From the NCBI RefSeq assembly GCF_035594765.1, contig NC_085841.1, forward strand, positions 115,739,574 to 115,803,573: DNA of 64,000 bases, written 5' to 3'. Numbering within the stretch: position 1 is the first letter of the stretch; every line of letters begins with the position of its first letter. Under the pieces are notes generated by a model. The model did no database searches, was not told the DNA's origin, and saw only the letters and a list, made by a program, of their open reading frames with translations. This DNA comes from Anolis carolinensis. Its lineage: Eukaryota. The position numbers and the translations under genes were made by a program. Positions 1-64,000 of the stretch are shown here, piece by piece.

Positions 1-155
1 CTACGTTTTTCCAGTAAAAGCAAAATGGAAGAGTAGAGAAGACTTAATGCTTTCAGAATACAATTACAATACAAATGCAACTAAGAAGAGGTCCAAAGAT
101 AATGATGACTAGAAATTATGGAAGTATGAAGCTCTCAGTTACTAATGATACAAAC

Positions 156-296
156 CAGTTTGATGGCTTTTCTCCTCAGTTCCCATTCATTCCACTCATA
201 GTCTTTCACAATAGTCGGTGGCAAAATATGGGTGTCAGTCTGAGTACTGGTGTCAGATTTTGTGATTGGCAGCAAGCTTTTCTCTTTAGCTCTGAT
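156..296 (-). CDS. CFAP206: CFAP206 coding exon 11 (terminal exon lies outside the window)
   Basis: AG/GT-bounded 141-nt phase 0-0 exon: IRAKEKSLLPITKSDTSTQTDTHILPPTIVKDYEWNEWELRRKAIKL; matches the recalled CFAP206 motif YEWNEWELRRKAIKL. Confidence 0.93.
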
Positions 297-837
297 CTGG
301 AGCAACAGCAAAATTATTATCATTATTTATTATTTATTTCTATCCCGCTTTTCTCCCGTGGGTGGGATTCAAAGCGGCATACAACATATAAAATTCATAC
401 AAATACATCCGACCGCAGTACAAAATCAGATTAAAACATCATCCTAATATAAAAACCCAATTAACATATCAGATAAAACAATTTTAAAAACTTGCAGCAA
501 ACACCATTTACAGATATCCATAACCTCCGGCCACTAAAGTTATTTGTCAGGAATTATCAAATTATTTGCAAGAAAACAATACTTTATTTTAGATTTCTGT
601 TATAACCATTCTGGAAGAATAGCTTAAAATTCTGCTTTAATTTGAAAGAATATGTTTTTCGTGTACACTTGCTTTGTTCTCATTAAGCACTAAATAAAAG
701 CTGAAGGAAAGTTTGCTGGCAAAAGAGCACATAACAATATACTTTCAGAAGGGCTTCTCCAGGGCTTAAATATACTGCTGTAGAAATTGGATTTCTTGGA
801 GGGCCCTGAATCAATACAAGACAAATATGGCAAATAC

Positions 838-1031
838 CTGAGAATATGGGGCAAGTGACTCAAACTGCTGATGAAGCTCAAGCAGCTGAATCAGCTCTGC
901 AGACTCCTTTGCTTTTTCTGCAGTCATCTTAATATACTTCTCAGGATTCTCAACAAAAGTATATGCAGCTTCCTTGGAACTAAAAGCATACAATTTCTCC
1001 TTGTATTTCAGGACTCCAAGAGATGGATTTC
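838..1031 (-). CDS. CFAP206: CFAP206 coding exon 10
   Basis: 194 nt, phase 1-0: (G)NPSLGVLKYKEKLYAFSSKEAAYTFVENPEKY...ELIQLLELHQQFESLAPYSQ. Confidence 0.93.
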
Positions 1032-2189
1032 CTAAAAAAGAGATGGTAAAAAAATATTTTCTTCCTGGTATTTCTGATAAATATTATAGTTTTGCCACTG
1101 ACATTAAGACTATGCAAAGCAGTCAACTCTCTTAGAAAGTCCATTCTTAATAATTTCCCAGCCATCCCATGTTCATTTCTGTAAAATAATCAAGTAACTA
1201 AGGTACTCCATACCCAATTCTCCAAAATGTTTAAAGCTGAAACATTCTTTGAAAACATACATTTTCGAATTCTACTTCCTTTGTTGAGATCTCAGAGGCA
1301 AAGTTATATTAATATCTTACAATCCCATCCCACCCCCAGAAATACTGAAAAACAATTTAAATCAATATGAATCAATTCCGTATAATAGCGGCATGGGTGT
1401 TCATGTTCAGTGGAGGTTCTGTAACACTTTTCTCTCCTCAAAGAAATGGGATCTAGACATTAGAGGCAACTATATGCAAATGGCATGATGCTGCAGTTTT
1501 TCCAGTGATACCCCCCAAAATGATTATAAACTAAAGTATGGAAAAGTTCTAGTAATCTTTTTATTACATTAGCAGTAAATCATAGCTGTATAATTGCAGT
1601 GGTGGCTCACTGTCAAATCTATTAAGACCAGAAAGCAGTACAGAACCAAGGAGGATATCAGATCTGACAGGGAAGTAATAGCTGATGTCACCAACTTTCA
1701 GTGAGATGTGAACATATAATCAGCTATTCCTGTTCTTGGTTTTCCTCTCCATCCCTGTACCAAAATACTGTTATTCTGTTTTTTGCTCTACCTTCAAATA
1801 CGTCTTTATTCAAAGGGGAACACCACTCAATGGGACAAATCAATTTATTGAAGAACAAAACTATACATCAAAATCACTTTTTTCCAATAGCTGATGTACA
1901 ATTTCCCCAATGATGAAGTAAGCACATCTTCAAAATGCATTGAGAATGCCTTTCCTATTTTTCTTGTGTTTTCTTCTAGGAGTTGTTTGTTCTGAAGTCA
2001 TTATTCACTCAATGTCTTCCTTCCTAAAATGTTTGCTGTGTTTCTACTTCCTAACAAAGATGTTGCATTTTTTCTACTCTCTCTTTTCACTGTCTCAAAT
2101 CCCTCTTATTCCCCACACAAATGATGAATAGATGAAAGATGAATAATATTCTTAAAGCAAGAATCTTTTCAATCTAATCTTTGAGATAC

Positions 2190-2330
2190 CTGGGAGGAGG
2201 AGACCATCTTTCACAGCAAAAGTGTAAGCACAAAAGCCATGAAACTGAATCACCAGCTGGTTAAAGTTGACTGTAGTTTCTGGAAAGAGCCATTCTTCTT
2301 TAGTAAAGTCAGCAGGATTTACTTTGGTTT
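2190..2330 (-). CDS. CFAP206: CFAP206 coding exon 9
   Basis: 141 nt, phase 1-1: (E)TKVNPADFTKEEWLFPETTVNFNQLVIQFHGFCAYTFAVKDGLLLP(G); not in the ORF track, translated by hand. Confidence 0.93.
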
Positions 2331-3107
2331 CTGAAATATAACAGCCAGAAGGTAAAGCAACTTACTACTATTTATTATAAAAATAAATATAGATTTGTTG
2401 AAGAAAATATTCACAGTAGCACTGAGATAATCAAAACATATTCATATATATAATTTCTAGAGCAAGTTTGATATGTTAAGAAAGTCATAGCACACATTCT
2501 CTTAAAGTACTTGGAATCTGACAGAATTTGGCATAGCATATTTCCTCCACAAGGGACAGGAAGTGCAGAGAAACTTTTGCTCTCTGAAGCAGCTTCCGGA
2601 TCGAGCCACAAAGCTCTTCCAGTATTGCGAACATTTAAAGAACAGATACTAAAAAGGATTAAGTGCACAGTGTATTGTGAGTCTGAAGATGAGAGAGATA
2701 AATCAGGGATAAATCTCCTTTGGAGAATGTTGTGCAACCTCATTTCTTCTCCGTTGTCTCAGAAATGCCCATGTTTCTGTCAAGAAAGGGCTAAACTGTT
2801 TTTCTGGGAAAGTTTCAGGAGTGGCAATTCAACTATTCAGGGTTCTTCTGAACTGTTTATCATAAACAAATCTGTAAAATCAGAATGGAACTTCCAGCCA
2901 CTTCCAAGGCATTTTCTTCATTTTGTGGCAGGAGGATTTTTGAAGGTTTCTGATAGTCCCAGCTTCAGAAGACTAGTCCCACACCCATTGCCCATCCCAG
3001 CTATAAACATCCATAGGACCTTTAGCTTTAAGATAGCTAAAGTAGTTTACAAACTTCATGACAAATAATTAAACTCAATAGGTCATGATTCATTAGTATA
3101 CATGTAC

Positions 3108-3306
3108 CAGCATTTTCCATTAACCTTTCTTTATCCGTTTTCACAGTAATGCCTTCAAGAAGGGATTCCATTACATCTTCTGGAAAGATTAGCATATGGC
3201 TTCCCAAAAATTGCTGAAGATTGACAGTCAAGTTGTTGAGGAAACTGAGCACCAGTATCTCATCTTGAAAACTAGTCCAAAGGTTAGAAAGTGTAATAAA
3301 AATAGG
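3108..3306 (-). CDS. CFAP206: CFAP206 coding exon 8
   Basis: 199 nt, phase 0-1: PIFITLSNLWTSFQDEILVLSFLNNLTVNLQQFLGSHMLIFPE...KTDKERLMENA. Confidence 0.92.
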
Positions 3307-3912
3307 CTATAAAAACAAAGATAGATAGTAAAGTTGGTTTTAATTATCTTTTTAAATAAGTCTCATATTTAATTCTGTTTTAATGTTTTTATACTTTTAA
3401 TTCATACATTATGCAGTTTTAATTGCTAGCCATGTTGAGTCTCCTTGAGAGAAATACTATAATAAATACAATTGCCTATCTGTGAAACAATACTACCCTC
3501 TTATCAGAATTTGTATCAACTATTTTATGTGTACACTGGGTAAAATAAAACAACACAGAATATAACAGAATATAATATATAATTTTAAAATATTTAATTT
3601 CAAATTTTATTTAAATTTTGTGAAATAATTTAAATAAATATTAAATACATTTTTTCTCTGTGCAAGGTGCATATAATTTATTCACCGGTCAAAGGAGAAG
3701 AATATTGCAATAAATTATTAATTATATTCTTAAAGAAAAAACAGACCTGATCTATAATTTGTGTAACTGGGATGATACTCTCAAAATATTCTAACTATAA
3801 TATTTATACTCTTTTTTTCATGCATACTTTGAAATCAGAGATTGTATTTTCTACCACAGTGATATACATTCATTCAAATAGAGGGCAGAGGGAACATTAA
3901 TGCTATAAAGTT

Positions 3913-4075
3913 AAGCCAGCGTGATGCAGTAGTTTGAGCATAGGACTATGACTCTGGAGACCAGGGTTAGAGTACTGCGGCCAGCCACGTAAATCCAGTG
4001 GATGAGTCTTGTCAGCCTCAGGCAGGAGCAAACACAATCTCCTCTGAAAAATCTTGCCAAGAAAACCTTGTGATG
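3913..4075 (+). mobile_element. Old tRNA-derived MIR/CORE-like SINE; its tail resumes near 4665-4705
   Basis: Similar to copies at 29925-30135 (-) and 58725-58937 (+); tail resembling GACTTGAAGGCAC. Confidence 0.6.
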
Positions 4076-4146
4076 TATGCAACTTCAGGTTGCCTCTCAC
4101 CTTATGGTGATCCCATGTATTTTTCACAGGGTTTTCTTGAACAAGG

Positions 4147-4603
4147 GCCGGGCTGTGGCGCAGCTGTTGAGCAGCTGCCTTAAATCACTCTGACCATGAG
4201 GTCATGAGTTCGAGGCCAGCCCGTGGCGGGGTAAGCACCCGTCAATTAAAAATAAAAAATAGCCCCTGCTCGTTGCTGACCTAGCAACCCGAAAGATAGT
4301 TGCATCTATCAAGTAGGAGATAAGGTACCACTTTTAAAGTGGGGAGGCAAGATTAACTAATTTACGACCTGGAATGAGGAAGTGCCGTCAGTGTGGATGA
4401 TGAAGCAGCTGCTCCCCCGTGGCCAGAATCGAACATTCCCTCAGAAGAAGGTTAACTTGCCTCTGTGTGTGTCTCTCAGTCTCTGTTTGATGTGTTTATG
4501 GGCATTGAATGTTTGCCCTATGTGTGTTATAATGTGATCCGCCCTGAGTCCCCTTCGGGGTGAGAAGGGCGGAATATAAATACTGTAAATAAATAAATAA
4601 ATA
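4147..4603 (+). mobile_element. Young tRNA-derived SINE with L2-type tail (Anolis SINE2-like), full length
   Basis: A/B boxes (TGGCGCAGCTG, GAGTTCGAGGC); (AAAT)n tail; TSD AACAAGG at 4140-4146 and 4604-4610. Confidence 0.85.
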
Positions 4604-4625
4604 AACAAGGAGTACACTGGCATTA

Positions 4626-4650
4626 GTCTCCCATCCAAGTACTAACCAGG
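4626..4650 (-). pseudogene. 25-nt 5S rRNA-derived fragment
   Basis: Reverse complement CCTGGTTAGTACTTGGATGGGAGAC matches the vertebrate 5S rRNA internal control region as recalled. Confidence 0.7.
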
Positions 4651-5034
4651 GCTAACCTTGGTAGGATCACTGTAAGTTGGAAATTACTTTGAAGGCACAT
4701 AATACGTAACAATAACATTTTCTATGAACCACTAAAAGCTTTCTTTTGAGTGTAAAGTCTCAGGTTCAGACAAGGATAGATGATAGGAGATCAATGTTTG
4801 ATTTTTTTAAAAAGGGCTAAATAGAGCTTCTGCATCAGGCAAGATTATTACTGCCCCCAAACAGACAAATAATTTCTGTCTCAGCATTCTTTCTCTCTCA
4901 CAAAGCTCATTGGTCCACTTATAAAATATCACCTTATGGATGTTTCATTATTTTGCTCTGCCTGATAAATAGGAGCTCCTGGGGTGGAATCAGATTTAGG
5001 AAACAGACTTGCAGGGGTGTGGGGACAGTATGCA

Positions 5035-5268
5035 TTATTTATTTATTTATTTATTTACAGCATTTATATTCTGCCCTTCTCACCCCGAAGGGGACTCAGG
5101 GCGGATCACATTACACATATAGGCAAACATTCAATGCCTTTTAACATAGAACAAAGACAAACAAACATAGGCTCCGAGCTGGGCCTCGAACTCATGACCT
5201 CCTAGTCAGAGTGATTCATTGCAGTGATTGATTGCAGCTGGTCTCCCGCCTGCGCCACAGCCCGAGCC
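5035..5268 (-). mobile_element. Short subfamily of the same SINE2 (shared head and tail, no central body)
   Basis: Head and L2-type tail align to 4147-4603. Confidence 0.8.
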
Positions 5269-5342
5269 CAGGGCTCTCCTCCTCAGTATTGCATCGCAAA
5301 TCATGTGCTTCCACTCTTGCATTTAGTCTCCAGGAGACTGCA

Positions 5343-5533
5343 GGTGCAGCTATACTGTAGAATTAATGCAATTTGACTCCACTTTAACTACCATGGCTCA
5401 ATGCTAAGGAATCATAGAAGATGTAGGTTTTATAAGGTCTTTAGCCTTCTCTGCTGCTCCCATGATCCCCTAGCATTGAGCCATGCCCATTAAAGTGCGG
5501 TCAAACTGCACTAATTCTATAGTGTATCTGCAC
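5343..5533. mobile_element. Palindromic MITE, Harbinger-like (GGTGCATCTACACTGTAGAATTAATGCA termini)
   Basis: Long inverted arms; related pieces at ~23037, 32783, 34560, 39405, 43560 and 51448-51597. Confidence 0.7.
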
Positions 5534-6321
5534 TGTGAGTCACAGGTGGTCATCTCAGTTACTTATTCCCTAAAAGAAAAAGTCAAAAGTAAATTTTTGA
5601 CCATACAGTTTTAAGCGGGGCAGGGGGGAGATGAACAAGTATGGTAATCTGGTGTTCCTTTAAATCGGGATGGAGAATGGATCGTCTCCCAGCTGTCATT
5701 GGACTGCAGCTTATACCCTCTCACCATTTGGTACATTGGCTAGGACTGAACCCAATGGTACCAGAGGAAGACATGCTCTCCATTTCTGCTTTAAATAAGG
5801 AGCACAGTAACATGCTTGAGCTTGTATCTGTGTTTCCAAAGGTTCAGAAGAACCACAATTTTAGAAAGGTAAGTCCAAAATTCCCTTGGACTAAATGCAA
5901 AGGCAAGAATCCAATTTTCTCTCCTGAACAACAGAGAAAAGGTCTGTGCTGTGATCTCTGCACAATTTATATGAAAATTCAGATACAGAAAACTAAACAA
6001 GCCCTTACTTACCTTTAATAAATGAACACACCCTAAATCCAAATGTATGCTGTAACAAAAGTATTGATGGAATGTACACAAATTTTGACTTGCTCAATTC
6101 CCAATAATCCAGTGAGTCTATTTCAGCTGAGACTAACAAATGGATTTAGGTAAAAATTGGGTATCATGTTGCCCCCACCAATGGTGTTGGACTGTAACTC
6201 TGCTGGTGATGAGGAATGCTGGGAGATACAGTTGAACAACATCTCAATTTCTACACAATCCCCACTCCTAATTTAGGTTTTGTGGCTCAATTATAAACAT
6301 ACTTGAAATTCAGAAACTCAC

Positions 6322-6441
6322 ATAAACAAGTGATGTAGGTACGGCTGTCTTCGCTCGAACAATGTTTTTGAGCTCTTCCATCTGGGCTTCAAACTGCTTG
6401 TGCATCATATCAACTTCTTGTGCACATGTTATCACATCAGA
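6322..6441 (-). CDS. CFAP206: CFAP206 coding exon 7
   Basis: 120 nt, phase 0-0: SDVITCAQEVDMMHKQFEAQMEELKNIVRAKTAVPTSLVY; donor GTGAGT. Confidence 0.92.
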
Positions 6442-6956
6442 CTGGAAAGATAATATATACAAGATAACAGTTTCATCACCAGAACAAAACTAATCATGGG
6501 TTGGCTCTCTCATAAAGACCTCACTTTTTGGATTGCTTAGGTAATTGTGATGCCATTCCAACCTTTTAATGCCACAACATTAGTTATAAAACTTACTCAT
6601 TCAGCATGGTTAATATAGAATAAAATCTCATAGCATTTAGTAGGATTTCATAACAAATACATGCAGAAAATTTAACATCTAAAATAACGTTAACTGGGTT
6701 GATTTTGTGAACTGTTGATTGAATGATCTTCAGGCAAAGGCACAAAAAATAAAAAGGTATGACTTCCAGTTGAGATGATGCTGTGAGTAATAAAGCTGTC
6801 TATGTTTTGATGGTTGTTTTACTTTGTTTTATCTTCTCAGCATTCCATTGGTTTTAATTAAAGCATTGTCCCCTCACCGAGTGCTAACTAGTTAGGCTTT
6901 TCTTAGTAAATATAAATAATTTAAGGCAATCTATGAAATGCAGAACAGATTCTTAC

Positions 6957-7165
6957 CAGAATAACACAGAGAAAAGCCTCATGTTGCCTCACATTATACA
7001 GTACTTCTTTTAACATTGTCATCCTTAGTTCCATCTCAGCATTTTGACTGTAGTGCATCATTTCAATCAAGGCTGTATAGCGATAAGCCAACCCCTGAGA
7101 AGCATGTAGCTCTAGGTCTATATGATGGCTGGCAGCAGGGACAGCCTCCTCAAGAATACCTGGCA
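6957..7165 (-). CDS. CFAP206: CFAP206 coding exon 6
   Basis: 209 nt, phase 1-0: (L)PGILEEAVPAASHHIDLEL...LKEVLYNVRQHEAFLCVIL; donor GTAAGA. Confidence 0.92.
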
Positions 7166-7744
7166 CTGGAAACAAAGAGTGGATTTGAAACATACAGATT
7201 CTATACAGTGATTATTTTAAAAGAACAGGGTCTGTTTAATAACTGGACAAATACATTTCCCACATAGTCATCTAAATTATTATGGCTGGGCTTCAGAAGA
7301 ATGCAGGTAATCGTACATGCCAAGACTTTAGAAAGATCTATTTCTTCTCAATCCCTTTACATGCTTGGAATAATGTCTCCTGAAGGCCAGGAGATCTTTT
7401 GACGAATTGAGCATGGCACAAAAAATTGCACATGCAAAGGCAAAAAAATCACACAACTTCTCTGCATGTACAAGAAGCCTTTGAGCATGCTCTCAGGTCT
7501 TGTTGGACCCCGGTTTTTAGCCTATTTATCACTTAAAATACCTGTTATTAGTCAGTCAACTTTATCTCCAATCGTCTATAGTTTATAGATAAAACATTCC
7601 TTGAAGACTGTTAAACTGTTTTTCTGGACTCCCCACAAACTTTTGATCAGACCTGAATATTCTTAACATATGGTATCTGAAAGCGACCTAATGTGTAATG
7701 CAGAAATACCCTTAATATCTAATATTAGGTTCCTATATACCTAC

Positions 7745-7903
7745 AGTCATCAATGCCTTCTCCTCCTTTCCCACAGTCCTTGTTGAATAATCGAATTCCT
7801 GTGACAATCATGGTGAGTTCTTTCAACTGCCGCTCTTTCTCTTTTTTACTGAGAGAAAGGAAAGCAGCAAGCTCTGTTTGAGGAAATACACTCTGCAGGG
7901 CAG
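7745..7903 (-). CDS. CFAP206: CFAP206 coding exon 5
   Basis: 159 nt, phase 1-1: (A)ALQSVFPQTELAAFLSLSKKEKERQLKELTMIVTGIRLFNKDCGKGGEGIDD. Confidence 0.95.
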
Positions 7904-8651
7904 CTGGAAAATATTAAATATGTCATACAAAAAAGAGAATACATTCAGTTAATAATTGTTTTAATAATAAAATTATTCAAAAGTTAAATTTTGGAAGTTC
8001 GTTTGGGAAGAGATAAAACTCTCAAGTTTTTCTCCACCTTTACAGAAATTTTTATATGTTTTCCTGCATCAATACAAGTAGATTGTCAACATTATGTACA
8101 AAGTATTAATTTAGCTGTAGAATCTATTTAGAACCAAAATAATTCAACATCCTAGTTAGCAACAAGCTTAGAAGGCCACACTGAGCAGAGTAAAAACTGA
8201 CTGGTAAATGCTTCAACTCCAACCACAATTTGGAGATCTAGGCAACTGTCAACTGCTGTTGGGACTATTGTTTTTCTCTTGGCAAACCAGTCCAAGATTT
8301 AAGGAAGCTATTTGAGGTGTAGGTAATACGTTGGATATCTGCTTACATTAGGACACTTTGAAATGCAAAATTAGGGAGGGCTCTCATGATCTGTTCAGAC
8401 TTATTTTGTCATCTGCAGCAAAATTTATAAATTAGTGTTTTGAGTTAGTTTGTGATTTGAAAATGTACTTTGCACTGTTTTTAGACCTGTTGTTAGCTTC
8501 CTTTAACACTTCTGCATGAGGCAAAAAAGATGATTTAAAAGGTTTTAATTTTAAAACAGAGTTTAAAAGCCACCAGCTGCGCATCAGTCTCTGCCATATT
8601 AGAATGGGTGTTAATAAACGTCATAAGTAACTGTATGAAAGTTTTACTAAC

Positions 8652-8840
8652 CTGTTGCCTCTCTAATAACCCTGATGTCTGTAGGGGATCCAAGGCCAGA
8701 GCGCAGCAGCACATAGCTGACAATCTTGCGATAAACACTTTCCAGCTCTTCTCGAGTACGGGCGCGGTTATCTGTAATTTCTCTGCTCACGGGAGCAAGT
8801 CTGGACTCCAGAACATGATGCTGTTCATTAATTAACTCAA
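8652..8840 (-). CDS. CFAP206: CFAP206 coding exon 4
   Basis: 189 nt, phase 1-1: (V)ELINEQHHVLESRLAPVSREITDNRAR...YVLLRSGLGSPTDIRVIREAT. Confidence 0.95.
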
Positions 8841-9269
8841 CTAAAAAGAAACAAAAAACCATATCTAAGTAATCTGTGTCATTAGTCAATATGTAAATCT
8901 GGCCTACATATTCTGCAGTTGTACATCTACTGGAACATGGCCATACAGCCCGAAAAACTCACAGCAACCCAGTTATACATCTGTTCTGATGCAAGGCCCA
9001 TATGAATACAATTGCTCAAACATACATCAACAGCCCTGTAGAATACTTAATTACAAATACCTGCTTCTTATGCATTTAGATTCTTTATGATCTTCTCATT
9101 TTGAGACATTAGGATTGCAATTGTAATGGATTCTTTGAGTGAACACAGTAAGGCTCACACCTAGGTAAATTATATAAATTGCATTGAGGAATTGGTAGTT
9201 TAACAGCCTTGGATATAATTGCACTACCACATTTCACAGACAAACTCAGCAGAGCCGCAAACCGATTAC

Positions 9270-9360
9270 CTCTGTTTGTATAGTTCATATCAAAATAGAC
9301 TTGCATCTTGATAGTGTCTAGGCTTGGATTTCTCGTGTCAAGAAGTCTGTCAATGGAAAG
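9270..9360 (-). CDS. CFAP206: CFAP206 coding exon 3
   Basis: 91 nt, phase 0-1: LSIDRLLDTRNPSLDTIKMQVYFDMNYTNR. Confidence 0.95.
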
Positions 9361-10212
9361 CTGAAACAAAAAAAGAACCCTCAAGTAATTATTTCAAGTC
9401 ACTTATCTAAAATAACATTATTCTGATACAGCAACTTAATTAACCGAAGACTTTTCACACAGGAGAGAATCCTTTATCTCAACAAATTCTGTCTTATTTA
9501 GAACAGTAATCAAGCAACTGAAGAGCGCTATTGTAAAAATGATATAATAAGTCTTTATAGTGTGGCCAAAAATATATTGCTATGATGTAGTTTAACAAAT
9601 AAAAATTCAGCATACAACTTCTGCTGAGTAGCAGAATACACCATATAATTAAGTGGTGTGAAATAGGATAGATTTGGAATGAATAACCCAAAGTACCCAT
9701 GAGAATAGATCTGAATTTGATATACAATATTATGCAGTTACATGGATTTTGAACGAAGTTACATAGCAGTTACAAATGGTGCCTTTCCCTTCTGGATAAT
9801 GCCATGGCTGCCCCCAAGAGTCCCACAAGTACGAGGTCGGTCTACTTTGTTCCTAAGAAAGGGATATCCCACAACACCGAGGAGGAAGCAACCTACTGGG
9901 CGGAGATGAATACGAACACATATATTCATTAGCAAGTCTGCCTGCTAGTGATTGAAAATGGTACTGCAGGCTTCAAACGGATATATTTAAATTAGTTTTA
10001 ATTAATATGTTTTTAAAAACTAAACAACCCCCATGTTTCGGCCCCTTCAGCACACCCACCATCTTCCATTCCTGGGTTTCTGTCCTTTAAAAAAAAAAAC
10101 CCAGGAATTTTGACAAGTGTCCATATTTCAGGGTATAAGTGCTTGGAGGGAATGGAAATAATATCATAAAATATGGTAATCTATTAATACAACTTGGTCT
10201 CAACATATACTA

Positions 10213-10535
10213 CAGTAGAGTCTCACTTATCCAAGCCTCGCTTATCCAAGGCTGTGGATAATCCAAGCCATTTCTCTAGTCAATGTTTTCAATATATCAT
10301 GATATTTTGGTGCTAAAGTCGTAAATACAGTAATTACAACATAACATTACTGAGTATTGAACTACTTTTTCTGTAAAATTTGTTGTATAACATGATGTTT
10401 TGGTGCTTAATTTGTAAAATCATAACCTAATTTGATGTTTAATAGGCTTTTTCTTAATCCCTCCTTATTATCCAAGATATTCGCTTATCGAAGCTTCTGC
10501 TGGCCCGTTTAGCTTGGATAAGTGAGACTCTACTG
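10213..10535. mobile_element. Tc1/pogo-type MITE
   Basis: TIR CAGTAGAGTCTCACTTATCCAAG with TA TSD; four near-identical copies in the window. Confidence 0.88.
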
Positions 10536-10568
10536 TACTTTGCTTTTTATTTTGCTATACCTTATGGG

Positions 10569-11301
10569 CAGGGGTCCCCAAACTAAGGCCCGGGGGCCGG
10601 ATACGGCCCTCCAAGGTCATTTACCTGGCCCCTGCCCTCAGTTTTATAATATAATATTTTTATATCAGTTTTAATAATATAATATTGTATATACACATAA
10701 TATTGATAGAAATATTACAATGTAATACAATGTAACACTAATAATAATACCGTATAATAATATTAATTATATATTATATATTACATGTACTATTACTAAT
10801 AATATTACAATATAGTGGTATAATTCAATATAGCAATATATAATGCTAATATTGTTCTATGTTAATAATATAATATATTGTATATAGATATAAATTGTAA
10901 GCCGCTCTGAGTTCCCTTCGGGGTGAGAAGGACAGGATATAAATGTAGTAAATAAATAAATAATAAATAAATAAATTTTTGACTTAGGCTCGCCCAAAAT
11001 CTGAAATGACTTGAAGGCACACAACAACAATAATCCTAATTAACTTGACTATCTTGTTGGCCAGAAGCAGGTCCACACTTCCCATTGAAATCCTGATCGG
11101 TTTGAGTTGGTTAAAATTGTTTTTCTTTTTAAATATTGTATTTTTCTTTCATTGTTGTTGTTGTTTTTGCACTACAAATAAGACATATGCAGTGTGCATA
11201 GGAATTTGTTCATTTTTTTTTTCTTCAAATGATCATTCGGCCCTTCAACAGTCTAAAGGATTGTGGACCGGCCTTCTGCTTTAAAAGTTTGAGGACCCCT
11301 G
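10569..11301 (+). mobile_element. Non-autonomous hAT, OposCharlie1 (OC1)-like
   Basis: TIR CAGGGGTCC(C/T)CAAACT; direct repeat CCTTATGGG on both flanks; subterminal sequence resembles recalled OC1 ends. Confidence 0.8.
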
Positions 11302-11368
11302 CCTTATGGGGTACCTTCAGTCTGACACTCAAAATCTATTTCACAAGTCTTCATCAAGATTCTCCTGT

Positions 11369-11830
11369 ATTTATTTATTTATTTATTTACGGTATTTATA
11401 TTCCGCCCTTCTCACCCCGAAGGGGACTCAGGGCGGATCACATTATAACACACATAGGGCAAACATTCAATGCCCATAAACACATCAAACAGAGACTGAG
11501 AGACACACACAGAGGCAAGTTAACCTTCTTCTGAGGGGATGTTCGATTCTGGCCACAGGGGGGAGCAGCTGCTTCATCATCCACACTGATGGCACTTCCT
11601 CATTCCAGGTCGTAAATTAGTTAATCTTGCCTCCCCACTTTATAAGTGGTACCTTATCTCCTACTTGATAGATGCAACTATCTTTCGGGTTGCTAGGTCA
11701 GCAACGAGCAGGGGCTATTTTTTATTTTTAATTGACGGGTGCTCACCCCGCCACGGGCTGGCCTCGAACTCATGACCACATGGTCAGAGTGATTTAAGGC
11801 AGCTGCTCAACAGCTGCGCCACAGCCCGGC
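11369..11830 (-). mobile_element. Young SINE2 copy, ~98% identical to 4147-4603
   Basis: About 8 differences over ~455 nt by manual alignment. Confidence 0.88.
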
Positions 11831-12022
11831 CTCCTTCTGTATAGTTGAATACAGCTTCTTCCTATTTTTCCCCTTTAGTTGAATCTTCAAAAATAGCACA
11901 TTTAAATTGCTTTGTTAAGCAATGAAAAGCTGCTGATCACTTAATGCTTTAATCTGTTGTCACATAATTGTATGAATATTATCAAACAATCTTTTACAAC
12001 ATGTTCCAAAAGAAGGAATTAC

Positions 12023-12106
12023 CTTAATAAGTTTTTGGACATCCGCTTTTGTAAGGGTCCTGTCCACATTAAATCCATTCTTTGGATCCAACACAACAGC
12101 TTTCAC
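12023..12106 (-). CDS. CFAP206: CFAP206 coding exon 2
   Basis: 84 nt, phase 0-0: VKAVVLDPKNGFNVDRTLTKADVQKLIK. Confidence 0.94.
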
Positions 12107-37834: not shown

Positions 37835-38290
37835 ACAGGCTGAGCATCCCTTATCCAGAAATCTGAAATACTCCAAAATCCGTCCACTTGGATGGCTGAG
37901 ATAGTGATAACTTTGCTTTCAATGTAAACACATTTTGTTTCATGTTCAAAATTACTTAAAATACTGTATAAAATTGCTTTCAGGCAATGTGTACAGTGTG
38001 CATACGAAGCATAAATGAATTTCATGTTTAGACTGGAGTTCCATCTCCAAAATATTTCATTATGTATGTAAATGCAAGTACAAGTATTTCAAAATCCCCC
38101 AAAAGAAAAACACTGCCATATAATCCAGATTATCAAAGCAGATAATTCACATTATGTGCTTTGAACTGGATTATATGAGTCGACACTGCCAGGTAATCCA
38201 GTTCAAAGTTGGATTGTTATATGGCAGTCTAGAAGGGACCTGAAATCCAAAAGACTTCTGAAGTATTTCGGATAGGGAATACTCAACCTG
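37835..38290. mobile_element. Tigger-like MITE with nested Harbinger MITE
   Basis: TA-CAGGCTGAGCATCCC ... GGGAATACTCAACCTG-TA; related pieces at 42040-42295 and 51063-51445. Confidence 0.7.
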
Positions 38291-38296
38291 TACAGC

Positions 38297-38618
38297 GGAG
38301 CTCCTGATGGTGCAGTGGGTTAAACCGCTGAGCTACTGAACTTGCTGATGGAAAGGTCAGCAGTTCGAATTTAGGGAATGGAGTGAGCTCCTACTGTTAG
38401 CCCCAGCTTCTGCCAACCTAGCAGTTAGAAAACATGCAAATGTGAGTAGATCCATAGGTACTGCTTTGGCGGGAAGGTAACGGCACTCCATGCAGTCATA
38501 GCGGCCACATGACCTTGGACAACGCCGACTCTTCGGCTTAGAAATGGAGATGAGCACCAACCCCCAGAGTCGGACATGACTAGACTTAATGTCAGGGGAA
38601 AACTTTTACCTAACCTAA
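38297..38618 (+). mobile_element. Sauria SINE
   Basis: tRNA head GGAGCTCCTGATGGTGCAGTGG; Sauria body and tail. Confidence 0.85.
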
Positions 38619-39674
38619 ACTGTAAAGTGAAAAATGATTCATGTACATATATGCTCTTTCAATATTTTAAGGTGACAGTTGCTTTGATCTTTGTTTGCAA
38701 AGGACAAGCAGTTCAATCAATGTGTTTTCATTGATAAAGTGGAAACAGATGGGATTTGTTTCTGATAGGATCTCTAATTAAAATATAAGCATTCATTACA
38801 ATTGTTTTTTTAATACCACCACCACCACCTGGATCTCAACTTGCATATGTAAAGTTTATATAGCAAAAGTCTTGATAATATAGGCACAACAGGAAAGTAG
38901 TCAGTTTTTTTTGTGATGGACCAGATAGATAAGATCAATTGGCTCTATTGAGCAGACAACAGCTATGATAGAGTTACAGCCGGAAGCCCTTTGTTTCTTT
39001 TTTGCATTCATGGGTTATCATTGTTTTTTAAATTAAACATGCTATTATCCTGAGCCCACTTACCTAGGATTGAGTTTGAATAAATTCAGCAGTACTTCTG
39101 GGTAAACCTGTATGTGGTATAAGGTTACCAGATTTTTCTGACAGCAATATGGCAACACTTTCTGTTGCCCATCCAAATCAAGATTGGCCAATATGTAAGA
39201 GATAGGCCTATATAAAACCACTGCAAGAGGAGAATATCAGGTTTAGACTTGATGTAGGATTTACTCATATGCTACTCAATCTTCTGTAAAGCTGAGAGCA
39301 GGAACAATAGGTGCTAACTGGAACCACAACAGATGAACACCTTTCTGAGACCATTTTGCTGAGTTTGATCATGGCAAACGCCAGCTTTGTTAACACCAGA
39401 CCTAGAGTGTGTCGATACCGTAAAATTAATGCAGTTTGAACACTACTTTAACTGCCAGAGTTCAATGCCATGGAATCATAGGAGTTGTCATTTTACAAGG
39501 GCCTCCACAGCAAGACATGGTCACAAGCTACTTCCTCCAATGGTGAATCTTAGTGTTTGTTCTTACTGTGTGTCTAACAACACTTTCATAGTCACGCATT
39601 GAAACATTAATGTTTTGCTTTGCATCAAAAGATCTTTAGTCTCACTATCAATGTGGTGCTGATATGAGACCACA

Positions 39675-42035
39675 GAATCATAGAATCATGGTGTTGGAAG
39701 AGACCACATGGGCCATCTAGTCCAACCCCCTGCCATGTAGGAAAAGCACAGAGTATCCATGACAGATGGCCATCCAACCTCTGTTTAAAAGCTTCCAAGG
39801 GAGGAGCTTCTGCTACACACCGAGGCAGAGAGTTCTACTGGTGAGTAGCTCTTACAGTCAGGAAGTTCTTCCTAATGTTCAGATAGAGACTCCTTTCCTG
39901 TAATTTGAACCCATTACTCCGAGTCCTAGTTTCCAGAACAGCAGAAAACAAGCCTGCTCCCACTTTCTTATGACATCCTTTCACATATTTATTTATACAT
40001 GGCTATCATGTCTCCTCTTAACCTTCTCTTCTGCAGGCTAAACATACCCAGCTCTTTAAGACTCTCCTCATAGGGCATGTCTTCAGACCTTTGATCATTT
40101 TAGTTGCCTTCCTCTGCACACCTTCCAGCTTGTCAATATCTCTCTTGAATTGTGGTGCCCAGAATTGGACACAGTATTCCAGGTGAGGTCTAACCAAAGC
40201 AGAATGCAAAGGCTTGACTTCCCTTGATCTAGACACTAGACTCCTAATGCAGCCCAAAATTCCATTGGCTTTTCAGTTGCTGCATTACACGTTCAACTTG
40301 TTGTCCATGAAGTCTCTAAGATCTTTCTGTGAGTCAAAGGCCAAAACACCTGGGGATCCACAGGTTGAGAACCACTGATCTAAGTCATTAATAAAGATAT
40401 TGAATAGTAATAGTACTGGGCCCAGGACCGAACCCTGCGGCACTCCACTAGTCACTTCTTTCCAGGATGAAGAGGAACCATTTGTGAGCACCTTCTGAGT
40501 TCAGTCGTTTAACCAATTACAGATCCACCTGGCAGTAGCATTGTCTAGATTGTTTGCAAGAAGGTCATGGGGTACCTTGTCGAAGGCCTTACTGAAATCA
40601 AGATACCCTACATCCACAGCATTCCCTGCATTTACCAAGCTTGTAATTATCGAAAAAGAGGAAAGATTAGTCTGGCATGATTTGTTTTTGAGAAGTCCAT
40701 GTTGACTTTTAGTAATCACAGCCTTCCTGTCTAAGTGATTGCAGACTGCTTCCTTAATGATCTGCTCCAGAATTTTTCCTGTTATTGATGTCAGGCTGAC
40801 TGTATGATAATTGTGTGGGTCCTCTTTTTCCCCTTTTGAAGATAGGAACAACATCTGCCCTCCTCCAGTCTTCTGGGACTTCTCTTGTTCTCCAAGAATT
40901 TTCAAAGATGGTTCTGAAATGACTTCTGCTAGTTCCTTTAATACTCTTGGATGTAGTTCATCTAGCCCTGGAGATGTGAATTCATTTAGAATAGCCAGGT
41001 ATTCCTGCTTCTTTACCTATTACCTCATCTGCTCCATATTGCTCAGGTTGAACACCAGTCTCTTTGGGAGAAGACTGAGGCAAAAGAGGTGTTGAGCAGC
41101 TCTGCCTTTTCCCTATCCCGTTAGCATTTCACCACCTTCTCCACACAGACATCCTACCATTTCCTTTTTCTTCCTTTTTCTACCGACATAACCAAAGAAC
41201 CTTTAAAAAAATGGTTTTAATCTTTTTGACAAGCATGAGCTCATTTTACGCCATAGTCTTGCAAACCTTTTCCCTACATATGTTGACTATTTGTTGGAAT
41301 TCCTCTTTGGTGATTCCCCGCTTTTCCGTTTCTGGCGCATGTCTCTTTTAAACTGTAGCTCAGCTAAAAGTTCTTTGGACATCCATTCAGGTTATTTTAC
41401 ACTTCTCCTATTTTTTCTCCTTGTTGGCACTGTTTGCAAATGTGCCTTCAGTATCTCACTTTTAAGAAACTCCCATCTATCATTATCTCCCTTTTCTTTC
41501 AGTATTCCTGTCCATAGAATCACACTCAGTATTTCCTTAAATTTCCTGAAGTCAGCTCTCCTAAAGTCTGAAATGCATATTTGACTTCTCTTAGTTCCCC
41601 CTTTCTTTGTATCACAAACTCCAGGAGAATATGGTCACTCCCACCTAAGGATACCACCACTTCTGCTCCATTGACCAGATCCTTAGTGATGGTTAGGATC
41701 AGATCCCCTTGTTGCCTCTTCTATCTTCTGGATAATAAAATTTTCTGCAAGGCAAGTGAGGAATTTGTTGAACTTTGTACTCTTGGCAAGGTTTGTTTTC
41801 CAACAAATGTCAGAGGAGATGAAATCACCCATTACTACTATACATCTCAGTGGTTCTCAACCTGTGGGTCCCCAGATGTTTTGGCCTTCAACTCCCAGAA
41901 ATCTTAACAGCTGATAAAGCCCACAGCTGGCTGGGATTTCTGGGAGTTGTAAGCCAAAACACCTGGGGACCCACAGGTTGAGAAACACTGAGATATCTTC
42001 TTTCTGCATGTTGGTCATCTGGTCAAGACTTCATC
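39675..42035 (-). mobile_element. Decayed CR1 LINE (endonuclease end to 3' UTR)
   Basis: [38 protein letters not shown]; (ATTCTATG)n tail; frameshifts and deletions. Confidence 0.92.
41848..41990. mobile_element. hAT MITE with SPIN-like TIRs nested in CR1
   Basis: TIR CAGTGGTTCTCAACCTGTGGGTC; degenerate 8-bp TSD ATACATCT / AGATATCT; half copy at 40330-40377. Confidence 0.75.
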
Positions 42036-44083
42036 CCCCAAATATCCAGAATTGCAAAAAAAAATATATATCTACATGGTTGATTGAAATAGTGACACCT
42101 TGTAAATAAACTTTTGTGTCATGCACAAACTTATTTAAAAATATTATGTATAAATGAACTTCAGGCTAAGGTGTACATGAAGCATACATGAATTTTATTT
42201 TAGATTTGTACATATATGGAAATACAGGTATTCCAAAATCCAAAAAAATCCCAAACACTTCTGGTGCCCAGCATTTCAGATAAATGATACTCAGTTAACA
42301 GTGTTAGATTAATGTGGGATCCTACAGACCTTACTCAGCAACAACTGACAGCTGAAGACATAAACACTATCAAGCATAAATATGGATGAATAGGCAAAGA
42401 TTTTCATACATTCATTCACTTGTAAAAGAAATAGTTGGTGCATGTCTGGGCTGATGGAAGTATACGTATACCCCCAAGGAGGACGTTCCTGTGATCACAA
42501 TTACAAGTACATTTATATACTTATTTTATGTTATGTGGCTTTGTATTCTGCTTTTTCTTAACAACCCTGGCATCTAATGATTTTATCCAATTTGAACATA
42601 TGCATGGTTTTAACTACTTTGAATATATAGTCTAAAATATTTGGATCATAAATTATATTTTTATATACATTTTAATATTTTTCTTAAACACAGATTTTTA
42701 TTTTTACCTCTCTGAAATTTTTGCCTGGGAAATGAATCAATAATCAATCAATTGATTGATTATGTTAATAGATTCTCACTGGGCAGAAGAAAGGAAAAAC
42801 ACAGGAGGGCTGTGAACAGAAGATTAGCTCATTTGGTCCTCTGGCAAACGTCCACGAATGAGTCAGTTTGATTACACAGTAAATATCTTGTCCAGAAGCA
42901 CCCTTTCATAGGAAGCTGCTTTGCAAGACAAACAGGGAATAAGCAAAGCAATACAGTCCAATGATTTAAGCTGTCTAGTTCAGTATTGTTGAGAATGATT
43001 AACAGTCATTTTGTCAACTAGAGTTTCAATTTTTCTTCATCTTACAGGAAGAACCCAACAACTGAAAATGGAAAAGATCTCAACGATTGAAACAGATACA
43101 TCACTGTGCTGCACCACCTTCCTTTGCGCACTCAAAGTAAATGACACACCAGCTGGGAGGATTGTTTACACAATTGTGGTTCTTTGCATGTACTCTTTCT
43201 TTATGAATTCTCATATTTCTTTCCTTGGTGCATCATGAAAAGATACACACACCAAAAGCAGCATTGGGAAAACTATGAAAAGCAGTAGAGAAATATTTTA
43301 TTCACTTATAGAAATAAATTAGAAGTAGGCTCTGAGATGGATACTTTTTATTATTAGCCCTGTACATTTGTAACATGTGTATTCATATTTATTTATTGGT
43401 TTAGGGGCCAATTCCTTTTAATGGAGCATTTTGTTTTCTGACACCCGTACGTCACGGGAAGATATGAGTCTAGGCACCAAACAAGGGATGGAGATGGGCC
43501 CGAGAACTGATTATGCCCTGACATACAGAGCAGTATCCACATAATTTGTCCATCCCCTGCAGTGCAGCTGCACTGTAGTTTGGCACTACTTTAATTGCCA
43601 TGGCAATGCTATGGAATCATGGGAACTGTAGTCTTGCAAGATGCTTGACATTCTTTGCCACAGAGTGCTGGTACCTTGCCAAACTACGACTTCCAGGATT
43701 CCACAGTCTTAGAGAGTTTTGTCCATTCTGGAAGAAAACTACTCTTTCCACCATGGGGTTGCTTCTGGCTTTTTTGAACGCCGGGAAGAGAAATGGCAGC
43801 AGTGCTCAGGGCAACTGTCCTGCTGTGTTGGCCTTGGTGCTTTCCCTAATCAGAGAAATGATTCTCAAGTTATTCACAGATCATCTGTAATTTTGCCCCC
43901 AAAACCTACATTGACATATACATGAGACTGACTTATACATGAGTATATGCAGTAAATTAAACATGTAAACAAAACATTCAATGTTAAATCCTCCTTTGTA
44001 GTCCTCCTCCTCCTTCTGTCTCCTTTTTTTTACCACAGCCACCCACACACATCTGCTATGATGGAATAGCAACTCCATGATTT

Positions 44084-44862
44084 GTTTGCTTGGTTGCATA
44101 CTGCAAGTTGCTTCTGGTGTGAAAGAATCAGCCATCTACAAAGACATTGCTCAGGGGATTCCTGGATGTGTTACTATCCTGCGGGGAAGCTTCTCTCATG
44201 TCCACAGTGGATGTGGCTCTTAATGAGACATACCACATTATCACAGGATGCCTATGCCCAACACTGCTTGAGAAGTTATACTATTTGGCCGGTATTGCAT
44301 CACCTGATATTCGCTGGGAAGTAGCAGCTAGCAATGAAAGGACAAATGCATTGACATCTCCGGCCCATCCTCTGTTTGGATATCAGCCAGCAAAATCAAG
44401 AAATAGCTTTCTAAGATCTACAGAGATACTAGCAGGAACACCTCAGCAAGTGAGAGTCCAAAAGTGGCAGGCTAAAACTTGGAACCTCAAACCATGGCTG
44501 ATACCAGATGAGAAACTCCCTCCTAGGTACACAGAAGACTGGGTGACTTTGAAGGCACTGAAGAGATTGCGCTCTGGTATCATGAGATGCAGAGCTAGTC
44601 TTAAGAAATAGGGCTACAAAGTGGAATCCACAACATGCGAGTGTGTAGAAGGGCAAACCACAGACCACCTACTACAATGCAGTCTGAGCTCTGCCACATG
44701 CACAATGGAGGACCTTCTCACCGTGACACCAGAGGCACTTGAAGTGGCCAGCTTTTGGTCAAAGGAAATCTAGCATAATGCCAAGTTTTTAACTTGGTTT
44801 GTGGTGTTTTATCTATTATAGCTGTGTTCTCAATTTGCTTCTCACACAATAAATAAATAAGG
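44084..44862 (+). mobile_element. Vingi (Ingi/I-group) LINE: inverted 5' end plus sense 3' end
   Basis: TVDVALNETYHIITGCLCPTLLEKLYYLAGIASPDIR; C-terminal Cys/His motif; (AAAT)n tail; flanking TCCATGATTT repeat. Confidence 0.75.
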
Positions 44863-44986
44863 TCCATGATTTTTTAATGCTTGTACTAAGATTCCTCTGT
44901 GTGGAAGACCCTCCAAAGAAACTTCATTGCTGACTAGGAGCTGGAGGCCAAGCCACACCCACTGTCTTCTGTGCCACAGAGCCTTT

Positions 44987-45570
44987 CGAAATGCAAGATA
45001 CTCCACTTAGGCAGAAAAAATGAAATGCAAAGATCCAGAATAGGGGGGGGGGGGGCTTGGCTTGACAGCAGTACGGGTGGAAAGGATCTTGGAGTCCTCG
45101 TGGACAACAAGTTAAACATGAGCCAACAATGTGATGCAGTGGCTAAAAAAGCCTGGAGAACAAGCCCTATGAGGAGCAGCTTAAAGAGCTGGGAATGTTT
45201 AGCCTGCAGAAAAGAAGGCTGAGAGGAGACATGAAGAGGCCCATGTATAAATATGTGAGGGGATGTCATAGGGAGGAGGGAGCAAGCTTGTTTTCTGCTG
45301 CCCCGGAGACTAGGACACGGAACAATGGCTTTAAACTACAGAAAAGGAGATTCCACCTGAACATCAGGAAGAACTTCCTCACTGTGAGAGCTGTTCTGTA
45401 GAGGCACTCTCTGCCCCAGAGTGTGGTGGAGGTTCCTTCTTTGAAGGCTTTTAAGCAGAGGCTGGATGGCCATCTGTCAGGGGTGCTTTGAATGTGTTTT
45501 TCCTGCTCATTGGCAGGGGGTTGGACTTAATGGCCCATGAGGTCTCTTCCAACTCTAGGATTCTATGATT
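44987..45570 (+). mobile_element. CR1 LINE 3' fragment with internal deletion
   Basis: [39 protein letters not shown]; ATTCTATGATTC tail. Confidence 0.9.
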
Positions 45571-46854
45571 CCCCTTTGCTGGAAGAACTTCCAAACAATG
45601 TTCCAGGGCTGGAAAGCCCAAGCATATTTGTTCTGCTATTTAAAATACAGAAGTTCAGCAGCAATGTGTCTGTTGCTTGGGACTTTTGCTTTGAGTTTCT
45701 GTTTTCTCTGACACTCTGGAGAACAGGAGACATGTGGTGTGCCTCATTTGAATAGTATGCTAAAAGAAATGATCAGGTTACACCTGTTTAGGTTACACTG
45801 CCTAGGGAACCGTTGGAGTCACTTTCCGAGACCTGAAGCTGTAAAACTCCCTTTCTGAGAAGACAAAACATTACTTTTTAATGATACCAGAAACCCGCTG
45901 TGCTCTCTGACAACCACTTGCTGTTATACAGGTACGTCTGTTTCCCACTTAATCTTAAACAACATGTAAATGCCTTTTTTATTAAACAGCATGACAGTGA
46001 AATTGCCTTTTGGATTCTAAGTACTTCAAATTCAACAAAAATAGCCTTGTTAGAAAATGAATAAATTGTCAGGAAATAGCAGTGAAGAGGGTTGGCTGAA
46101 GAAAGAGGCAAAAGCCTCGCCATACTGGAGGGTAAAATCCACCTGACTTTGATAGTTGGTTGATGTGGGACTTTCAGATGAATCTCCAACCCAACATTAT
46201 CTGCTACAATATTTTTCCTATGACAGTTACTTTAAAACTTTTAAAATATTCATGCCACAGTAACATTTGTTCATCTGTTATTTTTAGCATCCTCACATAT
46301 CCCACCAAAAGAGCGTTTGGAGTGAACTAGATAACATGGAGAAGGTGCAACAATGGTAATATATATTTCTGGGTGTAAAAATGTGCACATTTGTAAAAGG
46401 TGCATGTATTGAGGAGGATAGCCAACTGGATTTAGTATGTCCACAATTGTCACCCAGTGGTTCACTCAAAGAGCTTGTCAAAATTAGCTTTTTGGACCAC
46501 AAGTCTCAACATCCCACAGTCAGAAGATTCTGAAAGTCAAGAGTCCACATAAAGGAATTTCTAAAGTTGACCACTAATAAACCATATCTATATTGCCAAT
46601 AACTTTAGGATGATTCACTATGTCAGTCATTAGATGGAGGAACAGAAGGAAAGTGAAAGAAATGTAAGTAGAAATAAAAAGTATAGAGACAGAAAGATGA
46701 AAGAGAGAGAAAAAGGAGTGCAAGTGTTAAAATGAGATCGAAGATAAATGGTTTGAAATGGGTTCCATGTTTAATACCCTGGGAAGGTATCTTTTTTGCC
46801 TTTCATTGCAAGTTAGAAGGGAACACTATGAAGGTACAGATTCTCTAATGAATA

Positions 46855-47740
46855 GTGGATTGCTGTGAGATTTCCGGGCTGTAGGGTCATGTTACAGAAG
46901 CATTCTCTCCTGAAATTTCACCCACATCTATGGCAGGTATCCTCAGAGGTTGTAAGGTATATTGGAAACTAAGCAAGGGAGATTTCTATATCTGTGGAAG
47001 GTCCAGGGTGGGAGAAAGAACTCTTGTCTGTTTGAGGCAAGTGGGAATGTTGTAATTAATCACATTGATTAACATTTAATGGTCTTGCAGCTCCAGGCCT
47101 GGCTAATTCCTGCCTGGGGGGATCCTTTGTTGGGAGTTATTAGCTGGCCCTGATTGTTTCATGTCTGGAATTCCCCTGTTTTCAGAGTGTTGTTCTTTAT
47201 TGTCCTGATTTTAGAATTTTTTAATACTGGTAGCCAGATTTTATTCATTTTCATGGTTTCCTCCTTTCTGTTGAAATTGTCCACATGCTTGTGGATTTCA
47301 GTGGCTTCTCTGTGACATGGTGGTTGTTAGAGTGGTCCAGTATTTCTGTGTTCTCAAATAACATCTGTGTCCAGCTTGGTCCATCAAGTGCTCTGCTATG
47401 GCTGATTTCTCTAGTTGATTTAGTCTGCAGTGCCTTTCATGTTCCTTGGTTCGTATCTGGGCAAGGCTGCGTTTTGTGGTCCCTATGTAGACTTGCCCAC
47501 AGCTGCATGGTATACGGTAGACTCCTCCAAAGCTGAGAGGATCCCTCTTGTTCTTTGCTAAATGTAGCATTTGTTGGATTTTCTCAGTGGGTCTGTAGAT
47601 AGTTTGTAGGTTGTGTTTCTTTATCAGCTTGCCTATGCGGTCAGTGGTTCCCTTGATGTATGGTAAGAACACTTTTCCTCTGGGTGGATCTTTGTTTTTA
47701 CTCTCCTGGCTTACTCTTGGCCTTGCAGATCTAATGAATA
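46855..47740 (-). mobile_element. Penelope-like element 3' part with GIY-YIG endonuclease
   Basis: LPYIKGTTDRIGK...GVYRIPCSCGQVYIGTTKR...KEHER; frameshifted; runs into the assembly gap. Confidence 0.9.
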
Positions 47741-47759
47741 TATTGTAGTAGGAGAAGCT

Positions 47760-47926
47760 NNNNNNNNNNNNNNNNNNNNNNNNNNNNNNNNNNNNNNNNN
47801 NNNNNNNNNNNNNNNNNNNNNNNNNNNNNNNNNNNNNNNNNNNNNNNNNNNNNNNNNNNNNNNNNNNNNNNNNNNNNNNNNNNNNNNNNNNNNNNNNNNN
47901 NNNNNNNNNNNNNNNNNNNNNNNNNN
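47760..47926. other. Assembly gap (N run)
   Basis: 167 N. Confidence 1.
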
Positions 47927-48860
47927 GTTTAGACTCCTTCAAACAAATGGGAATTCACAGAGCTTGTTAAAGATAATGGGGGTAAAAGTTGCCATTTGTG
48001 TCAGACAAGATTTGCATTAGAGCTGTGCTATTACCAAGAGTTTTCAATACATTTTCAAGGAGGGCACGTTATGAACGGTTGGTTGCTACAACACTGCTGA
48101 GTATAATTGAAGCTGGAAAAATATCCCCTCTGAAAACTCTCATTCAGTGAAAACCTGGCATGGAGTGGGTGAAGAGCTGGGTATACGTGGGCAAGGTTTA
48201 TAGGGAGAAACATTACACAGACATTTCTAGGAAGGTAGCTATGTTAGTCTGCCATTGCAAAAACAACAGCCTAAAGCTAGAGATGAAGAGATTTCATTTG
48301 GGCATAGGTTTTTTTTAATGAATTCAGTCCATTTTGTCATATGCAATCTGATGAAGTGTGCTGGCGTTCATGAGAGCATATGCCTAATAAGATCCCATAA
48401 TCAGAATTCTTACACATTTCCCCATTTTAGAAACTGCAGCTCAGTGTATTTTTAGCTTTCTTTAAAAGGGCACTTTGTGTCCCTGTTGCACTTCCCCAAG
48501 CCTTTCAACAGCATGGCAGCATAGCACACAGAGCAGCAGCCACTCCCTTGATTGTAAAGTTGTTATTTTATGCGCCTCATTACACTAGAGCATGAATCCA
48601 CTTTAAATCTGGTTTCTGCCTCCTGCAGAATTCTGGGGTTTGTAGTTTGGTGAAGCCCAGAACCTGTTTCGCTGAGCCGTTAAAAGCCCCCTCCCTAAAG
48701 TGGATTTAAAGTGGATCCAAGCTCTAATGTGATGAGGTCCTAAGACATAAAAAGACTTACGATGTGCATGTCCAGGTATACTCAATGGCAAACTTCTCTA
48801 TCCATAAAGTGTAATGCAGCCTTTTCACCAATCCCTGCTAAATTTACACTTCTAACGTGA

Positions 48861-49005
48861 TCATAGAATCATAGAATAGTAGAGTTGGAAGAGACCTCAT
48901 GGGTCATCCAGGCCAACCCTCTGGCAAGAAGCAGGAAATCGCATTCAAAGCACCCCCGACAGATGGCCATCCAGCCTCTGCATAAAAGCCTCCAAAGAAG
49001 GAGAT
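48861..49005 (-). mobile_element. CR1 3' UTR fragment
   Basis: ATCATAGAATCATAGAAT tail. Confidence 0.85.
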
Positions 49006-49011
49006 GACACT

Positions 49012-49276
49012 TTTTGTGTGTGTGTCAGGAGCAACTTGAGAAACTGCAAGTTGCTTCTGGTGTGAGAGGATTGGCCATCTGCAAGGACGTTGTCCAGGGG
49101 GATGCCCGGATGTTTAATGTTTTACCATCCTGTGGAAGGCTTCTTTCGTGTCCCTCTATGGGAAGCTGGAACTGACAGACGGGAGCTCACCCCACTCCCC
49201 GGATGCAAACCGCCGACCTTTCAGTCAGCAGTCCTGCCGGCACAAGGGTTTAGCTCATTGCGCCACCGGGGGCTCC
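49012..49276 (-). mobile_element. tRNA-headed Vingi-module SINE, full length
   Basis: Head GGAGCCCCCGGTGGCGCAATG; Vingi module; tail CTCCTGACAC(AC)n AAAA. Confidence 0.75.
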
Positions 49277-51129
49277 ACTTGATGGCACTGACAAAAGCCC
49301 CTAAGAAGGTTTGTTGCTCAGTTTTGCCCCACACGCTGATATTTTCTAATTTTCCTCTTATTTTAGTTTTCAAATAAATAAATAAATAAATAAATTCTAG
49401 ACTGGCCTGGACAACAGGGAACAAGTTTCTCCTTTATATTTCCAAGCACAATGGAAGTAATACAGAATCCCTTCCAGGCACCAAACTGGGCCAGGTTTCA
49501 GCAGGTGGAAGAGGGCAAATGGCCACGTTTGTGCATGGCTTTGGCATTTTAATGTGTTTTAAGGGGACAGGGAAGGAAGTAATCTGAAAATTGCACTAAA
49601 AAATTATATGGGCTTTGATAAGACTGGTGTGGGCTATCCCAGGCCCTGCAAACTACAGCTTGAAATAGGCTTTTAAAGAGAACAATGTCATAGCATTTAT
49701 TATTACTAGTATTTTTAGACTCTGAGCTTAATGATCTTAACTATCTCCCCTCTTCAAATGGTATTATATATTTCTAACTGGATATGAAAGTGCAGTAATC
49801 TTATCCACTGCTTTTTAAACTGTGAGTAACAACCTCAAATGGAGTCCCTTTAACTCAGTGTTGGGGTCACCAAAGCCCATTAACAGTAAAAGGTTTCTGA
49901 ATCCCACCCAGTTACACGAGTTTACAGTGGACTCTGCAGAAAATGCTTTCGCTGTACTCCTCAAAAAGGAAAATTAGCCTGCCTAGCAAATCTTGCAAAT
50001 TCCGATTTATTATCAGTAACTGTTTGACTTCTATACCTATTTTATATACCTGTATACCTTGGGTGACATTTAAAAACTTGGGCCAAAAGGAATTGCGAGT
50101 GCAAAAAGATTAAGAAACCCTGATCTAGTCTGGCTATGTTTTGGGAATCTTTCTAGTCATTCTGCCAAATGCAACCCAGCATCATAGGCTTTCCAGTAAG
50201 GATTTAGGGGATTCTGGGAGTTGTATCCAAAGAGCAACTCTTCTGAGATCTGTTCCTTATATGAAACAAGGGGACAATTCTGAATTGGGACATGTGTCCA
50301 TGGAACTGGCAACTGCTTGTTGCTGTCTGGCAAATTTTATTTATTTATTTATTTATTTGTGGTATTTATATACCGCCCTTCTCAACCTCAAAGGGAACTC
50401 AGGGCAGTTCACTCTGTTTGATGTAAAACACGAATGTCTGCTCTAGAAGTAGAATGACTAGGTTCTAAGATAGGATTATTTCCAGGAATCCAATCAACCT
50501 TGAACAAAAATGTAAGGCACATCCCTGTGACCAGAGTGAGCCAATGTCTTTTTTCATGACACCACGTTCTGCCCTGAAGAGCAGTTCCTCAATCCGCACT
50601 TGCCACTTTAGGGAGAAGTCCTGAGATGTTGGAAGGAAGAGGTGAAAATGTTGGCACTTTGAATTTTGGTCAGTTTTGCTGAGGCTTTAAGACAAGTATG
50701 TCCTACATGCTTTTTAAAAGTATGCATAACTAGGAGAGCCTGTATTACTTGTAATGTTTAACCTATTGAGTAACCATAAGAAACACGGTTCTTAAGCTTG
50801 ATTGCATTCTTAAGCTGCTCTTGGTTGGTTAGGTATCCATTCTCCAGTTCACATTGTTTATCGTGTAATAAGTTTCTTTTGTATTCAGGCAAGGGTGCAC
50901 TTGTGCTTTGGGTTTTATGTCTCTCGCTATTGCAGAGTCATTTTTTTTAATGCTTGGTCGCTCTTTATTATTTATATCACTATGTTTTGATCAAGGAGAT
51001 GACTGTACTGTGTGTCACTGGCCAGGACTGCCTGTAATGGCATGATGACATGAGTTACTAGTACAGGTTGTGTATCTCTTATCCAAAATGCTTGGGACCA
51101 GAAGTGGTTTTTTTTTTTAATATTTTTTG

Positions 51130-51265
51130 TGTGTGTCAGGAGTGATATGAGAAACTGCAAGTCACTTCTGGAGTGAGAGAATTGGCCGTCTGCAAGGACG
51201 TTGCCCAGGGGATGCCCAGATGTTTTGATGTTTTACCATCCTTGTGGGAGGCTTCTCTCATGTCC
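51130..51265 (-). mobile_element. Headless Vingi 5'+3' module (non-autonomous Vingi or truncated SINE)
   Basis: Begins at GGACATGAGAGAAGCC; nested in a Tigger-like MITE. Confidence 0.7.
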
Positions 51266-51749
51266 TATAATAATAATTGAAAAATGTGTATATGCATAGG
51301 GAGACATTGTATGATGCAGATGGGACCCCAGTCTAATCATGAAATGCATTTATGTTTCATATACACTTTACACACATAGTCTAAATATAGTTTTATACAA
51401 TGTATTTTTAAAATAATGTGTCCATGGAACCAACTGAAAGCAAAGGTGACACTACTTTAACTGCCATGGCTTGATGCTATGGAATCATGAGAGTTTTAGT
51501 TTGGTGAGGCACCAGCACTCTTTGGCAGAGAAGGCTAAAGACCTTATAAAATGACAAGGGTGTCAAACCGCATGTATTCTACAGTGTAGATGCACCCAGG
51601 AAGGAAGTAACAAACCATCTTTGAACTATTCTTGCCAGAAGAAATGTGACAGATTCCTTTAAGGTCACCAAAAGTTAGAAATTACTTGAATACACACCAC
51701 AAGAATAAGTGATTCAGTGCTTCAAACTAAATGGAAATTTTGAGCAGAG

Positions 51750-53010
51750 TGGAACAGGGTTGTGTCTTGGAGCTATCAGTCCTCAACATTTCTATCAATT
51801 ATTCAAATAATGAGGTAGAGGAAATCCATATCAAGTTGCAGATGATACAAAACTGGAAAGGATAGTGAATATATTGAAAGTTAGGAACAGAACTGAAAAA
51901 TGGCCTTGATAAACTAGAAAATGGGGTGAAACTAAAGGAATGAAATTCAACAATCGGCTCTTCTACGTTTACCTAAAACCCTGGAGGAAGCAGGTTAAAA
52001 TAACCCACTTCCTCTTGGGTTTAATTCTCCCACAGCCTCGGATTTTCCCTCGGGAAGTGGAAAGCCGCCCCCCCCATCCTCCCTCCACCCCCCCCCCCCC
52101 AAAACTTACCGAATGAGCCTGTTGGCAGCACAGAGCCCTCCATAGAGTACTCTTGACCCTTGAAAATGATGCATCAGGAGGTGGGGGGAGGCTTCTTACC
52201 CACACCACCTCCGGACAAATTCTTTTCAAGCATCAAGAGGACTCTGCAGAGAGCCTTGCAGGGGAATGGGGGCCCTCTCGCGTTTTGAGGATCTAGAAGT
52301 CTGAAGAACCAGGATGGCTATGGGGATTGACTCCCGGGACTGCAGAAGTAGTCTTGGGAATCAATCTCCAAAGGGCCCACATCTGGAAAGATTGGAACCT
52401 TAGGTTAAGGCAGACATGGGCAAACAGAAGGCTGTTAGGAATTGTGGGAGTTGGAGTCCAAAACACCTGGAGGACTGAAGTTTGCCCATGCCTATCTTAA
52501 GGTCAGAATCTTTCCAGGTGTTTAATTAATGCGGAGTAAACTGGGAAAATCCAGTTTTCTCCTCATTAATTCAGTTTTACCTGAGGCATTGTTTGGACAC
52601 CTCAGATAAAAGCAAGATAAGTCCTGCATTTTGGGCCTGTCTGGAAGGGCCCAAAGGCATGTACAACGTGCTTCTTTTAGGCTTATGGAGGATTTTTGAC
52701 TTAGCTGTAGTACATGTGAGAAAGAGCTTAGGATTACTGTTGATCATAAAGTTTATAACCCAATAGTGTGATGCTGCATCAAAGAGGGAAAATACCGTAT
52801 ATACTCGAGTATAAGCCGACCCGAATATAAGCCAAGGCACCTAATTTTACCACAAAAACTGGGAAAACTTATTGACTCGAGTATAAGACAAGGGTGAATA
52901 GAAGGGTCTGGAGAAGAACCTGCTCGGGATGTTCGAGCTGGTGCTTCTGCATTGGGGAGGTCAGGGTAGACTCAATGGCTTATGAGGGTCCTTCCATCTC
53001 TAGGAATTCT
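51750..53010 (+). mobile_element. Old CR1 fragment with nested Harbinger-like, hAT and Tc2/pogo-like pieces
   Basis: CR1 RT traces (ADDTKL); TIR GGGCCTGTCTGGAAGGGCCC at ~52633-52652 mirrors 62613; TA-CCGTATATACTCGAGTATAAGCCG at 52795. Confidence 0.55.
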
Positions 53011-53083
53011 TTAATTCTACCCTATCCTAACCTACTAGCAATGAATTTGACTAACTGTGCCACTTCGCTAACTTTCCCAAGTA

Positions 53084-53413
53084 CAGTAGAGTCTCACTTA
53101 TCCAAGCCTCGCTTATCCAAGTTTCTGGATTATCCAAGCCATTTTTGTAGTCAATGTTTTCAGTATATCGTGATATTTTGATGCTAATTCGTAAATACAG
53201 TAATTGCAACATAACATTACTGCATATTGAACTGTGTTTTCTGTCAAATTTGTTGTAAAACATGATGTTTTGGTGCTTAATTTGTAAAATTGTAAAATCA
53301 TCACTTAATTTGATGTTTAATAGGCTTTTCCTTAATTCCTTCTTATTATCCAAGATATTCGCTTATCCAAGGTTCTGCCGGCCCATTTAGCTTGGATAAG
53401 TGAGACTCTACTG
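53084..53413. mobile_element. Tc1/pogo-type MITE
   Basis: Same TIR and TA TSD as 10213-10535. Confidence 0.88.
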
Positions 53414-53455
53414 TAGCTTGGTTCCTGTCTATCTAGTTATACCGACTGCTAAATA

Positions 53456-53720
53456 GGAGCCCCCAGTGGTGCAGCAGATTTAACTTCTGAGCTGCTGAAC
53501 TTGCACATCGGTGGTTCGAATCTGGGGAGTGGGGTGAGCTCCCACTGTTAGCCCCAGCTTCTGCTAACCGGTGGGAAGGTAACGGCGCTCCATGCAGTGA
53601 TTCTGGCCACATGACCTTGGAGGTGTCTACGGACAACGCAGACTCTTTGGCTTAGAAATGTAGATGAGCACAAACCTCCAGAGTCAGACACATGTCAGGG
53701 GAAAACCTTTACATTTACCT
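53456..53720 (+). mobile_element. Sauria SINE with internal deletions
   Basis: Head and ACCTTT tail. Confidence 0.82.
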
Positions 53721-53899
53721 TAATTGATAAATGAAAAATGGAGGGATTTGCAGAAGAGGCTCAAAAACTCATATTCTTATCTTTAAGGTTTTTCTTCTGA
53801 TCCCAGAAACTCAGAACTGTTTGGGTAGATACAGTTGTGGACGAAGGGGATCAATTTGTTTTCAGAAATTATTTTAAAACACAGAAGTAGGTCTGCTGC

Positions 53900-54420
53900 C
53901 TGGATGTGCTTCTGGATTCAAGCTCTGGGATCTCAGGTTTCAACAATGGCCAAAAAGGAGTGTGTTTGCACAGTTAAAAGTGTGTGTGCCAGTTGTGCCC
54001 ATTCCTTGAAATGTCAGTTCTAGCCTCAGTGACACAGGCCTTAGTTACATCGCAGTTGGATTACTGTAACACACATTTTGAGGAGTCTTTAGAAACTTCA
54101 ACTGGTCCAAAGAGCTGTGGACAGTTTGGTGCTATTCCTTTGGTGTCAGAGCTTCACTGGCTGCCAGACTGATTCTGACAATACAAAGTGCTGGTTTTGA
54201 CCCATAAAACCCCTTACAGCTTAAATCCAGGTTATTTGAAGGACTATAGTCTCGCTTATGAATGAACCCCTACTTTGAGATCTGCTCAGGAGGTCTTTCT
54301 CTCTGATCCATCACCTTCACACATACATCTGGTGAGAACACAGAAGAAGTGGCTGCCCCACTGAAAAGGTAGACAGACACCTTCCTTTTTTCTGTTTCAC
54401 AGGACCTTTGACAAGTGACT
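53900..54420 (+). mobile_element. Decayed L2 fragment
   Basis: QALVTSQLDYCN and ELHWLP motifs. Confidence 0.7.
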
Positions 54421-54793
54421 GTATATGTCCCATCTCATCCAAACAATATGCTTGATCCAGCTAGTTTTGGGCTGGGGTGTGTCTCTAGCCCCAGCAACAT
54501 TGCCATATAACCCAGTTTGAAACTACATTATATGGTCAGTGTAGACTTATACGATATAGTTTAACTGCATTGAACTGCATTATGAATCTACACTGACCAT
54601 ATAATGAAGCTTGAAACTGCATTATATGACAGTGTAGATGAGGCCTGTGTGTCTAATGACATACTGTATGTTGCAAATTTTTGTTAAATCTTGTTTTAAT
54701 TTTTGTATCCTGTGCAGTTTTAGCAATGTATTTTTTTAAACTTGTAAGCGCCTTTGAGTCCTGAAACAAGAGAAAAAAATGGGATTGAAATAA

Positions 54794-55508
54794 CCATCAG
54801 AACAAATGCAATTAAGGCCAAGATCAAAAAATCAGCTGATGACCCAAAATGCAGACTGTGCAAAGAAGCTGACGAAACCATTGATCATATCCTCAGCTGC
54901 TGTAAGAAAATTGCACAGACAGACTACAAACAGAGGCACAACTATGTGGCCCAAATGATTCATTGGAACTTATGCCTCAAGTACCACCTTCCTGCAGTAA
55001 AGAACTGGTGGGATCACAAACCTGCAAAAGTATTGGAGAATGAGCACGCAAAGATACTGTGGGACTTCCGAATCCAGCCTGACAAAGTTCTGGAACACAA
55101 CACACCAGACATCACAGTTGTGGAAAAGAAAAAGGTTTGGATCATTGATGTTGCCATCCCAGGTGACAGTCGCATTGACGAAAAACAACAGGAAAAACTC
55201 AGCCGCTATCAGGACCTCAAGATTAAACTTCAAAAACTCTGGCAGAAACAAGTGCAGGTGGTCCCGGTGATGATGGGCACACTGGGTGCCGTGCCAAAAG
55301 ATCTCAGCTGGCATTTGGAAACAATAGACATTGACAAAATTACAATCTGCCAACTGCAAAAGGCCACCCTACTGGGATCTGCACACATCATCCGAAAATA
55401 CATCACACAGTCCTAGACACTTGGGAAGTATTCGACTTGTGATTTTGTGATACGAAATCCAGCATATCTATCTTGTTTGCTGTGTCACAATAAAATAATA
55501 ATAATAAT
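54794..55508 (+). mobile_element. R4/Dong-clade non-LTR retrotransposon 3' fragment
   Basis: Open frame with CCHC knuckle (CRLC...HILSCC), RHN, restriction-like endonuclease (PDI...IDV...K); (TAA)n tail. Confidence 0.9.
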
Positions 55509-56231
55509 TGCAAATATAATAGTTCTACCTTATCTTAGTGAAACACACAGTTAAAAGGCTAATAATATTAATATTAATATTAATAATAATAATAACAACA
55601 ACTACTTTATTTGTATCCCGTCCTATCTCCACAATGGGGACTCAGGGCGGTTAACAGCATACAGCAGCAAATATTCATTAATCTAAGATAATTTAGAAAT
55701 GAAGGGCGGATTGCGATGTGTACCTCTTAATTCATGATTCTAGGAGACTATATATAGAAACTGTAGCAGAAAAAGATACAGTATTTTATTGTGATACAGG
55801 AATAATGGCGTGTGAAAAAAAAATCCATAATAGGCTATACTTCAAAGGAAAGAGCAGGCAAAACTTTGCCTAAGAAACCCCTATGACATTCATAAAATCT
55901 TTGGAAGTTGACTAGTGACTTGAAGGCGCGCACACACACACGCATTTAGCAAGGAGATACTGCCACCTAACAACAGAAAGGTAGAACTGAAACTGGCTTA
56001 CTTTGCAGGCTTCAATATATACAGTCAGGTGGCAATCTAATGAGTTGAATGGCATTTACTACAAGTAAATTCTGTATTGGATTAGAATCTCAGGAAGCAA
56101 CTGGGAGTCTATGGAAATGTTATACTCGATGACGGAGATGTTTCCATATAATATAGATTCGATTTCAATTGTATTCTAGAAAATAATTTTACTAAATACA
56201 TTGGAATCTTTCAATCTGTACTCATTACATG

Positions 56232-56465
56232 GAATCATGGAGTTAGAAGAGACCACATGGGCCATGTAGTCCAATTCCCTGCCATGCAGGAAAAGCACAA
56301 TGAAAGCTCCATCGACAGATAGCCATTCAGCCTCTGTTTAAAAACCTCCAATGAAGGAGCTTCCACAAGACCCGAAGGCAGCGAGTTCCACTGCTGAACA
56401 GCTCTCACAGTTAGGAAGTTATTCCTCATGTTCAAGTGGAATCTCCTTTCTGTAATTTGAACCCA
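56232..56465 (-). mobile_element. CR1 3' fragment
   Basis: NFLTVRAVQQWNSLP...VFKQRL. Confidence 0.85.
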
Positions 56466-57252
56466 GTGAAAAAGGAAGTGATTTAGGGCATTTAAGACAT
56501 CAGCATGTATTTATTCGGAAGAATTCAGATACCTTGGATGATACATTAATGTATAAATAGTATTTATGATTTTGTTAGTGGAATTGATTGTTTCGGAGGC
56601 TGATGGGTTTTCCTTCCTTGGAGGCCTTTAAATAGAGGTTGGATAGACATTTTTAGAAACAAAAAATAGTTTTAATTCTGAATGAAAACCTGAAGCCCCC
56701 ACCCCTCCAAAAAACAACAACAACCCCTGTCTGTTTCATAAAGGGCTATCTTGTACTTTCTGGTTCACTGGCTCCATCTGAACTCAGCAGAAATGAATTT
56801 TTCAGGATTAAATCATCCATGAATATCTTATGAAACAGATCTCTACCTATGCCAGAAGCATCAATGCTATAACATTATAGAAATGGAACGGAATAGCAGT
56901 CCAATCAAAGAACTCCATATAACATCCTGGTACTTGTGTTCTACTCCACTTATTTACACCTTGTCATCTTTCTAGAATTCAGATTCAAAGCAGTTTACAA
57001 ATTAAAATTATTACAGTATAGTTAAAACCACAAAGATCGGACATTATTGATACATTATTAATAGAACTTAAAAAAGAGATACCCTGGACCTGTTCTAAAG
57101 GGCTTTATCACCAACCTTTTGAATTGAGCCTACAGGTTATAACCTATTATATACAAACTATCACAAGCATTTTGTTATGAATGCTTTCTTATAGTAAAGA
57201 AAAGTTTGTTATCCCTAGTGTCTCGTTAATACCCTTTTGTACCTAATTCTAA

Positions 57253-57401
57253 GGCCCCTTCTACACTGCCATGTAATCCAGATTATCAAATCAGATAATC
57301 CAGATTATCTGCTTTGAACTGGATTATATGAGTCTACACTGCCAGATAATCCAGTTCAAAGCTGATAATCTGGATTTTATTTGGCAGTGCAGAAGGGGGC
57401 C
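57253..57401. mobile_element. PIF/Harbinger MITE
   Basis: TIR GGCCCCTTCTACACTGCCA; 3-bp TAA TSD at 57250-57252 and 57402-57404. Confidence 0.85.
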
Positions 57402-57791
57402 TAAGATGACTGGAAGTGCTAAACAGAAAGTTCTGTTATTTTCAGTTTACGAATAGGAAGGCTGATCCATTTTTTAAAAAGCTCAATTTCTCTATTTCTC
57501 TATTGAACTGGATTATCTGGCAGTGTAGACTCATGTAATTCAGTTCAAAGCAGGTAATGTGGATTATCTGCTTTGATAATCTGGATTATATGGCAGTGTA
57601 GAAGAGGCCTCAGAATTAGGTACAAAGGGTATTAACAAGGTAATCCACTTATGGTAAGATTGATTTGTTCCTTTTTGATCCAGTGAGTAATCTAATTCAG
57701 TCTGGATGTTCCCTATTATGTTTTTAAAAGGACATTCTCATGTATCTTATTTGTTTTGTTACAGCCTCTTGTCTCTCCAGAAGTAGAAGAA

Positions 57792-58589
57792 ATGAGCTGG
57801 GGATTTCTCCGTGATATTCTAAGTGGGGTGAATAAATATTCAACTGGAATCGGCAGAATTTGGCTGGCTATTGTGTTCATATTCCGCCTCCTTGTCTACG
57901 TTGTGGCTGCGGAACACGTCTGGAAGGACGAGCAGAAGGAGTTTGAGTGTAACATTAAGCAACCCGGCTGCGAAAATGTTTGTTTTGATCACTTCTTCCC
58001 TGTTTCCCAAGTCAGGCTCTGGGCCTTGCAACTGATTATGGTCTCCACCCCATCCCTTCTTGTCGTTCTCCACGTTGCTTATCGTGAAAATAGGGAAAAG
58101 AGACACAGAACAAAGCTCTACAAGGACCCTGGGAGTATGGATGGAGGATTGCTATGCACCTATCTAATCAGCCTCCTTTCCAAAACAGGATTTGAAATTG
58201 GTTTCCTCTTTTTGTTTTACAAGCTCTATGGCGGATTCAACGTCCCCCGCCTTGTGAAATGTAACATGAGTCCGTGTCCCAACACTGTTGACTGTTACAT
58301 ATCCAAGCCCACTGAGAAGAAAGTCTTCCTCTATATTGTGGTGGTGACTTCTTGCTTATGCATAGTCTTAAATGTCATTGAATTCAGCTATTTGATTTTC
58401 AAATATTCCATCAAATGTTGTTTCAAGAATTATATCAAGAAGGCTCAGGACTCCAAAAGTGAGCACAAGAAGTTGAATTCTACAGATCACAATGGGACAG
58501 TCTTGTATTTTGGGAGTGATTTGGACACAGTCTTTGATATCCATGGAACAGAAGTCAATACCCAGCCCAGCAGCCAACGTGAAGAATAA
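57792..58589 (+). CDS. GJB7: Gap junction beta-7 connexin (Cx25 orthologue), 265 aa
   Basis: [24 protein letters not shown]...; EL1 C-x6-C-x3-C and EL2 C-x4-C-x5-C; single coding exon preceded by splice acceptors (57765, 57780); position next to SMIM8 fits known synteny. Confidence 0.92.
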
Positions 58590-58724
58590 AAGCACATGTT
58601 AAAAAGAAAACATGTTGGCGACTTTAAAAATGGGCCCTGAGAAAATACTATGACAGCTCAAGGACTTTAACCTGGAGGTTATTTCCCCCCACAAATGAAA
58701 TTAATTAAGGTTCAGAATATTAAG

Positions 58725-58937
58725 GAGCCAGTGTGATGTAGTGGTTTGAGCATTGGAGTAGGACTCTAGAGATGAGGGTTCATCCCCACTCAACCATGGA
58801 AACCTACTGAGTGACCTTGGTTAAGGCACATTCTCCCAGCCTCAAAGGAAGGCAAAAGCAACCCCTCCCAACACATCTTGCTGGAAAAACTGTGATAGGG
58901 TCACTATACGTTGGAAATGACTTGAAGGCACACAGCA
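58725..58937 (+). mobile_element. MIR/CORE-like SINE just downstream of the GJB7 stop
   Basis: tRNA-like head, GTGACCTTGG core, GACTTGAAGGCACACAGCA tail. Confidence 0.65.
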
Positions 58938-61900
58938 TAGTGACCCTCTTCTAAATCAATGTGTAAACATTTGATGCTTATCACAGAAAACATTGAAAAG
59001 GCCAGTAATTTAGGCATCTGCTTCCATTTCAAAGAGGTTTTTTTTGTCTTCAAAGACTTAAAAGCCACCCTGTTGAAATTTCCTTTTTCCTCCAGGAATA
59101 GGAAGCTGTTGTCTCTGCTGGTGGCCCATTGGCTTTGTCATCATGAGTTGAGGCATTCTCTGTGACACTCAGGGGTCCCCAAATTTTTGCAGTGGAAGCC
59201 CCTGCATTCTCCTCTAACTACAAATGTCAGGGGCTCCTGATAAATTCTTCAAGAGAAGTGTATAGTACTGCACATGCAAGCTTTACAAGATGGTAGAAAA
59301 AACTACTTCTCTTCCCGAGGGGCATTACTAAAGGGACAGAAGTTCCTACATAACCACCTATCCCCCACCAGTTTGCAGTGGCTAATCCTTTGTGTTTTCC
59401 AGATGGAATTAATGGGAAGCTCTTTGAGAAGATGCAGTCATTGACTACCCCCTTGATAATGTTTATTATTAGTACGTATTATATATAACAGAATATTTAT
59501 AGGGACAAGGGATAAGATCCAGTCTTTTGATTGGTAAGAAAGTGGACAAAAGAATGGGTGTTCAGCCTTTTAGAAATGGGCAGCAGCCCATCTGAAAGAA
59601 TAGGTGTGGAGGCTACCTGAACCCCCAGTTTTGTTAATGACTTATGAATAGCACAGTTGCAGCCAGGGCAGTTTTTATTAAGGTACACAGTTAAGTTCCT
59701 GTTGGATCACTACCGGGTGTGCGTGTTAAGAGGAAAAGGCTCACCCTGATTGATTGCAAACCACAAGTTGAGTACGTAATTAAGATCAATCAGTTTGGGC
59801 CACTCTGGGGTATAACCGAGGAGTGTTTGTCCTATGTTTTGGGCTTACTAAATGTTTGCTCCTGGGCTTGCTGAATCCTTGCTACTTGGTATAAGCTCCT
59901 GACTTGCAGTTTATCTTCATGTCCAAGTAAGGAACATTGAAAGAGACCTATTTTCTACTGGAAGAATTTCATGAATAAAATCCATGTTCTATATGTAAGT
60001 GCAATACTCAGAAGAACTGTGACTGTATTATTGGTTTGTGTTGAAGTTGCTATTTTCTTGAACTCTGCTTATACAAGAGTAAATTTGAGTTTTGCATTCT
60101 TCTATTTTGAGTTGCTGGTTTTTGAACAAACAATGGGGCTAATCTTCTGGACCTGCACGCACTGAACCAACTGCAACAGTTTTCACCAAATCTGTTCTCA
60201 ACGGGGACTGATCCAGCTATCGTTATATAGTCAGCAATGTTTGTGGGGGTGCTTTTGGGAATGTTTGGAAATGGCAACTGGCATAGAAGGCTGCTGGCGT
60301 TCCCTAAATGTATATTTTAATTCATCTGCACTGGCCTCCACATTGGTTCTGGGCCCAAATTTCATTTCTCCTTACTATCTTTCAAAGGGTATATGGTTTG
60401 GGTCCAAAGCATTTAAAGGAATGTCTCCTTGCATGTGATTCTATTTACTAAGATCTTCAGAGAAGGCTATCTTATCTCCAAGAGCTGTCTGAGGTTTGGT
60501 TGTCCTTTCTCAAGTCTTGGATTTCTGTTACACTCACAGGTCTTGTTAAAACCATCTGATTTCAATGTGGTTTTAAAAGTTTGATTAGTCCCTGCCCTCT
60601 TCATTTAGATTGCAAAGGTTATCTTCTGTTACAATTTTGTAATTTCTAACAATTGCTGGTTTGTCATTTTTCATTTTCTAGCATTTCATTGGTATTTTTA
60701 ATTATTTTGATTTTGTTGAGCTGCAGTGAAAAGAGAAGCAGCAAAATTAAAGTAAGAGAAATGTCTCCCACTGGTTTCAAATTGATAGTCAGAACTATGA
60801 TGGCTTGTTGCTACATCCTGCCAAAGGTAAAGCCAACAAGTCAGATAGTATATACTGTACCTCAGACTTCAGCTCAATATCGCCTCTCTGAGGCCATTAG
60901 CTCCAGTTCAGTAAGAAACTCATTTAACTTGAGAATTTTGCCTCTTCCACACCCCCTTCCCCTTCTTACATTTATATTTTGTCTGGCTCATATATAGTAT
61001 TAAACCAGTTTAGCATTGCTCTCAAAATCTCAGGTTCATGTCTTCCCTTGAGTGGAGGAGATGGTATGGAGAAGACTGGAAGTTTTCTTTTCCATTTTCA
61101 GTTGATAGCAGTTGGTTATTATGCAGACACTATGAGTTGGCATTCATTATACGGTAATTCAATAAAAACAGCCAGTTTTGAACTCTGCACAAATGTCATG
61201 GCATGTTTCACTAAACAGCTGGAAAGCAACTTTGTGCTTTCCAGCTGTTTGGGACAAGAAGTCCTATCAGACCTACTCCTCATAGGCAATGGCCAGGAAT
61301 TCTAAGAGTTGCAGTCCAATATCTGGATGGCACCAGATTGTCCATTCCTGAATTAAACCATTAACATTAACTTCATTATAAATTGATATCTAGTCTGCAG
61401 AGGAAGACAATGTATCAATTACACAAACAATAACTTGCTCATGCAACCACTTAGATACAGTATCCTGGTTTTGGATGCTCAGGTACCTGAACTGAAAGAA
61501 TGTTTGTTGCAGCCATATTCAATACACACTGCAAACTGACATACTTCAGACATGTTATCCAATATGGCTTAGCATAGTAATGCAATTCTGCTTGCAGACC
61601 TCTGCTAGCTCACGCCATATATACCACCTCTTGACTTACCATACAGCCCTTGAAGCCCCTTCCACATGTCCATTCCATGATTTATTGGGACAATTCAGGG
61701 TTAGAGAAATGTCTGGCTAAGCCCCGTAACCAGATCCAAAATGACTACATTAGTGTAGAGAGCTTCCAAGGTCTTCTGGATATTTCAGCATTCCTGGAAT
61801 CATTTTGTCTAGCTAAGGGGACATAATAGGACACTTTTCTGATCTTGTCTGCTCCCCACAAGATACTGTATTAGCCAGGAACTAATTTTCTAGGATGATT

Positions 61901-63059
61901 GGGTAGAAATGTGTTGGCCAGGCCCTGATAGAAAACAATGTTTCACCCTTCAAAAATTTATAATGACCCTAATCCAGTCTTTTTCTAACACCAACAGTAC
62001 AATGACATTTGTGGATCACTATTTCACCCCAGGAAGTAGCAAGACCTGTGATGTTAAAAGCAGTCAGTAAGAAAACTGGATTGGAGACTGAAGGTGCAGT
62101 AACTGCTACGGCTATTACAGAAAAATTATTATGGAACAATTCTTCTTATGCATCTTTCTGAGTTCCATGCAGCATGCCCTTATGGTTGTCCCTCCATATC
62201 CACAGATACTGTTATCTACAGATTCAACTTTTAAAACCCCTCAAATCTAAAGCTTGATTTTGCCATATTATATAAATATTGCCATTTTTTTGCAAATTGT
62301 ATATATTTTGCATAAATATTGATATCCACAGGGTGTCCAAGGACCAACACCCAGTGGAGACCAAGTCTCAATTCTGGAAAACAGATATATGAAGCAAGAG
62401 AAGGATCATAAGAGGAAGATATACTTTGATATTCATTGAATTTAGATGGGGAGATCATATGGTTTGCTAGTAGAATATGTATGTCTATAGATTAAAATTT
62501 TATTTCAAATAGTATCCTTGATACTCTAAAGAGAAGGGAGTGTTAGAAACCTGCATCACACACAGACAAAGCAATTCTCCAATGAACAGATGAATCTTAC
62601 TTTCAAAGCTGAGGGTCCTTCCAGACAGGCCCAAATCCTGAGAGAAACCAACATTTAAAATGCAGGTCACTCTTGGGTTTTAGGAGTAGCTATATCCTCC
62701 TGGGTCTACTAGCCCATCAGAAGCTTACTCCTAAAGACTTGCAGATGGAGGCAGGTCTCTCCAGTAAATTTGCTGGGAAAATGGGGATCTGGGAGGGGAG
62801 GGTGGCAGTGCCATCCTGGTTCTTCAGGCTCTTGGAGCCAAAATAACTGTGATGGCTGTGGAGATTCAGGATGGCAGAAGGTGATCCCAAGAGGCAATTC
62901 CCACAGGCCCCATACCTGGGAAGGTGTGGACCTTCCAGGGAAGTCCGCACCTTCCCAGGTATTTTTTTAACCTGTAGTAAACCTCAAAATCCAGGTTTAC
63001 TCCATGTTAAACCGGATTAACCTGAGGGGTATCACAGCTACAACCTATCTCTGCAGAGG

Positions 63060-64000
63060 TGGAGGACTTATTGAAATGGTCCGCCCTTGAAGGTTAATGG
63101 ATCCTTTCAGATTCCAGATGTTATAGAGAGTTCTATGGCTGGCATCATCAACAATCCTGTTGAACCCCTGGTCAATAAATGGAATCAAAATCTAACCAGA
63201 GCTATTGACACAATCAATTCCAAACGTCCTCTTCGACCCATTACAAATCAGGCTCCCTGGTATACAAAGACCCTCAGGGAGACGAAATGGGAAGGATAAT
63301 GACTGCAGTGTAGATGGCGGAAAACTGTCTTTTATGCAACAGGACACGGTATAAAGAGCATCTTTGCTCTTATACGTTGGCAATACATGCAGTGAAGAAC
63401 GCCGTCTCCTCTGCATGCATTGCATCAGCAGAATCATGCCCAGCTGAGCTTTTCAGAGTAGTGAGAGGCTTAACTCAGGTATCCTTCCCTCTTAACCCAT
63501 TATTAAAACCTTCAGTAGCTCACTGTGATGCTTTTAACAACAATTTCAGATACAATCTCTCACATAAGAGTAGACTTAGATGCAGTCATTGGAGTAGAAG
63601 CCAACGAGGTGTCCAGCAATTCTGTGAGTGGGACTACATTGGATCAATTTCAATTGGTGAGTATTGTTGATGTGGACAAGCTGTTGGGGCAGGAAGATAA
63701 CCTGCTTTCTTGATCTCTCTCCATCTTGGCTGGTCGTCCAGGGAGGAGATGCATTATGATCTCAAATGCAACAAATTATTGCCATATTTCTCAGGGAGGG
63801 GAATTTTCCATCCTGTTTAAAAGAAGCAGTAGACCACTGCTGAAAAAGCCCTTCATGGATTTTAATAATTACATATCAGTCTCTAACCTCCCTTTTTTGG
63901 GCAAGGTGATTGAGAAGGTAGTTGCACTCCAACTCCAGAGAGTTGGCTTCAGAGCAGGATACAGAGTTGAGACTGTTATGATCGCCTTAGTGGATGATCT
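63060..64000 (+). mobile_element. Decayed L2 ORF2 fragment running off the window
   Basis: APWYTKTLRE, PLLKKP, SNLPFLGKVIEKVVALQL, GFRAG..ET..ALVDD motifs with stops and frameshifts. Confidence 0.85.

What the first reader, a model, noticed from the sequence alone, without database searches (positions are those of the whole stretch)
51175..51265. HDV-like ribozyme fold with an atypical L3 hairpin in a Vingi 5' module that is also embedded in a tRNA-headed SINE
Seen: the minus-strand consensus of five copies (20155-20250, 32408-32494, 44120-44203, 49064-49156, 51175-51265) reads (N)GGGGAC-AT-GAGAGAA-GCC-TCCCAC[AAGGATGGTAAAACATC..CATCC]G-GGC-GTCCCCT-GG-GCAACGTCCTTGCAGACGG-CCAA-TTCTCTC. This maps in order onto the HDV nested double pseudoknot: P1 NGGGGAC/GTCCCCT, P2 GAGAGAA/TTCTCTC, P3 GCC/GGC, P1.1 CC/GG, a P4 hairpin and a J4/2 cytosine. 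Known: Ingi/L1Tc-clade and R2 retroelements carry 5' HDV-like ribozymes, and L3 is normally a short 7-8 nt loop. Here L3 carries an extra GGATG/CATCC stem-loop. The two headless copies (51265, 44203) start within ~3 nt of the predicted cleavage site, whereas tRNA-headed copies keep upstream sequence and the 20117 copy has C at the cleavage-site pair. Inference: one module yields self-processed non-autonomous elements when active and Pol III SINEs when disabled. Each single copy carries some mismatches.
Basis: partly seen in the sequence, partly recalled or inferred. Interest (0 to 1): 0.8.

Follow-up and report, generated by a model that had tools for sequence, protein, structure and literature searches.

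The report
Delta-like ribozyme fold inside lizard SINE
This 91-base stretch is a decayed copy of the front end of a Vingi-type jumping gene that folds like the hepatitis delta self-cutting RNA with an extra hairpin beside the active site, and here the same module also forms the body of a small SINE, apparently in a disarmed form.

Summary
Five minus-strand copies lie at the stated places: three behind a Pol III-type head, two headless. The fold is not a chance match. A model built only from six 5' ends of APE+RT LINEs of other organisms finds exactly these five copies in 64 kb (E 1e-20 to 5e-11). Across 20 sequences all six helices (P1, P1.1, P2, P3, P4, L3 hairpin) are 93% paired, against about 40% when slid, and 17 of 28 pairs show double changes. 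Short-L3 relatives pass Rfam's CPEB3-ribozyme cut-off; independent insertions diverge in flank at the first base of P1.

In 32393-32496 and 44105-44208 the P3 3' strand is degenerate.

The three SINE-type copies, this one included, lack the L3 C-G that all 15 outside sequences keep; loss of that G abolished detectable self-cleavage in a tested Nasonia R2 junction (PMC3774820). So the SINE version looks disarmed. The "active gives headless, disabled gives SINE" switch is not shown: the headless copy here carries the same L3 as the headed ones.

Cleavage is untested. I found no paper describing a Vingi ribozyme. The scan has already reported the LINE form on other DNA of this genome (s1-539924, s1-555023, s1-565319, s1-563769).

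The parts
51262..51265 (-). Remnant (GGAC) of the P1 5' strand. The first 2-3 bases of P1, and so the cleavage site itself, are missing in this copy.
51253..51259 (-). P2 5' strand GAGAGAA
   Evidence: 7/7 paired with 51175-51181
51250..51252 (-). P3 5' strand GCC
51242..51249 (-). 5' part of L3, UCCCACAA. CC at 51247-51248 is the P1.1 5' strand. This copy lacks the C-G kept by all outside sequences.
   Evidence: PMC3774820
51218..51241 (-). Hairpin inserted in L3: GGAUG / CAUCU with a 14-base loop that holds an 8-base tandem duplication relative to copies 32 and 44.
   Evidence: hairpin helix 98% paired, 2 of 5 pairs with double changes
51214..51216 (-). P3 3' strand GGC (preceded by the conserved G at 51217)
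51207..51213 (-). P1 3' strand AUCCCCU
51201..51206 (-). GG (P1.1 3' strand) followed by GCAA (J1.1/4)
   Evidence: same letters in L003, L004, L093 and L094 at these alignment columns
51187..51200 (-). P4 hairpin CGUC-CUUGCA-GACG
   Evidence: all four P4 pairs show double changes across families
51182..51186 (-). J4/2 GCCAA. The first C (51185) is the candidate catalytic cytosine.
   Evidence: G-C-N-A/G-A in 17 of 20 sequences
51175..51181 (-). P2 3' strand UUCUCUC
   Evidence: (at 49069 the genome-wide letter restores UUCUCUC in copy 49)
51118..51174 (-). The rest of the headless SINE-type element. It consists of the post-ribozyme segment (CCAGAAGUGACUUG), which pairs with the LINE-derived 3' module (CAUAUCACUCCUG), and then a CA/A-rich tail.
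20141..20372 (-). Headed SINE copy: Pol III-type head (about 20262-20372) plus module 20141-20252.
49048..49272 (-). Headed SINE copy: head plus module 49048-49158.
32393..32625 (-). Headed copy with the short-loop (LINE-type) module 32393-32496. L3 reads UCCCAGCA; the P3 3' strand is degenerate.
44105..44208 (-). Headless LINE-type module with L3 UCCCCGCA, which keeps the C-G. It runs on into a 5' UTR-like stretch and abuts, inverted, a LINE 3' end.
44207..44862 (+). 3' end of a LINE ORF (one in-frame stop at 44609-44611) and its 3' UTR. The ORF piece is 62% identical to full-length APE+RT protein P0002. The last ~30 bases are homologous to the SINE tail.

Best explanation
The stretch is a dead copy, slightly truncated at its 5' end, of a bipartite retroelement module. 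The first ~90 bases of a Vingi-type (APE+RT, no RNase H) LINE RNA fold as an HDV/CPEB3-type double-pseudoknot ribozyme with an extra hairpin near the 3' side of L3.

In the LINE, the ribozyme most likely cuts co-transcriptionally just 5' of the first G of P1. That would define the RNA's 5' end whatever promoter made the transcript. The bases right after the ribozyme pair with the element's 3' end.

In this genome the 5' module and the last ~30 bases of the LINE were joined behind a Pol III-type head to make a SINE. The SINE keeps every helix of the fold and the 5'-3' pairing, probably because the LINE's reverse transcriptase needs them or because they protect the RNA. Its L3 has lost the C-G that all relatives keep, which should cripple cleavage and so let the head stay attached.

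Shown: homology, fold conservation and covariation, element starts at P1, and the bipartite anatomy. Inferred: self-cleavage, disarming in the SINE, and the role of the fold in the SINE.
For: - Five copies are present.
- Model R2, built only from six non-window LINE 5' ends, hits just these five in 64 kb at E 1e-20 to 5e-11.
- Full-length relatives carry the module directly upstream of an APE+RT ORF.
- On 20 sequences, 93.4% of cells are paired against 39-48% when slid, and 17 of 28 pairs have double changes. P1 and P1.1 were not in the model and also covary.
- Outside contigs are perfect in all helices.
- Independent insertions L006, L007 and L009 diverge upstream exactly at P1. Contig L092 begins at the first base of P1; L001 and L094 have one base before it and L010 starts one G into it.
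- Short-L3 relatives pass Rfam's gathering score for the CPEB3 ribozyme: 59, 55.6 and 43.3 bits against a cut-off of 35.
- The L3 C-G is invariant in 15 outside sequences and absent in copies 51, 20 and 49. Loss of that G gave no detectable cleavage in the Nasonia R2 RNA (PMC3774820).
- The SINE tail is homologous to the LINE 3' end.
- 5'-3' pairing is seen in L093, L094, L003, L001, L004 and the SINE.
- The SINE2-1_ACar / Vingi-2_ACar relation is published (PMC5786205).
Against: - No cleavage assay or RNA 5'-end data exist. Only contigs, not raw RNA reads, were on hand.
- Rfam gives no HDV-family hit for the window copies or for the hairpin-type relatives.
- All five window copies are decayed: P1 4-7 of 7, and P3 and P1.1 broken in two.
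- The 'disarmed' reading rests on three related SINE copies and could be a founder mutation without selection. The other headed copy (32) still has the L3 G.
- The alignment was fitted to four of the six helices.
- The outside contigs are short assemblies from unnamed organisms.
- The name Vingi could not be checked against Repbase.
Confidence: 0.8

Rival explanations
1. The fold is conserved as a structural or protein-binding 5' element of the LINE RNA (reverse transcriptase recognition, exonuclease protection, translation start) and does not cut itself. The likeness to HDV ribozymes is in architecture only.
For: The SINE keeps all helices although its L3 lacks the catalytic-site G, so something other than cleavage can maintain the fold. 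The module is tied to a 5'-3' pairing. There are no Rfam HDV hits for hairpin types. A large insert sits next to the active site.
Against: Positions that matter only for catalysis are kept in the outside families: the L3 U..C-G in all 15 and a J4/2 cytosine followed by NAA or NGA in all. Elements start exactly at the first base of P1. Short-L3 sister elements score as CPEB3-type ribozymes above Rfam's curated cut-off.
Confidence: 0.12
2. The SINE-embedded ribozyme is still active, fully or weakly. Headless copies such as 51159-51270 are retrotransposed products of self-cleaved SINE transcripts.
For: The headless copy 51 has the SINE-type L3, loop duplication and tail, and begins 2-3 bases from the predicted cut. 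PMC3774820 notes that the same L3 substitution does not completely eliminate cleavage in HDV itself.
Against: Only one such copy is in the window, and it starts inside P1, not at its first base. No target-site duplication could be found to fix its ends. Ordinary 5' truncation, or descent from a headless bipartite LINE derivative, explains it equally well. The L3 C-G is missing.
Confidence: 0.15
3. Chance resemblance: a SINE body that happens to fit a hand-picked HDV topology.
For: A loosened HDV descriptor (6 of 7 pairs, L3 up to 45 bases, no P4 rule) hits about 27 places in the two strands of this window and only one of the five copies. Topology alone is therefore cheap.
Against: Covariation across families in all six helices. 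An independent model finds only these five copies. The module sits at the 5' end of LINE ORFs in many organisms.
Confidence: 0.02

Closest known systems
HDV-like self-cleaving ribozymes (HDV genomic/antigenomic, mammalian CPEB3; Rfam RF00094, RF00622, RF02682)
   Same: The order of strands is the same: P1, P2, P3, L3, P3', P1', P1.1, P4, J4/2, P2'. Also shared: a 7-bp P1 closed by G-U, a 3-bp G+C-rich P3, CC/GG P1.1, L3 starting U-C-C..C-G, GGGCAAC after P1, and G-C-N-A-A before P2'. Short-L3 sister elements pass the CPEB3 model's gathering score.
   Different: A 5-7 bp hairpin with a 6-31 base loop is inserted near the 3' side of L3, where known members have a 7-8 base loop. Rfam models do not detect these variants. 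Cleavage is untested.
L1Tc / NARTc Pr77 ribozyme (L1TcRz) of the Ingi clade in trypanosomatids (PMC3383444, PMC4035085)
   Same: An HDV-like ribozyme sits at base 1 of a LINE and is shared with a short non-autonomous partner made of the LINE's 5' and 3' parts. Ingi is reported as the sister clade of Vingi (PMC5786205).
   Different: The host (vertebrates, insects, other animals) and the sequence differ. The L3 hairpin is new. Here the module also sits downstream of a Pol III-type head, where cleavage would be harmful.
R2 retrotransposon 5' ribozyme (PMC3774820)
   Same: 5' processing of a co-transcript by an HDV-like fold, with the same invariant L3 G, whose loss abolished detectable self-cleavage in the tested Nasonia RNA.
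   Different: R2 is an rDNA-specific RLE element and its variable inserts lie in J1/2 and P4. Here the element is APE-type and dispersed, and the insert is in L3.
SINE2-1_ACar / SINE2-1B_ACar and Vingi-2_ACar (Kojima et al. 2011; Kojima 2018, PMC5786205)
   Same: The published architecture is a tRNA-type head followed by a middle part like the Vingi 5' end and a tail like the Vingi 3' end. This matches copies 20, 49 and 32.
   Different: Those papers do not describe a ribozyme in Vingi. [quoted passage not shown] I could not compare with the Repbase consensus sequences.

Membership tests
HDV-like ribozyme | Nested double pseudoknot with P1, P1.1, P2, P3 and P4 in the canonical strand order, supported by covariation | tested here: met
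   93.4% of cells paired against 39-48% when slid; 17 of 28 pairs with double changes; every helix varies. One search gives per-sequence counts.
HDV-like ribozyme | Catalytic cytosine in J4/2 just before the P2 3' strand | tested here: met
   G-C-N-A/G-A in all five window copies and 12 of the 15 outside sequences (17 of 20 rows); the other three read UACAA or ACUAA and still carry a C. Position 51185 in this copy. The catalytic role itself is not tested.
HDV-like ribozyme | Conserved L3 G (reverse wobble with the first L3 U) in the active site | tested here: not met
   For this copy and the two other SINE-type copies, L3 reads UCCCACAA or UUCCACA. The feature is met in copy 44 (UCCCCGCA) and in all 15 outside sequences.
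HDV-like ribozyme | Short L3 of 7-8 bases | tested here: not met
   L3 carries a hairpin here and in six outside families (L003, L004, L007, L018, L093, L094). Sister families have 7 bases.
HDV-like ribozyme | Match to a curated Rfam HDV-family model | tested here: not met
   There is no hit for the window at the gathering score or at E up to 10. Short-L3 relatives L015, L028 and L023 do pass RF00622.
HDV-like ribozyme | Site-specific, divalent-ion-dependent self-cleavage 5' of P1 | not testable with these tools
   Only indirect evidence: independent insertions and contigs begin at the first base of P1.
Vingi-clade LINE 5' module | Sits at the 5' end of a single APE+RT ORF without an RNase H domain | tested here: met
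   Met for relatives. In the window only a C-terminal ORF piece lies next to copy 44.
Vingi-clade LINE 5' module | Assignment to the Vingi clade by Repbase consensus or RT phylogeny with named references | not testable with these tools
   No named Vingi reference was on hand. The assignment rests on PMC5786205 and on an Anolis UniRef relative, P0223.
tRNA-derived SINE (SINE2) | Head recognisable as tRNA-derived | tested here: inconclusive
   ARAGORN finds none and Rfam gives no tRNA hit. A-box and B-box-like motifs are visible.
tRNA-derived SINE (SINE2) | 3' tail shared with the partner LINE | tested here: met
   the SINE tail aligns with the last ~30 bases of the LINE 3' end at 44830-44862.

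The most novel reading that the evidence does not exclude
The SINE keeps the whole ribozyme fold but is disarmed by a small L3 change, and residual or conditional cleavage turns Pol III SINE transcripts into headless RNAs that can still be copied. One RNA module would then switch between SINE and headless non-autonomous element. The L3 hairpin, absent from all described HDV-like ribozymes, would be the handle (protein or 3'-end contact) that tunes cutting.
Probability: 0.15. Interest if true: 0.8.

Novelty: new variant of a known kind. Interest (0 to 1): 0.62.

Why it matters
HDV-like ribozymes are known at the 5' ends of R2, R4, RTE, LOA-type and Ingi elements. I found no report for Vingi, and none of a helix inserted in L3, the loop that builds the active site. 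If it cleaves, it widens what the HDV fold tolerates.

It would also explain how promoter-less Vingi copies are expressed from read-through transcripts. It gives a concrete case of the conflict Kojima (2018) raised: a SINE that borrows a LINE 5' end must silence its ribozyme.

There is a practical side. An anole Vingi element, with its native 5' and 3' UTRs, is being developed as a gene-insertion tool (PMC13708176). A self-cleaving 5' UTR and a 5'-3' pairing would bear on how such RNAs are designed.

Tried and rejected
- **Rfam on the window.** The gathering-score search and small-stretch searches at E up to 10 gave no HDV-family or tRNA hit. A 12-bit U6atac-like match over GAGAGAAG..ACAAGGAUGG (E 0.5) is taken as noise.
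- **Single-sequence MFE folds.** z-scores of -0.3 to -2.2. These are uninformative because pseudoknots are not modelled, and they show a competing CAAGGAUG/CGUCCUUG pairing.
- **Loosened hand-written HDV descriptor.** About 27 clusters on the two strands, and only one of the five copies passes. Topology alone was rejected as evidence.
- **Strict descriptor on fetched loci.** It found 10 loci and missed decayed ones.
- **Read laying on 44000-49400.** This was meant to give the genome-wide consensus and 5' ends, but other abundant repeats swamped it. Only one informative row came out: position 49069.
- **Target-site duplications.** None were convincing, so exact insert ends stay open to within 1-3 bases.
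- **Supplement of PMC5786205, and papers PMC3308841 and PMC3002237.** Not held.
- **Tree of N-terminal ORF parts.** Hairpin-type and short-L3 elements are interleaved (3 changes; a single origin is not excluded). Three rows were read with frameshifts and are unreliable.
- **ORF start after copy 44.** Not verified; there is no likeness to relatives' N-termini.

Full report
**What is there.** Reading the minus strand at 51000-51500 and at the four other places shows the same ~110-base module. blastn, an nhmmer profile and two covariance models each find exactly five copies in the 64 kb, all on the minus strand:
- 51159-51270
- 20141-20252
- 49048-49158
- 32393-32496
- 44105-44208

Copies 20, 49 and 32 are preceded by a ~110-base head with A-box and B-box-like motifs. 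ARAGORN and Rfam do not call this head a tRNA. Copies 51 and 44 have no head and begin at GGAC and GTGGAC. The finding's coordinates 51175-51265 run exactly from that GGAC to the last base of the proposed P2 3' strand.

**Two subtypes.** The alignment (A1) separates the copies into two groups. Copies 51, 20 and 49 have a 14-base hairpin loop that contains an 8-base tandem duplication, and they have GGC before the P1 3' strand. Copies 32 and 44 have a 6-base loop and read GAU or GGA there. GGCG holds a CpG, so decay is a plausible cause, but with one copy each this stays open.

**Is the HDV-like fold more than a pattern picked by eye?** Topology alone is weak evidence. A loosened descriptor hits about 27 places on the two strands of this window and only one of the five copies. 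Rfam gives no HDV-family hit. I therefore looked for relatives.

- The LINE ORF fragment next to copy 44 (44207-44608, no Pfam hit) led through the exhaustive protein search to P0002, a 984-residue APE+RT protein without RNase H.
- A word search with the N-terminal part of P0002 gave more than 100 full-length relatives from insects, sea urchins, fish, amphioxus and Anolis.
- Their contigs and 80 metagenome loci supplied 5' UTRs.
- Directly upstream of the ORF, several families carry a sequence plainly homologous to the window module (A4).
- These families have different P1, P2, P4 and hairpin sequences that stay complementary. For example, P1 is GGGGUAC/GUACCCU, GGGGUGC/GCACCCU or GGGGAAC/GUUCCCU, and the hairpin is GAUUGC/GCAAUC, GACUGUG/CACAGUC or GAAUGU/ACAUUC.
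- Other families have the same core with an ordinary 7-base L3 (U-N-C-N-C-G-Y).

**Formal tests.** Model R1 contains only the nested helices P2, P3, hairpin and P4. It finds the motif upstream of the ORF in 25 of the loci searched. On the 20-sequence alignment A6, with the full pseudoknot written in:
- 93.4% of cells form pairs, against 39-48% when partners are slid by 1-3 columns.
- 17 of 28 pairs show changes on both sides.
- No shuffle reaches the observed covariation score.
- P1 and P1.1 were not part of the model, so the alignment is not fitted to them. They covary as well: two P1 pairs show four and five pair types, and one P1.1 pair changes from C-G to U-A in three sequences.
- The L3 hairpin is 98% paired, with double changes in two of five pairs among 11 sequences.

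As an independent membership test I built model R2 from six non-window sequences only. In the window it finds exactly the five copies, at E 1e-20 to 5e-11, and nothing else.

The short-L3 sister elements score above Rfam's gathering cut-off on the CPEB3 ribozyme model, with 59, 55.6 and 43.3 bits against 35. Two more come near the F. prausnitzii HDV model. This ties the whole group to the curated HDV-like family.

**Where the elements begin.** In the P0173 family, three insertions with unrelated upstream DNA (L006/L008, L007, L009) diverge within one base of the first G of P1. Contig L092 starts exactly at the first base of P1, L001 and L094 start one base before it, and L010 starts one G into it. 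L093 shows the same start 21 bases into its contig. That is what a 5' end made by cleavage just before P1 would give. It is indirect evidence: no RNA ends could be read, because only contigs were on hand.

**State of the window copies.**

| Sequences | P1 | P2 | P3 | P1.1 | Hairpin | P4 |
|---|---|---|---|---|---|---|
| Hairpin-type outside contigs (L003: P4 3/4) | 7/7 | 7/7 | 3/3 | 2/2 | 5/5 | 4/4 |
| Copy 51 (first 2-3 bases missing; one CpG-type change) | 4/7 | 7/7 | 3/3 | 2/2 | 5/5 | 4/4 |
| Copy 20 | 6/7 | 5/7 | 3/3 | 2/2 | 5/5 | 4/4 |
| Copy 49 | 5/7 | 5/7 | 3/3 | 2/2 | 5/5 | 4/4 |

Copies 32 and 44 have P3 2/3 and P1.1 1/2. All five keep G-C-N-A/G-A before the P2 3' strand.

The telling difference is in L3. 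All 15 outside sequences read U-N-C-N-C-G. Copy 44 reads UCCCCGCA and copy 32 reads UCCCAGCA. The three SINE-type copies read UCCCACAA or UUCCACA, with no G. Eickbush and colleagues found that a G-to-A change at this L3 position gave no detectable self-cleavage of a Nasonia R2 RNA. A sow-bug R2 lacking the G was also inactive, although the change does not fully kill HDV itself (PMC3774820). The SINE-type module therefore looks disarmed while keeping every helix. This rests on three related copies and may be a founder mutation. An earlier first-reader note of this scan (s1-539931) says the same.

**Anatomy of the SINE.** Alignment A8 shows three things:
- The SINE-type copies and copy 44 share the module up to ...ACUUGCAGU.
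- Copy 44 then continues as a LINE-type 5' UTR.
- The SINE continues with a ~30-base tail homologous to the 3' end of the LINE fragment at 44830-44862.

The bases just after the ribozyme pair with that tail: GAAGCGACUUG with CAAGUCGCU in the SINE consensus. The same 5'-3' pairing, with different letters, is found between the post-ribozyme segment and the 3' UTR of L093, L094, L003, L001 and L004. An earlier follow-up (s1-565319) reported this, and I confirm it in part. The SINE is thus a head, plus the ribozyme fold, plus a panhandle made local by loss of the ORF. This agrees with the published description of SINE2-1_ACar as head plus Vingi-2_ACar 5' and 3' parts (PMC5786205).

The headless copy 51 has the SINE-type L3, the SINE-type loop duplication and the SINE tail. 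It is a SINE-type element without a head, not an active variant. It starts 2-3 bases inside P1, and no target-site duplication fixes its ends. Three routes remain open and cannot be separated with one copy:
- residual cleavage of a SINE transcript;
- ordinary 5' truncation;
- descent from a headless bipartite LINE derivative.

Copy 44 is a LINE-type 5' end lying inverted against a LINE 3' end. This fits the twin-priming reading of note s1-546004. Its junction places the template's 5' end within a base or two of the start of P1. The C at the first P1 position of copy 20 is not shared by copies 32 (A) and 49 (G).

[quoted passage not shown] A 2026 review of gene-insertion tools describes the anole Vingi-1 5' UTR as retained in driver and donor RNAs, without mentioning a ribozyme. 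Full-text searches for Vingi with ribozyme, for L3 insertions, and for HDV-like ribozymes in non-LTR elements found no description. From memory, Ruminski et al. 2011 name R2, R4, R6, SART, Baggins and RTE; that paper was not held. I therefore rate this as a new variant of a known kind. Four earlier follow-ups of this scan reached the same view of the LINE form on other DNA of this genome. What this window adds is the SINE context, the L3 difference, and my independent test.

**Limits.**
- Cleavage is untested.
- The clade name was not checked against Repbase.
- The outside contigs come from unnamed samples.
- E-values of the home-made models are rough.
- Only five decayed copies were available for the lizard itself.

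Noticed in passing
L028:994-1077, L015:315-425, L023:5-84: The short-L3 5' ribozymes of Vingi-like LINEs from metagenome contigs pass Rfam's gathering score for the mammalian CPEB3 ribozyme. In L028 even the freely variable P1 and P2 letters nearly equal the CPEB3 consensus (about 45 of the first 48 positions). Human DNA holds old Vingi traces (X12_LINE, PMC5753468). Lead: the CPEB3 intron ribozyme may descend from a Vingi-type LINE 5' end. I found no paper saying so.
   Followed up: partly
L093, L094, L003, L001, L004; window 51118-51174 (-), 44085-44122 (-) with 44830-44845 (+): The 10-14 bases right after the ribozyme are complementary to the element's 3' UTR end, with different letters in different families. 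This is a 5'-3' panhandle, and in the SINE it becomes a local hairpin.
   Followed up: partly
window 44028-44862: The LINE-type 5' module and about 90 bases of 5' UTR lie inverted against the last ~650 bases of a LINE in direct orientation, with a T8 run at the outer end. This fits twin priming with a ~2.3 kb internal loss, and it places the template RNA's 5' end within 1-2 bases of P1.
   Followed up: partly
window 51218-51241 (-) versus 32440-32460 (-): The SINE-type hairpin loop differs from the LINE-type one by an 8-base tandem duplication (AACACAUC twice), which gives two alternative 3' strands for the hairpin.
   Followed up: no
window 57756-58589 (+): An intact 277-residue ORF with a full connexin domain (Pfam E 7e-83): a single-exon gap-junction gene of the host.
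   Followed up: no
window 45086-45628, 46896-47800, 48887-49067: These stretches attract 10 to 100 times more contigs than the Vingi parts in all four runs laid, so they belong to far more abundant repeat families of this genome.
   Followed up: no
L001:1-85, L091:1-62: The protein-wise closest relatives of the window's LINE fragment carry a different version of the ribozyme: a 7-base L3 (UGCCCGU), G-C/C-G P1.1 and a long P4. Model R1 missed it. The ribozyme module seems to be exchanged or remodelled faster than the ORF.
   Followed up: partly
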